Below, one piece after another: positions 1 through 64,000 of a stretch of DNA of 64,000 nucleotides (position 1 is its first letter; each line of letters begins with the position of its first letter). A program made the position numbers and the translations under genes. Source of the DNA: a virus (taxonomy: Duplodnaviria > Caudoviricetes); the IMG/VR virus record IMGVR_UViG_3300007965_000002, positions 1 through 64,000 of that record, one strand, 5' to 3'. Under the pieces are notes generated by a model, which was given only the letters and a program-made list of their open reading frames with translations, ran no database searches and was not told the DNA's origin.

Positions 1-2
1 GA

Positions 3-554
3 TATACTTCTTCTTTTAGAATGGGTCAAATACTAGAGCATTACTGGACTTTACCACCTAGAGTAGAGGGACAAACCGCTGAAAACTTTGTTAATGTAAC
101 CTTAGTAGAATCTATACGTGCTATCTTTAAAACATATGGGTATGGTACTAAAGATGGTTTAGAGGATTTAGGCGGAACATTCATATTACTTTACGAAGAT
201 AGAATATACTGTATGCAGTTTAACTACTCATTACTAGATTACGATTCAGAAATCATTGCAATTGGTAGTGGCACAGATGCTGCACTAGGAGCAATATACC
301 TATCCCTACCCATAAAGCTAGAAAATATTGAAGAAGCTCTAGCTAAGATATTCTGGGCTACTAGCCTAGTCACACCATCAGTATCTCCTGAGTTCTCCTA
401 TTCTGTAATACAAAATATATATGAAGAACCCGCTGATACTGTAATACCAGAAGTAATTCCTAAGGAGGAAGTACCGGATGTTGCAACAATTGATGAACCC
501 CTACCTATGGCTGGGTTTAATATTGGTTACAAGCACTCTTTTCGGAGTATATAA
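3..554 (+). CDS. HslV/proteasome-like Ntn-fold protein, probably truncated at the window edge
   Basis: Frame is open from position 3 (YTSSFRMGQIL). Contains AIGSG..AALGA, typical of HslV-like Ntn hydrolases. Confidence 0.5.
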   Translation, partial: YTSSFRMGQILEHYWTLPPRVEGQTAENFVNVTLVESIRAIFKTYGYGTKDGLEDLGGTFILLYEDRIYCMQFNYSLLDYDSEIIAIGSGTDAALGAIYLSLPIKLENIEEALAKIFWATSLVTPSVSPEFSYSVIQNIYEEPADTVIPEVIPKEEVPDVATIDEPLPMAGFNIGYKHSFRSI

Positions 555-855
555 ATACCAAGAGTACACCATTAGTAACCTAGAAAGTAAGTTAGAAATA
601 TCTAATAATAGAGTTGATAACTTAGAAACTAATATAACTGGTATAAAATCAGTTGTAACCAAATTTGGTAATAACCAAGAAGAAACTAATTCTACTATTA
701 GAAAACTCCAGTCTAGCACTTCTAGACTAGATGTTATAATAGCTAAACCTACATTAGTATCTAGAAAGATTGAATCAAGCTATGCTAAGTTTCATCTAGA
801 AAAAGCATGCTACTCTGGTAATAAGGAGGCATGTAATGAACTGGATAAGAAGTAG
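478..855 (+). CDS. i-spanin (Rz-like)
   Basis: N-terminal TM helix followed by coiled coil; C-terminal Cys pair; overlaps a lipoprotein gene. Confidence 0.7.
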   Translation: MLQQLMNPYLWLGLILVTSTLFGVYKYQEYTISNLESKLEISNNRVDNLETNITGIKSVVTKFGNNQEETNSTIRKLQSSTSRLDVIIAKPTLVSRKIESSYAKFHLEKACYSGNKEACNELDKK

Positions 856-1126
856 TCTAGTACTACCAGTTATATTTCTTACAGGATGTGCATTAAATAG
901 TGCTCCTCCTACAGAACCACTTTTACTACCTTGGCCTAGTCCTATGGCTACATGTGAAATAAGTTCAGTAGAGATAGATAACCAGGGTAGAGTAATACTA
1001 TCATACCAAGATAATATAAACATAGCAGTTTGCGAACGAGATATGTTTAGATACATTAAAGACTTAACCCAAATAATTTGTACCCACCAAATAACAGACA
1101 CTAGATGCAAGGAATTAAATAAATGA
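836..1126 (+). CDS. o-spanin (Rz1-like lipoprotein)
   Basis: Signal peptide with lipobox FLTGC, Pro-rich stretch, overlaps the i-spanin 3' end. Confidence 0.7.
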   Translation: MNWIRSSLVLPVIFLTGCALNSAPPTEPLLLPWPSPMATCEISSVEIDNQGRVILSYQDNINIAVCERDMFRYIKDLTQIICTHQITDTRCKELNK

Positions 1127-1827
1127 AGATAGCCCTAACAGGATTTGCTGGAGCAGGAAAAGGTTTAGTAGCCGAGTTAATACAAGAGATACTAAAAGAT
1201 AAAGCACCAACTAAAGGTAGTTTTGCTTTTCCAATAAAAGAGTTTTTTCGTAAACTATGTAACATGACAGACCAGCACCTATACGGTGAATTTAAAGAAA
1301 TACCAATGACATTCATTATAACACCTGAGTCATTTAATGAAGCAGCTAAGTTTTATATGGATTATGGGTTAGACAACCATGTTTCCTTTGATAGAATGTG
1401 GGATAGATTCGTAATAGTCCTACAAGATAATTTAAATGGTGTAGGAAAAGAAGGGTATTGGACGCTACATAGTATATCCTCTAGACGATTACAGCAACTA
1501 CTTGGTACTGAGATTATCCGACACTTCAAAGATACTACCTGGGTAGATGTTGCTTTAGATAATAACTACAATATCATTGATGATTTACGTTTTATCAACG
1601 AAGCTAAACTTCTTAAAGAAGATGGTTTCTTAATAGTTAGGGTACTAGGGAAAGATACACGTATTGAGGATGAAACCGCAAAAGCTCATGCCTCAGAGCA
1701 AGAAATACCTCTTATAGCCGAAGATGAGATTTTACATAACTACTTTGCTTCGTATGATGCAGAATCTAGAGCATCTTTAAAGGCTCGTGTAGTTACTATG
1801 TTATTTAATAATAATCTACTAATATAA
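1123..1827 (+). CDS. dnk: deoxynucleoside monophosphate kinase
   Basis: P-loop GFAGAGKG, SFAFPIK, RRLQQLLGTE, IIDDLRFINE; T5-like position near lysis genes. Confidence 0.85.
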   Translation: MKIALTGFAGAGKGLVAELIQEILKDKAPTKGSFAFPIKEFFRKLCNMTDQHLYGEFKEIPMTFIITPESFNEAAKFYMDYGLDNHVSFDRMWDRFVIVLQDNLNGVGKEGYWTLHSISSRRLQQLLGTEIIRHFKDTTWVDVALDNNYNIIDDLRFINEAKLLKEDGFLIVRVLGKDTRIEDETAKAHASEQEIPLIAEDEILHNYFASYDAESRASLKARVVTMLFNNNLLI

Positions 1828-1899
1828 AGTAGTAGTTTTTACAGAAATTAGAAATTAGAGCTGATAGTCTAGTTTCAGTTGTCTTTCGGAAAAAACTAT

Positions 1900-1928
1900 T
1901 TGCAAAAATAAAAGTTTAATAGTATACT
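1900..1928 (+). promoter_or_regulatory. sigma70-type promoter for holin/endolysin
   Basis: TTGCAA-17 nt-TATACT. Confidence 0.6.
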
Positions 1929-1951
1929 CTAGCCTGAGAGGATATACTTTA

Positions 1952-2599
1952 ATGAAAGAACAATTGTTAACATATATGTTTAAACTACTCTCGGAGATAA
2001 AAGACCCTAAGACGTTTTTATTACGTACTCTTACTCTATTAGTGCTTCTATTTGGTTGGGTTCTTATTGATAATCCTGATGCTGTCGTTAAGGTAGCTAA
2101 AGAATTTACAAGAGGATCTGTAGTAGAATCATTAGAAAGAGAAAGAGTAAATCTCTTGCCTGTAATTGCTAGAGAACGTATTAACTTAATCTATGGTCAG
2201 GTTTATGCTGATTTAGTTTATGTAGCAACCTATAACCCCAAACAACAGAACGATTATATGCGAATACTAGCAAAGGAGGGAGAATCTAATGGAGTCTCCG
2301 TCGATATGCGAACTAGATTAGTTATTAAGAAAGCATCCAAGATGTACTTAGAGCACTTATCTAGCAGAACATTTACACTAGATTTAACAAAGAATAGTTA
2401 TGTTGATATTTTATTCGATTCTACTAAGCTTGAAGCAGCAGGTATAAAGGTTTTATACACATGCCCAATATACTCTATAGATAATATCTATTCAGGACAT
2501 ATTGGTATAGGCTACAAAGATCCTTCTTTTAGTCTAACGCAAGAGTTTATAGATTCTATCTGTAAACCTAATGCAAGAGCAATCGGGAGATATTTATAA
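1952..2599 (+). CDS. holin (T5/T4-T type: one TM plus periplasmic domain)
   Basis: Single N-terminal TM, about 215 aa, directly upstream of the endolysin. Confidence 0.75.
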   Translation: MKEQLLTYMFKLLSEIKDPKTFLLRTLTLLVLLFGWVLIDNPDAVVKVAKEFTRGSVVESLERERVNLLPVIARERINLIYGQVYADLVYVATYNPKQQNDYMRILAKEGESNGVSVDMRTRLVIKKASKMYLEHLSSRTFTLDLTKNSYVDILFDSTKLEAAGIKVLYTCPIYSIDNIYSGHIGIGYKDPSFSLTQEFIDSICKPNARAIGRYL

Positions 2600-2952
2600 T
2601 GAACTGGGATAAAGGATTTAGTAGGAAAGAATTTGCGTGTAAATGTGGGTGTGGGTTTGATACCGTAGATGTAGCTTTGTATGACATACTAGTTGCTGTA
2701 CGGGAACACTTTAATAAGAGTGTTACTATTAACTCAGGATGTAGATGTGCTGTATACAACGCTAAGATAGGGGGAGCTAAAAATTCCCAACATGTTAAAG
2801 CTAGGGCAGCAGATATTGTAGTAAAGGACGTATCCGTGGAGGAAGTTTATGCTTACTTGGATAATACTTTTGGTATTAAAATATCACTAGGAAGATACAA
2901 AACCTTCACACACGTAGATACAAGAACGGATTCCCCTGCACGCTGGGGGTAA
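2599..2952 (+). CDS. lys: endolysin, peptidase M15 family
   Basis: FACKCGCG, INSGCRC, SQH..ARAADI, FTHVDTR zinc peptidase motifs. Confidence 0.88.
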   Translation: MNWDKGFSRKEFACKCGCGFDTVDVALYDILVAVREHFNKSVTINSGCRCAVYNAKIGGAKNSQHVKARAADIVVKDVSVEEVYAYLDNTFGIKISLGRYKTFTHVDTRTDSPARWG

Positions 2953-2986
2953 AAAGAGGGTGTTGTCTTAAGGCAGCACCCTTTTT
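2951..2986 (+). terminator. intrinsic terminator
   Basis: AGGGTGTTGTC-TTAA-GGCAGCACCCT followed by a T tract. Confidence 0.75.
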
Positions 2987-3001
2987 GCTTTTAAAAATTA
3001 G

Positions 3002-3030
3002 TTCCCTTTCTGCTTATATTCACGTATAAT
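3002..3030 (+). promoter_or_regulatory. early promoter
   Basis: TTCCCT-17-TATAAT; downstream TCTTTATTGAATTG shared with other early promoters. Confidence 0.65.
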
Positions 3031-3065
3031 ATCTTTATTGAATTGGCAAAGAGGGATTAAACGCT

Positions 3066-3392
3066 ATGGGTGAACGATTTTATCAGCAGATTGGTAAAGC
3101 TCACAATTTAAAAACTGTAGCGGAAATTATGGCTTTTTGTCACAGACCTATTTCTGCTAGAGAGAAACGCACTAAATCAGATATTCAAGAGGATATTGGT
3201 ATCTCAGGTGTGGATAAGCTAGGCAAAGACCAGATGTTATGGTTGGAAGCAAATTTAAAAGATGTTAAGTCTACTATTACAGGTAAACTAAAGAAAGACT
3301 ATGTTAATCAACTTAGCATAATGTTTCCTGAGTTAGACTGGAACAAACTAACATTAGTTACTATTAAGGAAATAATCAATGGCACTAGATAA
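3066..3392 (+). CDS. hypothetical protein
   Basis: ORF downstream of a promoter, GAGG RBS. Confidence 0.7.
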   Translation: MGERFYQQIGKAHNLKTVAEIMAFCHRPISAREKRTKSDIQEDIGISGVDKLGKDQMLWLEANLKDVKSTITGKLKKDYVNQLSIMFPELDWNKLTLVTIKEIINGTR

Positions 3393-3549
3393 TGAGTTCC
3401 TACAAAGTATTACCTCAGTTGACCGTCTAAAGAAGATTAAAGACGTAGCAAGTGATGGGCTAAGGACTGCTGAAAAAGAAGTCTACGAACTTAAAGCATG
3501 GATTAAAGATTTACAAGAACGTATTGATGAATTAAGCAAAAAAGACTAA
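3379..3549 (+). CDS. small coiled-coil hypothetical protein (56 aa, not in ORF track)
   Basis: AAGGA RBS; MALDNEFLQSITSVDRLKK...DELSKKD; overlaps the upstream stop. Confidence 0.65.
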   Translation: MALDNEFLQSITSVDRLKKIKDVASDGLRTAEKEVYELKAWIKDLQERIDELSKKD

Positions 3550-3557
3550 AATTGTAG

Positions 3558-3586
3558 TTTACATACCGCTTAATTTACCGTATAAT
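3558..3586 (+). promoter_or_regulatory. early promoter
   Basis: TTTACA-17-TATAAT. Confidence 0.75.
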
Positions 3587-3610
3587 ATACAAATAAATTA
3601 AGGAAACAAT

Positions 3611-4636
3611 ATGAATAACGAGTTATTAGCAAGGTTTTTTGATAAGACGTTCCAAGTCTTATTTAAGGAAAGAATTACATCTTTTGCCCACTCAGAAAAT
3701 CTAATGGTAAGAAACTTCGTCTATGTATGGATGGAACGTAGCAAGCATTACCCTAGTAAGTCTGGGTCACCCTACCAAGATAGAGTAAAGTTCTGGTTTA
3801 ATGGTGGTAGGCTCAACGCTTTATTAGTTGATAAACGTTGCTTTAGTACCAGAACGGTAACATTATCCAATATTAATTTCATTACGGATAAAACTGCTAA
3901 AGTAACAGTAAAGGAAAGATTTAGTAGTGGCAGAATCGCGGAAACAGTAGAGACTATTGACATAGCTACTATAATTCCAATATTTCCTTCGTATTACGCA
4001 GGAAATGTTAGCGACTTAATTAGAGATTTATCTGATATATCTATGTTCAATAGGGAAACTATAGACGATATTGATGGTAGAGTAGCTGATATATGCTCAG
4101 CAGAACAAACACAAAATACCAACATTAATAGTGATAACTTTACTATCAATGGAACAACTAAAACTAACACACAGGAATCAAACACAATGTCTAAATTAAA
4201 TAAAGCAGCATCAACAGTATTAGCTACAGGTAAAAGCAGCGTAACTTTAGCAGCTAGTATCACAGCAGGTAACGCAACTAACGCAGTTGTTAAAGCAGCT
4301 CTACGTCCTACACTAGAACCTGCTCTACGTAAGATGCTACAGCCTAAAGGTTTTGTACAACGTACACTAGGCAAGGCTAAAGTAGAAGATTCTGTATCAG
4401 CAGTTATGGATTCTCCTTTAATGGATGTACTATCTGCTGCTATCCTAGTAAGTATCACTTCTAGCGGTATGGTAACTAACCAAAAATTAGTTAAAGGAGC
4501 AGCATTAGCATCTGATGCCGCAGCACTTAAACTATTTAGCTTAATTGACTTCGATACGCTAGTATCGGGATTAACAACTAAGATTGGTTCTATTGTTGCT
4601 AACCTTGACGCGGTAGACTCAGATACTGCTGAGTAG
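3611..4636 (+). CDS. hypothetical two-domain protein with a possible internal start at 4187
   Basis: 341-aa ORF with RBS; low-complexity Asn/Thr linker and CAGGA RBS before the internal ATG. Confidence 0.7.
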   Translation: MNNELLARFFDKTFQVLFKERITSFAHSENLMVRNFVYVWMERSKHYPSKSGSPYQDRVKFWFNGGRLNALLVDKRCFSTRTVTLSNINFITDKTAKVTVKERFSSGRIAETVETIDIATIIPIFPSYYAGNVSDLIRDLSDISMFNRETIDDIDGRVADICSAEQTQNTNINSDNFTINGTTKTNTQESNTMSKLNKAASTVLATGKSSVTLAASITAGNATNAVVKAALRPTLEPALRKMLQPKGFVQRTLGKAKVEDSVSAVMDSPLMDVLSAAILVSITSSGMVTNQKLVKGAALASDAAALKLFSLIDFDTLVSGLTTKIGSIVANLDAVDSDTAE

Positions 4637-4640
4637 TAAG

Positions 4641-4673
4641 AAAAAGGGCTACCCTAATAGAGTAGCCCTTTTC
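4641..4673 (+). terminator. intrinsic terminator
   Basis: AAAAAGGGCTAC...GTAGCCCTTTTT. Confidence 0.75.
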
Positions 4674-4691
4674 TATACGCTAAAACTTCTC

Positions 4692-4720
4692 TTTACTAAG
4701 TCATACATTTAACGTATAAT
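4692..4720 (+). promoter_or_regulatory. early promoter
   Basis: TTTACT-17-TATAAT followed by AGCTTTATTGAATTG. Confidence 0.7.
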
Positions 4721-4752
4721 AGCTTTATTGAATTGCAAAAGGAACGAAAAAC

Positions 4753-5022
4753 ATGACAAACGAAACATCAAACAAAGCTACTTTAGTAAACTCTATTGCT
4801 ATTCTACTATCATGTGTACAGCAAACTACTGGATTACAAAAACTAACCGTCCCTACACTAGAAGCTATGTATCAAGGGCTTCTACGTAATGCTAACTCAT
4901 GGCAGTTAGTTAAAGAGGAAGCAAAGGCTGCTAAGAACGAAGCATTCATAGCCAAGGCACGTATCGTTGCTTTAGAGGCAGAAGTTCGTAAATTACAGCG
5001 TAAATTAAAGGGTAATAAATAA
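4753..5022 (+). CDS. hypothetical coiled-coil protein
   Basis: ORF with AAGGA RBS after a promoter. Confidence 0.7.
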   Translation: MTNETSNKATLVNSIAILLSCVQQTTGLQKLTVPTLEAMYQGLLRNANSWQLVKEEAKAAKNEAFIAKARIVALEAEVRKLQRKLKGNK

Positions 5023-5465
5023 TGGAAAAACTAGTACAGTTTCTAACTGAGTTAGCAAAGAACAGTGAAATGAGTGCAACCTCTATGGGGGCGGCAACAG
5101 CAGAAATGCTACTAGATAATAAGGGACATATTGATATGTACTTCTTACGGGATTCGTTAGAAGAAAATATATCACGTACCCAATTACAAAAAGCATTTAA
5201 TCAAGTATTTGGCAAGAATATACCTACTAAGTTTACATTTATCAAGGTAGAAACTGCTATGTCCAAAGAAGTGTTCTTAACAGAAGTCTATGAGCCAGCT
5301 AAGTATCGTAATGTGCGTAGTTGGGTAGGGCACGTAATCAATAATTATAATTGCATGATTAATCGTAAAGATGTATTTGATTGGATTATGTCAACAGCCA
5401 AGTCACATAGTTTAGGTGGAGAATTTTATGGAAATACAGGAACAGCCAAAAATAGCTCTAAATAG
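5022..5465 (+). CDS. hypothetical protein
   Basis: TAATG-coupled ORF. Confidence 0.7.
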   Translation: MEKLVQFLTELAKNSEMSATSMGAATAEMLLDNKGHIDMYFLRDSLEENISRTQLQKAFNQVFGKNIPTKFTFIKVETAMSKEVFLTEVYEPAKYRNVRSWVGHVINNYNCMINRKDVFDWIMSTAKSHSLGGEFYGNTGTAKNSSK

Positions 5466-5712
5466 AGAAGAAGCTTTAATAGCCTTATTTGAACTAGTAG
5501 TAGAGTATAGAGAAGCACTCCAAGAGATTCTAGGAGTTCATAGCTTAGTGCTAGAACATATTTCAAAGAAGGCACCAGTAGAAGTTCAAGTGATTCTTAG
5601 CCAAGAAACTAATTTACTACTAAAGGCATTTGATAAGGTAAGAACTCTGGATAGTTTTAGAGACTCGTTAAGGCCAGAGTATCTAACTATAACTAAGCCA
5701 ATGAAACACTAG
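5428..5712 (+). CDS. hypothetical protein
   Basis: GGAG RBS before ATG 5428. Confidence 0.6.
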   Translation: MEIQEQPKIALNREEALIALFELVVEYREALQEILGVHSLVLEHISKKAPVEVQVILSQETNLLLKAFDKVRTLDSFRDSLRPEYLTITKPMKH

Positions 5713-5720
5713 GAGGTTAT

Positions 5721-5972
5721 ATGTTTAGTAGACAAGTACTAGACTCTAAAGAGAAGGTATTAATACAAAAAGTACCTACTTCTTGGTCTAGTAAAACCTT
5801 AGATGATTCCTTAATGGGATTAATGGAAACAGCCCATAAATGTAAAGAAGCTGGCATAACATCTATATTATATAATAATGTAGATATACCAATTAACCGA
5901 TTTGATACCCTAACAATAGTACATAAGTTCTTAGGGATACCATACTGCTATGTGGATATTATAATAGAATGA
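5721..5972 (+). CDS. hypothetical protein
   Basis: GGAGG RBS, in operon. Confidence 0.65.
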   Translation: MFSRQVLDSKEKVLIQKVPTSWSSKTLDDSLMGLMETAHKCKEAGITSILYNNVDIPINRFDTLTIVHKFLGIPYCYVDIIIE

Positions 5973-6523
5973 CAACATATTTTACATCAGATTTGCATTT
6001 CCTACACAAGAATATTATTGCGTATAATAGGCCATACTACTCTGATGTAGAAGAAATGAACGAAAGTATTATCAGTACTATCAATAAAAAAGTTACACCT
6101 AATGATACCTTGTACATACTAGGTGATGTAGCTCTCGGCTCTATTACCAAAGCTGTAGATTATATATCACGTATTAACTGTAATATTAAGCTAGTACCAG
6201 GGAACCATGATAATAAGAAAGCCTTAAATGCTTATGAAAAACTATCTAATGTAGAGATTTTGCCAACACTTTGTGAGATAAAGCTAGGGGATAAGACAGT
6301 AGTACTATGTCATTTTCCACTAGTATCTTGGAATAAGATGCATCATGGGGCTTGGCACCTATTTGGCCATACCCACGGCTCTTACGAGGGATTAGGTAGA
6401 TCTATTGATATTGGTTGGGATAACTACTTCAATATATTTAATAAGCCAGGTATATTTTCCACTCAAGACTTGGTAGATATTATGGAAAATAGGCAATCAC
6501 ACCAAGTAGACCACCATAAATAA
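5969..6523 (+). CDS. calcineurin-like metallophosphoesterase
   Basis: SDLH, LGDV, GNHD, CHFP, GHTH motifs. Confidence 0.9.
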   Translation: MTTYFTSDLHFLHKNIIAYNRPYYSDVEEMNESIISTINKKVTPNDTLYILGDVALGSITKAVDYISRINCNIKLVPGNHDNKKALNAYEKLSNVEILPTLCEIKLGDKTVVLCHFPLVSWNKMHHGAWHLFGHTHGSYEGLGRSIDIGWDNYFNIFNKPGIFSTQDLVDIMENRQSHQVDHHK

Positions 6524-6534
6524 GGAATAGATTA

Positions 6535-6942
6535 ATGAATTTAAGACCAGACTATACTAGTGTAATAGAAAATGCAGATAGACTAAAGAAAGATTATCAA
6601 ACACATGGTAACTTATGTATCGCATTTGACTATGATAATACTTTATTTGACTATCATGGGGATAACCCAAAGAATCTAAAAGATTGTATTGACTTAATGC
6701 TCCGCTGTCAGAAAGTTGGCCTAGATTTAGTACTATGGACTTGTAGCGAGCCTAGTAGATACCCTAGTATTCGTACTTATTTAGCTACTTTCGGTATTAC
6801 TGATTTTATGATAAATGACGTACCAGATAAGTATATGCTTTTAAATAGTAGAAAGATTTTCTTCTCCTTACTTTTAGATGACCGTGCAGGTTTAGGTTCG
6901 GCAATGCGTACACTATCTATTTTGTTAAACTCAATAGAATAA
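6535..6942 (+). CDS. HAD-superfamily phosphatase-like protein
   Basis: AFDYDNTL (DxD), WT, LDDRA motifs. Confidence 0.7.
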   Translation: MNLRPDYTSVIENADRLKKDYQTHGNLCIAFDYDNTLFDYHGDNPKNLKDCIDLMLRCQKVGLDLVLWTCSEPSRYPSIRTYLATFGITDFMINDVPDKYMLLNSRKIFFSLLLDDRAGLGSAMRTLSILLNSIE

Positions 6943-6950
6943 GAAAAGTA

Positions 6951-7010
6951 AAAAAGCACTTCCATTAGGGGTGCTTTTTACGTATAATAGCTTTATAGAA
7001 TTGAGAAAGG
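6951..7010 (+). promoter_or_regulatory. terminator-promoter-RBS cassette, copy 1
   Basis: AAAAAGCACTTCCATTAGGGGTGCTTTTTACGTATAATAGCTTTATAGAATTGAGAAAGG; TTCCAT-17-TATAAT lies inside a hairpin. Confidence 0.85.
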
Positions 7011-7019
7011 AAACAAATT

Positions 7020-7259
7020 ATGAATATTACTGATTATGCATGGTACAGGGCTTGGCGTAGACATGAAGCCTATGGAGTCCCAGTTACTCCAGAAGGAAAG
7101 CAAAGAGCCGATATTAGAGCCGAAGCCTTTTCTGAGGGATTTATTGCAGGTCAACGCTATGCAGCTACGTTGCTTGAACGGGAACATAGTAAAGCTAAGA
7201 AGTTACATAGTTTTTTCTTATTAGCATCAAAAATAATTAGAGATGGGATACAACGATGA
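7020..7259 (+). CDS. hypothetical protein
   Basis: First ORF after the cassette. Confidence 0.7.
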   Translation: MNITDYAWYRAWRRHEAYGVPVTPEGKQRADIRAEAFSEGFIAGQRYAATLLEREHSKAKKLHSFFLLASKIIRDGIQR

Positions 7260-8182
7260 AATTTAACTTAAAAGCAATACCAGCAGATTTAATTACAGTA
7301 AAACAAGTAGGTAAACTTAAAGTAGTAAAGTACGCACGAAAAGTATTTTATGATAACCTATGGGAAGTACATCCATTATTAAAGGAATGTAGAGGACTAG
7401 TACTAGACTTAGATAATAATGTTGTAGCCCATCCTTTCACTAAAGTATTTAACATTGGTGAAAATGGCACGGGATACCCAGAGTTCCCTTTCACACTAGT
7501 AGATAAGGTTAATGGATTCTTAGGTGTTATTACTCGATATGAGGGTAGAGATACATTCTCAACAACAGGTTCACTAGACTCACCATTTGTTACTATGTGG
7601 AGAGATTCTTTTGTTTGGCACTGGAAAGATAACAATGATACATTTGCTAACTCATTAATCTTAGATAAGTTACTAGATAGCTTTACTCTTATGTTTGAGG
7701 TATGCCACACAGATGACCCACACATAGTAAAAGAAGAACCTGGTATCTATTTAATTGGAGCTAGACGCAAAGATACTGGTACTATGATGTTAGAGTGTGA
7801 GCTAGATATTTTAGCTAGTAACTTTAAGTGGTATAGAAAAGAGCATCGTTTAGTTAAGAATAAAGAGGAACTGGATTCTTTAGTTAAGAACTGTAAGATG
7901 GAAGGGTTCATGGTTCGTGACTTCGATGGAAAGATAGTAGCTAAGGTTAAGTCTCCGCACTACCTAGGTACTAAGTTCATCGCTAGAGGTGGTTCTAAGA
8001 AAACTGCTCGTCTATGGGGAATGGAGGCAAGAGAAGTATTTAACTTAGGGCTAGAGGAGGAGTTCTTATCCGTTATCGAAAAGATTCGTGGTGCTTTTAG
8101 TCAAGAAGAATGGACAGCTTTAGGTGAGCAAGAACGAATTAGATTCGTAGAATTAGTTTTAACTCTAGTAGGAGAAGAATAA
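7256..8182 (+). CDS. RNA ligase (Rnl1-like)
   Basis: AHPFTKVFN, motif I DKVNGFL, III MFEV, IIIa YLIG, IV EGFMV, V KVKS. Confidence 0.85.
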   Translation: MKFNLKAIPADLITVKQVGKLKVVKYARKVFYDNLWEVHPLLKECRGLVLDLDNNVVAHPFTKVFNIGENGTGYPEFPFTLVDKVNGFLGVITRYEGRDTFSTTGSLDSPFVTMWRDSFVWHWKDNNDTFANSLILDKLLDSFTLMFEVCHTDDPHIVKEEPGIYLIGARRKDTGTMMLECELDILASNFKWYRKEHRLVKNKEELDSLVKNCKMEGFMVRDFDGKIVAKVKSPHYLGTKFIARGGSKKTARLWGMEAREVFNLGLEEEFLSVIEKIRGAFSQEEWTALGEQERIRFVELVLTLVGEE

Positions 8183-8397
8183 TGGTACATATTAATACAC
8201 AAGAGTTGCAAAAGTTAGTAGAAGAAGAACTTCTAGCAGTAGAAGAACTAGGTAATGATGTTGTTGGTACTAGTTTAATTGGTAGAGTTGGAAACTGCCA
8301 AATCCATTTAGTTGTTACTAACATGAAAGAAGAATTTATGGAAGATGAAGATAACGTAAACGTGGAAGATGGTTTAATTATAACAGAGGGTACGTAA
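8182..8397 (+). CDS. acidic hypothetical protein
   Basis: TAATG-coupled ORF. Confidence 0.6.
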   Translation: MVHINTQELQKLVEEELLAVEELGNDVVGTSLIGRVGNCQIHLVVTNMKEEFMEDEDNVNVEDGLIITEGT

Positions 8398-8798
8398 TGC
8401 CTACAGTAACTATATTACGTGGAGTATCCGGCTCAGGTAAGTCTACTATAGCAAATATGTTAACACAACTAGGTGCTGTAGTAGTATCTGCTGATAAATA
8501 CTTCATACAGCCATTTGGGGGTTATGTATTTGACCCTGCTAAACTAAAGCAAGCACATGAGTATTGCTACGATATGTTCCGTATGGAGTTGCTTTCAGGG
8601 AATGATGTGATAGTAGATAATACTAATACAACAGAAAAAGAAATAGCTAAGTATCTAGAGTTTGCTCAGGAACGTGGTTATAAAGTAACATGCCTAGTAG
8701 TAGAGAATAGACATGGTAGTGACTCAATACATGATGTACCAGAAGAAGTTCGTAAAAAACAAGCTATGCGCCTTGCACAATCAATTAAATTAATTTAG
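8397..8798 (+). CDS. P-loop kinase (polynucleotide-kinase-like, AAA_33)
   Basis: RGVSGSGKST, SAD, VIVDNTN. Confidence 0.8.
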   Translation: MPTVTILRGVSGSGKSTIANMLTQLGAVVVSADKYFIQPFGGYVFDPAKLKQAHEYCYDMFRMELLSGNDVIVDNTNTTEKEIAKYLEFAQERGYKVTCLVVENRHGSDSIHDVPEEVRKKQAMRLAQSIKLI

Positions 8799-8820
8799 TT
8801 AGTTCTAAGTAATAAAGTTA

Positions 8821-8880
8821 AAAAAGCACTTCCATTGGAGGTGCTTTTTGCGTATAATAGCTTTATAGAATTGAGAAAGG
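8821..8880 (+). promoter_or_regulatory. terminator-promoter-RBS cassette, copy 2
   Basis: AAAAAGCACTTCCATTGGAGGTGCTTTTTGCGTATAATAGCTTTATAGAATTGAGAAAGG. Confidence 0.85.
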
Positions 8881-8890
8881 GAACAAAGCA

Positions 8891-9322
8891 ATGAACCAAG
8901 TAGAATTAATATTACAAAGTGCTATAATCTTAAAAGACCAAGTAGATAATAACTTAATACATAAAAGCGAAGTAGAGACAGGTATATGTGGATTACTATC
9001 TATGATAGCTATTTCAAAATTCCAACAAGATACTAGCACTAGAAAGCTAAAAGAGTATTTTATTACTTGGGATAAGTATTCAGGTAACGAGTCATACCCA
9101 GTACCTTATGTAGGTGAGATATATAGATCAAAGTTAACCAGAGCTAATATAGATTATATAGCAAACGTAGTAGATACAGGGTTAAATAGTCCAGAATACT
9201 GTGCTAAACTAGCTTATGTTATATGTGATAATGTATGGATTGGTGAGTATGGCACATTACGCCGTGAACTTTTAGACCATATTATTAAGTCAGCTAAACA
9301 GGGGCTAGAATTATGCGATTAG
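8891..9322 (+). CDS. hypothetical protein, paralog family W-x-GEYG-x-LR
   Basis: Shares YF.TW..(F/Y)SG...YPVP and W.GEYG.LR..LL.H.I with 9313 and 19155. Confidence 0.75.
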   Translation: MNQVELILQSAIILKDQVDNNLIHKSEVETGICGLLSMIAISKFQQDTSTRKLKEYFITWDKYSGNESYPVPYVGEIYRSKLTRANIDYIANVVDTGLNSPEYCAKLAYVICDNVWIGEYGTLRRELLDHIIKSAKQGLELCD

Positions 9323-9624
9323 TACAGTACTTACAACAGATTATGGACTTAGCACTATTAAAAGATGAAGCTTTATCTATAAATGTAGGTATATGTTCAA
9401 ACCTATATTACCTATCTAATTTTAGATATGATGAAGATGATATTACTAAGTATTTCTACTCTTGGAAACATTTTTCAGGTGACTATAGGTACCCTGTGCC
9501 CTATCCGTCACTAGACCCTGATAAAGCATTTTTAACTATAGATAACCTATGGGTTGGTGAGTATGGTGAGTTACGTATTGATCTACTACAACACTTAATA
9601 GATTCGGTAGATAGATGGAGTTAA
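9313..9624 (+). CDS. hypothetical protein, paralog family W-x-GEYG-x-LR
   Basis: Same motifs as 8891. Confidence 0.75.
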   Translation: MRLVQYLQQIMDLALLKDEALSINVGICSNLYYLSNFRYDEDDITKYFYSWKHFSGDYRYPVPYPSLDPDKAFLTIDNLWVGEYGELRIDLLQHLIDSVDRWS

Positions 9625-9911
9625 GTCTATTATACCTACCGTTTAGCATTAGTACAGGCATTACTTTATCTGTATGTGCCTTAGTATTAATGCTTATAGA
9701 CCTATTAAATAATAAAATAACTAATGATGAAGAATTACGCATCGATTTAAGGTTTAAGTTTATAAGAGATGTGAATCTAAATTGTAGATTAAATAGCTTC
9801 TATAGCACTAGTAATAGTGTGAATAGAACAAAAGCGTATCACCAATCAATTTTACGAGAAATAATTATAAACAAGTTCAGTCTTGAATATTTAAAGGAAT
9901 TTAACAAATGA
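9615..9911 (+). CDS. membrane protein
   Basis: N-terminal hydrophobic helix. Confidence 0.6.
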   Translation: MELSLLYLPFSISTGITLSVCALVLMLIDLLNNKITNDEELRIDLRFKFIRDVNLNCRLNSFYSTSNSVNRTKAYHQSILREIIINKFSLEYLKEFNK

Positions 9912-10210
9912 AGAAATTATTATTAGTAGCAGTATTAGCCACACTAGTAACCCCTGCAGAAGCTAGAGTAGAAGCTTACGAAGCTATGGGTAACGTAGTA
10001 GAAGTAATGACATGTGTAGAAGCAGGTAAAACAAAAATCGAAGCATTATTCCATAATGGCCCACGATATAATCAATGGACTAAGATACGAGATATGCGTC
10101 AAGTATCGGCTATGGAGTTTGAATTTTTAGTAGCCAATAACTACAATGATAACTTTAGCTGGTATCGTGCTGATACCTTTAGTCAAATTCGCTGTGAGGG
10201 AGATAAGTAA
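9908..10210 (+). CDS. secreted hypothetical protein
   Basis: Signal peptide MKKLLLVAVLATLVTPAEA. Confidence 0.65.
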   Translation: MKKLLLVAVLATLVTPAEARVEAYEAMGNVVEVMTCVEAGKTKIEALFHNGPRYNQWTKIRDMRQVSAMEFEFLVANNYNDNFSWYRADTFSQIRCEGDK

Positions 10211-10818
10211 TGAATAAGATTTTATTAGGAGCTACAATTATATTGGCTAGCCTATTTACTACACCAGCACTAGCTTATACAGCTAATTGCTCTACACAGA
10301 TTAATAGTATTGATGGTCTAAGTGATACAGTTAAACAGACTATGATTGTCCAGTGTGAGCAGAATAAGTTAAAAGAAGCCACAACAACAAGCCCAAGTAT
10401 TAATACTTCTAGTATAGAAAATATGGATAAATGGTCTGAGATTTCTCTACGCTTTGCTAAAGCTATTGGTGTTGCTGCTAAAGAGTTTGGTGTAGCAGTA
10501 GATGACTTTTTAAAAACTGATGCAGGTAAGTTAACGGCAGTTTTCATTGGTTGGCAGGTATTTGGGGATGACCTAATTTCCTACTCTATTAGCTTAATAG
10601 TTCTATTAATAATGGTATTAGGTTGTAGAGCTTTCCGCAGACACCTATCATTAGAGGGTTATGAGGAACAAAAACGTACACTATTTGGTTTTGATATGGG
10701 TAGCAAGAAAGTACCTTTATACACTCCTTGGCGTTCAACTAATGAAAACGCCTCAGTAATGATTGTATTAAGTTATATAATCCAGTTAATTGTGTGTCTA
10801 ATTATTGTATTACACTAA
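10210..10818 (+). CDS. signal-peptide plus TM membrane protein
   Basis: Signal peptide ending ALA, two C-terminal TM segments. Confidence 0.7.
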   Translation: MNKILLGATIILASLFTTPALAYTANCSTQINSIDGLSDTVKQTMIVQCEQNKLKEATTTSPSINTSSIENMDKWSEISLRFAKAIGVAAKEFGVAVDDFLKTDAGKLTAVFIGWQVFGDDLISYSISLIVLLIMVLGCRAFRRHLSLEGYEEQKRTLFGFDMGSKKVPLYTPWRSTNENASVMIVLSYIIQLIVCLIIVLH

Positions 10819-10834
10819 AGAAGCATTAAAACTA

Positions 10835-10895
10835 AAAAAGCACTTCCTAAGGGGGGTGCTTTTTCTGTATAATAGCTTTATAGAATCAAGAAAGG
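10835..10895 (+). promoter_or_regulatory. terminator-promoter-RBS cassette, copy 3 (variant)
   Basis: AAAAAGCACTTCCTAAGGGGGGTGCTTTTTCTGTATAATAGCTTTATAGAATCAAGAAAGG. Confidence 0.8.
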
Positions 10896-10905
10896 AAATA
10901 AAGAA

Positions 10906-11427
10906 ATGAAAGACTATTATTTATATGCTATCGTAGTAGAGAACCGTATTTGGGGCGAGTTATCGGTATGTGCTGGTAACCATTATGAGATACACGCTAT
11001 ACCTGTAGTACCTAATGAGTCAGAGGAAGATACTGTATCTTCTTACGTATGGGAAATGCAAGCTGATTGTTCTAGTTCATACGGAAGCCCTTCTTGTACT
11101 TGCATTAACTGCGGGGATGATGTAGATGACTGTGAGTGTGATGAACCAGATATAGAGGATGAAGAAGAAAGCTCATTCATTGAAAGTAACTCAGATGCAC
11201 GTTGGGTTAAGTATGATGAAACAGATGAAGACCATATACTATGTCCAGGAGCAGAGGAGTATCGTGATACTAGTGTCCTGAATAAATTTCTACGAGTACG
11301 TGAATTAGAAAACAAAGAACAAGAGATGGGTCGTGTTAACAGTAAGATTCTTAGCTTAGAAGATGAACTATCACGCCTAATTGCTTTACGGGATAAACTA
11401 AACCTAGAACTAAAGGAATTAAAATAA
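10906..11427 (+). CDS. acidic hypothetical protein with a Cys cluster
   Basis: CTCINCG..DCECD and a C-terminal coiled coil. Confidence 0.7.
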   Translation: MKDYYLYAIVVENRIWGELSVCAGNHYEIHAIPVVPNESEEDTVSSYVWEMQADCSSSYGSPSCTCINCGDDVDDCECDEPDIEDEEESSFIESNSDARWVKYDETDEDHILCPGAEEYRDTSVLNKFLRVRELENKEQEMGRVNSKILSLEDELSRLIALRDKLNLELKELK

Positions 11428-11753
11428 TGAAACAGTTATATAGACTACAAGACCAAGTTACTGCCTTAGCTACATTTGCAAGTATCCTAGGATACCATAT
11501 TACCAAAACCAAAGGTACATGGCATATCTGGAGAGAGGTATGGAGCAAAGATGGCCTCTTATTAGATAAACCTAGACGTAAGTATATTTCACTAGAGAAG
11601 ATGGTATCCCTGTATAACCGTGGTTCTAACTCTATCTATGTAAGTAAAGAGCATTTTAATATTGCGCCTAGTAGCTTTAGTGCATTAGTATTAAAACTAC
11701 CACGTGAACCATTAACTATTAATCGTAAGACATTACGTGACTATAAGGTATAG
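11427..11753 (+). CDS. basic hypothetical protein
   Basis: TAATG-coupled ORF. Confidence 0.65.
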   Translation: MKQLYRLQDQVTALATFASILGYHITKTKGTWHIWREVWSKDGLLLDKPRRKYISLEKMVSLYNRGSNSIYVSKEHFNIAPSSFSALVLKLPREPLTINRKTLRDYKV

Positions 11754-11756
11754 ACC

Positions 11757-12626
11757 ATGATTAAATTTTCAGAAGATAGTTCAATTCAATTTGATAAACC
11801 TACAGTATATTTTAATGGTGGGGAAGTACACACTACAGTAAAGTGGGGAAGTTACAAATTAAACAAAATTAAGCTGGAAGCTCTTATCAAGACAGCAGAT
11901 GACCTAATGGAATTAGTTATGGTTAAAGATGCTATTGATAGATTGAACGTATTCACTAGACAACCAGTAGTACTAACTATGCCTTATATACCTTATGCTA
12001 GACAGGATAGAGTAGCTAATGTAGGTGAGGCCTTAGGTATTAAAGTATTTGCCGATATGCTAAATGCTATGAACTTTGACAAGGTAGTAGTATCAGACTC
12101 GCATAGTCCTGTAGCCCTAGCATTGATTAAAAATGTTATGGAGATTCCACAAGAAGCTTTACTAGTTAATGTATACCATAGCCATAGTGGTTTCCATTCA
12201 CAAGATATGGTATTAGCACCTGATGTTGGTTCGCTTAAAAAAGCTAAGAAATTTGCGGATAAACTTGAGCTACCACTTTTAACTGCTACTAAGTCTAGAA
12301 ATACTTCTACAGGCATGCTATCTAACGTAGAGATACAGTTTACTAATCAGTTAACTATTGAGTATGTTAAAGATAGAATTAGTAAGGGTGGTAAGTTACT
12401 TATTGTAGATGATATTTGTGATGGTGGTGGAACATTCCTAGGATTAGGTAGTGCTCTGGTAGAAAAAGGATTGCTAAGAGGTAAACCTCGTGATGCAGGT
12501 GATGAACAAGAATTTTCAGGAGCAGCGTTACTAGTAACTCATGGTATTTTTGCTAAAAATGCTAAAGTTAGATTAAGTAAATACTATGAAGTTGTAGCCG
12601 CAGCTTATGACTGGACTAAGGAGTAA
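11757..12626 (+). CDS. prs: ribose-phosphate pyrophosphokinase-like (Prs / possible ADPR-PP synthetase)
   Basis: FNGGE, MPYIPYARQDR, DSHS, LAPDVG, IVDDICDGGGTF, VTHGIF. Confidence 0.9.
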   Translation: MIKFSEDSSIQFDKPTVYFNGGEVHTTVKWGSYKLNKIKLEALIKTADDLMELVMVKDAIDRLNVFTRQPVVLTMPYIPYARQDRVANVGEALGIKVFADMLNAMNFDKVVVSDSHSPVALALIKNVMEIPQEALLVNVYHSHSGFHSQDMVLAPDVGSLKKAKKFADKLELPLLTATKSRNTSTGMLSNVEIQFTNQLTIEYVKDRISKGGKLLIVDDICDGGGTFLGLGSALVEKGLLRGKPRDAGDEQEFSGAALLVTHGIFAKNAKVRLSKYYEVVAAAYDWTKE

Positions 12627-12628
12627 TT

Positions 12629-12895
12629 ATGTTGGTATTATTTATTATATATATTTTATCGTTTGCTACCTTAATGGCTATAGGAGTTTCCACTCTTGTA
12701 CATAAAGACTATAGACATGAAATATATTCAAAAGAGTTTAAAGAGAAATTAGCCAGCCTAGGTTCAGGTAATATTAGTTCCAATGAACAACTAAGAATTA
12801 ACATAGGTATATCTATTATATTTTTAGCCTTAATACCTATACTTAATACACTTACAATTACATCTGCAATAATTATAAAATGGAGAACTAAATGA
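12629..12895 (+). CDS. small membrane protein
   Basis: Two TM helices; ALIPILN motif shared with the next ORF. Confidence 0.65.
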   Translation: MLVLFIIYILSFATLMAIGVSTLVHKDYRHEIYSKEFKEKLASLGSGNISSNEQLRINIGISIIFLALIPILNTLTITSAIIIKWRTK

Positions 12896-13152
12896 TTTAC
12901 TTAATACTACTATATATACTACCAGTACTACTACTATGGGCTTGTGCTGGGTGGATATTTCTAAACCCAGACCACCCTAAATTTTCTAGAGTATATAATG
13001 ACCCACAAATTAAGCTACACTTTGCAGAAGTATTTAATGAAGTCCCTACAAAGGATAAACTAGCTGGCTCATTGGCTCTAGGGACATGTATTTTAGCATG
13101 TATACCTATTTTAAATATACTTTCTATTGCAGCGTTTATACAACTAAAATAG
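12892..13152 (+). CDS. small membrane protein
   Basis: Two TM helices; ACIPILN motif. Confidence 0.65.
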   Translation: MIYLILLYILPVLLLWACAGWIFLNPDHPKFSRVYNDPQIKLHFAEVFNEVPTKDKLAGSLALGTCILACIPILNILSIAAFIQLK

Positions 13153-13161
13153 ATAATTTCC

Positions 13162-13190
13162 TTCCATTAAAGCTATTATTAACGTATAAT
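13162..13190 (+). promoter_or_regulatory. early promoter
   Basis: TTCCAT-17-TATAAT; inverted repeat AAAGCTATTA/TAATAGCTTT spans the -10. Confidence 0.75.
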
Positions 13191-13221
13191 AGCTTTATTG
13201 GATTGGGAAAGGTACAAAACA

Positions 13222-13407
13222 ATGAAACCTAAAGCATTAAAACATATTAAAATGGATGCTGAGCCTACTTATGGAGCAGCAGCAATGAAACCTAAAGTAG
13301 ATAATACGCCAAGTTGTAAAGTATCTAATCTAGAATATAGAGTTTCACAATTAGAAAGAACAGTTAAAATGTTATTAGATGCATTAACAGATTACAAAGG
13401 AAAATAA
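13222..13407 (+). CDS. hypothetical protein
   Basis: AAGG RBS before ATG 13222. Confidence 0.6.
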   Translation: MKPKALKHIKMDAEPTYGAAAMKPKVDNTPSCKVSNLEYRVSQLERTVKMLLDALTDYKGK

Positions 13408-13408
13408 A

Positions 13409-13804
13409 ATGGAAAACGTATACGGTACATTAAAAGGTGACTTAATTGTTATGCGTCGCCACAAGAAGGCAGATAGAATTAAGTTCTACTCATTCCTATT
13501 AGGTGAAATTGACCGAGCAGGTAAAGACCATAGCAATGAAGCTGTTATCAAAGTTTTAACTACAGTACAGAAGCAGTTATCAAAGTCTGCTGTACCAAAT
13601 GAGCTAGAGATTCGTATTATCGGTAACTACTTACCTAAAGTAATGACTAATGATGAAGTAATCCAGTTCTTAATGGAAACTAACCCAATGGGTCAAAAGA
13701 TGGGTGATGTAGTTAAGTCACTTAATATCTTCGCTAAATCAGAGAATAAAACTGTTAATGGTAAAGATGCCATTGACTTAATTAAAAAATACTTAGGGGT
13801 TTAA
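13409..13804 (+). CDS. YqeY/GatB-domain-like protein
   Basis: LLGEI....K, EL.II..YLP..MT..E pattern. Confidence 0.65.
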   Translation: MENVYGTLKGDLIVMRRHKKADRIKFYSFLLGEIDRAGKDHSNEAVIKVLTTVQKQLSKSAVPNELEIRIIGNYLPKVMTNDEVIQFLMETNPMGQKMGDVVKSLNIFAKSENKTVNGKDAIDLIKKYLGV

Positions 13805-13807
13805 CAT

Positions 13808-14692
13808 ATGAACTTACAGAAAATGAATAGTATGGAACGTTTATCTCATGAAGTTATGCCTATGACCTTACAGGATATGTATAAGAGCTTTCACAAGTTC
13901 GCTACAAAACCGGGAGTAGCTTATAACTACTCTAATTTAACACCACGTCATGGTAAGCACTCTAATACCAAGTTAAATGGTGTAGTAACAGTAGGAGCAC
14001 AGTATTTAGTTAAGGAAATCTTAATTAAACTATTTAATCGTGACTTCTTTTGTCGTAATAAAGCTGAAATAATTGCCGAGTATAAGTACTTTATTGAAGG
14101 AGCATTATTTAAGCAGGTAGATACTACCCATATTGAAGCACTACATGACTTAGGGTATTTACCTTTACGTATCAAAGCTTTACCTGAGGGTACTTTTGTT
14201 CCTTATGGTGTACCTACGGTAACAATGCAAAATACAGTACCAGGTTTTGGTTGGCTAGTAGGTGCTTTAGAGGATGAATTTAGTGCTGAGATTTGGCCTA
14301 TTACAACTTCTGCTACTACAGCGTTTAACTACTTAATCACGTTTGAGAAGTCTCGTATTGCAAAAGAAATGATTCCATTCATGGGTCATGACTTTAGTTA
14401 TCGTGGACTACCTGGACATGTAGCAGCAGGTATGATTGGTTTCGGCCACCTAACCTCATTCTATGGTTCTGATACCACACCAGCAGCTATCTTTGCTTGG
14501 AAGTATTACGGAGCTGACGTAGGTGGAGCATTTGCTGGTCATGATGTAGAGCCTATATTTGCCTCTGTTAACGCTACTGAACACTCAGTAGCTACTAGTG
14601 CAATAACTACTATTGAGAATGAATTAAGAGATACAGGTAAATATAAAGGAAAAACTAATAATGAATGGATTAGAGAATTGGAAGGATATTAG
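13808..14692 (+). CDS. nadV: nicotinamide phosphoribosyltransferase family (Nampt/Namat), N-terminal fragment
   Basis: YSNLTPR, YLPLRIKALPEGT, HDFSYRG, FYGSDT, ATEHS; ends about 30 aa after EHS. Confidence 0.85.
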   Translation: MNLQKMNSMERLSHEVMPMTLQDMYKSFHKFATKPGVAYNYSNLTPRHGKHSNTKLNGVVTVGAQYLVKEILIKLFNRDFFCRNKAEIIAEYKYFIEGALFKQVDTTHIEALHDLGYLPLRIKALPEGTFVPYGVPTVTMQNTVPGFGWLVGALEDEFSAEIWPITTSATTAFNYLITFEKSRIAKEMIPFMGHDFSYRGLPGHVAAGMIGFGHLTSFYGSDTTPAAIFAWKYYGADVGGAFAGHDVEPIFASVNATEHSVATSAITTIENELRDTGKYKGKTNNEWIRELEGY

Positions 14693-15257
14693 GGGTTATG
14701 AGGGGCTCTACCAAGTATCTGACCAAGGAAATGTTAGATCCTTAACTAGGACAGTTCAACAAATTTGTGGTCTAAATGGTAAGGAAGTTACTAGAAAGTA
14801 CCTTGGTAAGGTTCTTAAGTTCAACTCAGACAGGAAAGGTTATCTGTACTTATCTTTAAGTACAGAGGGTAAACAGAAAACATTTAAAGTGCATAGATTA
14901 GTGGCTGAACATTTTATACCTAACCCACAAAATCTACCGGAAGTGAATCATCTTTATGGTAAAAAAGAAGATAATAGGGTATCTAGCCTAGAATGGAGTA
15001 CCTCTAGTGGGAATAAGAAACATGCTATTAATATGGGATTAAAAGAGAATCCTTTTGGAGATAAAGCTCATAACTATCGTGGAGATGTAGAAGTATACAA
15101 TAAAGAAGAAAAACTAATTGATATACTTAAAGGACACAAAGATATAATAAGTAAAGGTTACTCCTCTTCTGGTGTTAGTGCGTGCTTAACAGGTAGACAA
15201 AAGACCCATAGAGGGTGTACATTTAAATTAATACATAAGGATAGACACAATGGATAA
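14661..15257 (+). mobile_element. free-standing NUMOD4-HNH homing endonuclease inserted in the Nampt gene
   Basis: WKDIRGYEGLYQVSDQGNVRS (NUMOD4), VHRLVA..F, VNH..GKKEDN...LEW (HNH), C-terminal NUMOD1-like SACLTGRQKTHRG; own RBS. Confidence 0.9.
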
Positions 15258-16131
15258 TAAGTTACTAGCAGAAGTTTTACATATGAAAGAATTAATGACA
15301 GAAGTTGCACCTACTGGCATACTATCTATGGTAGCAGATAGTTATGACTTTTGGTCAGTAGTATCTATAGGACTACCTCTACTAAAAAATACCATCATGG
15401 CTCGGGATGGTACACTAGTTATTCGTCCTGACTCCGGTGACCCAGTTAAGATTGTTTGTGGTTACAAACTATTTAGTAAGTTTAAGTTTGAAACCCTAAA
15501 TGACGCACTTGGCCATGCAAGCGCATTCCCACAAGACACATATGACTATGAAGTATATGAGTTAGAAGATGGACGCTTCGTTGATATAGAACGTGGTTGT
15601 TACGTAGAGAAACATGAAGTTAAAGGATTAATTGAATGTTTATGGGATATTTTCGGTGGTACTACTGATACAGAGGGTTATCGTACTCTAGACTCACATA
15701 TTGGAGCAATCTATGGTGACTCTATTACGTTAGCTCGTTCAGCAGAGTTCATTGAACGTCTAGAAGCTAAGATGTTTATCCCTACATGTGTTCAGGGTAT
15801 TGGTAGTTTTTCATATCAATACGTTACCCGTGATACTCATGGCTTTGCGATGAAGTCCACGGCGATTAAGTTTGAGTGGAACAGAGAGTGGACTCCTATA
15901 TGGAAAGAGCCTGCTACTGACTCAGGTAAGAACTCTGCAAAGGGTCTTATGATGGTTAAGTCTTTCAATGATAATACTATGTATCAATTAGTAGAGAATG
16001 TATCAGCGGATATGGAAGCACGTGGCGCCTTAGATATTATCTTTGAAGATAGTGTACTATTTAAGGAAACTACACTTACTGAAATTCGTAACAATATCAA
16101 GAACATTAATCGCTCTTTAGCTATCAAATAA
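15250..16131 (+). CDS. nadV: nicotinamide phosphoribosyltransferase family, C-terminal fragment
   Basis: PTGILSMVADSYD, IRPDSGDP, IYGDSIT, GIGSFSYQYVTRDT.GFAMK, KNSAKG; own AAGGA RBS. Confidence 0.85.
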   Translation: MDNKLLAEVLHMKELMTEVAPTGILSMVADSYDFWSVVSIGLPLLKNTIMARDGTLVIRPDSGDPVKIVCGYKLFSKFKFETLNDALGHASAFPQDTYDYEVYELEDGRFVDIERGCYVEKHEVKGLIECLWDIFGGTTDTEGYRTLDSHIGAIYGDSITLARSAEFIERLEAKMFIPTCVQGIGSFSYQYVTRDTHGFAMKSTAIKFEWNREWTPIWKEPATDSGKNSAKGLMMVKSFNDNTMYQLVENVSADMEARGALDIIFEDSVLFKETTLTEIRNNIKNINRSLAIK

Positions 16132-16143
16132 GCTGTAACGTTG

Positions 16144-16203
16144 AAAAAGCACTTCCATTGGAGGTGCTTTTTGCGTATAATAGCTTTATAGAATTGAGAA
16201 AGG
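16144..16203 (+). promoter_or_regulatory. terminator-promoter-RBS cassette, copy 4
   Basis: Identical to copy 2 at 8821. Confidence 0.85.
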
Positions 16204-16212
16204 GAACGAATA

Positions 16213-16707
16213 ATGGAAAAGCAAATAATAGAAGCAGCAAATAACCTTATGAGATACATACTAATAGCCTATGGTTTTGAACTAAAACATAGAGTTACTA
16301 TTAAATTTGACTTAAAAGGTCGTGCAGCAGGCGAAGCTATCTACTATGTGGAAGATGATGCTTTCGTTATTCGTTTTAACAAAGAAGCTGGCCTAGATTT
16401 TATAATATCAGATACTTTACCACACGAAATGGCTCATGTATTGGAAGCTGCTTTTGGAGGTAAAATGTCGCATGGTAAAGCTTGGAACTATTACTGTCTT
16501 GAGTTAGGTGGTACAGGTTTAACATACCACTCTCTAGACCTGACACCTGCTAGAAAAACTAGAATGTTCCTTTACGTAGTAAAGGGTGAACATTGTGAGT
16601 TAACCATTATTAGACATAATAGAATACAAAAGAAAGATATGTTCTACATATCCAACGATACTGGTAACGAAATTAGAAAACAACACTTTGTAAAGGAAAT
16701 TATATAA
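16213..16707 (+). CDS. SprT-like zinc metalloprotease domain protein
   Basis: LKGRAAG, TLPHEMAH, HG.AW, C..LGG..H. Confidence 0.8.
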   Translation: MEKQIIEAANNLMRYILIAYGFELKHRVTIKFDLKGRAAGEAIYYVEDDAFVIRFNKEAGLDFIISDTLPHEMAHVLEAAFGGKMSHGKAWNYYCLELGGTGLTYHSLDLTPARKTRMFLYVVKGEHCELTIIRHNRIQKKDMFYISNDTGNEIRKQHFVKEII

Positions 16708-17000
16708 TGAAAGATAGAGGCAAGACATTCTTTAATAACTCATTCAACGAGACTGGATACATTAAGTGGCAAATTAAGTCGGGTAAAGATAGAACATATA
16801 AGGGCGACATATTAGATGGTAGTTTAATTATTGCGGACTGTAATAGTAATATATGCCTAGATTTTGATTGTGAAGAAGCACATCAAGTAGCCAAGCGCAT
16901 TGAGAAACTTGATGTAATGATAACTGAATTAAACCGTATGCGCGAAGCTTTAGTTAAAGCTAACACCGAAATTACAACAACCAAAAAGTTCTATTACTAG
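16707..17000 (+). CDS. hypothetical protein
   Basis: TAATG-coupled ORF. Confidence 0.65.
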   Translation: MKDRGKTFFNNSFNETGYIKWQIKSGKDRTYKGDILDGSLIIADCNSNICLDFDCEEAHQVAKRIEKLDVMITELNRMREALVKANTEITTTKKFYY

Positions 17001-17009
17001 GAGAAATAC

Positions 17010-17234
17010 ATGGGTTTATTTATTTATTTACTACTAAGCTACGTTATTACATCATATGTGCTTAGTTTTTTATTTATAGTTGATTTAATAGTAGTACCAG
17101 AAAAAATGGCACATTTTACAATAAAAGAGCGTGTAGTTATAATTGTATTTATGCCTGTAATGTTTATACTAGCTTTACTGCGTATTATCTGGGAAGTATC
17201 AGTAGCCTTTTATCGGAGAAACCGAAATGTTTAA
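17010..17234 (+). CDS. small membrane protein
   Basis: Two TM helices, GGAG RBS. Confidence 0.6.
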   Translation: MGLFIYLLLSYVITSYVLSFLFIVDLIVVPEKMAHFTIKERVVIIVFMPVMFILALLRIIWEVSVAFYRRNRNV

Positions 17235-17580
17235 AACAGAAACAACATTTGAAGCAAAAGTATCCGTTACATTCTTAGATGAAGATATGGCCTTCGAATA
17301 CTTCATCCTAGGTGAATGGGCTAAGATATTTACTAAGTATCATGACCTAAAAGAAGTAGCAGAAGATATTGCTGGTACATTTATGTCGCAAAGTGAGACT
17401 TGGAACTCTAAGTATAGAGCACATAAATGGTTAGAAGGATACGGAACCTTTGTAAAAGATAACATTAATGGCTATTATTTACTGGATACAGAATTATTTA
17501 AACCGGATAACTTTCCTGGTGTAATTATAATTACAGTAGAACAAGAATTAGAGGCTTACCACTCAGAGGTAGTTGAATAA
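17227..17580 (+). CDS. hypothetical protein
   Basis: Operonic ORF. Confidence 0.65.
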   Translation: MFKTETTFEAKVSVTFLDEDMAFEYFILGEWAKIFTKYHDLKEVAEDIAGTFMSQSETWNSKYRAHKWLEGYGTFVKDNINGYYLLDTELFKPDNFPGVIIITVEQELEAYHSEVVE

Positions 17581-17828
17581 TGACTAAGATAGTAGCCTTA
17601 ATAGTTCTAGGTACTATTCTAATGGTCAATGGTATAGCTGGGTTTGTTCAGATATACAGTTTAGAATTAAGTACACAGCTAGAAAATAAGAAGCAAGAAG
17701 TAGTAGAGTTAACTGAGAAAGTAGAGACTCAGCGACGAGCTTTAACTAAAGCTAAATATGATATAGCCCAAGCTCATAAGTATGCTGTATCCCAGAAAAC
17801 CCTATGTAAAGTAAGGAATAAAGAATAA
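17580..17828 (+). CDS. TM plus coiled-coil protein
   Basis: N-terminal TM helix. Confidence 0.6.
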   Translation: MTKIVALIVLGTILMVNGIAGFVQIYSLELSTQLENKKQEVVELTEKVETQRRALTKAKYDIAQAHKYAVSQKTLCKVRNKE

Positions 17829-18160
17829 TGCTAGATGCCAACCTAAGACACCTACCAATCAATAAACAATGCTTCATTAAAGTACATCACTGTGCTACGG
17901 GTTCATTCCTACATGACTTAGGTGTTCGTAATGAAGATATAATGATAGCTACTATGTTAGAGAAAAGCCATAGAGACCCCGCTATTATGCTATGTGTACC
18001 TTCGGGTGAAGTAGTGATACTTGCAGGTAGTCCAGAGGAATACTGGCTTGCTTATGAAGGAGCAATAACCCTTAGAGACTTCATTAACGAAGAATCCAGA
18101 ACAAAAGCTGCTGCTATACTAGCTAAAGGAAACCGATTTAACTTAAAAAAGACTACCTAA
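17828..18160 (+). CDS. hypothetical protein
   Basis: TAATG-coupled ORF. Confidence 0.6.
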   Translation: MLDANLRHLPINKQCFIKVHHCATGSFLHDLGVRNEDIMIATMLEKSHRDPAIMLCVPSGEVVILAGSPEEYWLAYEGAITLRDFINEESRTKAAAILAKGNRFNLKKTT

Positions 18161-18205
18161 GGGTGGTCTTTTTTGCTTTACAAAGTCATCAAAATTAGGT
18201 ATAAT
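18145..18205 (+). promoter_or_regulatory. terminator followed by early promoter
   Basis: GACTACC-TAAG-GGTGGTC-T6, then TTTACA-17-TATAAT (18177-18205). Confidence 0.75.
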
Positions 18206-18234
18206 AGTTCTATAAATTGAGGAGAGAACTAACC

Positions 18235-18756
18235 ATGACATTTACAGAACATTTACTAAGTAGACATATGAACCTAGATGGTTATTGGGTAGACCTTGAT
18301 AAAGAATTAGTTACATTTCCTCTATGGGGCATAAATCAAGCCTTAGCAGGTACGTTACAGTATAACTGGAAAGGTGAGAAGAAAGGCAAGCATTGTAAAG
18401 AAACAAGTAAGTATTACTTAATAAACCGTAAAGGCATGTATGCACCTTACGGACTAGAAACACTGAACCCTGAGTTAAAGAACATATACGTAGTTGAGGG
18501 AGCTTTCGATGCTCTAGCAGTACGAAACTTAGGATATAACTGTTTAGCTCTATTAACTAACAACCCTAAGCACTTAGTATCTACACTAAATGTATTACGT
18601 AGTAAAGGACATAATATAGTAGCCCTTTGTGAGGGAGATAAAGCAGGTAAAGAGTTAGCCAAATATGGTGATACAGCTCTTTACTTACCAGATAACGAAG
18701 ATGCAAGCTCACTTCCTCAAGAAGTACTTGCATTTATACTAGAGGAAATGAAATAA
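18235..18756 (+). CDS. Toprim-domain (primase-like) protein
   Basis: YVVEGAFDAL, EGDKAG Toprim motifs; no zinc-binding domain seen. Confidence 0.75.
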   Translation: MTFTEHLLSRHMNLDGYWVDLDKELVTFPLWGINQALAGTLQYNWKGEKKGKHCKETSKYYLINRKGMYAPYGLETLNPELKNIYVVEGAFDALAVRNLGYNCLALLTNNPKHLVSTLNVLRSKGHNIVALCEGDKAGKELAKYGDTALYLPDNEDASSLPQEVLAFILEEMK

Positions 18757-18965
18757 TGACTATTGAGCAATTAGAGCTTATAATGGAATTGATTTACCAA
18801 GAGATACTACGAGTACAGGCAGAGACAACAGAGTATGTACTACCTAGTTCTAGAATTAGTATTGAAAAACTTAAAACTAAGCGTATTCTAGAACTACAAG
18901 AAATTATGCTAGAGATAAACGATTTGATATTCGCCAAACAGATGGAGGAGGCATTCAATGAATAA
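18756..18965 (+). CDS. hypothetical protein
   Basis: Coupled ORF. Confidence 0.6.
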   Translation: MTIEQLELIMELIYQEILRVQAETTEYVLPSSRISIEKLKTKRILELQEIMLEINDLIFAKQMEEAFNE

Positions 18966-19161
18966 CATGGAACTATACTGTAAAGCAGATAAGGTAATGC
19001 GCTCGTCTACTACAAAAGAACAATTAAAGGTAGCCTTTGAATATATTAAGTTAGCTAGACGAGCTAGCTCCAAGGAGTGGGAAGTACACTATAAGGAAAT
19101 GTTAGCTCTTTGTAAAGAAAAGTATGCTAGTGCTGAATTTTGGGGTAAAGTTTCATGGTAA
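18958..19161 (+). CDS. hypothetical protein
   Basis: GGAGG RBS. Confidence 0.6.
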   Translation: MNNMELYCKADKVMRSSTTKEQLKVAFEYIKLARRASSKEWEVHYKEMLALCKEKYASAEFWGKVSW

Positions 19162-19556
19162 ATAAAAAATATATGAAAGAAGAAGAAAGATTACTACTGT
19201 ACCATATGTTACAACTAAAATCTCTAGTTAATAGAGGTAAGGCTTCTAGAGGTATATGTTTTTATGCGCGTAGATACTCAAAACAATTATTTCCTTACTT
19301 TACTACTTGGGTACATTTTAGTGGTAGTACGACATGGCCAATACGCTCTACTGATAAGCATCTTACGGATTCATCTATGTGGACTTACGCATCTGGGTAT
19401 AATCGACTAATGTGGGAGGGAGATTATGGAACTTTACGTAAAGACTTACTAGACCATGTTATTAAAGAGCTATTAGCTAAAACTAGGATACAACCTAAAT
19501 ACGATGTTAGATACTGGTTATTCCGTATACAAAGGAGTTTGGCATGGACGAGCTAA
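19155..19556 (+). CDS. hypothetical protein, paralog family W-x-GEYG-x-LR
   Basis: YFTTWVHFSG..WP, MWEGDYGTLRKDLLDHVI. Confidence 0.7.
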   Translation: MVNKKYMKEEERLLLYHMLQLKSLVNRGKASRGICFYARRYSKQLFPYFTTWVHFSGSTTWPIRSTDKHLTDSSMWTYASGYNRLMWEGDYGTLRKDLLDHVIKELLAKTRIQPKYDVRYWLFRIQRSLAWTS

Positions 19557-19666
19557 TGGACAGACTTTTAGAACTACAGTCTATTAGAAACAAGCTAATA
19601 GAAGATTTAGACAGTATCAATGAAGAAATTGAACAAGTACGTGCAGAAGCAGAGGAATATTTATAA
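19544..19666 (+). CDS. small acidic coiled-coil protein (40 aa, not in ORF track)
   Basis: AAGGAG RBS; MDELMDRLLELQ...AEEYL; TAATG-coupled to the next ORF. Confidence 0.6.
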   Translation: MDELMDRLLELQSIRNKLIEDLDSINEEIEQVRAEAEEYL

Positions 19667-20133
19667 TGAAAAGATTACAAAAGATGCGAGCAATTAATCC
19701 TGCATTAGAAACATTAGCTTCGTTAACGCTAGACCAAGGGATTACCAATGAACAACACGTTATGCAAATAGCTAGTGATATATTTGCAGCAACAAACGAT
19801 ATGGAAGTATTCAAGTATACATATCGTCACCTGACTATCCTACGCTTATGGGCATTGAAGAAACAGAAATATGAGTCTGGCATCTATAAGGGTAAACGAG
19901 TATTTGCTACACGAGATTCAAGTAAGCATGTAGTCTCTGTGCTGAAAGCACAGGGTTACAATGTTAAGTTCCCTAATAACTTAGATTTCTTACACAACCT
20001 ATTCCGTGAACATAAGATTACTAAGTTTGCAGAGTTTAAAACAATTATACAAGAACGTAGTCCAGCTATCTTTGGTACTTATGCACAAATGCAGATAGAT
20101 GCTATGCTAGAGTATGGACATTTAGGAGAGTAA
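19666..20133 (+). CDS. hypothetical protein
   Basis: Operonic ORF. Confidence 0.65.
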   Translation: MKRLQKMRAINPALETLASLTLDQGITNEQHVMQIASDIFAATNDMEVFKYTYRHLTILRLWALKKQKYESGIYKGKRVFATRDSSKHVVSVLKAQGYNVKFPNNLDFLHNLFREHKITKFAEFKTIIQERSPAIFGTYAQMQIDAMLEYGHLGE

Positions 20134-20134
20134 A

Positions 20135-20833
20135 ATGTTAGTATATGTAAATAGTAAACACTTCTATTTTAATGGTGAATTGATTAGTATAACTAAGTCT
20201 ACATGTATTGAGATATATCAAGCAGATAACGTAGTTGTTCTAAACTTCATGCTATTAAACGAACAACGCACATATCAAACAAAGTTTGTATATCAAGAAA
20301 TATCTAAGGCAGTAACTGAAACCAATATAATGAGAAGATTAGCTGGTAAAGGCTCTGATGCGTATGTTGGTAGAAGCTCTGAAGCATATAAACTATATTC
20401 TAGAGTAATTGAGGCTGCTAGAGCTATTAGAGGAGGATTCTCACTAAGTAGAGGTGAGTATAATAGTCATGAGTTATACTTAATAGATAACTATCTGCGT
20501 TTTAAAGGTAAACTACCAGAAGTAGAAGCGAAGGGTAGAAGTGAAGGACTAAAAGAGCAAATAGATAAAGCAATGGAGAATGAAGTGGAAGAAGTAGAAC
20601 CAATGGATAAGTGGGTTAAGAGATTAGCTAGTCTGATATATGTGCAACATATGGGGTACATTAACAAGGATACTGTAGCTAATTATATTAGTAAAAGATT
20701 CCCAACCCCACATAATAAGAGAGGTATACGTTGGGAAGAAGATATGAGAACAATGGTAGAACTAGCTAGCCTAGACTTAATAACTAAGCATGAGCTACAT
20801 GAGTTCGTAGATAAGTGGGTGAGTAATGTTTAG
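20135..20833 (+). CDS. hypothetical protein, tandem paralog 1
   Basis: N-terminal M..Y.N...F.F domain shared with the next two ORFs. Confidence 0.7.
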   Translation: MLVYVNSKHFYFNGELISITKSTCIEIYQADNVVVLNFMLLNEQRTYQTKFVYQEISKAVTETNIMRRLAGKGSDAYVGRSSEAYKLYSRVIEAARAIRGGFSLSRGEYNSHELYLIDNYLRFKGKLPEVEAKGRSEGLKEQIDKAMENEVEEVEPMDKWVKRLASLIYVQHMGYINKDTVANYISKRFPTPHNKRGIRWEEDMRTMVELASLDLITKHELHEFVDKWVSNV

Positions 20834-21263
20834 ATATATTAATAGAAACACATTCGAATTTGGACAACACAGATTCCTATCTAGTATAGGTAGTTACAAC
20901 ATTATGCGTAGCGGATGTGATGTAACTTTAAGCTTTACAGACCATAAGGAGATTGTAGTAACTGTATCATATGGCAGTGCAAAGGATGCATTACTAGTTC
21001 AAGGTTGCTTACGTATAGCTACTCGTGGTAGAAAGTTGGACGAGGATATTATCTTCCTACTAGTGCAACGTATGCTTGAGGGTACTGACGAAGAGTTTAG
21101 AGATTGTAGTAACTACCGTGTATATTATAATTGTGCGGAAACATTATATGTAATAGATGCATCAGCTATAGAACTTCATAAGAAGCTAGTAGTAGATAGT
21201 TACGCAAAGGAAATAGATAAAGTTAGTAAAAGATTCGATATATCAGATTTGGGGGTAGAATAA
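20826..21263 (+). CDS. hypothetical protein, tandem paralog 2
   Basis: MFRYINRNTFEF... Confidence 0.7.
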   Translation: MFRYINRNTFEFGQHRFLSSIGSYNIMRSGCDVTLSFTDHKEIVVTVSYGSAKDALLVQGCLRIATRGRKLDEDIIFLLVQRMLEGTDEEFRDCSNYRVYYNCAETLYVIDASAIELHKKLVVDSYAKEIDKVSKRFDISDLGVE

Positions 21264-21715
21264 TGTTTACATATTTAAATCACAACTCATTCATATTTAT
21301 GGATACTAAAGTTAACCCTAATATGGGTAGCGCTATTAGAGTTATTAGGAATGGTAATACTATTACACTAGTGCATAATATCTCTGATGACCTAGTATAT
21401 GAGTATCCTTTAGAGTCGGAAGCTATCATAGTTCAAAAGGCTATGTTAATTGCTTTTTCAGGGAATAAAGATTTTGCTAATACTATACTAGATTTAGTTA
21501 ATAATATGCGAGTAGATATTATCACTAGAAGATTAGTCAAACACTGTCCCGTAGGATATTGTGCATTTACCTTGCTAGAGTATACTAAGGAGATGCGTGA
21601 GATAAAGGAGGCTACTCTAGAACAACAAGAGTTAGTTAATAAACCTAAAAGAAGAAAGCCCAAAGAAGAGCTTAATAAAGAGTGGGGAACACCCGCTGGT
21701 ATGGAGTTAGATTAA
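21263..21715 (+). CDS. hypothetical protein, tandem paralog 3
   Basis: MFTYLNHNSFIF... Confidence 0.7.
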   Translation: MFTYLNHNSFIFMDTKVNPNMGSAIRVIRNGNTITLVHNISDDLVYEYPLESEAIIVQKAMLIAFSGNKDFANTILDLVNNMRVDIITRRLVKHCPVGYCAFTLLEYTKEMREIKEATLEQQELVNKPKRRKPKEELNKEWGTPAGMELD

Positions 21716-22539
21716 TGATTAATGATTATTTAGCAGGTGGTTGGTCAGTAGAGCCAGTCAACATTATACTTGATAAAGACAAATTCGCTAGTATTAGAGA
21801 ATTTGTTGATATAGCAAAAACTCATGCAATATATATTATGTTGAGTGAAGAAGATAGGATTAAGTTGCTTTCAGGGGATGGGGATGATATTAAAATATAT
21901 CAGCTACAGCAAACAGTAGCACCACTTTGGAACTCAAAAGGTGTGTATAGTCAAGGTAAGAATAGTTCTAAACCTAACTATGATATTGTAGCATACAAAG
22001 CACAAGTTGGAACATTTAAACGTGTATTTAATGTAGAGTACTTAAAGCAATCTGATGCGGCTTTACTTCTAGACCCTAAACATGTATATACAGATGGTAA
22101 ACTAAGACCTTATATAAAGAAGTTATGTGTTGTTCACACAGCTAATAACAACTTTGTAATAACAACACATCAGATAGTTAGAGATTATGCAGAGAATGCA
22201 GAAGCGGATACTAAGCTAGATGAAATACCAAAGTTCACTCCTTTTATACTAAATACAGATAATAAGTTCTTAAAGTATTTTAGTTGGTCTTGTCCTGTGG
22301 GATATACTAAACTAATGGAGGATATAAAGAACGCTCTTCCATATATTGATAAGTATGATTCATCTATAATTATAGACGATACAGACTTCCCCGAAGAAGC
22401 AACTAATAATACCACAGGGTTAGACCGTATCTCGGAGATTACTATTAACCGTAATCTAGTGAAGATAGGATATATAATCTCTACTGAGATACCCGTTCTT
22501 ATTGCAAAAACATGTATTGACAAAAATATGGAATCCTAG
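21715..22539 (+). CDS. hypothetical protein (274 aa)
   Basis: TAATG coupling suggests ATG 21715 rather than the track start 21682. Confidence 0.65.
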   Translation: MINDYLAGGWSVEPVNIILDKDKFASIREFVDIAKTHAIYIMLSEEDRIKLLSGDGDDIKIYQLQQTVAPLWNSKGVYSQGKNSSKPNYDIVAYKAQVGTFKRVFNVEYLKQSDAALLLDPKHVYTDGKLRPYIKKLCVVHTANNNFVITTHQIVRDYAENAEADTKLDEIPKFTPFILNTDNKFLKYFSWSCPVGYTKLMEDIKNALPYIDKYDSSIIIDDTDFPEEATNNTTGLDRISEITINRNLVKIGYIISTEIPVLIAKTCIDKNMES

Positions 22540-22545
22540 TAAAAT
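22517..22545 (+). promoter_or_regulatory. sigma70 promoter firing into the non-coding/terminal-repeat region
   Basis: TTGACA-17-TAAAAT. Confidence 0.65.
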
Positions 22546-22621
22546 ATATACTTAGCAGAAAAGCGAGACTTCTGCAATCACTAAACCCCCGAACTAGAGA
22601 GGGGTGAAGGAGGTGGGGTGA

Positions 22622-22762
22622 ATGAACCGACGACAGTCGACTCGAGTGATTCGCCCCAACCTACCAAACACTCTCTATCTAATACAAAAGAAAAGAGCCA
22701 AGTCCAAGCTTGGACTTAAATACGCTTTATGGCTCTTTACGTCTAAAAATAGACTTACCTAA
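22622..22762 (+). CDS. candidate 46-aa basic peptide (or part of a structured ncRNA)
   Basis: AAGGAGGT 7 nt before ATG; MNRRQSTRVIRPNL...KNRLT. Confidence 0.35.
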   Translation: MNRRQSTRVIRPNLPNTLYLIQKKRAKSKLGLKYALWLFTSKNRLT

Positions 22763-22866
22763 AAAATTTACAGCAACATTGAAAGCTTCCGATTCCGCTA
22801 AGAATTAGAAGCCCTTTTCAAAAAACAGACTACCTTAAAAAACAGACTTGCCTAAAAACAGACTAC
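22745..22866 (+). repeat. short direct repeats AAAAA(C/T)AGACT(T)(A/G)CCT
   Basis: Copies at about 22745, 22820, 22837 and 22855. Confidence 0.7.
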
Positions 22867-22924
22867 TCTTATTTTGAACATCATTTCCTGAAAAAGCAAC
22901 TCCAAACTTCCGCTTCACCCACTT

Positions 22925-23075
22925 CTAGCAATTACTTATAGATCTTGCACTAATATAGGTTTTGCACTTATACACCACAATTCCCCCTTGTTCTACAATT
23001 CTAGCAATTCCCCCTTATTCTACAATTCTAGCGATTCCCTTTGTTACATAATTCTAGCTCAATTGCTTTTTAGGG
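22925..23075 (+). repeat. tandem repeats (CT)ACAATTCTAGC(A/G)ATTCCCC
   Basis: 3-4 imperfect copies. Confidence 0.7.
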
Positions 23076-23350
23076 ATTACTCTAATTAGCTTCGGGTACC
23101 GCTTTGTTGCTTTCCGGGATAAAAATGAGCCTGGTATGCAATTTTGAGATAGTCCAAATCTCCGATTAGCTCTATTTATCCCTGAAAAGCAACCCAACGA
23201 ACCTAGTCCGCCTCGAATATCTCCCAAAAAGTCCAAATAACTCCAAATATCCCTGAAATAGCACTTTCTAGCTAGTCCAGCGAGTCACAGTGGTGAAGCC
23301 ACTGAATCCCGCTAGTCCCGGTGCACGTAATGTGAAATTCTGCTTTACAG

Positions 23351-23480
23351 ATCGGTTTCGCACTGGCGCAGGGTAGATTTTTATTTTTTGACCAAAATTT
23401 ATTTAGACTACACGTTCGGATTCGCACTTAGTCGGTTTCGCACTAGTAACCCTCGGTTTTGCACTTATCGGTTTCGCACT
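23351..23480 (+). repeat. five copies of TCGG(T/A)TT(C/T)GCACT
   Basis: At 23351, 23415, 23431, 23452 and 23467; a related copy at 22955. Confidence 0.8.
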
Positions 23481-23520
23481 AAAGCGCCGAGCTGCGCTCA
23501 CCGCCACGTGCATTCACGCT

Positions 23521-23600
23521 GGACGTCTAGCCATCCAGACTTCTAGCCGTCTAGCCATCTGGACGTCCAGCCATCTGGCCATCTAGACGTCTAGACGTCC
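23521..23600. promoter_or_regulatory. array of 10 tandem in-phase met boxes (MetJ operator-like)
   Basis: GGACGTCT AGCCATCC AGACTTCT AGCCGTCT AGCCATCT GGACGTCC AGCCATCT GGCCATCT AGACGTCT AGACGTCC; consensus AGACGTCT. Confidence 0.85.
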
Positions 23601-23609
23601 GCAAAGTTG

Positions 23610-23656
23610 AATACGAATCATTCTCATTCCCACCTTGAATGCGAATCATTCTCATT
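23610..23656. promoter_or_regulatory. two Fur boxes
   Basis: AATACGAATCATTCTCATT (23610-23628) and AATGCGAATCATTCTCATT (23638-23656). Confidence 0.7.
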
Positions 23657-23672
23657 TCGATTACGATTAGCA

Positions 23673-23730
23673 GTTTACGTAAACGTCAATATGCGTTTTT
23701 TCTAATGTTTACCTTTACGTAAACGTCAAC
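23673..23730. promoter_or_regulatory. three LiuR-type boxes
   Basis: GTTTACGTAAACGTCAAT (23673), GTTTACCTTTACGTAAAC (23707), CTTTACGTAAACGTCAAC (23713) versus sTTkACGTwwACGTmAAs. Confidence 0.65.
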
Positions 23731-23772
23731 TAAGTTATACAAAGTTATCCACACTGTTATACATTATCCACA

Positions 23773-23788
23773 TGGCACGTTAATTGCA
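23773..23788 (+). promoter_or_regulatory. sigma54 -24/-12 box
   Basis: TGGCACG-TTAA-TTGCA. Confidence 0.75.
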
Positions 23789-23845
23789 TAATCCCTGTAA
23801 AGCAACCTAACGAGTTATCCACAACTTATTAACAGGGTTATACCA

Positions 23846-23861
23846 CTGTATGTTTATACAG
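23846..23861. promoter_or_regulatory. LexA (SOS) box
   Basis: CTGT-ATGTTTAT-ACAG within the palindrome TACCACTGTATGTTTATACAGTGGTA. Confidence 0.75.
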
Positions 23862-24043
23862 TGGTAGTAACATGTGGATAAGTGTAAACGTCCATTTTAA
23901 GGGGTCTAAATGGCTCTGTAAGTTGCTTTCAGGGATGGGCTATATATTAGGTGGTACTAGATTCTATAGCCTGGAGGGATTATATTAGATTTACCTGTTA
24001 TAGCGTGTAAACGGCGAACTACACGCGCAAGCGTGTAGTCCTA

Positions 24044-24097
24044 TGCAAGAATCATGCCAACTATTTTTCGACGCGGTGAATGAGAATAGTTCTCATT
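24044..24097 (-). promoter_or_regulatory. composite module: sigma54 box, GC motif, Fur box
   Basis: Reverse-complement TTGGCATGATTCTTGCA (24044-24060); GACGCGGTG; AATGAGAATAGTTCTCATT (24079-24097). Confidence 0.75.
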
Positions 24098-24107
24098 TGA
24101 CTTTATG

Positions 24108-24398
24108 CTAACACTGGAAATAAATTCTGTCTACTCCTTCTAGTATATTCATTTCTTCTAATATACCATAGCCTATTGGGGCTAATTTCTTAAAGTCCTG
24201 TACTGTAAATTGTGCTACTTCACAATAAGATTCGGCCTCTATATTGTCTAGCTCTATAGTAGATTCTAGAAGTAAATCATGCCATTTATCCCTAGGGTAC
24301 GCGCATAAAAACATACCCAAATTTATATCTAAGATAGTTAATTTTTCAACACTAGAATTTTTAATACTTCCTAGTCGTGCGTTATTAGAATAGCTCAT
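24108..24398 (-). CDS. pre-early hypothetical protein
   Basis: Operonic ORF with GGAG RBS. Confidence 0.65.
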   Translation of the reverse strand: MSYSNNARLGSIKNSSVEKLTILDINLGMFLCAYPRDKWHDLLLESTIELDNIEAESYCEVAQFTVQDFKKLAPIGYGILEEMNILEGVDRIYFQC

Positions 24399-24592
24399 TT
24401 TAAAAGCTCCTTAAGTTTAGGTAAATTAGCACGCCCTAATTTATTTCGGGCGTGATCTACGTTGGCACGTTGTCTAGTGATGCGCTTTTCAATATCAGAT
24501 TTTTCATCTAATATGCTGGCTAGCTTGCTGCAAGCAAATTCGTATTGTTGCAGCAAGTATAAATAGCGCTTTTCTTTATTTGATAGGCTCAT
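24395..24592 (-). CDS. pre-early coiled-coil protein
   Basis: Coupled ORF. Confidence 0.65.
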   Translation of the reverse strand: MSLSNKEKRYLYLLQQYEFACSKLASILDEKSDIEKRITRQRANVDHARNKLGRANLPKLKELLK

Positions 24593-25032
24593 TATCCAAA
24601 CTCCACTAATGCTAGCAATTCACATTCTGCGCCCATTTCATCCTCGTTATACTGTACAGCTTCTAGGTGGTTGAAAATATCCTCGTCAAATGTTTCCTGA
24701 TAGCATTCGGTATAATCGATTGAGCAGTTTGCAACCTGTTCGCGGTTAAATTCTGCTCTAGCTTTTTCGCTGTAACCTACTCGAGTTTTTGCCTTGGCTA
24801 GTGTTTGCTCGGTAAGCCAAGTACCAATTGAATTAGAGTAATCCATTGCAACGCTTTTAGTAGATACGAAAATCGGAGCAGGGGAAGCCATAGATCTAAC
24901 TAGTCCAGTGTTTAGTTGTACTGAATGGCCGATAACAATAGTTCTATTATTATCGTGAAACGATTTGGCTGAAAAGTCTATTTTATCACCACAAAGAGAT
25001 ACAGATTGGGTAGCGCGGTTTGAGTTTTTCAT
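24592..25032 (-). CDS. pre-early hypothetical protein
   Basis: Follows the 50-nt leader repeat and a promoter. Confidence 0.7.
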   Translation of the reverse strand: MKNSNRATQSVSLCGDKIDFSAKSFHDNNRTIVIGHSVQLNTGLVRSMASPAPIFVSTKSVAMDYSNSIGTWLTEQTLAKAKTRVGYSEKARAEFNREQVANCSIDYTECYQETFDEDIFNHLEAVQYNEDEMGAECELLALVEFG

Positions 25033-25079
25033 AATTTTGAATCCTAGCTTAGTGGGTTGAAATTATTTTCTTACCCGAC
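25030..25079 (-). repeat. 50-nt identical leader/RBS repeat (second copy 25913-25962)
   Basis: CATAATTTTGAATCCTAGCTTAGTGGGTTGAAATTATTTTCTTACCCGAC occurs twice. Confidence 0.9.
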
Positions 25080-25085
25080 CAAATA

Positions 25086-25113
25086 AGTATATCACACTGA
25101 CAACTGGTAGCAA
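25086..25113 (-). promoter_or_regulatory. pre-early promoter
   Basis: TTGCTA-16-TATACT with extended -10 TG. Confidence 0.6.
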
Positions 25114-25123
25114 GTAATCTTTT

Positions 25124-25179
25124 AGCCGTCTAGACGTCCAAACCCAAAATCGGCGCAGCGAATGAGAATCATTCTCATT
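25124..25179. promoter_or_regulatory. met-box pair plus perfect Fur box
   Basis: AGCCGTCT AGACGTCC (25124-25139); AATGAGAATCATTCTCATT (25161-25179). Confidence 0.75.
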
Positions 25180-25206
25180 TAGCTTTGCGTTAACAGTGAA
25201 CTTCTA

Positions 25207-25458
25207 TTATTCAAATTCCACTAATGCTAGTAGTTTGACAATTTCATTAACACTTTGTGAACAATTGTACTTATTAGCATCTGCTAATATACCCGCTAAA
25301 TCCTCCAAATCGTAAATTCGATAATGATAACAAAACTCATAATTTTTAACTTCTGGCTTTGTTACCGAAATGTTACAATAACAATCAATTTCGTTATCAC
25401 AGCCATGTAAGTATAGTTCAACCATTACACCCCCAGAAAAGCAACAAAGCGATAACAA
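25207..25458 (-). CDS. pre-early hypothetical protein
   Basis: ORF; the true start may be the internal MVELYLHG. Confidence 0.55.
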   Translation of the reverse strand: MLSLCCFSGGVMVELYLHGCDNEIDCYCNISVTKPEVKNYEFCYHYRIYDLEDLAGILADANKYNCSQSVNEIVKLLALVEFE

Positions 25459-25603
25459 TCACCACGCCGCAACAATTAAGTAACTCAACAGCCATACGTT
25501 CTGATAATCCTAGTTTTAACGCTACCATATCAATTAAACAATTCATTAAAATGCCCCCGCAAAAAGTGCTGCCATGATGAACGTAAACATAAGCTTTGAC
25601 CAA
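25418..25603 (-). CDS. small membrane/lipoprotein-like ORF
   Basis: Hydrophobic C-terminus; start uncertain. Confidence 0.4.
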   Translation of the reverse strand: MVKAYVYVHHGSTFCGGILMNCLIDMVALKLGLSERMAVELLNCCGVVIVIALLLFWGCNG

Positions 25604-25734
25604 CCAGCCTTAAAGTCGTTTGTACCTATTGAACGAGCTATACCGATTACGCCACACAAAGCCGCTAAAATAGTTAATATTAATACTAGCATGATTATCA
25701 CCTCTAGGCTAGCCCGTAGGCTAGCCTTATCCAA
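25546..25734 (-). CDS. small membrane protein
   Basis: Two TM helices; probable start MLVLIL after GAGGTG. Confidence 0.55.
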   Translation of the reverse strand: MDKASLRASLEVIIMLVLILTILAALCGVIGIARSIGTNDFKAGWSKLMFTFIMAALFAGAF

Positions 25735-25735
25735 G

Positions 25736-25915
25736 TTAAGTAGTTGATTTAGTGGTTAATGGCACCATTTGCATTTGTGAAAATATAGCTGCTAATTCGT
25801 CACGCTCAAGTGTAACAACTACCCCCGAGTCTGTTTGCAATTTAATCACCTGCTGACCTTTCAGTGTTCTGTGTTGAACCATGTAAACGACTTCTTGCTT
25901 GCCTGAAATAAACAT
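25736..25915 (-). CDS. pre-early hypothetical protein (59 aa, not in ORF track)
   Basis: MFISGKQEVVYMVQHRTLKG...; starts at the 50-nt leader repeat. Confidence 0.65.
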   Translation of the reverse strand: MFISGKQEVVYMVQHRTLKGQQVIKLQTDSGVVVTLERDELAAIFSQMQMVPLTTKSTT

Positions 25916-25968
25916 AATTTTGAATCCTAGCTTAGTGGGTTGAAATTATTTTCTTACCCGACAAAGAC

Positions 25969-25996
25969 AGTATAGCACACTGATAAATCATATCAA
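25969..25996 (-). promoter_or_regulatory. pre-early promoter
   Basis: TTGATA-16-TATACT with extended -10 TG. Confidence 0.6.
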
Positions 25997-26249
25997 CTAT
26001 TTATTTGGTCTAAAATGAAAAACATTGTTCTTACCAGGAACCAACCAGGGTTACCGGCAGGTAAACCTGCCCAGCCAGCCAGCCTAGGCAAATATACCTA
26101 TTTCTTGCAAAAGTCGCTTAAATCGCTGTTTTGGCGGCTTCCTGTCGGTGGATAATGTATAAGGGCTGTTTCAATGATTTTTTTATCCACAGGTTATTAA
26201 CAGGTTATACATTATCAACAGGGTTTATAGGCCACCAGCAACATTTTGA

Positions 26250-26266
26250 CAATGGTAAGACCAATT
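26250..26266. promoter_or_regulatory. PdhR-type operator
   Basis: CAATGGTAAGACCAATT versus AATTGGTAAGACCAATT (15/17). Confidence 0.6.
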
Positions 26267-26348
26267 GACCAAGTTATCCACAAAATTATTTTGTTTAATG
26301 TATAACTCACCTGTTAATAAGTCTAGACTTATCCACAAGTACCACACA

Positions 26349-26447
26349 TGCAAGAATCATGCCAAAAAATTTTCGGCGCGGCGAAATGAGAATGATTCTC
26401 ATTTGCATTCAACCCAGTGAGCTACCAGGATGAGAATGATTATCATT
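26349..26447 (-). promoter_or_regulatory. composite module copy 2: sigma54 box, GC motif, two Fur boxes
   Basis: TGCAAGAATCATGCCAA (26349-26365); GGCGCGGCG; AATGAGAATGATTCTCATT (26385-26403); GATGAGAATGATTATCATT (26429-26447). Confidence 0.75.
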
Positions 26448-26470
26448 TGCATATGCAAGTTTGCTAATAC

Positions 26471-26636
26471 AAGTTGGCATGGTTTTTGTTGCGAACTATT
26501 ATCATATGCGTTTTTGCTAATATACCTATATGCAAGTTTGCTAATATTAACATTAGATTCTACTAATATAAGTTGGCATGGTTTTTGTTGCGAACTATTA
26601 TCAACAAGAATCGTGCCAAGTCAAGAATCGTGCCAT
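26471..26636. repeat. 34-bp direct repeat and four sigma54-like boxes
   Basis: AAGTTGGCATGGTTTTTGTTGCGAACTATTATCA at 26471 and 26570; reverse TGGCACGATTCTTG at 26603 and 26620. Confidence 0.7.
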
Positions 26637-27178
26637 AACAGTAAAATCTAATATATAGCTCTAGAACGCGCTATAACGTGATTTGCCGGTACTATTATTT
26701 TTTGAAGCCCTAGTATCAAAACCTTTTTAAAATGCCACCAGCAGCCAAAGCGTGACTTATCCACAAAGTTATCCACAAGCAATGGGGTTGACATTCTCAA
26801 AAGGCCATTTCTATCCACAATTTGCTAGTTATACATAAAAAATCTGTGGATAAGTGAATAACTAGCATGTTTTACAAATGTCAAATTTATTTGAAATAAT
26901 GCTTAACAAAGTTATCCCCACCTGGTAGAGCCTGGACGTGCCCCTTGTGGATAACTATTACCAAATAGGCCGATTCCTTGGATTCTAGGAAAGTTATCCA
27001 CAAAATTACAAACCAGGAAAATTATCTGTGGATAAGTGCCCTGTGGATAAGTACCAAATAGCACCAGATTCAACAATCTATTTGTTTTGATATACGACTG
27101 ACCAAAAAATTAAAGTCGCTTAAATCGCTGTTTTGATGCCTTTACGGGCATATTAGTTATATCTAATATATAACCATG

Positions 27179-27195
27179 TTGGCATGGTTATTGCT
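27179..27195 (+). promoter_or_regulatory. sigma54 -24/-12 box
   Basis: TTGGCATGGTTATTGCT. Confidence 0.7.
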
Positions 27196-27395
27196 ACGCG
27201 CTCGCACCTGTTTCTTTTATAAACTAGCCCAGGCTTATGCATTCTAGTTATAACTTATATTAACTAGTTATTAGACGGTATTTTTTAAACGTGGTCTAAT
27301 AGCTTCATTGAAACGGGACATCATTTCAATGTTATTTTTACCCTGTGATGTGAAGCGGCTTTGATTAGCGCGAGGTACTAGGAAAAAATAAAAGC

Positions 27396-27470
27396 TTGAC
27401 AATAAAAACGGTTCCATGCAATAATAGCTCCACTGATTAGGCAGCATCCTAAACGTTCTTTAACAATCTG
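27396..27470 (+). promoter_or_regulatory. pre-early promoter with rrn-like boxB hairpin and boxA
   Basis: A-tract UP element, TTGACA-18-AATAAT, TTAGG-CAGCAT-CCTAA hairpin, CGTTCTTTAACA. Confidence 0.6.
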
Positions 27471-27591
27471 GTAACAAAAAAGTTTCACTTGCCTAGTTAA
27501 AGTTATCATTAATCACATTATTTATTAGTAGTGTGATTATTGACTAACTTTTAGTCAATACCACTAACTAAAATCATTGGAGATTTTAAAA

Positions 27592-27978
27592 ATGGCAAAG
27601 GCACCTAAAACCCAAGAAACGAAAAAAGCTACCGTATTGCGTAAAAATCACGGTACTAAGGGCAATTTTCCCCCTAAAAAATCTTGGGTAACATTAAACG
27701 GAAGGATTAAAACCGAAGTCGTTTTATGTTCTGGAAATTTCGAACCAATGCGAACGGGCGACAAAGACAAAGACGCCGAAGCAATGCGACTTTATCGCGA
27801 AGCATACCGCGCCGATTTGCGAACGCTTGAACGCCAAAAACCTGTTAAGCCTAAAACATTATTCGACCTTTATGTGTTGAACGGTGGCAAGGCAAGACAC
27901 CCGAAACAGCTAGCAGGCCAAATTGTGCAAATGCTCGGTTATTCGCATAATTCAAGCGCTGAAATTCGCATTATTTAG
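27592..27978 (+). CDS. basic pre-early protein
   Basis: GGAG RBS before ATG 27592. Confidence 0.7.
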   Translation: MAKAPKTQETKKATVLRKNHGTKGNFPPKKSWVTLNGRIKTEVVLCSGNFEPMRTGDKDKDAEAMRLYREAYRADLRTLERQKPVKPKTLFDLYVLNGGKARHPKQLAGQIVQMLGYSHNSSAEIRII

Positions 27979-27981
27979 GGG

Positions 27982-28188
27982 ATGCTAATGTTTATATTAT
28001 TTGTTGCTATATACATGTTAGCGGCTTATTTAATTGGTTTATTAACAGGCCAATTATTGGAGTCAAGAGATAAAACTTTCTTTACCTCAGAGCCTATCCA
28101 CGGCCACGTTTTATGTGTATTGTGTTTGTTCTGGCCTATCCTGCCCTTGCTTACGCAAGCCAGCAGGTTAAGGAAATTTAAACCGTAA
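27982..28188 (+). CDS. small membrane protein
   Basis: Two TM helices; position resembles the T5 pre-early membrane ORF. Confidence 0.6.
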   Translation: MLMFILFVAIYMLAAYLIGLLTGQLLESRDKTFFTSEPIHGHVLCVLCLFWPILPLLTQASRLRKFKP

Positions 28189-28277
28189 TATAGAGTTATC
28201 TTAAAGAGCGTTTATTAAGCGCTCTTTGTGGCTAACTTTAGCCATTAACTAACTAACCCTTTCTAGGAGATTTACAA

Positions 28278-28745
28278 ATGACTACAACTAAAACACCAGC
28301 TAAAAAATTCGCTTGGAATGATGAAACCTGTTCACAAGCTGCCGCGCTTTATGCTGAATTACTAGGTGCAACTTACAACCCTGTTACTAAAACGCTGGAT
28401 TTTGAAGTTGGTTCGAAGCCTACTGTCGATTTACACACGGTAGCAAACAGCGAAAAAGCTTTAAATGCAATCGCTGTTAAAATTGGGGCGAAATCTGGTC
28501 GTGCTGTTCGCGGTAAGTTATCAAAAGAGGGCGTTTATATTACCCTTGAAGCCGTCCCAACTCCAAGCACCTCGACACGTATCTCAAAAGGTCAGTACGT
28601 GCGTTCAATTGCCGAGGGTTTAGGCGTTGACCTTGAAACAATCCAAACGCTTGATAAGGCCAATTTAGAAGCGTTGGAAACCTTAACAGCGAAATTAAAC
28701 GGAGTGTTGAAAGCTGCCGAAATGCCAGAAATCACTGTTAAGTAA
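28278..28745 (+). CDS. A2: T5 A2-like DNA-binding / second-step-transfer protein
   Basis: FAWNDE..., IA..IGAKS..AVRGKLS, K.QYVR.IA resemble T5 A2; synteny with A1 and dmp. Confidence 0.8.
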   Translation: MTTTKTPAKKFAWNDETCSQAAALYAELLGATYNPVTKTLDFEVGSKPTVDLHTVANSEKALNAIAVKIGAKSGRAVRGKLSKEGVYITLEAVPTPSTSTRISKGQYVRSIAEGLGVDLETIQTLDKANLEALETLTAKLNGVLKAAEMPEITVK

Positions 28746-28782
28746 TTGTTAACTGGGCGTTAATTCTAGCGCCCTTTAATTT

Positions 28783-28798
28783 CCCGTAATGACGGAGT
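28783..28798 (+). promoter_or_regulatory. repeated hairpin-RBS leader CCCGTAATGACGGAGT (also at 29263 and 31335)
   Basis: Three identical 16-mers, each 6-8 nt before an ATG. Confidence 0.75.
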
Positions 28799-28806
28799 AT
28801 TAAAAA

Positions 28807-29244
28807 ATGTTTTCACCCAAACTCAACTTATCTGATTTAGTCGCAGAGCATAAAGGCCATATTGCAGCCGTATTAGATACCCAGTCCGAAATTGAGCGCT
28901 TAAAGGAACTAGCATTTCAGCAAAAAGAAGCGGCTAAACTTGACCGTGATACGTTAACGCAATTAATACGCCAATTGTCTAACGAGCGTCACCCAAGCAA
29001 CAACGGCATGTTGCAAGAAGCAAATGTTAGCGCTTTGCTTGGCGCAATCAATATTAACTTTACTGCTTATAACAGCTCAAATGATGAAGTTAGACTAGCG
29101 TATGATAAGGCCGTTAACGTCTACAATGACGCAATGGTAAAGCTATTTAAAGCAAAAATAGCATATATCGAAAGTTGTGCTGTTTATGGTAGTATGGCAG
29201 GCTTATCGGTTAACTGGCAAGCGCTAGAAAAACGTAGCAAGTAA
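28807..29244 (+). CDS. pre-early helical hypothetical protein
   Basis: ORF after the leader repeat. Confidence 0.7.
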   Translation: MFSPKLNLSDLVAEHKGHIAAVLDTQSEIERLKELAFQQKEAAKLDRDTLTQLIRQLSNERHPSNNGMLQEANVSALLGAININFTAYNSSNDEVRLAYDKAVNVYNDAMVKLFKAKIAYIESCAVYGSMAGLSVNWQALEKRSK

Positions 29245-29284
29245 GCAACCCCTTTAAATTTTCCCGTAATGACGGAGTAACAAA

Positions 29285-30958
29285 ATGAAACAAGTTAAAA
29301 ACCTATCTGTAGCGACACAAGCGGCATTGTTAAATCTTGCTCAAAATGAGTTTAATTATTATGGCAAGCGTACCCGTTCAACTCGCCTAACTTGTGCTGA
29401 ACAAATGCTTAGAGAATGTGAGTTAATCGGAACGGTAGAAAGTGCCGATTTAGTGGAATGGCTGGCAGAAAATAAACCAGCACCAGCACCAGCCAAAGAA
29501 AAAGCCGAAAAAGTTAACGCTCCGTTAGTTCCTACTTTCAACGGCGAGTTAATGCATCGTGACGATATTATGCAAAGCTTACCTGATGGCGTTTATATTA
29601 TTTCTAGTGCGCAAAATAATACATTGCCGCACCCTACACTAAAATCATTAAAAACTTTAGCGGGTGTTTTAGAGGCTCAACTTTTATTGATGCCTATTAA
29701 ATACACAACAACGCTTGATAGCTTGGAACGCAAAACGCCAACTTATGACGATAGTGTTACACCTTATCTAGTAGAGAATAATATCTGGCTAGGTGGTCGT
29801 GGCTGTGTTCGCTTGGCAGTTGGGGCAAATATCCTGCCAACCGCTAAGCAGCCAATTAACACGGCAGCAAACTTGAATAAAGGCGAGTCGTTAACCGTTG
29901 TTGCCTCACCTAAAAAGCAACTCAAAACACTAGCCCGTTCAAAAGATGGTGCACATCGTTGGGTATATACAACGGGTTCATGTACACAACGCCATTACAC
30001 TGACACCAGAGCAGGCGAGGAGGGATGTGATTCACATACGTTCGGGGCATTAGTTGTCACTGTTAATGAGGGTTATGTCGAGCATCAAGAAATTGTGGCA
30101 GATGAAAGCGGGGCATTTTATTATGATATGGCCTGTTATGATGGTTTTAACATAACAGAGATTCACAAGACACCAGCACTAGTTTTAGGTGACTTACATT
30201 GTGAAAAGATGTGCGAAAACTCGCTTGTAAGAGCATTAGCCCAAATTGATATTTATCAGCCCTCACAAGTTATTTTACACGATACACTAGATTTTATGTC
30301 TAGAAATCATCACAATCGAAATAGCGGTTTGTTTCTATATACAATGGGTTCCCGCTCTGTTTTAGATGATTTAAATGATGCTGTTCATGTTGTAAATAGA
30401 ATTGCTGCCCAATGCGATAGCGTTTTTATCGTTTGCAGTAATCACGACTTAGCCCTTGATAGCTGGCTTGATGACCCAAAATACAACGCTGATAAAGACC
30501 CTATCAACGCTAAAACGTATTATTTCTTGAAACATGCTGTTTTAGAAGCAATTGACAGCGGGGACGAACTAGACGCACCACGCTTAGCAATGTTTGATTT
30601 AGCAATCACTAAACTAGTCGAGCAGTTAGCGGAACCATTAGCCAGTAATGTTATATTTGGCCGTCTAGATATGAGCCATAAGATTAACGGATTCGAATGT
30701 GGTTCTCATGGGCATTTAGGTAACAGCGGCGCACGTGGTTCGCAACGCTCGTTTAAAGCTTATCAGATGCCTTGGATTAGCGGCCATACACATTCACCCG
30801 CCCGTGATGGTAATGTGTTAACCGTGGGCGTTACTGGTTCGCTGGAAATGGGCTACAATAAAGGTGGTACTATGTGGGATAGAGCAAACGCCTTAATCCT
30901 GCCAAATGATACAGCCGTATTAATTCCCACGTATGCAATAGGAGAGCAGCAAGCATAA
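29285..30958 (+). CDS. A1: T5 A1-like DNase / DNA-transfer protein
   Basis: 557 aa; IISSAQNNT, TTGSCT..HY, LGDLH, SNHD, HGH.G..GARG, GHTHSP, GVTGSL..GYNKG; synteny. Confidence 0.88.
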   Translation: MKQVKNLSVATQAALLNLAQNEFNYYGKRTRSTRLTCAEQMLRECELIGTVESADLVEWLAENKPAPAPAKEKAEKVNAPLVPTFNGELMHRDDIMQSLPDGVYIISSAQNNTLPHPTLKSLKTLAGVLEAQLLLMPIKYTTTLDSLERKTPTYDDSVTPYLVENNIWLGGRGCVRLAVGANILPTAKQPINTAANLNKGESLTVVASPKKQLKTLARSKDGAHRWVYTTGSCTQRHYTDTRAGEEGCDSHTFGALVVTVNEGYVEHQEIVADESGAFYYDMACYDGFNITEIHKTPALVLGDLHCEKMCENSLVRALAQIDIYQPSQVILHDTLDFMSRNHHNRNSGLFLYTMGSRSVLDDLNDAVHVVNRIAAQCDSVFIVCSNHDLALDSWLDDPKYNADKDPINAKTYYFLKHAVLEAIDSGDELDAPRLAMFDLAITKLVEQLAEPLASNVIFGRLDMSHKINGFECGSHGHLGNSGARGSQRSFKAYQMPWISGHTHSPARDGNVLTVGVTGSLEMGYNKGGTMWDRANALILPNDTAVLIPTYAIGEQQA

Positions 30959-31008
30959 TGTTAGATAGAGATTATAACGGCTACCCCATTAAGTAACTTA
31001 ACCCGCTT

Positions 31009-31024
31009 TGTTCCACGTGGAACA
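31009..31024. promoter_or_regulatory. parS site 1
   Basis: TGTTCCACGTGGAACA within the 24-bp perfect palindrome 31005-31028. Confidence 0.8.
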
Positions 31025-31055
31025 AAGCAACCCCCCTTTTTACGGAGTTACCCAA

Positions 31056-31292
31056 ATGTCACAAGTTAATATCACGTTTACCAAAGACACCCCAGAATCA
31101 TTCGAACCTGAAACAGGGCAATTTTTTCAGGTTAATGAATGCCATACAAACGAATTGATTTTAATAACTGACGACACCCATGTGTGCGTTATTTTATCTA
31201 GTGGTCAATTAATGGACGTTGAAAACCTAGACGAAAAGCTTACCCGCGATAACTTAGTTATTGATTTAAAAATCGAAGCAACCATTAAATAA
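31056..31292 (+). CDS. pre-early hypothetical protein (78 aa)
   Basis: GGAG RBS before ATG 31056; the track start 31008 is unlikely. Confidence 0.65.
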   Translation: MSQVNITFTKDTPESFEPETGQFFQVNECHTNELILITDDTHVCVILSSGQLMDVENLDEKLTRDNLVIDLKIEATIK

Positions 31293-31303
31293 TTAACCCG
31301 CTT

Positions 31304-31319
31304 TGTTCCACGTGGAACA
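31304..31319. promoter_or_regulatory. parS site 2
   Basis: Identical palindrome at 31300-31323. Confidence 0.8.
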
Positions 31320-31358
31320 AAGCAACCCTTTTTCCCCGTAATGACGGAGTATTAAAAA

Positions 31359-31982
31359 ATGAGCCAATTTAAGCCAAAGCATATTACAATTTTTGACCTA
31401 GACAGAACCGTTATAGATAGCGACCATCGCACCCCCTACGATAATGATGGCAACCTAGATTTAGCAGCATATCGCGACAACCAAACACACGCTAACATTA
31501 TGAATGACACACTTTTACCCTTAGCTAAACTTATGCAATCGCGCATAGCCCAAGGGGAAACCGTGGTAATCGTTACTGCAAGGCGCATGATTAAGAGTGA
31601 TTACATATACCTAAGAAAGAACGGATTAAAAACCGCGTATACTTGCAGTCGTGACCAATTATTCAAGCGCTTCGATAATGAAACCGCATCAATGATTTAT
31701 AATCTTAATGATGCAAACTACAAATGGCATTGGTTTAACCATTTACAGAACCGTTTTCCTCTTGCCTCGTTTACTGTATACGATGACCATAAAGGCGTAT
31801 TAAAGGTGGCGCAATCGTTTGGCTTTCAAGTGTACGATGCAATTAGTGTTAATAGTATGCTGGCTGATTTTCTTGATATGGGATTTGAAGAAGGATTTGC
31901 GCAAGGATTAGACGCGGGTTATCTGGACGGGGAAATGAGCGCTATTCATCAGGTAATTGAATTTGACAGCAGAGCAGCCTAA
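31359..31982 (+). CDS. dmp: deoxynucleoside-5'-monophosphatase (HAD)
   Basis: IFDLDRT, VTAR, YDDH HAD motifs; last pre-early gene, as in T5. Confidence 0.8.
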   Translation: MSQFKPKHITIFDLDRTVIDSDHRTPYDNDGNLDLAAYRDNQTHANIMNDTLLPLAKLMQSRIAQGETVVIVTARRMIKSDYIYLRKNGLKTAYTCSRDQLFKRFDNETASMIYNLNDANYKWHWFNHLQNRFPLASFTVYDDHKGVLKVAQSFGFQVYDAISVNSMLADFLDMGFEEGFAQGLDAGYLDGEMSAIHQVIEFDSRAA

Positions 31983-32103
31983 GCGCAATGCTGGTAGTAT
32001 ATGCATCAATGCTAATATAGTGCAATATGTTAGCATTGCATTATCCCCCTGTTAGAGCATTAGCCCTTACTAATATATAGTAAGGGCATTTTTATTATGT
32101 ACA

Positions 32104-32208
32104 AATGATAATCAATATCAAATGAGAATCATTCGCATATGATAAGCCAGGAACAAATGATAATCATTCGCATTTAGGGTGGGGGCGGTAATGAGACTCA
32201 TTCTCATT
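32104..32208. promoter_or_regulatory. four Fur boxes
   Basis: At 32104, 32121, 32156 and 32190 (e.g. AATGATAATCATTCGCATT, AATGAGACTCATTCTCATT). Confidence 0.7.
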
Positions 32209-32305
32209 TGACCCAGGCCCCACCCCTTTTCATGTAACTACTATGAAAAATTAGAGGAAATGGCTTAGGCCGCCTCTAAGAGCAACTAAGCGGTTCCCTG
32301 AAAGC

Positions 32306-32455
32306 AACTATGCATAATTCCCCAACTATGCATAATTCCCATAACTATACATAATTCCCATAACTATGCATAATTCCCCTAACTCCCTATACTCCCTTTA
32401 CTTCCCAACTTCCTATACTCCCTTTACTTCCTATACTCCCCGCACCCCTCCACTC
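32306..32455 (+). repeat. short tandem repeats near the inferred genome end
   Basis: AACTAT(G/A)CATAATTCCC x4, then CCTATACTCCCTTTACTT-like repeats. Confidence 0.8.
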
Positions 32456-32624
32456 CCAAAGAGACTACTAATCTAAAAGACTCCAAATACAATTCTTAAT
32501 TTTTTAATTTAAAAATACTTGGCTAGTACCTTACTTGCATCCGAGGTAGAAAATTAATCTTTACATATATTAATAATAACGTTATAATAACCCTATTATT
32601 AACACACATCTAAGAGGAAAGTAT

Positions 32625-33110
32625 ATGTCTACCCAAGATAAACTAGTAGAGTATGATGACGCGTTGCTCCCAGAGACTATTAGTCCCCAGGGATTATTAA
32701 TTGCAGACACATACCTAACCAATGGCCAAGATGCTAAGAAAACAGCTCTAGCTTTAAAGATTGATGAACAAGAAGTTCGTAGATTATTAAGAACACCAGA
32801 AGTCCGTTCGTATACTAACGCAGTATTCATGGAGACAGGCTTCAGAAATAGACACCGCATGTTTGGTGCCTTAGACGAGATTATTAACCGTAAGTTAGAA
32901 GAAATGGAAGAAACTGGTACTACTACAGATGCAGATATTTTAGAACTAATGGTTAAGTATCATAACATGAAAATGGCAGAGATGAAAATGGAAAAGGAAC
33001 TACACGAAGCTAAGTCCCCTACCATAGGTCGTCAGAATAACGTACAAGTTAACCTTAATGGCGGCAGCAACTACGACAATCTTCTAGCCTCCCTAGCCAA
33101 AGGAAATTAA
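32625..33110 (+). CDS. terS: terminase small subunit
   Basis: ISPQGL.IADTYL, F...G(F)RNR; directly upstream of terL; T5-like. Confidence 0.85.
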   Translation: MSTQDKLVEYDDALLPETISPQGLLIADTYLTNGQDAKKTALALKIDEQEVRRLLRTPEVRSYTNAVFMETGFRNRHRMFGALDEIINRKLEEMEETGTTTDADILELMVKYHNMKMAEMKMEKELHEAKSPTIGRQNNVQVNLNGGSNYDNLLASLAKGN

Positions 33111-34418
33111 ATGGAACTCTCTAGAGATTTTATTTCACGTACTAGCATAACCAACTACCCTGTCGGGGAAAGATTTTTCAAATTGCCTGTCGAAAATATG
33201 ATGTTGCAGGAAGGAATTATCCCCAACGAGCCACAAATAGCTATCATTAATGCGTTGAACGATCCTAACATACGCTTCGTGGTCGGCTGCGTTTCTAGGC
33301 GTGTCGGAAAATCTTTCATCGCCTATACTTTAGGATTCTTAAAAGCTTTAGAGCCTAATGTAAAAGTACTAGTTGTGTGCCCCAACTACTCGCTAGCGAA
33401 TATTGGTTGGACACATATCAAAGGACTTATACGTAAGTATGGTTTAGAAACAGAGAAAGAAAACGCCAAGGATAAAGAGATTGAGTTATCTAATGGTACT
33501 CTTATTAAACTAGCTTCTGCTGGTAATGCTGACTCCGCTGTTGGTCGTTCTTACGACTTTATTATATTTGACGAAGCGGCTATCTCACCTAAGGGTGGGG
33601 ATGCTTTCTCAATTCAGTTACGCCCTACACTTGATAAACCTAACTCTAAAGCTTTGTTTATTTCAACACCTCGAGGTGCTAACTGGTTCCAAGAGTTCTA
33701 CCGTCGTGGGTTTAGTAGTGATCCCTTGTTATCTAAGTGGTGTTCATTACATGGTACTTACCGTGATAACCCTCGTGCTAGTAAGGAAGATATTGATGAA
33801 GCACGTGCTAATAATAGCCCTGCATTCTTTAAACAAGAATACGAAGCTGACTTTGCAACGTTTGAGGGTCAAATTTACGAATCATTCGATTACGAGGAAC
33901 ATGTATTCAATGATGAGGACTTATATGGCCGCTTAATGGTTTCGGAAGATTGTGAGGGTATCCTAGGTATTGACCCAGGTTATCGTGACCCAACTGCCAT
34001 GACAGGTATTAAGTATGATGACGAATCTGACTGCTACTATATTCTAGATGAGTATGAAGAAGCAGGTGCTCAGACTTCTGTTCACGCTAAGTTTATTAGA
34101 CAGTTCGAAGATAGATTTGATCCTCACTATATATTCGTTGACTCGGCGGCTGCTCAGTTTATTGCTGACTTAGCTTACGATTATGATATATCTAGTGCGA
34201 AAGCTAATAAAGCTCAGTCCGAGGGGATTGGACACTTAGCATCATTAATACATGCAGGTAAGATAAAAGTATGGCATAAGTGTACTAAGACTATTAGTAT
34301 GTTTATGAACTATAGATGGGATGATAAAGAAGGCTTAACTTCAGAACGTCCTTTACACAATGAATACTCTCATATGGCAGATGCCGTGAGATACGCAATT
34401 TATACACACAATAGATAA
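33111..34418 (+). CDS. terL: terminase large subunit
   Basis: SRRVGKS Walker A, FIIFDEAA Walker B, STPRG, GIDPG, HMADAVRY. Confidence 0.95.
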   Translation: MELSRDFISRTSITNYPVGERFFKLPVENMMLQEGIIPNEPQIAIINALNDPNIRFVVGCVSRRVGKSFIAYTLGFLKALEPNVKVLVVCPNYSLANIGWTHIKGLIRKYGLETEKENAKDKEIELSNGTLIKLASAGNADSAVGRSYDFIIFDEAAISPKGGDAFSIQLRPTLDKPNSKALFISTPRGANWFQEFYRRGFSSDPLLSKWCSLHGTYRDNPRASKEDIDEARANNSPAFFKQEYEADFATFEGQIYESFDYEEHVFNDEDLYGRLMVSEDCEGILGIDPGYRDPTAMTGIKYDDESDCYYILDEYEEAGAQTSVHAKFIRQFEDRFDPHYIFVDSAAAQFIADLAYDYDISSAKANKAQSEGIGHLASLIHAGKIKVWHKCTKTISMFMNYRWDDKEGLTSERPLHNEYSHMADAVRYAIYTHNR

Positions 34419-34438
34419 TTCTTAGGAGAAATTATAAC

Positions 34439-34717
34439 ATGGCAGATACAATTAATGCAGTACCAGTTTACGGTGACCAGTACTACTCATTGAATGCACT
34501 CACAGGCACGCCTGTGGGAACTGCAATAACAATACAAAATCAAGGAGACTCAGTGCTAGCCATTAATGTTGGAGCTACTAAGCCTGCTGCTACTACTAAG
34601 GCTAGACGTTTAGTCCCTACAGATATAGGCTTTATTGCTTATATAGAAGCGGGCTCGTCAGAAGTCTGGGTTAAAGCTATTAATGGGGCTACTGACGCAC
34701 ATGTAGAGGTGGCTTAA
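34439..34717 (+). CDS. small putative virion protein
   Basis: Beta-rich 92-aa ORF in the late operon. Confidence 0.6.
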   Translation: MADTINAVPVYGDQYYSLNALTGTPVGTAITIQNQGDSVLAINVGATKPAATTKARRLVPTDIGFIAYIEAGSSEVWVKAINGATDAHVEVA

Positions 34718-35568
34718 TGAGTATACTAATTAGAGGTGGTGGTGTAGTACCTCCTCTTACTAACTTAGCACTTACTAGACTTAGTACCTATATTGCTCAA
34801 CTACTAAGCTCAGGTCAATTATCCTTTACTTCTCAACCACAAAGTAAAGCAGTTGACCAGTATTCCCTAGCTACCTTTAGTTGTGTTATTTTAGGGGGGG
34901 TAGGACCATATACTTATCAGTGGAAGAAGAATGGTATTAACGTAGGTACTAATAGTGATTCACTATCTTTTGTAGCTGCTACTACGGATAAAAATGCATC
35001 GATTACGGTTACTGTGACTGATAGTGTTGGCACTATAATTACTTCTAGTGCCGCAATTTTAGGTGTGACGAGTTATGTATACCAATTAGACGGTGTGGCT
35101 CAATACCACAAGTTGAGCAACCAAATACCTTTTGATGCCAATACAGTAATAAAGATTAAATTTTTAGGTGTGCCGTCTTTTTTTGGGGCGTATCGAAAGT
35201 TTATAGAGTCAGCAGATTATGCAACGAGAGTTGACTCTAATGCTTCTGGAAACACATTTAGACTTAATAGCTGTACCGCTAAACTTGATGGTATAGCTAT
35301 ATCAACAGGAACAGCAATACCGACTTCAGGGTGGCATACATTAGAAATAACTCCAACATCTACCAGCTCATTGGCTACAATAGGAAGTCGTGGATCTGGA
35401 GAATTATCAATATGGGGATTATTTGGATTTGAAGTAATTAAATCAGGAGTTATATCTAATAATATACCATTAAATAATAAATCTGCTGGTGCTAACCAGC
35501 TTGCTACTGCTGGAAGCATCAACGCTACGATAGTTAATTATAATCCAGCGGGGTGGGTAGCATTATGA
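34717..35568 (+). CDS. Ig-like domain plus lectin-like domain virion protein
   Basis: FTSQPQS...FSC...GG.GPYTYQWKKNG...VTVTDS Ig motif; beta-sandwich C-terminus. Confidence 0.7.
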   Translation: MSILIRGGGVVPPLTNLALTRLSTYIAQLLSSGQLSFTSQPQSKAVDQYSLATFSCVILGGVGPYTYQWKKNGINVGTNSDSLSFVAATTDKNASITVTVTDSVGTIITSSAAILGVTSYVYQLDGVAQYHKLSNQIPFDANTVIKIKFLGVPSFFGAYRKFIESADYATRVDSNASGNTFRLNSCTAKLDGIAISTGTAIPTSGWHTLEITPTSTSSLATIGSRGSGELSIWGLFGFEVIKSGVISNNIPLNNKSAGANQLATAGSINATIVNYNPAGWVAL

Positions 35569-35846
35569 TACAATTAGATACTTGGGTTAATTCTGGTATG
35601 TATATATTTGTTATATTATCTGAGGAGGGTTATCAGGCTAATGAGATAGCTAAGACAACTTGGCCTAGTGCAGCTATATATGGCGACTATCGATTAGTTA
35701 ATTTTCATAAAGATAACGTAGAGGAGTTTATAGCACAATTAGACTCCCTAGGTTATACTCCTACGTATGGTTTAGGAGGAAATACTCCTATGCTAGTTAC
35801 TTGGGAAGAGGCTAAAGAATTTACTGCACAATATAATATTGAGTGA
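35553..35846 (+). CDS. hypothetical protein
   Basis: Operonic ORF; probable start MIQL. Confidence 0.55.
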   Translation: MGSIMIQLDTWVNSGMYIFVILSEEGYQANEIAKTTWPSAAIYGDYRLVNFHKDNVEEFIAQLDSLGYTPTYGLGGNTPMLVTWEEAKEFTAQYNIE

Positions 35847-35964
35847 TTTAATACTTGTAAAAGTACAACCATACTAGTTAGTTCTGGTATGGTTGTATTA
35901 TAAATATTACTTTACAAATCTAAATATTACTTTATAATAGATTCTAAGTTAGAGGAACAAATAC

Positions 35965-36426
35965 ATGGCAACAAACACTAGAAGTGTTATCAAGTGGATT
36001 AGGGACTTAGCTAAAAGCCATTATGCAAAAGATACAAAATGTGCAATATGTGGTGTGGAACACGAACTGGAGTTCCATCACTATAATACGGTTTCCTTGA
36101 CCGTTAACAACTACGTCAAACAACACGGAATATCTGTGGATACTAAAGAAGATATTCTTGCTATGCGAGAACCATTTTTAAAAGAGAAGTGGCGTGAGAT
36201 GGTTGAGGAAGCTGTAACCCTTTGTGCTAGTCATCATAAGTTACTGCATAAATTATATGGTAAAGAGCCTGCTCTAAATACCGCAAAAAAACAAGAAATC
36301 TGGGTTGAGCGTCAAAGAGAAAAAGTAGCTAGTGGAACCGAGGGTGCTTTAATAGTATCACTACCCTCTAGTCTAACCCAATTTTGTACCGATTCACAAC
36401 CACTAAGTAATTTCATAACGAGGTAA
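35965..36426 (+). CDS. HNH nicking endonuclease (T5-like, upstream of portal)
   Basis: CAICG, LEFHH, TLCASHH..LH; synteny. Confidence 0.8.
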   Translation: MATNTRSVIKWIRDLAKSHYAKDTKCAICGVEHELEFHHYNTVSLTVNNYVKQHGISVDTKEDILAMREPFLKEKWREMVEEAVTLCASHHKLLHKLYGKEPALNTAKKQEIWVERQREKVASGTEGALIVSLPSSLTQFCTDSQPLSNFITR

Positions 36427-36428
36427 TA

Positions 36429-37637
36429 ATGGGACTTTGGCACTCAATAGTAGAGAAACTAAATCCATCACAAGAAAGAATAAAAAATAGTGATCCCGGT
36501 GGTAAACGTACTACTAGTGATCCTTATACCATATCACAAGCTTACCGTGAGGTAGAGTTTGTAAACAGAGCGGTTAACATGTTTGTTGATTCTTGCTCTG
36601 AAGTTACATATGACGTAAAGGAAAAACATGCTGGTGTAATATCGCATGGTACGGGTGTACGAAAGGATCAACTACAAAAACTTTTAAATGTTCAACCAAA
36701 TCCATATATGGATGTAAACTTATTCCGTCGCCTAGTCTTTATGGACTTAATTATGGAAGGAGCAGCCTACATCTTCTGGGACGGCGCAGGTTTATACCCG
36801 CTACCAGCATCCCAGATGGAAGTAGTTATGGACAAGAAAAAGTTTATTAATAAGTTTGTATTTGCTGGTAAGGATGATTATCGTCCAGACCAAATTATCT
36901 TTATTAAAGATAACGCATACTATGCAAATACAGTTATGACTAGCGGATATAGTCGTCTAGCTTCTTCACTAGCTAGTATCAAACGTCTACGTAAGTTAGC
37001 AACCTTTAAAGAAAAGTTCTATGATAATGGAGCTGTACTTGGTTTAGTTATTGAAACTGACCAATTATTAAGTAAAAAACATAAACAACGTTACGAAGAA
37101 GAAACTTCTATTAGGTATAATCCTAGTACAGGTAAATCTAGCGTACTAGTTTTAGATGGTGGGTTTAAGGCAAAGTCGGTATCAAATACTAGTTTCCGTG
37201 ATATGGGGACTAAGGAAGATCAGGATGATTTACGTGTGTCTATAGCAACAGCTATTGGTATACCTCCTATATTATTTGACTCCGGTAATAATGCTAATAT
37301 CAGACCTAACCTAGATTTATTTTACTCTATGACTGTAATGCCTACACTACGTAAGGCAGAGGCTGCGATAGAGTTCTTCTTCGGTTATGATGTTAAGCTA
37401 ATGACAGAAGATGTTATGGCTCTAGCACCAGATAAGAAGATTCAAGCAGACTATGTTAGTGCACTTGTTAATAACGGTATTATTACTGGTAATGAGGGTC
37501 GCGGAATGCTACGTCTAGTTGAACTAACAGACGAGGAAATGACTAAGATCAGAATACCTCAGAATATTGCAGGCTCAGGAACTGGAGTTACTGGACAAAC
37601 CGGTGGTAAACCACCCGCAAAAGAGGAAAAGAAATAA
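36429..37637 (+). CDS. portal protein (pb7-like, HK97 family)
   Basis: LLN..PN.YM, GYSRL, NGA..G, VLDGG, IGIPP, NEGR. Confidence 0.92.
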   Translation: MGLWHSIVEKLNPSQERIKNSDPGGKRTTSDPYTISQAYREVEFVNRAVNMFVDSCSEVTYDVKEKHAGVISHGTGVRKDQLQKLLNVQPNPYMDVNLFRRLVFMDLIMEGAAYIFWDGAGLYPLPASQMEVVMDKKKFINKFVFAGKDDYRPDQIIFIKDNAYYANTVMTSGYSRLASSLASIKRLRKLATFKEKFYDNGAVLGLVIETDQLLSKKHKQRYEEETSIRYNPSTGKSSVLVLDGGFKAKSVSNTSFRDMGTKEDQDDLRVSIATAIGIPPILFDSGNNANIRPNLDLFYSMTVMPTLRKAEAAIEFFFGYDVKLMTEDVMALAPDKKIQADYVSALVNNGIITGNEGRGMLRLVELTDEEMTKIRIPQNIAGSGTGVTGQTGGKPPAKEEKK

Positions 37638-39059
37638 ATGATTGAAACATGGCCTAATGAGATAATGGAAGAGTTATTACAGATATTTAATGGTACTATA
37701 CCTGAGAGCCATATATTCTATGCACATAGTGGTACCCCTACAAGAGCACAGTTATATGATTTTATAAAGAGATATAAACAAGGCGACCTTGAGAACCGTA
37801 AAGAACTTGATTTATGGAAGGACTTCTTAAATGTTTATACCTACTATGTAGCTAATAGAAAGTTTAATAGTCTTAATCTAAGTGAGTTACGTACTAACAG
37901 TGGTTATGATACATATTTAGCTTCATTAAGTGATTTAATTAATAATACTGGTAGTACATATGTTACTGATATTCAAGTAAATGCTATAGCAGAAGATATT
38001 GCTCTAGGTACTTTGGATTTAAACGCTTATAATTTTATTATTAAACAAATAGTACCAGGACCACTACAGACTAGTGGTTACTGGGTAGCTGGTACACTTT
38101 CTGGGGATGGCGATACACTAATAAGTGCTCGTAGGTATAACTCTACTGCGGCTATAAGCCGAGATTCTGGACTTAATTGGTCTGAGTTTACTGTCCCAGG
38201 TGCTACTAATAAAACTTATAAATTTATTACTAATTTTGATGGTAATACTATTATAGCACTAGATACAGGTATTAGTGAGGATATAGTAAATTACTCTATA
38301 GATGGTGGTCTAAATTGGATTACATTACCTGCCTTACCCACAGGTACGGCAGCATTAGTATCTGGCTTTAATAGTGGTTGGGTATCTGATGATAGTAGTA
38401 TTATTAGACTAATCTCTGCTACTGGTGAGTTTTTACTTGAGTACTCAAGTGGTTCTTGGAGTACTTTAACAAATCCATATACACAAACAGCTGTTGTATT
38501 TAGCGAGTATGCTTCACTAAATAATCCTATAATTCTTAATAATGTTGAGGGTGATACCTGTATTATAATAAACGATAATAAGATATTTATTAGTAAAGAT
38601 GGTTGTAGAAACTGGTCACTACAGGAAATACAATTTAGCGGGTACTGGTCTAGTGCAAGCATGTCGCATAATACTAATAGTATAGTGATATGTGATGGTA
38701 ACGATGCTGCTCATATAGTTTCTTATGATGGTGGTGCTACATGGAATAATTTAGTTCTACCTACTGATTTACTTTCTGATTATTTACAAGTAAATATATC
38801 ATATGACGGTAAGCAGTTATTCGGATTTGTCCAAGGCTCTAATAACGAAGCTGTATTAGGTTACTCTCCAGATAGAGGAGCTACTTGGACTAGAAATGTA
38901 TTAAGTACAGCTGGTGTAGGAGAGTTTCTACAGTGGCAAGACTTAGGTAATAATGGTGTTACTTATGTATTAGCAGCTAGAAATACAACTAGTACCCTTA
39001 GAACTGGAGATTCAGGCCAAAATTGGCATCTCAGTAGCACTGTAGGAGCAGTATTATAA
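37638..39059 (+). CDS. pb10-like capsid decoration protein fused to a BNR/Asp-box beta-propeller
   Basis: N-terminal F..TIPESHIFYA like T5 pb10; six S.D.G..W Asp-boxes. Confidence 0.7.
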   Translation: MIETWPNEIMEELLQIFNGTIPESHIFYAHSGTPTRAQLYDFIKRYKQGDLENRKELDLWKDFLNVYTYYVANRKFNSLNLSELRTNSGYDTYLASLSDLINNTGSTYVTDIQVNAIAEDIALGTLDLNAYNFIIKQIVPGPLQTSGYWVAGTLSGDGDTLISARRYNSTAAISRDSGLNWSEFTVPGATNKTYKFITNFDGNTIIALDTGISEDIVNYSIDGGLNWITLPALPTGTAALVSGFNSGWVSDDSSIIRLISATGEFLLEYSSGSWSTLTNPYTQTAVVFSEYASLNNPIILNNVEGDTCIIINDNKIFISKDGCRNWSLQEIQFSGYWSSASMSHNTNSIVICDGNDAAHIVSYDGGATWNNLVLPTDLLSDYLQVNISYDGKQLFGFVQGSNNEAVLGYSPDRGATWTRNVLSTAGVGEFLQWQDLGNNGVTYVLAARNTTSTLRTGDSGQNWHLSSTVGAVL

Positions 39060-39283
39060 TGATTGATAAACTATTTAAAACTTTTGGGGATACACTACCT
39101 GAGCGCCATGTATTCTTTGCATCGGAGGGAGCACCTACACGTGCTCTTCTTTTCAAGGAGTTTGGTAGCTGGGTATCATTTAATAATGAGTATTACCGTT
39201 ATGTAGCTGTACAGAAAGCTTTGGCAGCTTCTAAAACTAAAAATGTAGCTGTAAAAGCTAAAGGAGCTACTAATGCAAAATAA
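39059..39283 (+). CDS. pb10-like capsid-binding domain only
   Basis: FGDTLPERHVFFAS; paralogous to the N-terminus of 37638. Confidence 0.7.
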   Translation: MIDKLFKTFGDTLPERHVFFASEGAPTRALLFKEFGSWVSFNNEYYRYVAVQKALAASKTKNVAVKAKGATNAK

Positions 39284-39848
39284 CCCTGAAATTACTGCGT
39301 ATATTAAATCAGTATCTTTAACTGAAGATACTGGTGATATTATTATACGTGGATATGCAAATACAGTTACCAAGGATAGAGCTGGGGATGTTATTCCTAC
39401 TGAAACTTGGAAATCTAGTAATGCATTAACAAACTACATGAAGAATCCAATTCTTCTTGCATTCCATGACCATAAACTACCTATTGGCGAAGTAACAGAA
39501 TTGAATATTACACCAGAGGGATTGGAAGTAGTCGCTAGAGTTGTTAAGTCAGCACCTGCTAGTGTATATGGACTAATCAAGGATGGTATATTAAAAGCTT
39601 TCAGTGTTGGTTTCCGAATCTTAGATGCGGATTACGAACATGAGAAAGGTATTTTCTTAATAAAAGACTTAGAACTACTAGAACTTTCAGTAGTATCAGT
39701 ACCTTGTAACCAAGATTCTATCTTTAGTCTAGAAAAAACCTTATGTATGAAAGACTATATAGAACTAAAGCAAAAGTTCATTAAATCTGAACCTGAGCCT
39801 TTAAACGAGATTGAAAAACTTCTACTAATGTTAGGTTCCCTAGACTAA
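39273..39848 (+). CDS. prohead protease (pb11-like)
   Basis: GYANT..KDR.GDVI, H....PIG, FSVGF, LELSVVSVPCN. Confidence 0.92.
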   Translation: MQNNPEITAYIKSVSLTEDTGDIIIRGYANTVTKDRAGDVIPTETWKSSNALTNYMKNPILLAFHDHKLPIGEVTELNITPEGLEVVARVVKSAPASVYGLIKDGILKAFSVGFRILDADYEHEKGIFLIKDLELLELSVVSVPCNQDSIFSLEKTLCMKDYIELKQKFIKSEPEPLNEIEKLLLMLGSLD

Positions 39849-39951
39849 AATATAAAAGTTGGTTTACAAAACCTAACTATTTAGTATATAATAATTCTAT
39901 CTTAAATTAAGACCAAATTTTTTACAACGATATAATCATAGGAGATTAATT

Positions 39952-41346
39952 GTGCCAAATTCATTAGATATTAACAAATTAAGAGATCAACTTGGTCTTA
40001 CCGCAATCACTGACGCTCTAAAGCAAGTTAGTGACGAAAATGCTAAAACTCAGGCAGCTAAAGCTCTAGCAGCAAAAGCAGCAGAAGAAGAAGCTCGTGT
40101 AACTAAGTTAATCGAAGCGTCTACTGGAGAACAACGCGAAGCGTTGATCGCAGCAAACGATACAATCAAAGCTTTAGAAAGCAAACTTGATACAGGCAAT
40201 ACAGCATTCGCTAAAGCATTAGAACAAATGCAAGCAGAAGTTGTTGGCTATCAAGATCAAATTAAACAAGTTTTAGCATCACGTGAAAACAACCACTCTT
40301 TCGTGGCTGGTGCAGTTGGTAAAGCTATGTTCGGTAACGACCAAGAAACTTTTGAAAAAGAAGTTGAAAATGTTGCTTTAGTAAGTTTCATTACTGAAAA
40401 AGGCATGTTCGAAACCAAATATGGTGAAGCTCACTTAAAAGCTGTTAACGCAAGTTCAAGCATCCAAGTTTCTAGTGAAAACTACGAAACAATCTTTTCT
40501 CAACGTATTCTACGTGATATGCAGAAGTTAATGGTTGTTGGTAACATGTTCGAAGAATTACCGATGACTAGTAAGTTACTTACTATGATGATCGAACCTG
40601 ATTCACAAGTTGCAACATGGGTTGATTCTAGAACTTATGGTACTGACGCTACTACTGGTAACGAAATTACAGCTGCTCTAGGTGAAACAACTTTCCGTAC
40701 ATTCAAACTAGCTAGTAAAGCTTACATGACTGATGAAACAGAAGAAGATGCTATCGTAGCATTACTACCTATTATCCGTCGTCACTTAGTTGAATCACAC
40801 GTTAAAGCTATCGAAATTGCTTTCATGAGTGGTACTGGTACTGGTCAACCTGCTGGTCTACTAACTATGGCTGCTGCAGATTCTATGAAGAAAGCTACTT
40901 TAGCTACTCATACTGGTACTGTTAAAGTTACAGCTAAAATGATTCACGTGTTACGTCGTAACATGGGTCAATACGGTTTAGATTTATCTAAACTAGCACT
41001 AGTAGTTTCAATGGACGCATACTTCGATCTTTTAGAAGATGAAGAATGGCAGGACGTTAACCAAGTTGGTGCTGATAATTCGTTAAAGCTTCAAGGACAA
41101 GTTGGTCGTATCTACGGTCTAGCTGTTGTAGTTTCTAACTACTTCCCTGCAAAAGCTTTAGGTTCAGAATTCTGTGCTATCGTATATCGTGAGAACTTCG
41201 TTGTTCCTCGTCAACGCACAATTACTGTTGAACGCGAGCGTCAAGCTGGTAAGCAACGTGATGCGTACTACGTTACACAACGTCTTAACCTACAACGTAT
41301 GATTGCTGGTAAAGGTATTGTTACAGGTACTTACGCGGCTGCTTAA
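39952..41346 (+). CDS. major capsid protein (pb8-like, HK97 fold with delta domain)
   Basis: N-terminal coiled coil, GTGQPAGL, GQVGRIYG; highly biased codons; GTG start. Confidence 0.93.
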   Translation: MPNSLDINKLRDQLGLTAITDALKQVSDENAKTQAAKALAAKAAEEEARVTKLIEASTGEQREALIAANDTIKALESKLDTGNTAFAKALEQMQAEVVGYQDQIKQVLASRENNHSFVAGAVGKAMFGNDQETFEKEVENVALVSFITEKGMFETKYGEAHLKAVNASSSIQVSSENYETIFSQRILRDMQKLMVVGNMFEELPMTSKLLTMMIEPDSQVATWVDSRTYGTDATTGNEITAALGETTFRTFKLASKAYMTDETEEDAIVALLPIIRRHLVESHVKAIEIAFMSGTGTGQPAGLLTMAAADSMKKATLATHTGTVKVTAKMIHVLRRNMGQYGLDLSKLALVVSMDAYFDLLEDEEWQDVNQVGADNSLKLQGQVGRIYGLAVVVSNYFPAKALGSEFCAIVYRENFVVPRQRTITVERERQAGKQRDAYYVTQRLNLQRMIAGKGIVTGTYAAA

Positions 41347-41362
41347 TCGCATAACCCAAATG

Positions 41363-41392
41363 AGGGCAGGGCTTCTAGCCTTGCCCTTTTTT
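41363..41392 (+). terminator. intrinsic terminator
   Basis: AGGGCAGGGC...GCCTTGCCCT-T tract. Confidence 0.75.
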
Positions 41393-41406
41393 ATTGAGGA
41401 AAATAT

Positions 41407-41913
41407 ATGGCACAAATAATTAGTGTAGCGGACTTTAAAGCCGCTGAGGGTATTAATAGCCCCGATTCAGATGCTCAGATTACCACAATAGTAAATGGTG
41501 TTAACTCGTACTTATCTGATATATTAGACCTAGATAATACTTCTGATTATCTAGAAAAGGTAGAAACTACAGAGTCATTTTTCTTAGATACTCTAGATAG
41601 GGCTGCTGATATTATAGTTACTGATGTAGATGGAGTACCTCTTACTGGCTTAACAGGTAGTAGAGGTAGATATACATTAACTAATGATTATGTTGGTATT
41701 GTTAATTTTACATACTCAAATCATATCCCCCTGACTGGTGGGACTTATCCTGCAGATATTATACTAGCAGCACATACGTTAGCTAGATACTACAAGCGAG
41801 AAGAATATAAAGCTAGTGCATCAGCTGCTGGCCAATCTATTAGCTTTGTAACCTTATCAAGTAATATACCAAAACATATATTGTCCTTAGTAGCGCACTA
41901 TAGGCCACTATAA
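41407..41913 (+). CDS. head completion / head-tail connector
   Basis: P.DI.LA...L..YYKREEYK...IPKHI..L...YR; synteny. Confidence 0.8.
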   Translation: MAQIISVADFKAAEGINSPDSDAQITTIVNGVNSYLSDILDLDNTSDYLEKVETTESFFLDTLDRAADIIVTDVDGVPLTGLTGSRGRYTLTNDYVGIVNFTYSNHIPLTGGTYPADIILAAHTLARYYKREEYKASASAAGQSISFVTLSSNIPKHILSLVAHYRPL

Positions 41914-42650
41914 TGTCTTTATCTAGTTTTGCAAAAGAGGTAGTTGATAAGCTGATTAATAAACTATACTCTAAAAATGATGATGGGACAATAAGCTATA
42001 GTCTAGAGATTAATAGTAGTAGGGCTGATCCCGACGTATTTACTACTAACTTTAAATTTAAGAAACCTATACCTGAAGCTGATCTAGAAAAGATTATGCC
42101 TGATTTTATAAATATCCTATCTACTAACCTATCCGCTAGACGCTTAGGTGTTATAGGTGCAATACTAGGTAAAGCAGGTATAGACCCAGAAAGTATAGGT
42201 AAAAGTACTAAAGTTATGGGTTCCCTACCTATTAGGGGTACAGGTAAGGGCACTGAAAATATAGGTTCTCTATTATCTATACGTACTAAGTCCGGTAGAT
42301 TTATTGGTATAGAAGCTTTCAAAGGTTTAGTTAGCTTACTAATGAAACCTTATATAGTTAAAGATATGGTTAGTCCTTCTTTAGTATATAGAACTGGTAG
42401 ATTTGTAGCTAGTACTTATGTTAGTAATGTACAGGTTTATAATAGTCCTAGTAGTTCATTACCTATACTAGAAATAACTTTTGGGTACCAAATGTATCCA
42501 TACCATACTTTTGATCCAGCAGGGCCGAATGGTTTAGGATTAGCTACTCCAGAAAGAAATCCTCGTAAGATTATAGGAGAAGCAATTACTAAGGTACTAG
42601 ATGATTTAGTTTCTAGTAGGCAATATAATATAAGGATTAACCAATTATGA
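41913..42650 (+). CDS. tail completion protein (p143-like)
   Basis: L.YRTGRF, Y...PY.TF..., RNPR..I; synteny. Confidence 0.75.
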   Translation: MSLSSFAKEVVDKLINKLYSKNDDGTISYSLEINSSRADPDVFTTNFKFKKPIPEADLEKIMPDFINILSTNLSARRLGVIGAILGKAGIDPESIGKSTKVMGSLPIRGTGKGTENIGSLLSIRTKSGRFIGIEAFKGLVSLLMKPYIVKDMVSPSLVYRTGRFVASTYVSNVQVYNSPSSSLPILEITFGYQMYPYHTFDPAGPNGLGLATPERNPRKIIGEAITKVLDDLVSSRQYNIRINQL

Positions 42651-43105
42651 GGGGTTCAATAGTAGACTCTTTAGCAGCATTAATAAAAGCAGGAGTAGAT
42701 GGTTCTGATTATGCAAACCTTTATGGTAATGTATCAACTAAGAATCTACACTTCGACCAAATACCCGACTTCCCATACTGTACTGTCTCCCCTGGCCCTA
42801 GTACAATTACTCTAGAAAGTTCTGGAATAAAATGGAAGTATTTAGATGTATATATAAGATTATATGTTCGAAGCGAAGAAGATGCTCAAGGCAAATTAGA
42901 GCTGCTCATCGCAGATATAGAAAATATAATTGACTCTAATTTACAATTAGAGTATACTATCACTAAAGCATCAGGGGATACAATAACAGGTTATACCGCA
43001 GACTCTAATATTCGTAGTGTAACTACTGATGAAGGAATTCTCGCCCCATTGGCTTTCGGGGAAATAACCACACAAATTAGGTATCAAAATATTCAAAGGA
43101 GATAA
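42647..43105 (+). CDS. tail terminator (p142-like)
   Basis: FDQIPDFP, TTDEG.L.P; synteny. Confidence 0.8.
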   Translation: MRGSIVDSLAALIKAGVDGSDYANLYGNVSTKNLHFDQIPDFPYCTVSPGPSTITLESSGIKWKYLDVYIRLYVRSEEDAQGKLELLIADIENIIDSNLQLEYTITKASGDTITGYTADSNIRSVTTDEGILAPLAFGEITTQIRYQNIQRR

Positions 43106-44323
43106 TTGATGAGTTCTAATATTCAACTACTTCGTAATGCCAGACTTTGGGTAAGCACAGCGCCTACTCAAGCAGCTATTACTAAGTTAAACACAAAAGA
43201 AATTTTATTACAGGATGACTTATCATTCTCACAAGGTACATCTACAAGTGATGTTAGTTTGGATGAAGCTGGTTATGCCCCTGCGCGTGGTTCTGCTCGT
43301 TTTAACGAGGCTTTAGATCCAGTTGAGTGGAGCTTCTCTACTTATACTCGTGCATTCCAAGAACTAGATTTAAATGGCGATGGTACTGCTACTGACTCTG
43401 GTGTTTTAGCACTAGACTCAATCTTATGGCACTGTCTAGCAGGTTCTGGCCCTTATGATCCAGCTGACCCTACTAATAGTGTAGCGTCTAATGCAGCTAA
43501 CATGATAGTTAATTTTGAAGATAACCAAGTACATACTTTAACTACATTTACTATCTATATTATGATGGGTTCTGTATGGTATAAAATATCAAACTGTCAA
43601 GTAGGTCAAGCCGAAATTAGTTTTGATATATCTGCTATTACAATGGCTGCTTGGAGTGGTTCTGGTACTAAGTTAGAAACTTTACCTACTCAACCATTTG
43701 ACCCAGCAAGTACTGATTATAAGTTATCAGATGCTATCTTTAACTCGGCTACTTATATTAAAAATAAGTTAACAGTTATTAAGTGTAAAGATAATAAAGA
43801 TAGTGTAGAATATGTTATCCCTATTACTGGTGGTTCTATGACTATTAGCAATAATATTACATACTTAACACCATCTACTTTATCTCGTGTAGACCAAGCA
43901 ATTGGTTCGTTCACAGGTTCTTTTGAAGTTACTGGAAGCTTAACAGCTTATCTACGTAATGATACGGGCGCAGGAGATAAGTATACTGCGGAATTACTAG
44001 CTAAGATGCAGGGTGATACCTCTACTACTAATAGCTTCGAATTTGCTATCTGTTTAGGTGGTATCTCTTCTAAAGCTGTTATTGATAATACAAATACAGC
44101 TACTCAGTTGAAGAATCCTTTACTTATGGTTCTACTACCAACATGTCACCTATCAACACCTACTGTTGAGTCTGGTGATGTAATCGGTACTAGTATTGAA
44201 TTTAAAGCTATTCCATCATCATTTGGTACTTCTGATTCTATCTATATCGGTATTACTAATGATGCTAACGCAGGTTACGTTGCTAACTTCATTGCTAACC
44301 AGGATATGAATATACCTGTATAA
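43106..44323 (+). CDS. tail tube protein (pb6-like)
   Basis: IQLLRN, FSQ..S, RG..RFN..L.P.EWSFSTY, FTG...VTGSL. Confidence 0.9.
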   Translation: MMSSNIQLLRNARLWVSTAPTQAAITKLNTKEILLQDDLSFSQGTSTSDVSLDEAGYAPARGSARFNEALDPVEWSFSTYTRAFQELDLNGDGTATDSGVLALDSILWHCLAGSGPYDPADPTNSVASNAANMIVNFEDNQVHTLTTFTIYIMMGSVWYKISNCQVGQAEISFDISAITMAAWSGSGTKLETLPTQPFDPASTDYKLSDAIFNSATYIKNKLTVIKCKDNKDSVEYVIPITGGSMTISNNITYLTPSTLSRVDQAIGSFTGSFEVTGSLTAYLRNDTGAGDKYTAELLAKMQGDTSTTNSFEFAICLGGISSKAVIDNTNTATQLKNPLLMVLLPTCHLSTPTVESGDVIGTSIEFKAIPSSFGTSDSIYIGITNDANAGYVANFIANQDMNIPV

Positions 44324-44338
44324 CCTTTAGGAGGTTTA

Positions 44339-45223
44339 ATGAATTTTTCATTTAAACGCAACTCCGAACTATACGTGGTTAAAGATGGTATCGGCTACTT
44401 ACTAAACTCTGTAGCCGATTTTTCTCTAAACCAAACGGTTTCGGAGAAAACTATTAATAGAAAAAGTCAGTTTGCTAGTATAGCACCCAAGAGTATTATT
44501 AATAGGTCTAAGAACTTAGGTTCTGGCTCTATTGAGGTATACTTCAATAGGGAATGTTTAGCTATTCCAATACTACTAGAAACATTAGACTTTACTACTA
44601 ATAATAATGCTGAGTATACTTTTGATAATAATTATACGACTAGAGTACAAGGTATTGACATAGTACTATTTAATAGGGTATCTAATACATATCATAGAAT
44701 AATTGATGCAGTAGTAACAAACTTAGACTTTGGTCTATCTGCTAGTGGTATGAGTAGAATGGTATTTGGTATTGAGTTCTCTGATATACAGAAAACTAAT
44801 ATAGCAGTATTGCAACCAAGTCCTGAACCAGAAATAAGAAGTCCATCGTACATAGACTTTAAACTAGGTACACAGAATTTTCCAAGTGTTGTTAGTGCAG
44901 CATTTACAATTACTAGAAGTATTAATAGACTTAACAAAGGAGCTACTCAGTTTAACTTAGGCTCTCTTGCTACACCTACTAATCCAGTAGTAACGGGGTA
45001 CGATATTACTGCAATGGTAACATCTAATATGGGGTTTAATCCACTATTATCTAATAATGGTTTACCTTTTGATGAAGATGTTCACTTAGGTAATAAAGTA
45101 TTCTTTATAGATATACCAAACGCAAAGATTACATCGAGAGAAGAACCGTCTGAGGTTTTCAAGGTATTCTTTGATATTAAACATCAATCTCTTAATTCCA
45201 TTACCTTAGGAGGGTACAGCTAA
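44339..45223 (+). CDS. baseplate tube protein (p140-like)
   Basis: Position after the tube gene; tube-like sequence pattern. Confidence 0.75.
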   Translation: MNFSFKRNSELYVVKDGIGYLLNSVADFSLNQTVSEKTINRKSQFASIAPKSIINRSKNLGSGSIEVYFNRECLAIPILLETLDFTTNNNAEYTFDNNYTTRVQGIDIVLFNRVSNTYHRIIDAVVTNLDFGLSASGMSRMVFGIEFSDIQKTNIAVLQPSPEPEIRSPSYIDFKLGTQNFPSVVSAAFTITRSINRLNKGATQFNLGSLATPTNPVVTGYDITAMVTSNMGFNPLLSNNGLPFDEDVHLGNKVFFIDIPNAKITSREEPSEVFKVFFDIKHQSLNSITLGGYS

Positions 45224-45639
45224 TGTCAGCTATTTCAATTAAAAGTATTAAACTAAACACTAAAACAATCGATTTAAATTTCCCAGAGTATCCTACTTTT
45301 GTGGTTCAAATCGGTTACTTATCAACAGAACTAAGCCGTAAGATGTATAAAGAATCTTATGTAACTAAGTTAGACCCAGAATCTGGCGTACCATTTGAAG
45401 AAGTGGATAATAACGTATTCGCAGAGCAATTCTGTAGACACGCTATTAAAGGCTGGTCAGGTTTAACTTATGAGATTCTTAGTAATCTTATGCTTATTGA
45501 GATTCCAGACGATGTTGACCCATCAGTAGAAATTGATTACTCACCAGAGAATGCTCTGGCTCTATACTTAGAGAGCGTAGCGTTAAATCGCTGGGTAACC
45601 ACGTCGTGTAAATCTTTAACAAAATTTCGCACTAAGTAA
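45223..45639 (+). CDS. tail assembly chaperone
   Basis: IKGWSGLT motif; upstream of the tape measure gene. Confidence 0.8.
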   Translation: MSAISIKSIKLNTKTIDLNFPEYPTFVVQIGYLSTELSRKMYKESYVTKLDPESGVPFEEVDNNVFAEQFCRHAIKGWSGLTYEILSNLMLIEIPDDVDPSVEIDYSPENALALYLESVALNRWVTTSCKSLTKFRTK

Positions 45640-46018
45640 TATAGACAAAGTATATACCGAGTTTAAGAAGTATTTAGATAATACTTCTCTTGGTATTACT
45701 AAGGATAAATTCCTAGCTATGCGTACACAATGGATAGAGATAGGCCAACCGCCTCAGCCTATGTCAGACTGTCCAGCTGCTTTAGAGGACTTCCCTTCAC
45801 TAGTTTTAACTAGTTTAGATATATTCTCCAATCTACCGGATATTTATATCCCTAGAATGGAGGGAACTCCTTATTATCAGGGCAAAGATAAAAGTTGCCT
45901 AGACTTATTATTTAGGCTACACTTTATTGACTCCCCTGAAGAGCAACTTATTATTCTCAACTTATTAAATATACTAGAAGCTAGAGCTAAAAAGGATATG
46001 AACAGGGTTAAGAAGTAG
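45620..46018 (+). CDS. tail assembly chaperone C-terminal extension (frameshift product)
   Basis: The +1 frame is open from 45620, 99 nt before the ATG at 45719; candidate shift site AAA TTT CGC. Confidence 0.65.
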   Translation, partial: QNFALSNIDKVYTEFKKYLDNTSLGITKDKFLAMRTQWIEIGQPPQPMSDCPAALEDFPSLVLTSLDIFSNLPDIYIPRMEGTPYYQGKDKSCLDLLFRLHFIDSPEEQLIILNLLNILEARAKKDMNRVKK

Positions 46019-46096
46019 TTTTCCTCCAAAAGGCAATTAAGAGAGGGTTTAGCCTTGGTGATTATATTGCCAAGGCTTTTTTTATAAGGAAAAAAC

Positions 46097-49000
46097 ATGG
46101 CTAATAAATTAATCGAAGAGCTAATTATTAACGTTAAACAGAAAGGTCTAACTACTGTCACTAATAATGTTAAGAAGCTCCAAGATAATATGGTAAATGC
46201 TGCTGCTGGTGCTGAACTATTAGACAGTTCCCTTAAACCTATCCCAGAATCTTTAAAACAAATTCTAGCCGAGGCTAAACAAGTTGATCAGATAATAGGT
46301 AACTTAGGTATGGGGGCAGGTACTGATAGACTAGAAGCAGTTCTGCAAGAAATTGAAGATAGTATGCTAGAACTAGTGGGTTCATCTGTTAAAATGAATG
46401 AAACCTTAGAGCAAGGCTTTAAAAGTATGTCATCTAATAGTGCTAATGAAATTCATGATTTAATAGTACAGTTAGAGAGATTAGAAGATACTACTGAGAA
46501 CGTAGGTAGACGTAATACACTTCAAACTCAATTAAATGAAAAACTAGCTGCATCACAAGAACGAGTAAATAGAGGCCTAGGGCGTACTAATGCTCAAGGT
46601 AGGGGGCAGGCGAGAAACTTTGCTAATATAGCTAGAGTAGCTGGACCACTACCAGGTCTATATGCTGTTATAGCTGCTAACGTATTTACTTTATCTGAGG
46701 CTTTCCGTGTAATGACAGAGGGAGATCAGTTAAATAGGTTAGAAAAAGTTGGTACTATACTAGGGGCACAAGTTGGTGTTCCTATACAAAGTATTGCTCG
46801 TGATATGGAAGAAGCAACAGGTTATACTATTAGTTATGAGCAGGCACTAAGACAAGCTACATCTGCTGCCACATATGGGTTTGGTGCAGAACAAATTACT
46901 GATATGACCATAGCTGCTCGTAGAGCCTCAGTTGCTCTAGGTGTAGATATGACAGATGCGCTAAACCGTATTATACGTGGTGTGTCTAAGTTAGAGATTG
47001 AATTATTAGATGAATTAGGTATTACAGTTAGGTTGACAGAAGCCTATGATACGTATGCACGTAGTATCGGTAAGACAGCAGATTCTTTATCTGGTTATCA
47101 AAAACAACAGGCATACTTAAACGCTGTTCTTAAAGAATCTGAAGCAAGACAGTCTGCAGTAGACCCCCTTACCCAAGCTACTGGTTGGGAAAGATTAGGT
47201 GCTTCACTATCTGGAGCAACTACTAGAGGTAAACAGTGGATTTCAGGATTCCTAGAACCAGCGGCTGCAGCAGCTGCTAATATATTTAGTGAAGATAATC
47301 TTACTAAAGGTCAAAAAGTTATAGAAGCTAATCTTGAAACTCTTAAGAAGTCTATTGAGGCAGGGGATAAAGGTAGTGTATATAGTATGTTAACTGGAGA
47401 TGCTAAAGCGCAAGCACAGTATAAAAAGTTAAATGCTGATATGTTAAACCTACAATATCAAGCTGAACTTATGAGAGATACTTTAGCGGCAACACCAGAT
47501 AACTTAGGGAAGAATTTAATTTATAGACAGATTAGTGGTATAGAGTCAGCTATTGATGCAGTAACTGCTAAGATGAGAGTGTATAATGAGGCCCTTGAGT
47601 CAGGTAAGACGTATTTGAATAAGCACTCAGATGCACAAATAGAAGCAGGTAATGAGGCGTATAAAGAAGCTGCATCTATTGCTAAAAGTGCAGAAGAATA
47701 TACAAAGATTACTTCAGCAGTAAAGGGGGTAGCTAAACCTTATGAAGTACTACAAAATAATTTAACTAGTGTAAGTGAGGGGTTAGCTAACTTTATAGCT
47801 ATTGGTGGTACGGCTGAGGAGTTCTATAAGGAAATTAAAATCTCCAAGGAGACTATAGATGGTTATACTAACCTACAGGCTGCAATGGAGAAAGTAGCAG
47901 TTGCTACTGCCACACTTGGGGCATCACAAGCAGCTATTACTTGGTCTGATGCACAGAAAGGGGTTGCTACAGAAACTACTGCACTTAAGTTACAACAACA
48001 AAGTATTAATCTTCTAACTAAAGAGATAGCACTAGCTAAGCAAGCTTCTGCAACTAAATCAGAGGGTTCAATATTAGAACTAGAAGCTCAGCGTAATACT
48101 TTAATAAGTGAGCGTGGTTTCTTATTACAAGCAGAGGCTAGAGCACTATTAGATGCATCTCAGTCTACTAGAGAACTATCATTATTACAGGCTACATATA
48201 TTGATCAAGTAGCTAATGCTTCATCTGAGTATGTTAGACAGAAAGCTATAACAACTCAACAGTTGATATTCCAACAGGAACAACTAGATTTAGCAGTAGC
48301 ACAGAATAAACCACTAGCTGAGCGAGCTGCTCTTGAGATGCAGATACTACAAACTAAACAGAAGAGTACGGACTTAGATAAAGCTGAGTTAACTAACAAG
48401 TTTGGTAAAGAGACAGATGCATTAAATCAAGGTAACTCTACTGGTAATGCTGGGCCTATTAGTGACCTAACTAAGCAGGTACAGCTAGCAGAGCAACAAA
48501 CTGCTATTGCACAAGCTAAAGGAGCTGAGTTCCATGATCAATACTTAGAGCGTTTAAGTAATGAACTAGCATTAAAAGTCCAATTACAGCAGATGGAATT
48601 AAGTAGGGAGGCTACATTACAAAACCTATTTATGTCTAGAATAGGTATGCAGTCTACTATAGCTATGAATATGGAAGAAGAGTTGGCCTACCAAAACCAA
48701 ATTGGGGCATCAATATACGAATCATCTAGAGCTGTATTAGATGGTTTTGACCCAGCTATGGGATCTATGTTCGATGGCCTAGAGAAGTTTACTTACGCAT
48801 TGAAAAATATGGGTAATACTTCAGAGGGGGTTTGGAATGGTGTTAGCTCAGGTATCCAAGCTGCTGCTGGTGTTATGTCATTTATGTCAGACCAAGCTAT
48901 TCAGGATATTGATAAGCAAATAGAGGCAGAAAAGAAAAAGGATGGTAAATCTGCTGAGTCTAAGAAAAAGATAGCACAACTAGAAGCTAAGCGTAAAAAT

Positions 49001-49564
49001 GAAGAAATGAAAGCCAAAAGAATCAGTATTGTTTCAAGTACTGCTGCTGGTATCATGCAATCATTTGCTCAGTTAGGTCCATGGGGCGCAGTACCTGCTG
49101 CTATGATTGCAGCTATGGGTGCTATGCAGCTATCTTCACTTGATTCTGGAACCGTTGCTGACCCTTCAGGGGCTGGTAATATAGGTAAACTAGAGTTAGG
49201 TAGTAGAGATAACGTTGTTAACCTAGATAAAGGAGCTACAAGTGGAGAACTAAACTATGTTCGCGGTAATAGCGGTGTTGGTGGAATTCAAGACTTTGTA
49301 CCTAGAGCACGTGGTAATAACATGAGTCCTAACGTTTCTTATGCTACTGGTGAACATGGCATAGAGGTTGTATCTTCTGATAGTTCTAGAACTAGTGTTA
49401 CTTCTGCTGAGAATGTAGATGGAACTTCTTCAGGAAGAAAAGGTATAGGTATGGCACTTACTATTAATGCACTTGACTCTCAGTCTGTTATAGATAGAGC
49501 TGCTGAAATCTTTGCTGCTGTAGAGGCAGAAGCAAACTCTAGGGGTTATACTTTAGAGAGATAA
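46097..49564 (+). CDS. tape measure protein (pb2-like)
   Basis: 1155 aa, Ala-rich helical; LPGLYAVIAANVF; GE.G.EV near the C-terminus. Confidence 0.92.
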   Translation: MANKLIEELIINVKQKGLTTVTNNVKKLQDNMVNAAAGAELLDSSLKPIPESLKQILAEAKQVDQIIGNLGMGAGTDRLEAVLQEIEDSMLELVGSSVKMNETLEQGFKSMSSNSANEIHDLIVQLERLEDTTENVGRRNTLQTQLNEKLAASQERVNRGLGRTNAQGRGQARNFANIARVAGPLPGLYAVIAANVFTLSEAFRVMTEGDQLNRLEKVGTILGAQVGVPIQSIARDMEEATGYTISYEQALRQATSAATYGFGAEQITDMTIAARRASVALGVDMTDALNRIIRGVSKLEIELLDELGITVRLTEAYDTYARSIGKTADSLSGYQKQQAYLNAVLKESEARQSAVDPLTQATGWERLGASLSGATTRGKQWISGFLEPAAAAAANIFSEDNLTKGQKVIEANLETLKKSIEAGDKGSVYSMLTGDAKAQAQYKKLNADMLNLQYQAELMRDTLAATPDNLGKNLIYRQISGIESAIDAVTAKMRVYNEALESGKTYLNKHSDAQIEAGNEAYKEAASIAKSAEEYTKITSAVKGVAKPYEVLQNNLTSVSEGLANFIAIGGTAEEFYKEIKISKETIDGYTNLQAAMEKVAVATATLGASQAAITWSDAQKGVATETTALKLQQQSINLLTKEIALAKQASATKSEGSILELEAQRNTLISERGFLLQAEARALLDASQSTRELSLLQATYIDQVANASSEYVRQKAITTQQLIFQQEQLDLAVAQNKPLAERAALEMQILQTKQKSTDLDKAELTNKFGKETDALNQGNSTGNAGPISDLTKQVQLAEQQTAIAQAKGAEFHDQYLERLSNELALKVQLQQMELSREATLQNLFMSRIGMQSTIAMNMEEELAYQNQIGASIYESSRAVLDGFDPAMGSMFDGLEKFTYALKNMGNTSEGVWNGVSSGIQAAAGVMSFMSDQAIQDIDKQIEAEKKKDGKSAESKKKIAQLEAKRKNEEMKAKRISIVSSTAAGIMQSFAQLGPWGAVPAAMIAAMGAMQLSSLDSGTVADPSGAGNIGKLELGSRDNVVNLDKGATSGELNYVRGNSGVGGIQDFVPRARGNNMSPNVSYATGEHGIEVVSSDSSRTSVTSAENVDGTSSGRKGIGMALTINALDSQSVIDRAAEIFAAVEAEANSRGYTLER

Positions 49565-49578
49565 CTAGTAATCATAAT

Positions 49579-49605
49579 GGGACAGTCAATTGGCTGTCCC
49601 TTTTT
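49579..49605 (+). terminator. intrinsic terminator
   Basis: GGGACAGTC-AATT-GGCTGTCCC-T5. Confidence 0.75.
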
Positions 49606-49699
49606 ATTTTAATAAATTTAGATTAAAAACTTTACTTTACAAATCTTTTATAGTATGATATAACACATATAGTTTAATAAACATCATTGAGGAACTAAA

Positions 49700-50326
49700 A
49701 TGACAACTTTACGATTACCAGATCCACTTACTAACCCTAATGCACCTGGGTTCACAGATGTACGTCTGATTGATAATTACCCAATCTATAGGGATAGACT
49801 AGCCGGAGGTAGCGTAGTTACTTTAGCTAGCGGTGCACAATATTGGAGTATATCCCTAACTTACTCTGAGTTATTCCCTGAAGAGCAATACATTTTAAGT
49901 ACTTCCTTACTAAACTGCAAACATAAGGGTCAACCTTTAATGGTTTTACTACCACAGTATGAGAATTTCCATACAATAGGAGATCCTAGTAGTATCACAA
50001 TTGCAGCAGGACAACAAGGTAATAACCTTACTATGCAGAATTACAATCTAACTGGGGCACCAAAAGCTGGTGACCTATTTCAGTTAACTAACCATAGTAG
50101 CAAGGTATATAAGATAACTAATGTAGTATTAGTAGGTACTATACTAACACTAGAAGTTTATCCTAATTTACGAGTACCTACTACAGGTAATGAAAAGCCT
50201 GTATTTAATGGTATACTATTTCAAACAGTACTAGCTAAACCAGAAGCAGTAGAATCTACCTTTACTTCAGATAGACATTACTCTGGGTTTACTCTAGAAC
50301 TAGAGGAGCATGTAACAAATGGCTAA
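49700..50326 (+). CDS. distal tail protein (pb9-like)
   Basis: LRLPDP, PGF, QYWSI...Y, V.LPQY, P...G; synteny. Confidence 0.85.
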   Translation: MTTLRLPDPLTNPNAPGFTDVRLIDNYPIYRDRLAGGSVVTLASGAQYWSISLTYSELFPEEQYILSTSLLNCKHKGQPLMVLLPQYENFHTIGDPSSITIAAGQQGNNLTMQNYNLTGAPKAGDLFQLTNHSSKVYKITNVVLVGTILTLEVYPNLRVPTTGNEKPVFNGILFQTVLAKPEAVESTFTSDRHYSGFTLELEEHVTNG

Positions 50327-53156
50327 TATTAACTTATTAAAAGATAGGTTGCATACTCTACGTGCAGCCTTAATAAGACTAGAAGATCCTAATAGTACTG
50401 AGATAGCACCTATCTATAAGTACTATACTGACTTCGGTAGAGATTTAACATATAATGGTGTAGTATACCAATCTAACGTAGTTAAAGAAGTAAAAACTAT
50501 CAAGTTTACGAAACAACTAACTGCACATAAGACTAAAATATCCTTTACAGGGTTAGATCAAGAACAGCTTAGTTTAGCTATTGATTCTTCTTCTTCCTTT
50601 CTAAATAAGTCTTTACGTATATCTCATGTATTCTTTGACTCTGTAACTGAAGAACCTATTGGTGAAGAAGTTATCCTTATGGAGGGTATTATTACCGGAG
50701 CTTCTGTTGATGATAAACGTGGTTCTGGGGTAGGTAGTTCTACTATTGAATGGGAATGTGCTAACCACTTCCAAGATTTCCAACAAGTAACTGGTCGTAT
50801 TACAGATGATTACGCCCATAGAGGTATGGTAGTAGAGAATGGTGTATGGGTTCCCTCTGTAGCAACTAAGAAACCAGAGTATGCCTTTGATAAAGGATTC
50901 TTCCACGCGAATAAAAGTACAACATTCCTAGCGCAATACCAGACTGAAGAAACTAAGTATAAGCTTAATAAAAAGTCTAGCTGGTTTGGTTTGTCTAAAA
51001 GCTATTCTATGCAAGAGTATACTGAAGTAGTAACTAAAGAGGTTGATTTACGCTTTGATTTAAGTGCTAAATTTATCCCTGTTATATATGGTACTCAAAA
51101 AGTACAAGGTATACCTATCTTTGCTGATACAGATAGAAATGATCCATCTCAGGTGTGGATTGTATATGCATTCTGTGAGGGAGAGATTGAGGGGTTCTTA
51201 GACTTCTACTTAGATGATGCACCAATTATATGCTTTAGTGAGGCTGACTCAGGTGGTAGAGTATGTTTTGGTAGAAAAGAAGTAAATGGTGATACTATTA
51301 ATTTAGTAGCTGGCTCTCCAGGAGCTACTTCTCCAGTTAGTGTACATGGTCAAGAATATATTATTGACGATGGGCAAGGGGAAGTGTCTATACGAACTTT
51401 TCATGGTTTAGCTAATCAATTAGCTTCTTCTACTATGGTAACAAAAGCAACTAATGGGGAATTCTATCTTCAAGGATTAAATAACCAAGGCCCAGAGTAT
51501 TGGGACTCTAGCTTTAAACTACTAGATACAGCTTATGTTATTTGTAGATATAGTTTAAGTGACTTAGAGGGTGGTAGAACATCTATACCTAAGCTAGAAG
51601 CAGAACTACGTGGAAAGATTATTAGTACATACTCAGCAGGGTTTGAGCAGACTCAAACTACTACTAGTAATAACATGGCTTGGCAACTACTTGACTACAT
51701 TAAATCACCTGTATATGGGCTTACATTACCCATAAGTCAGTTTGATATACAGTCATTCGAAGATGTTGCTAATAAGTTTGAGCTTATTGATGATTCCTAT
51801 GAAGCATCTTGGGTTCCTTATTGGAGATATTTAGGTTGGACAGATTCTATTGATAGCCAACGTACAACTATGCAGACTAATATGGTTATTCAGACCGAAG
51901 ATACTGTATTTAAAAATATTCAATCTATGCTTAACCAAACCCAATGTTCTTTAAATAAGTTTGGTGGTAGATACTTCTTAAAGGTAGAAAGTGATGACCA
52001 TGCTGTAATATCTATTGACTTAGATGATAATAGTATAGATGATATTACTGTTAAGGATATGACTGGAACTAAGAAGTATAATACTGTTTCTGCATCTATA
52101 CTAGATCCTGCTAAAGGATGGGCTACTAATACTATTACATTCTATGATGGGGTATATAAGACTGAGGATAGAGGTGTTGAGAAGAAGTTAAATATATCTT
52201 TCCCATTTGTTACTAACTACTATACAGCTAGATCGATTGTAGATAGAGAGTTAAAGAAGTCTAGATTCTCTAGATCTATTAGCTTTACTTTACCATATTA
52301 CTACTTAGGCAGCCTATCTCCAAATGATAATATTAATATTACATATAAGAGATTCTCTTGGATTAATAAACGTTTCATTGTAGATTCCCTAGATATACTT
52401 AGTAATGGTAAGATACAAGTAACAGTTATGGAGTTTCCACCTGATGTATTTATTAACTCTGGACAGGCACAAGTAGGGGATAATGAGGGAGTAGTACATA
52501 CACCTGCTACACTCCCTGTTAGAGATTTAACCTATACACCTAATACTACAGAATCTATTGCTAATTTAAATGGTATAGTATCTTGGCTTCCTAGTTTAAG
52601 CACAGATATATCGCACTATACAGTATTCTATGATGGTGCTCCCCAGCTTATAATAGTAGCTAAACCTACTACAGGTACACAGACTACTAGAGTTGAGTAT
52701 CCAGTTGTTGACTTACCTATCGGTTCCTATACATTTACAGTTAAGGCCGTAAATCTAGCAGGTAAATTTAGTGCACCTACTAGTATTCAGGTTAATGTAA
52801 CACCAACTAAATATCTTCCAGATGTTACTAACTTTGTAGTAAATAATCTGGAACCTGGGCACACTAATAGGTTTATACAAAACTATGTTCATTTACAATG
52901 GGATAGTATCCAAAGTTCGCTTCCCTCTATAATATATAGGTTGCAAATTTTAGATATTAATGATACTATATTACGAGAAATAGAGATAGCAGATTCCGGC
53001 ACAGCAACAGGTACTTTTACCTATACCTTCACACAAAATATTGAAGACTATACCCGTACTATAGGGTCACTAGGAGCTAATAGACAGTTGAAGTTTAAAA
53101 TACGAGCTGAAAGTGGAGGTACTGCCGCATCATATAATTGGAGTACAATAAATTGA
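50319..53156 (+). CDS. baseplate hub / tail-associated protein (pb3-like)
   Basis: 945 aa; YYTDFGRDL, GRITDD..HRG, IPVIYG; C-terminal FnIII-like repeats. Confidence 0.88.
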   Translation: MANINLLKDRLHTLRAALIRLEDPNSTEIAPIYKYYTDFGRDLTYNGVVYQSNVVKEVKTIKFTKQLTAHKTKISFTGLDQEQLSLAIDSSSSFLNKSLRISHVFFDSVTEEPIGEEVILMEGIITGASVDDKRGSGVGSSTIEWECANHFQDFQQVTGRITDDYAHRGMVVENGVWVPSVATKKPEYAFDKGFFHANKSTTFLAQYQTEETKYKLNKKSSWFGLSKSYSMQEYTEVVTKEVDLRFDLSAKFIPVIYGTQKVQGIPIFADTDRNDPSQVWIVYAFCEGEIEGFLDFYLDDAPIICFSEADSGGRVCFGRKEVNGDTINLVAGSPGATSPVSVHGQEYIIDDGQGEVSIRTFHGLANQLASSTMVTKATNGEFYLQGLNNQGPEYWDSSFKLLDTAYVICRYSLSDLEGGRTSIPKLEAELRGKIISTYSAGFEQTQTTTSNNMAWQLLDYIKSPVYGLTLPISQFDIQSFEDVANKFELIDDSYEASWVPYWRYLGWTDSIDSQRTTMQTNMVIQTEDTVFKNIQSMLNQTQCSLNKFGGRYFLKVESDDHAVISIDLDDNSIDDITVKDMTGTKKYNTVSASILDPAKGWATNTITFYDGVYKTEDRGVEKKLNISFPFVTNYYTARSIVDRELKKSRFSRSISFTLPYYYLGSLSPNDNINITYKRFSWINKRFIVDSLDILSNGKIQVTVMEFPPDVFINSGQAQVGDNEGVVHTPATLPVRDLTYTPNTTESIANLNGIVSWLPSLSTDISHYTVFYDGAPQLIIVAKPTTGTQTTRVEYPVVDLPIGSYTFTVKAVNLAGKFSAPTSIQVNVTPTKYLPDVTNFVVNNLEPGHTNRFIQNYVHLQWDSIQSSLPSIIYRLQILDINDTILREIEIADSGTATGTFTYTFTQNIEDYTRTIGSLGANRQLKFKIRAESGGTAASYNWSTIN

Positions 53157-56100
53157 TTAACTTAGCACCACAAAAAATGGTTATATCTGAGGTACGTGGT
53201 GGTTTTAATAAGCTATATGTATCTCACTCTACCTCTGGAGACTATGATGCTCTAGGTAGAATATTCTGGGTTCAGGAGGACGGCTCTGCGCTGCCTCCTA
53301 CTACCTACAAGTTAGATCCTTTTAGTAATTCAGCCTCTTTAGGTGGATTACTAGCAAATAAAAGTTATACTGTAACAGGTGCATTTTATGATAGTTTTAG
53401 TAATGATGCTACCTTGGATGCTAAAGTACTGATAGAAGTATCCGACCCTTATACAGTAGTAACACAAAGTGGTCCTAGTATAACAGGTATTACTTTTGAA
53501 ACATTAGACGTAGATATTGGTGTAACTATACCTAATCTTAACTTTGCCTTAGTAGGTGCATGTGATGTACTTATAGTAGAGTATAGAGAGGGTACTGCCG
53601 CATGGGAGCGTATTTACTCTGGACCAATGAGTTCTAGTGTTGTTATACCTGCTCCTAAACTAGGTTCTTTAGAGTTTAGAGTTAAAGGTGCATTCTATAA
53701 TGGTGTTGGTGTTATTGAAGAAGGCTCTAACTATGTAGTATGGCCTAATATTGTGGATGTAGGGCTTAACTTTTCTAATCCTAGTACACCAAGTACCCCT
53801 ACAGCTAAAATAGCTAAAATTAATGATTCCTTTGAACGATACGATGTAAAATTAACTTGGAATTGGGTTAAAGGTACGGGTGCAGGATTAAGAGGTTTTG
53901 TTGTTGAATATACATCTACTGCTGATTATGCAATTAATGGTTTCGATAAAGCAAAAACACTAGCTGTTGGTAATACATTATCTACTATTATTACTAATTT
54001 TCCATTTAATATACCACATAAGATTCGCATAGTATCTATGTCTTATGGTGAAGTTAACTATAGAGCCAATTCTGGGATACTAGATTTAACTATTACCAGT
54101 AGCTCTGTATTAGATAATAGCTTTACTAAAGAAACTCTTATTGATATAAACTATAATGGTATTACCGCGTATAGAAATGGCCCACTAGCTAGGATAGTAA
54201 CATTTAAACTAGATGCTAATACAGGTAATGCTGGTTTTGGTACTCCTATTTTTGGTAAGCATCCGATACAGATTGATGGAACCACTGGTGTATTGTCTGT
54301 AGATGGTGGTGTAATAACAAAGAAAATTAATGCGGCTAGTTTCGTACTTACTAACTTTACTGGTACAGATAACCCTGCCCTTTATACTGAGGGTAAGACA
54401 TATGCTAGTGGCGTTTCAGGTATATGGACTGGTTACGATAATACTAGTGGTATTTATAAGTTTGATTTAGGTAACTCTGCTAAGTATATACGCTGGGATG
54501 GATCTAAGTTACTAATATCGGGTCAAGTAGTTATTGGTACTGTTAATGGGGATATTCCACTAGAAGATACTATTGCTAAGCGTTTTGTTTATGTATATAA
54601 GTCTAGTGCCACACAAGAATCTCCTACAGGTAATGCTTATCCACCAGCTGGGTGGTCTACTATACCAGTTGCCCCTGCTAATAGTAATGAAAATGTTTGG
54701 GTATCTCAGGGACTTCTTAACGATGTTACAGGGGTATTACAAACAGGATATAGTTGGAGTGCTAGTATACGTTTTAGTGGTATTAATGGTGTTAATGGTA
54801 TTAATGGGGCTAATGGAGCTAATGGTGTACCTGGCTATAATAACGCTACAGTATTCTTATATAAAAGAAGTGCTAGTACCCCTGCATTACCTACTACTAA
54901 TAGTATCTATACTTTTACTACTAAAACTCTTACAGGATTTGATAATGGGTGGACTATAGGTGTACCTGCAGGTACTGACCCAGTTTATATAATAGCGGCC
55001 ACAGCAAGCTCTGCCTCTAGTTCTGATACTATAGCGAGTAATGAATGGACTTCCCCTACTATATTAGCCTCTGATGGAGCAGATGGTAGTGATGGTGTAA
55101 ATACCGCAGCTATTTTCTTATATAGAAGATCTACTGTAGTACCTACTAAACCTTCAGTATCTACTACGTATACATTTGCTAGCGGTGTACTAACTGGAGC
55201 TAACAATGCTTGGGTTCAAGGAATACCTTCAGGTACTGATCCACTATATGTTACTACGGCAACCGCAGTATCTACTAGTAGTACTGATGTAATTGCTGCG
55301 ACTGAGTGGGCTACTCCGGTAGTTTTAGCACAAAATGGAGACGTAGGCTCTAGGGGCGCGGGTACATTTACTATTGCTACATCTACAGGTGCTTGGAGTG
55401 ATACTACTGCTGCATCTGCTGTTCCAGGTTACCCAGTTCAGGATGATGTAGTTACTATCTATAAAGCAACTGACTTCTCTATAGCTAATACTAAAAGATT
55501 TAATGGATCTAGTTGGGTAACTCCTGGACTTATGGTACATGGAGATATGATAGCATCCGGCTCAGTATTAGGTGATAGGTTTGTAGCTGGTACAGAAATA
55601 AAAGCACCTGTAATTAATGGTGGTACTGTGCAGATGATTGGATCTACTATTATGCGAGTTACTAGTTCTACTCCATTTGGCCCACATAGCCTAATTGAAT
55701 GGACGGGGCCAAGATTAGTTGATGAACTAGGTAATCCTTCGTGGAACTCATTACTAAAGAGTAATGCTATAACCTACTTAACAGCTACTGGTGATGCTTA
55801 CTTTGGTGGTAGTTTAAGTGCTGGTGTTCTTAAATCAGGAGTTACAAACTCTTTAAAGACAGAATACGTACTTAATACATATCCTGTAGAGGTAGGGCCT
55901 TTTGCTACCAATGGTGGGTCTAAGACTGTTGTTGTATCATATTCCCTAGCAGCTAGTAGCAGTACAAGCACTGCGCCAGGTACTCTAACGCAACCGAGCG
56001 TATCTTGGACATTAGAACGTAGCATTGGTGGAGCGGCATTCACAGTGTTGACTTCTGGTACCTTTAGTGGTTCCACTACTTCTAGATCTAATCCCGAAAC

Positions 56101-56269
56101 GGGGCAGTATGATGTTACTGAATTTGTGGATGGTTCTTTAACATTCCCAGATACTTCAGCAGCTACAGGAGACTTTATTTATAGAGTTAAAATAACAGCG
56201 TATACTAGATATCATGTAACTTCTAGTGTACAAGCACAGACATTAACATTAATCTCTACGGAGGGTTAA
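53138..56269 (+). CDS. central straight tail fibre (pb4-like) with an extended C-terminus
   Basis: FnIII N-terminus, RYD, FDLG, collagen-like GXX, internal repeated modules. Confidence 0.8.
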   Translation: MEYNKLINLAPQKMVISEVRGGFNKLYVSHSTSGDYDALGRIFWVQEDGSALPPTTYKLDPFSNSASLGGLLANKSYTVTGAFYDSFSNDATLDAKVLIEVSDPYTVVTQSGPSITGITFETLDVDIGVTIPNLNFALVGACDVLIVEYREGTAAWERIYSGPMSSSVVIPAPKLGSLEFRVKGAFYNGVGVIEEGSNYVVWPNIVDVGLNFSNPSTPSTPTAKIAKINDSFERYDVKLTWNWVKGTGAGLRGFVVEYTSTADYAINGFDKAKTLAVGNTLSTIITNFPFNIPHKIRIVSMSYGEVNYRANSGILDLTITSSSVLDNSFTKETLIDINYNGITAYRNGPLARIVTFKLDANTGNAGFGTPIFGKHPIQIDGTTGVLSVDGGVITKKINAASFVLTNFTGTDNPALYTEGKTYASGVSGIWTGYDNTSGIYKFDLGNSAKYIRWDGSKLLISGQVVIGTVNGDIPLEDTIAKRFVYVYKSSATQESPTGNAYPPAGWSTIPVAPANSNENVWVSQGLLNDVTGVLQTGYSWSASIRFSGINGVNGINGANGANGVPGYNNATVFLYKRSASTPALPTTNSIYTFTTKTLTGFDNGWTIGVPAGTDPVYIIAATASSASSSDTIASNEWTSPTILASDGADGSDGVNTAAIFLYRRSTVVPTKPSVSTTYTFASGVLTGANNAWVQGIPSGTDPLYVTTATAVSTSSTDVIAATEWATPVVLAQNGDVGSRGAGTFTIATSTGAWSDTTAASAVPGYPVQDDVVTIYKATDFSIANTKRFNGSSWVTPGLMVHGDMIASGSVLGDRFVAGTEIKAPVINGGTVQMIGSTIMRVTSSTPFGPHSLIEWTGPRLVDELGNPSWNSLLKSNAITYLTATGDAYFGGSLSAGVLKSGVTNSLKTEYVLNTYPVEVGPFATNGGSKTVVVSYSLAASSSTSTAPGTLTQPSVSWTLERSIGGAAFTVLTSGTFSGSTTSRSNPETGQYDVTEFVDGSLTFPDTSAATGDFIYRVKITAYTRYHVTSSVQAQTLTLISTEG

Positions 56270-56270
56270 T

Positions 56271-56663
56271 ATGGAAAATAATCCAACATTTAATTTATAT
56301 GTAGATTCAGGTATGTTATATGAAATATACCTGGGTCTGGCCAACTTGGTCGAAGACGCCCAAACAGGCCAAACAACAAAGACCCCAATAGACTTATCTG
56401 ACATAGTTAGTTTATCTGGAGATATAAAAAAGAATTATAGTAGTAGTGCTTCATTAGTAGCCTCGTTTAACGTTTCTATTGAGAATGCAACTGCTGGTGA
56501 AATTTTAGTTACTTTACCAGCCTCTGCTAGTGCGAATATAGAGTTAGGACCTGATCCTACATACCTATGGGGTTACTATGATATAGTAGCTACCAATAAC
56601 TTAGGTACTAAAATTAAGATAGTTGGAGGTAAAGTATACCTAAACCAAGTATTAAATAAATGA
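56271..56663 (+). CDS. collar / fibre-anchoring protein (p132-like)
   Basis: Y..G..YDI...K.KI..GKVY; synteny. Confidence 0.7.
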   Translation: MENNPTFNLYVDSGMLYEIYLGLANLVEDAQTGQTTKTPIDLSDIVSLSGDIKKNYSSSASLVASFNVSIENATAGEILVTLPASASANIELGPDPTYLWGYYDIVATNNLGTKIKIVGGKVYLNQVLNK

Positions 56664-56673
56664 GGATAATAAC

Positions 56674-59600
56674 GTGATTATAGTAGAGTTTTTTAAAAGA
56701 GATAGCCAAACTAATGCTGAGACTGGTGTAGGTTCTGTTGTACAAGTACTTACAGCAGGTCTTAGTGGTATTAGTAGATCTGAGCTAGATCAAATTAGAT
56801 CGGATGCATTAGCTAGTGCTAATAGTGCGGCGGCGGAAGCATTAGCTGCAAGTAACTATGCATCAAGCGCTAGTTCCAGTAATACTTCTGCACAGGCGTA
56901 CTCTTTAGCTGCTGCAGCAGAGGCAGATGATGCTGCTGCTAGTGCAGCTAGTGCTTTGGCTTCAGCTAATACTGCTAATACTAAAGCTACTATAGCTACT
57001 AACCAAGCTACTATAGCTACAGATGCTGCCACTACTGCTACTAATGCTACAAATAGTGTTGTACTTATTTCTAATAATATAGATTCAGTAGCATTAGCTG
57101 TTGATGCAGATGCAGCTAGTGCAGCTAGCTCAGCTAGCTCAGCTTTATCTAGTAAGACAGCTGCGGCAGCTAGTGCTGGTACAGCAACTAGCCAAGCTAA
57201 TATAGCTACTACTAAAGCAACTGAAGCAAGCGCCAGTGCTACTTCTGCACTAGCTAGTGCTAATAGCGCAGCAGCTGATAAGGTAGCGGCTGCCGATAGT
57301 GCTATAGCTGCGGCTAGTAGTGCTTCTAGCGCTAATACTAATATTGATACTATTATTGCTGCTAAAGATAGCGCTGAGGCTGCTGCTTTATCTGCCGAAA
57401 ATTCAGATACATCAGCACAACAAGCAGCTACTAATTCTGCTAACTCAGCTACTGCTGCCAGCACTTCAGCTACTTCAGCTAATAGTGCAGCTAGTATAGC
57501 TTCTTCTAGTGCTACTTCTGTATTAAGTGTAGCGGCAAATATACAAGGGCTAGTGGATGAAACGGCTACTAATGCTCTTGCAGCAGCTACTAGTGCTACT
57601 ACTGCTACTAGTAAAGCTACTTCTGCAACTAACTCCGCAACTTCTGCAACTAATAGTGCTGCTAATGCATCTGCTTCTGCTATATCTGCTAGTACTGATG
57701 CAGTTAGAGCAAAAAATGAGGCTGATAGAGCACAGTCTATTGCAGATAGTATGGGTGGAACTGGTGGAGGAACTTGGGGAGGTATCGTAGGTACTTTATC
57801 AGACCAAGCAGATCTTCAATTAGTATTAGACGGTAAGCTAGATGCAGCAGCTAATGCAGTTTCTGCAACTAAGCTAACTACAGCTCGTACAATAAGCTTT
57901 ACAGGTGATGCAACTGGATCTACTACTTTTGATGGTACAGCTAATAAAGCAGTAGCTTTAACTGTAGCAAAAGCAGCTAAATGGACTACTGCTAGAACTC
58001 TTAGTGTAACTGGGGATGCTACTGGTTCTGTTATTATAGATGGTTCAGGTAATATGTCACTGGCTTTAACAGTTGGTGGATTAAGTGCATCTATTCCATT
58101 TAGCCAGATTACTAGTAAACCAACAACCTTAGCTGGTTATGGAATTACTGATGCTGCTACTAGTGGACATACACATACTTTTGCTTCAATTACTGGTAAA
58201 CCAACAACCTTAGCTGGTTATGGAATTACTGATGCTGCTACTAGTAGTCACACACATAGTCCTACTCAAGTTGGGTTAGGTAATGTAGTTAACGTATTAC
58301 AATACTCTGCTAGTAATACCAACATTGGAACAGGTGCTACAAATTATGCAGCAGGGAACCATGACCATAGCTCAATCTCTGGTACATCTGGGTCTTCATT
58401 ATATTTAGTCCGTCAAGATACTCGTACAGAAAATTTACCACCATCGGGTTACTCTGACTCTGGTGTTGGATACCACTTTAAACAAAATACTGCTGATGGA
58501 TTTACTGCGGGTGGGGGGACTTATCACCGAGTACTAAACCTTGACGCTTGGGGTGGCATCTCTGGAGGGTTAAGTGGGCAACTGGCCTTTGGGGACAATG
58601 GGGTGGTCGGCTATCGTGGTTCTGTCTCTGAGGCTACTTGGAGTGGCTGGAAAACCTTTGTTTTCACAGGTGAGAATATTGGGGGTGGGGCTAGTAATTA
58701 TGCTGCGGGGAACCACTCACATAGTCAGTATGTCTTAAACAATGGTTATGATGAAGTTCAAGAACTTACTTTTCAGGGGGGTATTAGTGACCCAAACTTT
58801 ACTAATAATGATTCATCATGTTGGAATAATAATGGTACTGTGCCTTTTAAGATAGTTAGAGGGAATAATGCTGCAGCGATATGGCTTAAAAATGGTGATG
58901 TGAGTAACAGCCGTGAGTTAAATATTCAGTGTGGCCATTCCTCTACGGGATACGCATATATTGGGGGGATTATTAACCTAAACCCTAATGGTGGTACAGT
59001 TATGGCTAATGGTAACCCCCTTTACCATGCCGGTTATAATAATATTGGTAGTGGGGCGACAAACTATGCGGCTGGCAACCACGGCCATTTAAACCAGTAT
59101 ATTGGTAGCCAATATGCTAATGGTTATGCTGGTATACTTGGGCAAGATAACAGTAATGCCACTTGGGTAAGAACTACGACATTAGGTATTCTACCTTACC
59201 AAGCAGGAGGTTATAGTAGTATTGGTACAACTACGTGGCCATTCTCTGCTATTTACTCTACTAATTTTTATGGTACGTTTAAAGGTCATGCTGATACTGC
59301 TACATGGGCGGATACTGTTGATGTTAACTCTAATAATTTATCAGCCTATTGGTATGACGTTGTATGGCATTCTGGAGATACAGTATATTCATCTGCAAAT
59401 GTTGAGATTCAGGGTTCAACTGGGACACTTAGAGCTGCACGTCTACAGGTAGGCACTGCAACTGGTTACTTCTATGGTGATGCAAACTATACCCAATTTA
59501 CAGGTGGTAATATGTACTTCAATACTGGGGTAGGTATTTTCTACAACTATGCTGGTACTACATATCACGGTAATACTTCTGGTTGTGACCAGAACTTTAG

Positions 59601-60678
59601 GGGTAATAACTTATATGGTAATTCTTGGAATATACTTGCGAGTGGTGCAATTAATGTTGCGGGTGGCACGGTAGCCCAAAACGGCTACCTTGAGTTTGCA
59701 GGTAATAGTACTTGGGGTGGAATATTACGCGTAGGCGGCAATGGCCGAACTATTACCACAGCTCTTGGTAGCTCAATAGCTTCGACAAATGGCAACCTCC
59801 ATATTGATTGTGGGACTACGGGGACACTACACCTGAATTATTATAGTGGTAATGGTGGCATAATTTTTGGTAACGGTGCAAATGGAAACGTAGGCAATTT
59901 GAGCAGTTCAGGGAGTTTAACTTTAAGTGGGGCGATAACTGTTGCGGGTAATGTTAACTCCAACGGGGATACCTATTATGGGGATGGTAAAGGGGTTATC
60001 CAGTTTAGTGACAGTTGGTTACGCATTAATCCCCTTAACGCCTTCTCGTCAGGAATATATTGTGGCAGTAGTGTCTTACGAACGGACGGTCAACTTGAGG
60101 TTGGAAGTAATGGCGGGAGTTTTAAAGTTACTTCTACGGGTACCGTAAGTATGGCAGGAGACCTAACTGTAGGTAGTGGAACCGCTAGCAATATTTATAT
60201 GACAGATACAGATAACACTACTAGACGAATACATTGTAACTCCAATCGTATTGGGTTCTTGAACTCGTCAAGTGGGTGGAGCGCGTGGTCTGATAATACT
60301 GGTAATTGGGTGTGTGCTTATACCGTCTATGGTGCTGACTGTATCTCAACCTCAGATATTCGAGTTAAGTCTAATCTAGAATTAATTCAGAATGCTCGTT
60401 GGATGGTTAATCAACTTGATGGTTGGACCTTCGATCGAAGTGATATGGATGGTCGTCGTCATGGTGGTGTGATTGCTCAAAAGGTAGAGGAAGTCTATCC
60501 TGTGGCAATCTTTAAAACTGAAGATGAAGTACTAGGTGAGAAGCTTAATGTCTCATCTACTGCGCTTATCGGCTTATTAGTTGCTGCGTTTAAAGAGCAA
60601 GATGCTGTTATAACTAAACAACAAGCTGAGATAGATAGTATTAAACAGATGCTACTAGACTTGAATATAGGTAGATAA
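56674..60678 (+). CDS. lateral tail fibre with a C-terminal intramolecular chaperone (peptidase S74)
   Basis: Ala/Ser-rich stalk, KPTTLAGYGITDA repeats, SD.R.K.N, G.IAQ.VE.V.P, coiled-coil end. Confidence 0.9.
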   Translation: MIIVEFFKRDSQTNAETGVGSVVQVLTAGLSGISRSELDQIRSDALASANSAAAEALAASNYASSASSSNTSAQAYSLAAAAEADDAAASAASALASANTANTKATIATNQATIATDAATTATNATNSVVLISNNIDSVALAVDADAASAASSASSALSSKTAAAASAGTATSQANIATTKATEASASATSALASANSAAADKVAAADSAIAAASSASSANTNIDTIIAAKDSAEAAALSAENSDTSAQQAATNSANSATAASTSATSANSAASIASSSATSVLSVAANIQGLVDETATNALAAATSATTATSKATSATNSATSATNSAANASASAISASTDAVRAKNEADRAQSIADSMGGTGGGTWGGIVGTLSDQADLQLVLDGKLDAAANAVSATKLTTARTISFTGDATGSTTFDGTANKAVALTVAKAAKWTTARTLSVTGDATGSVIIDGSGNMSLALTVGGLSASIPFSQITSKPTTLAGYGITDAATSGHTHTFASITGKPTTLAGYGITDAATSSHTHSPTQVGLGNVVNVLQYSASNTNIGTGATNYAAGNHDHSSISGTSGSSLYLVRQDTRTENLPPSGYSDSGVGYHFKQNTADGFTAGGGTYHRVLNLDAWGGISGGLSGQLAFGDNGVVGYRGSVSEATWSGWKTFVFTGENIGGGASNYAAGNHSHSQYVLNNGYDEVQELTFQGGISDPNFTNNDSSCWNNNGTVPFKIVRGNNAAAIWLKNGDVSNSRELNIQCGHSSTGYAYIGGIINLNPNGGTVMANGNPLYHAGYNNIGSGATNYAAGNHGHLNQYIGSQYANGYAGILGQDNSNATWVRTTTLGILPYQAGGYSSIGTTTWPFSAIYSTNFYGTFKGHADTATWADTVDVNSNNLSAYWYDVVWHSGDTVYSSANVEIQGSTGTLRAARLQVGTATGYFYGDANYTQFTGGNMYFNTGVGIFYNYAGTTYHGNTSGCDQNFRGNNLYGNSWNILASGAINVAGGTVAQNGYLEFAGNSTWGGILRVGGNGRTITTALGSSIASTNGNLHIDCGTTGTLHLNYYSGNGGIIFGNGANGNVGNLSSSGSLTLSGAITVAGNVNSNGDTYYGDGKGVIQFSDSWLRINPLNAFSSGIYCGSSVLRTDGQLEVGSNGGSFKVTSTGTVSMAGDLTVGSGTASNIYMTDTDNTTRRIHCNSNRIGFLNSSSGWSAWSDNTGNWVCAYTVYGADCISTSDIRVKSNLELIQNARWMVNQLDGWTFDRSDMDGRRHGGVIAQKVEEVYPVAIFKTEDEVLGEKLNVSSTALIGLLVAAFKEQDAVITKQQAEIDSIKQMLLDLNIGR

Positions 60679-60680
60679 CT

Positions 60681-61922
60681 ATGGCTAATCATGCATTTAA
60701 TGTAACAACTGTGAGAAATACAAGTACTGACTATAGTATTTCTATTACTCCTAGTACCAGTTCAGGTAGCCCCTTAACTATTACTGAGGGGGATACGGTT
60801 ACTTTTACTTGGATAAGCTCTGTTGCTGGAGCACCTCCGAGTCAACTTAATTTTGGTAATATATCTACTAATACATTTACAGATGGCTCTTTAGCTACTT
60901 TGTATAGTGTTGGTAGTTCATTTACACGTACAGTAAAGACAGGCGGCACTATTCCTAATGCGGATAGTTGTCGTGTGTCTACTACTGGCTCAGGGTTTTC
61001 ATACTGGTACCTATATCGTGTATCTAGTATTGATACCTTACCCGATAATTTTAGCTTAGGTACTGACATTGTTAACGCTAATCCTTTACAAACTTATTAT
61101 ACAGATATAGTTACTATTACAGGCATTAATACACCAGTAACTGCTTCTGCAAATAATGGTGGTTTGATTAGTAAGAATAACGGTTCCTATGCTTCGTCAC
61201 AGACGATATCTAATGGGGATAAAATACGAGTTAAGATTATATCTAATAGTAGTTATAGTTCCACTAAAGTAACTAGCGTTACAGTAGGTTCTAGAGTAGT
61301 TACTTTTAATGTTACTACTATGGCATCTCCTGCTGCTGGTCAGATTATACCTATAGGTATAACTAGTGGGAATATAAGTATTAGGGATTTATCAGACTTA
61401 TTTGGTAAACCAAGATATGATGTTAACGTACCTCTTAGTAACTACTTAAAGGCTCCTGGAGGAACTAGAGTACCAGATATTAGTCAAAATAGTGCAGTAT
61501 CTAGTTCTCTACCTTTAAGTTTAAGAAGCTTCTTAGGATCTGCTACTTCATTTTATGTATCAACCTATCCAGCTAATAAAATTATATCTTATGATACTAC
61601 GTCACAAGGTGGCACATTCTATTTACGATGGGAAGTAGGTGTTGACTGGTTCCTAGGATTCCATCCTGATGTAATGAATATAGCAGAATATAGATATGTA
61701 GTTACCGAGACAGGTTCTAGTACTGGGGTCTCAGCTTCATCTGCAGTAGCTATAGGAACATGGAGCAATCTTAATAGAGACATACAGATAGGTATAACGG
61801 TACCTTCGTATGTAGAGAGACGTTATCAAGGACAGATTACAATATACGCAAGACACCCAAAAGCACCTACTCAAGTAGTAAGCTGCACAACTAACTACTG
61901 GTTCGAGTTCTACGGACCATAA
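60681..61922 (+). CDS. putative tail-fibre adhesin / accessory tail protein
   Basis: Beta-rich; PDNFSL..., ISIRDL...FG...LSNY...LSLRSFLG motif. Confidence 0.55.
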   Translation: MANHAFNVTTVRNTSTDYSISITPSTSSGSPLTITEGDTVTFTWISSVAGAPPSQLNFGNISTNTFTDGSLATLYSVGSSFTRTVKTGGTIPNADSCRVSTTGSGFSYWYLYRVSSIDTLPDNFSLGTDIVNANPLQTYYTDIVTITGINTPVTASANNGGLISKNNGSYASSQTISNGDKIRVKIISNSSYSSTKVTSVTVGSRVVTFNVTTMASPAAGQIIPIGITSGNISIRDLSDLFGKPRYDVNVPLSNYLKAPGGTRVPDISQNSAVSSSLPLSLRSFLGSATSFYVSTYPANKIISYDTTSQGGTFYLRWEVGVDWFLGFHPDVMNIAEYRYVVTETGSSTGVSASSAVAIGTWSNLNRDIQIGITVPSYVERRYQGQITIYARHPKAPTQVVSCTTNYWFEFYGP

Positions 61923-61943
61923 TAAATTATCGAAGGAGATAAT

Positions 61944-62321
61944 ATGTTTACAATTAAATTTAGAGATCCACAAGGCACTGTATATAATAACGCAGTTGTA
62001 ACAGTTAAAACTATTAATGAGAATACTAATACATCATCTAGTAATATACTAGATACTAGTGATTTATTAAACCCTACGTACAATGGTACTACGTCTAATA
62101 ATAGAAATATTAACTATACTGCTGTATACTGGCCTGACCAAGCTAGTTATGATTCTGGACTAGTTCCTTATATACTATATAATTATAATAGTATGGGTAT
62201 ATACGGTGATCCTACCTTTAACGTACCTATGCTTTCTGAGTATGATGGTTTACCTGCACTAGATATCTGTGAGTTACACTTAAATAGTGAAGTACTTGAT
62301 ACTAACTTTCCTGTAGCTTAG
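61944..62321 (+). CDS. hypothetical late protein
   Basis: GGAG RBS; last gene before the bidirectional terminator. Confidence 0.6.
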   Translation: MFTIKFRDPQGTVYNNAVVTVKTINENTNTSSSNILDTSDLLNPTYNGTTSNNRNINYTAVYWPDQASYDSGLVPYILYNYNSMGIYGDPTFNVPMLSEYDGLPALDICELHLNSEVLDTNFPVA

Positions 62322-62326
62322 GCAAT

Positions 62327-62360
62327 AAAAAACCCCATAACTATTTAGTTATGGGGTTTT
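62327..62360. terminator. bidirectional terminator
   Basis: AAAAAACCCCATAACT-AT-TTAGTTATGGGGTTTT between convergent genes. Confidence 0.8.
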
Positions 62361-62363
62361 CTT

Positions 62364-62579
62364 TTATCCCTCTGAGGGAATATACTCGGCCTGTGTAAGT
62401 GCCTTTAATCTAGTTACTTCATCCACTAACATATTAGGTGTTATATTACCTTCTTCATTAGCTTGAAGCTGTAATACATTTACAATTGCTTGTAAAATAC
62501 CACTAAGTTCTGCTATTTGCTCGCCCTTATCAAATAAGTTAGCTTTAAGTTTAGTAATTGTTTCGTCTTTGTCTTGCAT
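62364..62579 (-). CDS. hypothetical protein
   Basis: GGAG RBS. Confidence 0.6.
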   Translation of the reverse strand: MQDKDETITKLKANLFDKGEQIAELSGILQAIVNVLQLQANEEGNITPNMLVDEVTRLKALTQAEYIPSEG

Positions 62580-62595
62580 AATAATCTCCTATTAT

Positions 62596-63039
62596 TTATT
62601 TTAGTTTAATGTCACAACCGGAACTACCAAACCCGCCCGCTCCGCGGTCAGTATTGGTTAACTCGGTTACAAGGTTGAATTTTGGGGATAAATGAGGTAC
62701 TACTATTAGTTGGCACACTCTATCTCCTTTATACATGGTAATATTTTTTGTCCCTATATTACGTAGTTTAACTTGAATCTCTCCACGATAATCAGAATCA
62801 ATAACTCCTATTGTATTTTTAAGTACAATGTGTAGTCCTTCATACTTACCCATACTCGATCGTGGAGCTACAATGCCTACCGTATTCTTTGGTAATTCTA
62901 CAGAAACCCCTGTCCCAAAGCTTATCTCTTTACCTGGCTCTAGGCAGAAGTCTACTGAAGTCTTTAAGTCCATACCAGCAGCATCTTCGCTGCCAATAAC
63001 TGGAACTAATTCTTTATCTATGCATACTATATTTATCAC
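62596..63039 (-). CDS. dut: dUTPase (trimeric)
   Basis: AGMDL, PRSS.G, GVIDSDYRGEI, GDRVCQ, RGAGGFGSSG. Confidence 0.95.
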   Translation of the reverse strand: MINIVCIDKELVPVIGSEDAAGMDLKTSVDFCLEPGKEISFGTGVSVELPKNTVGIVAPRSSMGKYEGLHIVLKNTIGVIDSDYRGEIQVKLRNIGTKNITMYKGDRVCQLIVVPHLSPKFNLVTELTNTDRGAGGFGSSGCDIKLK

Positions 63040-63907
63040 TACGAATGTCCTTTAATGTATTTTCTAGTTTAGTAAAGTAATCACCATCATATGTATTACT
63101 AGCGTGTTCAATAGCATCATCAGAGTATGAAATTAAATCCATTAACTCTAGATTGCGAAGAAGAACTTCTTCACCACTACTATTAAGATTCTGTACAAAT
63201 AATTGCTTACCAGGAATTGGTAATGCCCCTACTAGGTCATGAACTGAGCCATACTCCCTAACTAGGTTATAAGCGCGTTTAACACCAATACCATCAATAC
63301 CTGGTACAGAGTCTCCTCGGTCTCCCTGAATTGCTTTTACATGAGAATACTGTTCTGGGCTATCACACCCATGTTCATCATAGAAGTTATCAATTGTAAA
63401 CTCTTTCTGACTAGTATACGCCCAACGTTTTACTTTATCGTTAAGGAGTTGATCCCAATCTTGGTCAGTTGATATTAACCAAATAGTATCGTAACGATCG
63501 TATAAATGCTGTGCAAAGTAAGCTGCCAAGTCATCAGCCTCTACACCTTTTAGTTTTATGATACAATGACCTGTTTCTTCTACTAACTCAACTGCACGAA
63601 TATACCCATCAAAGAAGTCAGCCCAAGATTGAGATTCTTCCTCTGTTTGTGTTTCACGCTTAGCTTCACGGTCGCCTTTGTACGTAGGCAGTAGCTCTTT
63701 ACGGTAAGTTGACTTACCAAAGTCTGATAAGTGTAATACATCTTTAGCACCATAAGAGGCTGCTAAAGAGTTAATAGTTGCTAGATATTCAGCACCAAAT
63801 ATATTATGGCCTCTATGCTTGAATCTCATTGCTAAGTTGATTCCGTCTACTATGATAAGGTTATTACCTGTACCACGACGATTTTGTTGTTCCCAGCTTA
63901 TTGTCAT
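63014..63907 (-). CDS. D15: 5'-3' flap endonuclease (T5 D15-like)
   Basis: IVDG.NLA.R, S.YRK...P.YK..R, GVEADD, STDQDWDQ, GD.GD.VPG..GIG.KRA. Confidence 0.92.
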   Translation of the reverse strand: MTISWEQQNRRGTGNNLIIVDGINLAMRFKHRGHNIFGAEYLATINSLAASYGAKDVLHLSDFGKSTYRKELLPTYKGDREAKRETQTEEESQSWADFFDGYIRAVELVEETGHCIIKLKGVEADDLAAYFAQHLYDRYDTIWLISTDQDWDQLLNDKVKRWAYTSQKEFTIDNFYDEHGCDSPEQYSHVKAIQGDRGDSVPGIDGIGVKRAYNLVREYGSVHDLVGALPIPGKQLFVQNLNSSGEEVLLRNLELMDLISYSDDAIEHASNTYDGDYFTKLENTLKDIRSDKYSMHR

Positions 63908-64000
63908 TTTACAAAATACTCCGCTTTTGTTGTTTCTAGTAGGCTTTCAAATAGGAATACAACTACTTGCATTTCACCTTTATTAAATGTAATGTTTGGT

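Follow-up and report, generated by a model that had tools for sequence, protein, structure and literature searches.

Eight sigma-54-type (-24/-12) boxes, four of them with the full consensus, are clustered in the pre-early control region of a marine, uncultured T5-like phage. Our preferred reading, to which we give a probability of about 45%, is that the host RNA polymerase-sigma-54 holoenzyme genuinely docks at these boxes, which the marine, Vibrio-type T5-like lineage conserves in the non-coding control DNA of its terminal repeats as poised pre-early control elements. The window analysed here comprises the first 64,000 nucleotides (IMGVR_UViG_3300007965_000002:1-64000) of an 89,861-nt contig.

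The window has the pre-early synteny of T5, namely a dmp-A1-A2 operon, a divergent promoter region, small ORFs transcribed in the opposite direction, a repeat block and the early genes; relative to the standard T5 map, its plus strand is reverse-complemented. Within the terminal-repeat region of first-step transfer, the boxes occupy the counterparts of T5 repeat regions 1-3. The contig, labelled linear in IMG/VR, contains a single copy of the terminal repeat, which is probably collapsed. The boxes of Vibrio phage Quinn recur at a constant offset of 119,733 nt, which reveals the terminal repeat in that genome, and the annotations of VF16 and phi 3 place the conserved module described below within the left terminal repeat. 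Two-step DNA transfer with a pause is known only for T5 and BF23; by analogy, the boxes would sit in the 8-10 kb segment that is the first to enter the cell, where the host machinery reading it is still unmodified. No DNA-level relative turned up in a megablast of 10 kb, an IMG/VR search with A1 found none either, and neither the tRNA nor the Rfam scan of the window gave a hit.

The exact pattern TGGCAYG-N4-TTGC occurs four times in the window (23773+, 24045-, 26350- and 27180+) against 0.01 expected by chance. Relaxing it to TGGCAYG-N4-TTG gives eight matches against 0.10 expected, adding 26475+, 26574+, ~26605- and ~26622- (Table 1). The entire contig has no consensus box beyond these four, and the backwards control gave zero; all eight boxes fall within 3.4 kb, with none further in the 90 kb. 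Four boxes have GG at -24 and GC at -12 at the exact spacing that defines a sigma-54 site (TGGCAC-N5-TTGC), and the other four keep TGGCAYG and TTG intact with T or A replacing C at -12. Because 24045 and 26350, 26475 and 26574, and ~26605 and ~26622 are copies within longer repeats, the eight boxes represent about five independent sequences. An earlier note on this DNA had reported four consensus boxes and four with a weaker -12 element, several pointing into non-coding DNA or at each other. Both the count and the geometry were confirmed, with coordinates right within 1-2 nt: 23773+ and 24045- are convergent, 26475+ and 26574+ stand face to face with ~26605- and ~26622- at gaps of 20-150 nt, and two boxes face gene-free DNA. 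Its statement that there were no obvious genes was only partly right, as six minus-strand ORFs and the A2-like/A1/dmp operon, which starts from 27577, flank the boxes. The small ORFs had no matches in Pfam, PHROG or phage tblastn, and their two cassettes share a 94-nt leader bearing a sigma70-type promoter. Downstream of 23773+ and 24045- there are no ORFs and no significant RNA structure; a candidate structured RNA at 23798-24034 (z = -2.2) was rejected, since DNA palindromes account for it, and the fold of 27205-27395 is not significant (z = -1.0).

Table 1. Sigma-54 boxes and neighbouring features, in window coordinates.
Feature	Position	Strand	Remarks
Met-box-like array of ten tandem 8-nt units	23516..23599		probable inner edge of terminal repeat
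Four perfect DnaA boxes and LexA-type palindrome (23846-23861)	23745..23881		injection-stop-like repeat block
Consensus sigma-54 box, TGGCACG-N4-TTGC	23773..23787	+	adjoins DnaA box; first element of module sigma54-DnaA-LexA-DnaA
Consensus sigma-54 box	24045..24059	-	convergent with 23773+; Fur-like palindrome 24079-24097, 20 nt upstream
Six small ORFan ORFs	24108..25915	-	tightly packed in two cassettes; positional equivalents of T5 ORF011-017
Ten perfect DnaA boxes	26183..27050		among sigma-54 boxes; divergent pre-early control region
Consensus sigma-54 box	26350..26364	-	direct-repeat copy of the 24045 unit including Fur-like palindrome (26385-26403); faces minus-strand ORF block
Box with TTGT at -12	26475..26489	+	in 41-nt repeat; overlaps sigma70-type promoter TTGGCA-17-TATTAT (26474-26502)
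Second copy of 26475 box	26574..26588	+	overlapping sigma70-type promoter also copied (26573-26601)
Box with TTGT at -12	26604..26618	-	tandem partner of ~26622 box
Box with TTGA at -12	26621..26635	-	TTGACT is also the -35 of sigma70-type promoter TTGACT-16-GATAAT
Y element, consensus box with TACGCG extension	27180..27200	+	same orientation as the pre-early operon sigma70 promoter, which follows ~215 nt downstream
Sigma70 promoter of pre-early operon	27396..27425	+	near-consensus TTGACA-18-AATAAT with TG; aligns with Quinn counterpart
Pre-early genes	28278..31982	+	A2-like DNA-binding protein 28278-28745; A1 DNA-transfer protein 29285-30958; dmp-like phosphatase 31359-31982

The boxes are interspersed among DnaA, LexA-type and Fur-like sites, with 14 perfect DnaA boxes between 23745 and 27050, and the two non-coding blocks are linked by inverted repeats I8 and I25 and direct repeats D15 and D18. 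The block in the window is homologous to the enteric IRC/IRD region, the homology being detectable in the DnaA/LexA part of the module. The T5 'palindrome D' is a perfect LexA-type box, and the slot taken by the sigma-54 box in the Vibrio phages holds a different palindrome in the enteric phages.

The same motif recurs in cultured relatives. Five complete Vibrio T5-like genomes carry one to six consensus boxes each, and all 17 boxes lie in the terminal-repeat control regions, with none elsewhere in 110-128 kb. No sigma-54 box was found in four enteric T5-like genomes, T5 among them. A logo built from 25 boxes of six phages reads T-TGGCA(C/T)G-R-TT-N-TTGC-W (T at -1 in 15/25, G at position 7 in 22/25, R in 21/25, C in 19/25 and W in 20/25), with a TT-rich spacer, and it matches the extended consensus YTGGCACGrNNNTTGCW. 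Conservation is confined to the -24 and -12 elements; the flanks are unconserved and the spacers vary between phages, which fits selection on the two elements themselves. The elements of the module sigma54-DnaA-DnaA-LexA are spaced identically in Quinn, Achelous, JSF10 and VPG01; the window has a variant of the module and shares its convergent layout with VPG01. In both the window and Quinn, the Y box precedes the first pre-early gene by ~400 nt and lies within an island of identity of ~50 nt, surrounded by otherwise diverged DNA.

The Y element, in which TACGCG and a tract of alternating purines and pyrimidines come after TTGC, belongs to a phage-specific class of its own. At least 118 viral contigs contain an element of this class and 4 contain the control, an enrichment of at least 30-fold, and the identical 21-mer of 27180..27200 occurs in Quinn and 36 viral contigs. 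An origin of the Y element from host promoters was rejected in view of its frequency in bacterial genomes, which is only at about chance level. Among unrelated phages, downstream early genes are co-oriented with the element at 45 loci and opposite at 6, and further boxes upstream of it have the same orientation in 59 cases against 15, the Y element being the last box of same-orientation arrays. The bipartite motif is kept across phages of 31 to 55% GC that share no proteins. This class suggests that many unrelated phages engage the sigma-54 polymerase at the heads of their early regions, in a way unlike host promoters. The block after the 27180 box was also considered as a nick site, and the nick consensus was absent from the BF23 paper. 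What our preferred explanation does not account for is the Y extension itself, TACGCG with a CG-rich alternating tract where the DNA has to melt; bacterial promoters lack this extension.

It is very unlikely, in our estimation, that the boxes are read by something other than sigma-54, such as a pre-early phage protein like A2, or that the weak boxes are no more than sigma70 promoter -35 elements of the form TTGGCA. This idea draws on the sigma70-type promoters that coincide with the weak boxes 26475+, 26574+ and ~26622- (Table 1), and on the conservation of Y beyond known sigma-54 needs in an extended form absent from bacteria. However, a -35 element leaves the conserved TTGC 11 nt further on unexplained, and an asymmetric bipartite motif with an exact 4-nt spacing and a free spacer, kept across such differing phages, is best fitted by a universally conserved reader.

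None of the phages examined encodes sigma-54 or an activator, and the contig and the five complete Vibrio T5-like genomes had no match to PF04552 and none above threshold to PF00158, so that the earlier note's observation of a missing activator holds. Searches near the boxes with LuxO- and NtrC-type consensus sequences found no enhancer sites; the palindromes nearest the boxes, at about -55, are too close for a classical enhancer. A host-encoded activator is possible, and the Vibrio hosts of the relatives possess RpoN (PMC3439928). Salmonella rpoN phage resistance was rejected as evidence, since its authors credit glutamine and RpoS (PMC8744999) and the enteric T5-like phages examined have no boxes.

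Could the boxes then be ordinary active sigma-54 promoters, all or most of which fire in infection through a host activator that is free in solution or bound at unrecognised sites? In that case the pre-early operons and unannotated small or antisense RNAs would be transcribed from them, tying phage start-up to host physiology. The lytic Pseudomonas phage YuA provides a precedent, since it employs promoters of the sigma-54 type, and mapping of the transcription start has confirmed one of them (Ceyssens 2008, as cited in PMC10914365). The co-orientation of the Y class with early genes and its place at the end of same-orientation arrays are in line with firing; 26350- and 27180+ face operons, and 23773+ would yield an RNA antisense to the small-ORF block. 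On the other hand, enhancer sites were not found, face-to-face pairs are poorly placed for productive transcription, the -12 element of four boxes is non-consensus, neither ORFs nor significant RNA structure lie downstream of 23773+ and 24045-, and strong sigma70 promoters are already there. Since each operon has its own sigma70 promoter, expression does not depend on the sigma-54 boxes. We regard general firing as quite unlikely.

The opposite possibility, proposed by the earlier note, is that the boxes are inert clamps rather than promoters, serving as a roadblock, anchor or sigma-54 sink. Sharpened by the context found in the present analysis, the proposal becomes that closed sigma-54 complexes together with DnaA, LexA and other host proteins would form a nucleoprotein plug or anchor on the incoming repeat, with no transcription intended, and this plug would pause transfer at the first-step boundary or protect or position that DNA. 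Several parts of the proposal stand: the consensus, the absence of a phage activator, the non-productive geometry, and the E. coli ChIP mapping in which the sigma-54 holoenzyme rests inactive on its sites (PMC4591121). The DnaA/LexA module is flanked by the convergent boxes 23773+ and 24045- in a block that matches the T5 injection stop signal in position, the layout in VPG01 is convergent too, and the palindrome in the enteric counterpart of the sigma-54 slot looks as if any tight host binder sufficed. The T5 stop requires no new protein synthesis and is absent with FhuA proteoliposomes (Davison, bioRxiv 10.1101/866236), which points to pre-existing cell factors. The CG-rich tract in the melting region could hold the complex closed. 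Other parts fared less well. The E. coli data show no roadblock effect of the holoenzyme on transcription (PMC4591121). Proteins on already internal DNA do not obviously block further entry, similar arrays occur in many phages not known for two-step injection, and the fixed direction of the Y class relative to genes is not expected of a passive clamp or sink, which should be direction-blind. The claim that the boxes are not promoters is weakened by two weak boxes that lie on good sigma70-type promoters and by YuA, a lytic phage that fires sigma-54-type promoters. The sink is unlikely, because an E. coli cell holds roughly a hundred sigma-54 molecules and each injected repeat brings eight sites. 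We consider inert clamping as a whole unlikely. Its most specific form, in which locked closed complexes build the pausing plug with DnaA and LexA and the CG-rich tract prevents opening, is quite unlikely; if true, it would name concrete host factors for the T5-type injection stop and make the sigma-54 polymerase a structural DNA-binding protein.

For the poised control elements that we prefer, the following course may be envisaged. Since the phage has neither sigma-54 nor an activator, pre-existing host holoenzyme would bind as the DNA enters, and only the action of a host enhancer-binding ATPase would open the complex. The Y box and 26350-, which point into the two divergent pre-early operons upstream of constitutive sigma70 promoters, could be activator-gated auxiliary promoters. 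The boxes 26475+, 26574+ and ~26622- would instead act by occupancy on the sigma70-type promoters that they overlap, via occlusion or architecture, sigma-54 being reported to repress at sites shared with another promoter (PMC4591121); the convergent boxes around the DnaA/LexA module may likewise have an occupancy effect of either kind. Cultured relatives make these sites testable, namely Thalassavirus on Vibrio campbellii/harveyi and JSF10 and phi 3 on V. cholerae.

Compared with bacterial -24/-12 promoters such as glnAp2 and pspA and with the E. coli ChIP sites (PMC4591121), the phage boxes have the same bipartite consensus and exact spacing, and the holoenzyme is expected to be bound without firing. 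As among those ChIP sites, some boxes overlap other promoters, a layout reported to be repressive (PMC4591121). Unlike bacterial promoters, they occur in a lytic phage, eight within 3.4 kb and several face to face; they lack a cognate activator gene and any enhancer that could be recognised, and one of them has the TACGCG/alternating-tract extension. Phage YuA is likewise lytic, lacks a sigma-54 of its own and bears host sigma-54-type promoter sequences, one with a mapped start; it differs in being an unrelated siphovirus whose sites are not in a terminal-repeat cluster, do not lie among DnaA, LexA or Fur-like sites and form no convergent pairs.

How T5-like transfer halts once the first 8% of the genome has entered and how pre-early genes are controlled are decades-old questions, and DnaA boxes are so far the sole sequence-based proposal for the T5-type stop. 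With the repeat regions and injection stop signal of the T5 left repeat, where DnaA boxes occur in pairs (Davison, bioRxiv 10.1101/866236; Wang 2005 annotation, AY587007), the marine phage shares the gene order from dmp-A1-A2 to the repeat block, and DnaA boxes and inverted and direct repeats are common to both non-coding blocks. The Davison preprint (bioRxiv 10.1101/866236) says nothing of sigma-54, LexA, promoters or RNA polymerase, and T5 and three enteric relatives, unlike the marine phages, have no sigma-54 boxes. In the marine branch, judged from sequence, the conserved non-coding modules also bear consensus sigma-54 polymerase sites. Together with the LexA-type palindrome D of T5, these sites make the region look like a mosaic of host-protein sites that can be swapped between lineages.

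The window contains four copies of the consensus sigma-54 (-24/-12) box, TGGCAYG-N4-TTGC, against 0.01 expected from dinucleotide-preserving shuffles. These four are the only ones in the 89,861-nt contig, and the backwards control pattern gave none. When the final C was dropped, eight sites were found against 0.10 expected, all within 3.4 kb. Three pairs of them are duplicates carried by longer repeats, which leaves about five independent sequences. Pattern searching reproduced the positions in the earlier note to within 1-2 nt, and the face-to-face geometry described there is real. Among the weak boxes, ATATGCAAGTTTGCTAATA occurs three times (26445-26548) and includes the palindrome TTGCATATGCAA.

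Sigma-54 boxes and T5-map counterparts in the window
Feature	Position	Strand	Basis
Consensus box	23773	+	consensus pattern search
Consensus box	24045	-	consensus pattern search
Consensus box	26350	-	consensus pattern search
Consensus box	27180	+	consensus pattern search
Weak box without final C	26475	+	relaxed pattern search
Weak box without final C	26574	+	relaxed pattern search
Weak box without final C	26605	-	relaxed pattern search
Weak box without final C	26622	-	relaxed pattern search
T5 repeat region 3 counterpart (region with injection stop signal)	22.5-24.1 kb		T5 map comparison
T5 ORF011-017 counterparts (ORFs)	24108-25915	-	T5 map comparison
Repeat regions 1 and 2 counterpart, divergent pre-early promoters	25.9-27.57 kb		T5 map comparison
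A2-A1-dmp operon	next after 25.9-27.57 kb		T5 map comparison

A 557-aa ORF (29285-30958) encodes A1, the pre-early 'DNA transfer' protein of T5 (phrog_1745, E = 2e-145), and shares 49% identity with the A1 proteins of Vibrio T5-like phages. On either side of it lie genes for a DNA-binding protein of A2 type and a dmp-like phosphatase, and the pre-early genes are followed by those for terminase, portal, head and tail. Relative to the standard T5 map, the plus strand of the window is the reverse complement. From the map correspondence with the left terminal repeat annotated in T5 and with Vibrio phage Quinn, we place the boxes in terminal-repeat, first-step-transfer DNA, the repeat boundaries and 'first injected' status being assigned by analogy with T5 and annotated relatives. 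The terminal repeat has probably been collapsed to a single copy in the contig. Six ATCGGTTTCGCACT copies (22955-23480) lie just beyond the probable boundary, similar in position to the DRD repeats straddling the T5 terminal-repeat end. A second repeat block after dmp (32097-32460), where the terminal repeat probably has its outer end, contains three Fur-like palindromes (32121, 32156 and 32190), a 19-nt repeat in four copies, and C/T-rich 9-nt repeats directly 5' of the small terminase gene. Three pre-early genes, A1 and dmp among them, have immediately before their start codons a 30-nt leader that forms a small hairpin (CCGT-AATG-ACGG; 28780-28809, 29260-29289 and 31332-31361) and may be their common translational operator.

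Cultured Vibrio relatives carry consensus boxes in the same control regions of the terminal repeat: four in Quinn, two per repeat copy at a fixed offset of 119,733 nt, and six, two, one and four in the whole genomes of D332, JSF10, Achelous and VPG01, respectively. None lies outside these regions in the five genomes (110-128 kb), and the four enteric T5-like genomes sampled (T5, OSYSP, Klebsiella K7_rec11 and Proteus Stubb) have none at all. TGGCA(C/T)G and TTGC(A/T) are kept while spacers vary between phages, and 25 boxes combined give a logo that matches the textbook sigma-54 consensus, the flanks being unconserved. One conserved position is a module of a sigma-54 box, two DnaA boxes and a LexA-type box, with identical spacing in Quinn, Achelous and JSF10, mirrored in VPG01 and present as a variant at 23773-23881. 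Its DnaA/LexA part has its homologue in the IRC/IRD region of enteric phages, whereas its sigma-54 part was found in 65 Vibrio phage records only; in T5 and its enteric kin a degenerate Fur-like palindrome occupies that slot. The other conserved position, shared by the window and Quinn, is the 27180 box, which precedes the first pre-early gene by about 400 nt, inside a ~50-nt identity island amid diverged DNA and with a conserved TTGACA sigma70 promoter about 215 nt beyond.

The non-coding blocks carrying the boxes also hold 14 perfect DnaA boxes, a LexA-type CTGT-N8-ACAG palindrome (23846-23861), a tandem 8-nt array and Fur-like palindromes, of which the window has nine (0.07 expected). DnaA boxes are already known from the corresponding part of enteric T5-like genomes, and a role in stopping injection has been proposed for them (Davison preprint), with no mention there of sigma-54, LexA, promoters or RNA polymerase. 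In T5, 'palindrome D' and the partner it has in repeat region 2 are perfect LexA-type boxes (T5 6137-6152 and 9332-9347), and such a box closes the DnaA module in all T5-like phages examined, enteric and Vibrio. The palindrome GTTTACGTAAAC occurs twice (23673-23724) between Fur-like palindromes and DnaA boxes, and two minus-strand Chi octamers (26232-26239 and 26735-26742) lie among DnaA boxes. Perfect parS-type palindromes stand on either side of a 94-aa ORF (31009-31024 and 31304-31319).

The 27180 box extends into TACGCG and a CG-rich alternating purine-pyrimidine tract (27195-27215, about -11 to +10). A 21-mer across this box and flank matched 36 IMG/VR contigs exactly, most of them not T5-like (without A1, A2 or dmp; GC 31 to 55%). 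With the spacer freed, TGGCAYG-N4-TTGCTACGCG gave at least 118 viral matches against four for the backwards control, an enrichment of the extension of at least 30-fold in viral contigs; 596 Gb of bacterial genomes gave 113, roughly the chance number, scattered over many phyla. Among the matches listed, 111 non-redundant viral contexts showed a free spacer and a similar tract from -11 on, with at least 10 alternating positions in 48% against about 6% expected. In this set, downstream genes were co-oriented at 45 loci and opposed at six, and other boxes within 400 nt upstream shared the orientation in 59 cases and not in 15. The extension occupies DNA that must melt for initiation. At the loci inspected, this Y element marks junctions of structural/terminase genes with small early-type ORF arrays, with a sigma70-type promoter downstream. 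Fur-like palindromes (TGAGAATCA.TCTCA type) occur in Quinn (L006:4205-4225) and, about 150 nt downstream of the Y boxes, at IMG/VR loci L026 and L041 of unrelated phages; in operator-like placement, they follow the sigma70 promoter and precede the ribosome-binding site that serves the first early gene.

The motif and its conservation pattern give good support to reading the boxes as sigma-54 holoenzyme sites, as does the fact that phages with no kinship to one another would need a reader that is universally conserved. Several points speak against ordinary promoters: neither sigma-54 nor an enhancer-binding ATPase is encoded in the contig, nor in five complete relatives; no LuxO- or NtrC-type enhancer sites were found near the boxes; a sigma70 promoter is already present for each operon; the DNA on which several boxes converge is free of genes; and downstream RNA folds are unremarkable. 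The same note read them as inert RNAP-sigma54 clamps or anchors, an idea that gains context because a convergent pair is located in the block resembling the injection stop. The T5 injection stop appears to depend on pre-existing cell factors (Davison preprint). Pure clamps nevertheless remain a minority reading, since the Y class is directional relative to genes, bound inactive holoenzyme did not act as a transcriptional roadblock in E. coli (PMC4591121), and phage YuA is a lytic phage in which promoters of sigma-54 type can fire (PMC10914365). The sigma-54 sink variant is unlikely on grounds of stoichiometry. Because these points stand against both pure clamps and ordinary promoters, we favor poised control elements, at a probability of roughly 0.45: 27180+ and 26350- would be activator-gated auxiliary promoters, and the remaining boxes would work by occupancy, through occlusion or architecture. 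Sigma-54 has been reported to repress where its site overlaps another promoter (PMC4591121), a layout seen here at three weak boxes, which good sigma70-type promoters overlap.

Phage YuA is a published precedent for sigma-54-type sites in phages (PMC10914365); our literature search found no paper placing them in T5-like first-step-transfer regions. New here are the phage-specific extended sigma-54 box, the integration of sigma-54 boxes in the DnaA/LexA module that marine T5-like phages conserve, and the absence of such boxes from the four enteric T5-like genomes.

Follow-up and report, generated by a model that had tools for sequence, protein, structure and literature searches.

The virulent Bacillus phage phi29 carries five host parS (Spo0J) sites, and segregation of its genome into the prespore is Spo0J-dependent (Meijer et al. 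2005, as summarised in PMC2731898). Bacterial chromosomal parS sites share the general consensus TGTTNCACGTGAAACA, with NGTTNCACGTGAAACN being the consensus for V. cholerae chrI (PMC7022226), and parS2/parS3 of P. aeruginosa are a perfect-palindrome 16-mer (PMC4368675). V. cholerae ParB1 binds parS1 and spreads over ~16 kb, and is able to silence genes as well as a plasmid replicon (PMC4010829); Enterobacteriaceae are without chromosomal par genes (PMC7022226). With respect to T5, the left terminal repeat enters first, and conserved DnaA boxes, the role of which is hypothesised, lie in the injection-stop region and are reported for all T5-like phages (Davison, bioRxiv 10.1101/866236).

Here we describe two sites of the chromosomal parS type in the pre-early operon of a marine lytic T5-like phage, in a window of 64,000 nucleotides (positions 1 to 64,000 of IMGVR_UViG_3300007965_000002) taken from an IMG/VR contig of 89.8 kb with an estimated completeness of 77%. 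The idea of host parS on a lytic phage is precedented by phi29, as covered in PMC2731898; our literature search found no report of parS in T5-like phages or in pre-early DNA.

The sites and their pre-early setting

The features of the region are as follows.

26183 to 27050, no strand assigned: cluster of 10 perfect DnaA boxes TTATCCACA in both orientations, non-coding, upstream of the pre-early operon
28278 to 28745, + strand: A2-like DNA-binding protein (phrog_1725; PF26822 on homologues)
29285 to 30958, + strand: A1, pre-early DNA-transfer protein, 49% identical to Vibrio T5-like phage A1
30998 to 31033, + strand: copy 1 of the 36-nt direct repeat TTAACCCGCTTTGTTCCACGTGGAACAAAGCAACCC, containing the parS-1 core
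31009 to 31024, no strand assigned: parS-1, perfect 16-bp palindrome TGTTCCACGTGGAACA
31056 to 31292, + strand: orf78, small pre-early gene of 78 aa, between parS-1 and parS-2
31293 to 31328, + strand: copy 2 of the 36-nt direct repeat TTAACCCGCTTTGTTCCACGTGGAACAAAGCAACCC, containing the parS-2 core
31304 to 31319, no strand assigned: parS-2, 16-bp core identical to parS-1
31359 to 31982, + strand: dmp, deoxynucleoside-5'-monophosphatase (PF26880 on homologues), last gene before the presumed genome end
31983 to 32560, no strand assigned: non-coding block with repeat arrays, from dmp to the small terminase gene

The preliminary description had reported a duplicated sequence flanking the 78-aa ORF located between A1 and dmp, with a core equal to the bacterial parS consensus and with no parA or parB in the window, and all three statements hold. 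The duplicates are exact 36-nt copies (100% identical), each with a 24-nt perfect palindrome (31005-31028 and 31300-31323). The A1 stop lies 50 nt before parS-1 and the orf78 start 31 nt beyond it; the orf78 stop lies 11 nt before parS-2 and the dmp start 39 nt beyond it. The cores fit the chromosomal parS consensus, a 16-bp inverted repeat TGTTNCACGTGNAACA, and both are identical at 16 of 16 positions to parS2/parS3 of P. aeruginosa (PMC4368675). Matches to TGTTCCACGTGGAACA occur only at the two core positions, both in the 64-kb window with up to three mismatches allowed and in the entire 89.8-kb contig with up to two, and there is no excess of half-sites in the window (13 copies of GTTCCAC and 5 of GTTTCAC, compared with ~8 expected). 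Searches with ParB_N, HTH_ParB, AAA_31 and CbiA gave no match in the 89.8-kb contig (77% complete). The sites are neither origin-proximal nor parAB-linked; given their location in the pre-early operon of a phage without parA/parB, they are not part of a complete ParABS locus. They are thus parS-like in predicted action, yet stand outside any such locus.

Upstream, the window holds 18 copies of TTATNCACA in all, 10 of which are the DnaA boxes within 26183-27050; from its match to Davison's description, we take this block to be the predicted counterpart of the T5 injection-stop region. Downstream, the small and large terminase genes start from 32625, and the non-coding block at 31983-32560 is presumed, by synteny with Vibrio phage phi 3 only, to be the collapsed terminal-repeat boundary, i.e. 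the leading end. For orf78 no Pfam or PHROG family was matched.

Several other repeated elements are present in this part of the phage. Fur-box-like 19-mers with 3-5 mismatches to GATAATGATAATCATTATC lie at 32101-32210, 26385-26450 and 25158, a set that includes a four-copy 20-nt repeat family in the dmp-to-terminase interval. Just before the small terminase gene, at 32306-32460, are four tandem units of the AACTATGCATAATTCCC type (18-19 nt), followed by ~9-nt units resembling CTCCCTATA; these tandem arrays may be close to where the terminal repeat ends or to a packaging site. Three pre-early genes are each preceded by a conserved 30-nt cassette for translation initiation (TTTCCCGTAATGACGGAG...ATG; 28780-28809, 29260-29289 and 31332-31361), and the usual spacer order in the phage group of the window is stop, hairpin, parS, CCC...GGAG, ATG.

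Recurrence and conservation in related phages

Megablast of the window region against GenBank phages gave no match, and a single-protein A1 search of IMG/VR gave no close relative; close relatives were found via A1 matches in a protein database, and their contigs were then fetched. Exact TGTTNCACGTGNAACA sites, one to four in each, are present in all four of the other phages with A1 70-76% identical (L123-L126, which are one phage from four samples, L127, L128 and L129). They lie at the same A1, small-ORF and dmp intergenic junctions, with flanks that are unrelated between phages. The layout A1, site, ORF, site, dmp is found both in L127 and in L123-L126, the latter with two further sites in the neighbouring gene block; in L128 and L129, which have one site each, the small ORF is absent and a site lies directly between A1 and dmp. 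Counterparts of parS-1 are thus at the same place in L123, L127, L128 and L129, and those of parS-2 (orf-to-dmp) in L123 and L127, with parS-2 also being matched by the dmp-proximal site of phi 3. Homologues of orf78 itself are present in L123 and L127, and the small ORFs that occupy its place in phi 3 and Brizo are members of other families.

The extra exact sites of L123 (1811-1826 and 2150-2165), each preceded by the same 20-nt sequence, lie on the far side of a non-coding block and are without a counterpart in the window phage. One is in a spacer immediately upstream of a leftward gene; that at 2150-2165 falls within the 3' end of the next leftward ORF (2137-2490) and is immediately upstream of where the 1832-2137 gene starts.

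Sites also occur in a second and distant clade, with A1 36-38% identical. An A1 profile gave 80 IMG/VR loci, which were scanned for sites (939 kb). Exact sites were found among these loci in L139/L140 and L141 (one site in the latter), and sites matching at 15 of 16 positions in L142 and L144/L202, each adjoining A1 or dmp; a reversed control pattern gave no match with up to one mismatch in the same 939 kb. L139/L140 is Vibrio phage phi 3 (KP280063; host V. cholerae 1051), a complete linear genome of 116 kb with annotated terminal repeats of 7,769 bp. Its left repeat contains sites at 821-836 (between dmp and a small ORF) and 2934-2949 (between A1 and A2), which recur in the right repeat and are found nowhere else in the 116 kb; both fit the V. 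cholerae chrI consensus NGTTNCACGTGAAACN (PMC7022226). The search of related phages for parS that had been proposed at the outset therefore yields exact sites in the four close relatives, in phi 3 and in L141.

Comparison of 13 sites, those of the second clade included, with flanks of 16 nt, reveals that 14 of the 16 core positions are invariant (2.0 bits). The sole variable ones, positions 5 and 12 (~1.1 bits), are the degenerate positions of the bacterial consensus, being T/C and A/G, respectively, with all four combinations present, such that the two half-sites vary independently. Mean information is 1.89 bits per position in the core, compared with 0.29 in the flanks. This footprint shows selection and, along with the T5-like lytic gene set, supports the initial claim of parS-type sites in the pre-early DNA of a lytic phage.

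The distribution of the sites among T5-like phages is patchy. There is none in the whole genomes of T5 (121,750-bp record), pVp-1 and Brizo, none near A1 in ~50 enterobacterial T5-like loci and the V. harveyi group, and none in intermediate relatives with A1 50-56% identical (four phages in six contigs, L216-L221). The total absence in the enterobacterial T5-like phages sampled matches the lack of chromosomal par genes in Enterobacteriaceae, and the presence of sites in V. cholerae phages and their absence from the sampled enterobacterial ones fit the earlier suggestion of a host other than E. coli. The intermediate relatives and the phages of V. harveyi and V. parahaemolyticus are without sites though their likely hosts carry ParB; since many T5-like phages of ParB-bearing hosts thus lack them, the sites look accessory and dispensable rather than a core part of two-step injection. 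Nor does their presence track A1 or A2 similarity: the A1 of the window is 49% identical to that of the site-less pVp-1 and Brizo and 37% to that of site-bearing phi 3, while the A2 of phi 3 is nearest to that of pVp-1 (45-46%) and only 28% identical to that of the window. This patchiness speaks for a host factor as the binder, and against one that is encoded by the phage and co-evolves with the sites.

The V. cholerae phage JSF10 (KY883654, L212), which is 96% identical to phi 3 over the 3-kb stretch compared, has sites at 6416-6431 and 8564-8579, both with a central G-to-A change relative to phi 3 (CACGTG to CACATG). L142 has the mirror central change, CATGTG, and JSF12, another cultured V. 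cholerae phage, likewise has a central site variant. The same central change in both JSF10 sites is unlikely under neutrality (roughly 0.01 by estimate); it may mean that ParB binding has been tuned or weakened, or that the central CpG is a mutational hot spot. Escape from a restriction enzyme recognising CACGTG was considered and rejected, given that JSF10 keeps five other CACGTG hexamers intact genome-wide.

Candidate binders and alternative readings

We consider it likely, from the sequence comparisons above, that the two cores are true parS sites of the chromosomal type, maintained by selection within the pre-early operon. With no ParB encoded by the phage, the most likely binder is the chromosomal ParB of the host. 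For the cultured site-bearing relative phi 3, the host species V. cholerae is described as having ParB1, which binds NGTTNCACGTGAAACN (PMC4010829, PMC7022226). In the complete genomes of phi 3 and JSF10, no ParB was found above the cut-off. Two sub-threshold matches of ~13 bits were obtained, one in the D5 protein (annotated in phi 3), which we take to be a T5-family early protein, and the other in a 76-aa ORF; a phage-encoded ParB was rejected, these matches lying below the cut-off.

ParB binding and spreading, first entry and all the downstream consequences are what we infer, as follows. The terminal-repeat end with dmp, orf78 and A1 would enter first, and ParB dimers would nucleate on the sites in the first 1-1.5 kb. 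ParB would then close as CTP clamps and spread across a few kb of the first-injected DNA, giving an assembly resembling a partition complex, such an assembly being expected given the ~16-kb spreading of ParB1 (PMC4010829). This would link the phage DNA to the host ParA positioning system, with pole or nucleoid anchoring, so that the phage genome would be held and positioned, and partitioned in slow or stalled infections; damped A1-dmp transcription is a possible side effect. By analogy with phi29, coupling to host positioning or partition, with retention in slow or stalled infections, is the favoured outcome; pre-early silencing, end protection and ParB titration are possible alternative ones.

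The placing of the sites near the entering end derives from phi 3, in which the dmp end is the physical left end and the first site is 821 bp from it. The window has the same order as phi 3, i.e. A2-A1-orf-dmp, non-coding DNA and terminase genes, which matches what is expected for an assembly with a collapsed repeat. The distance of 1.2 kb from the leading end given in the preliminary description is unreadable here because the terminus is not assembled; the leading position itself is supported by phi 3 synteny, which puts the window sites probably ~0.7-1.6 kb from the entering end. Sliding ParB clamps would be expected, from in-vitro ParB work, to be lost over a free DNA end that lies under 1 kb from the site, which makes ParB accumulation on fresh linear DNA uncertain.

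It may also be that host ParB does bind, with a hostile or regulatory end, i.e. ParB titration, shut-off of a toxic pre-early operon, or shielding of the DNA end from nucleases, an outcome we regard as possible if rather unlikely. Genes close by are silenced when ParB1 spreads, and in E. coli a parS1 plasmid was kept from replicating because its initiator gene was silenced in this way (PMC4010829); moreover, the sites are in an operon that T5 shuts off early (as quoted from Davison 2015). The shut-off option is set after the host DNA has been degraded, and the phi 3 genome has sites in both terminal repeats. However, T5-like phages degrade host DNA anyway, such that titration seems superfluous, and the promoter-like site that scores best for the pre-early operon (27396-27425) lies ~3.6-3.9 kb upstream of the sites, with other promoter-like candidates up to ~1 kb further upstream.

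A more distant prospect, which we judge improbable, is that the sites are operators for a phage pre-early DNA-binding protein (A2 or an A1/A2 complex) acting in second-step transfer or autoregulation. An A2 DNA-binding family gene is present ~2.3 kb upstream, the sites are always within the A2-A1-dmp operon, and T5-type injection requires cis sites of unspecified sequence (Davison, bioRxiv 10.1101/866236). Against this, all 14 fixed positions equal host parS, with degeneracy at the same two positions; A1 and A2 are present without a site in T5 and all the sampled enterobacterial relatives; and the phage has no match to a ParB-type HTH. The pattern of A2 identities between phi 3, pVp-1 and the window, as given above, likewise disfavours an A2/A1 operator.

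The preliminary description had named as its refuting case a palindrome acting only as an RNA hairpin, and the window taken by itself gives some reason to consider one. As RNA, its copies form a 10-bp hairpin of -15.6 kcal/mol (z -4.6 and -5.3), and the palindrome is followed by a C-run and T5 (U5) and is flagged as terminator-like; the first L123 site also gives a hairpin, of -15 kcal/mol, via an extra half-site, and every site is intergenic within one operon. However, the U-run in the window begins 5-8 nt past the stem, and the palindromes do not behave as an intrinsic terminator, taken as a stem with an immediate U-tract and a structure kept in relatives. In L123 and L127, the folding energy of the orf-to-dmp site is only -1.8 and -3.3 kcal/mol, respectively, no better than for shuffled sequence; in seven of the 13 sites the stem is broken by a C·A pair at positions 5/12 (mRNA sense), with no compensatory change; and a separate GC-rich terminator hairpin adjoins the site in L127, L128, L129, L141 and phi 3. 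The conserved block is exactly 16 bp, whereas stem extensions vary among relatives. Together, the 16-bp footprint, the broken stems, the poor folds and the separate terminators indicate that it is the 16 bp of double-stranded DNA that are under selection; the longer hairpin of the window phage is a lineage-specific addition. A solely RNA-level role (intrinsic terminator or attenuator, RNase III site or 3' stabiliser), with the parS match incidental, is therefore contradicted by the folds of the relatives and the 13-site conservation, and was rejected as very improbable. The strong hairpin of the window allows for a second role, in that its 24-nt palindrome probably doubles as a 3' hairpin of the A1/orf78 mRNA and, given the hairpin and U-run, RNA-level selection may contribute to the site in this phage.

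That the sites match parS by chance, or are left over as neutral sequence from host DNA once captured, is hardly credible. A lone 16-bp palindrome could turn up by chance in one window when the scan is very large, and one of 100 window shuffles gave two matches with up to three mismatches. However, at least six distinct phages, from two clades and with flanks that have diverged, share exact sites in homologous places, compared with ~0.004 exact matches expected in 939 kb (939,000 x 4^-14) and none for the control pattern, such that it is conservation in relatives, rather than the window alone, that excludes chance.

Wider occurrence, significance and comparison with known systems

A palindrome scan of IMG/VR (site loci L003-L122; control loci L213-L235) found perfect TGTTCCACGTGGAACA in at least 120 contigs, versus 3 for the reversed sequence and 12 for a half-site-swapped palindrome. 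Among the matches listed, ParB_N is absent in 37 of the 39 contigs of at least 25 kb and in 14 of the 15 among these 39 that are estimated to be at least 90% complete. From these counts and those of the controls, chromosomal parS without a ParB of its own seems to be widespread among viral contigs. One contig, L021 (IMGVR_UViG_3300028027_000193), is an AT-rich (31% GC) fragment, estimated 10% complete, of a large phage unrelated to the window. It has two perfect TGTTCCACGTGGAACA copies (1505-1520 and 1802-1817) that are 297 bp apart, share ~12 of 14 adjoining nucleotides on one side and, as in the window, bracket a small ORF (89 aa), just upstream of a large ORF that is FEN/5'-3' exonuclease-like by eye.

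How T5-type phages hold and protect their first-injected DNA, and finish its transfer, is a decades-old question, for which a conserved candidate docking site for a host clamp protein at most 1 kb from the entering end is a genetically testable handle. The cultured V. cholerae phages phi 3, JSF10 and JSF12, along with the well-studied host ParAB1, make the question ready for the bench. An ambitious extension, which we put forward tentatively and regard as unlikely, is that the host ParB CTP-clamp has been recruited into two-step transfer by some T5-like phages, with the first-kilobase DNA being anchored or organised (with DnaA on the box array) in a manner affecting second-step entry, pre-early shut-off or free-end survival, and that orphan host parS sites are a widespread, so far overlooked means by which lytic phages engage the chromosome machinery of the host. 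Wide occurrence of orphan parS, if true, would turn what is known from phi29 alone into a strategy general to phages, and would bear on ParB-parS imaging tools, on host prediction (the host must have ParB) and on phage-host chromosome mimicry.

With respect to the chromosomal parS of Gammaproteobacteria, the phage sites share the identical 16 bp or an exact consensus fit, with the same two variable positions; they differ in that they are not near oriC, are unlinked to parAB and lie in 5' UTR-like pre-early spacers. The DnaA-box arrays of T5-like phages are similar, being sites for a host DNA-binding protein that are conserved in the first-step-transfer DNA; they concern another host protein, however, and are reported in all T5-like phages, whereas parS is present in two non-enterobacterial clades. 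In the partition cassettes of P1, P7 and N15, a phage genome also makes use of a ParB-parS complex, but these phages are temperate, with their own ParA and ParB and element-specific parS, in contrast to the orphan chromosomal-type sites of a lytic phage described here.

The likeness to phi29, as that phage is summarised in PMC2731898, is that a lytic phage without its own ParB carries at least two host-consensus parS sites, with a host ParB homologue implicated. The same summary describes a Gram-positive spore-forming host and entrapment in the prespore, which is impossible in Vibrio-like hosts, the known hosts of the cultured relatives being Vibrio, which are non-sporulating; a carrier-state analogue of spore entrapment may be conjectured for them. 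The phi29 sites are, again as summarised, spread over a 19-kb protein-primed genome, whereas those of the T5-like phages are confined to the first-injected terminal repeat of a ~110-kb phage that injects its DNA in two steps.
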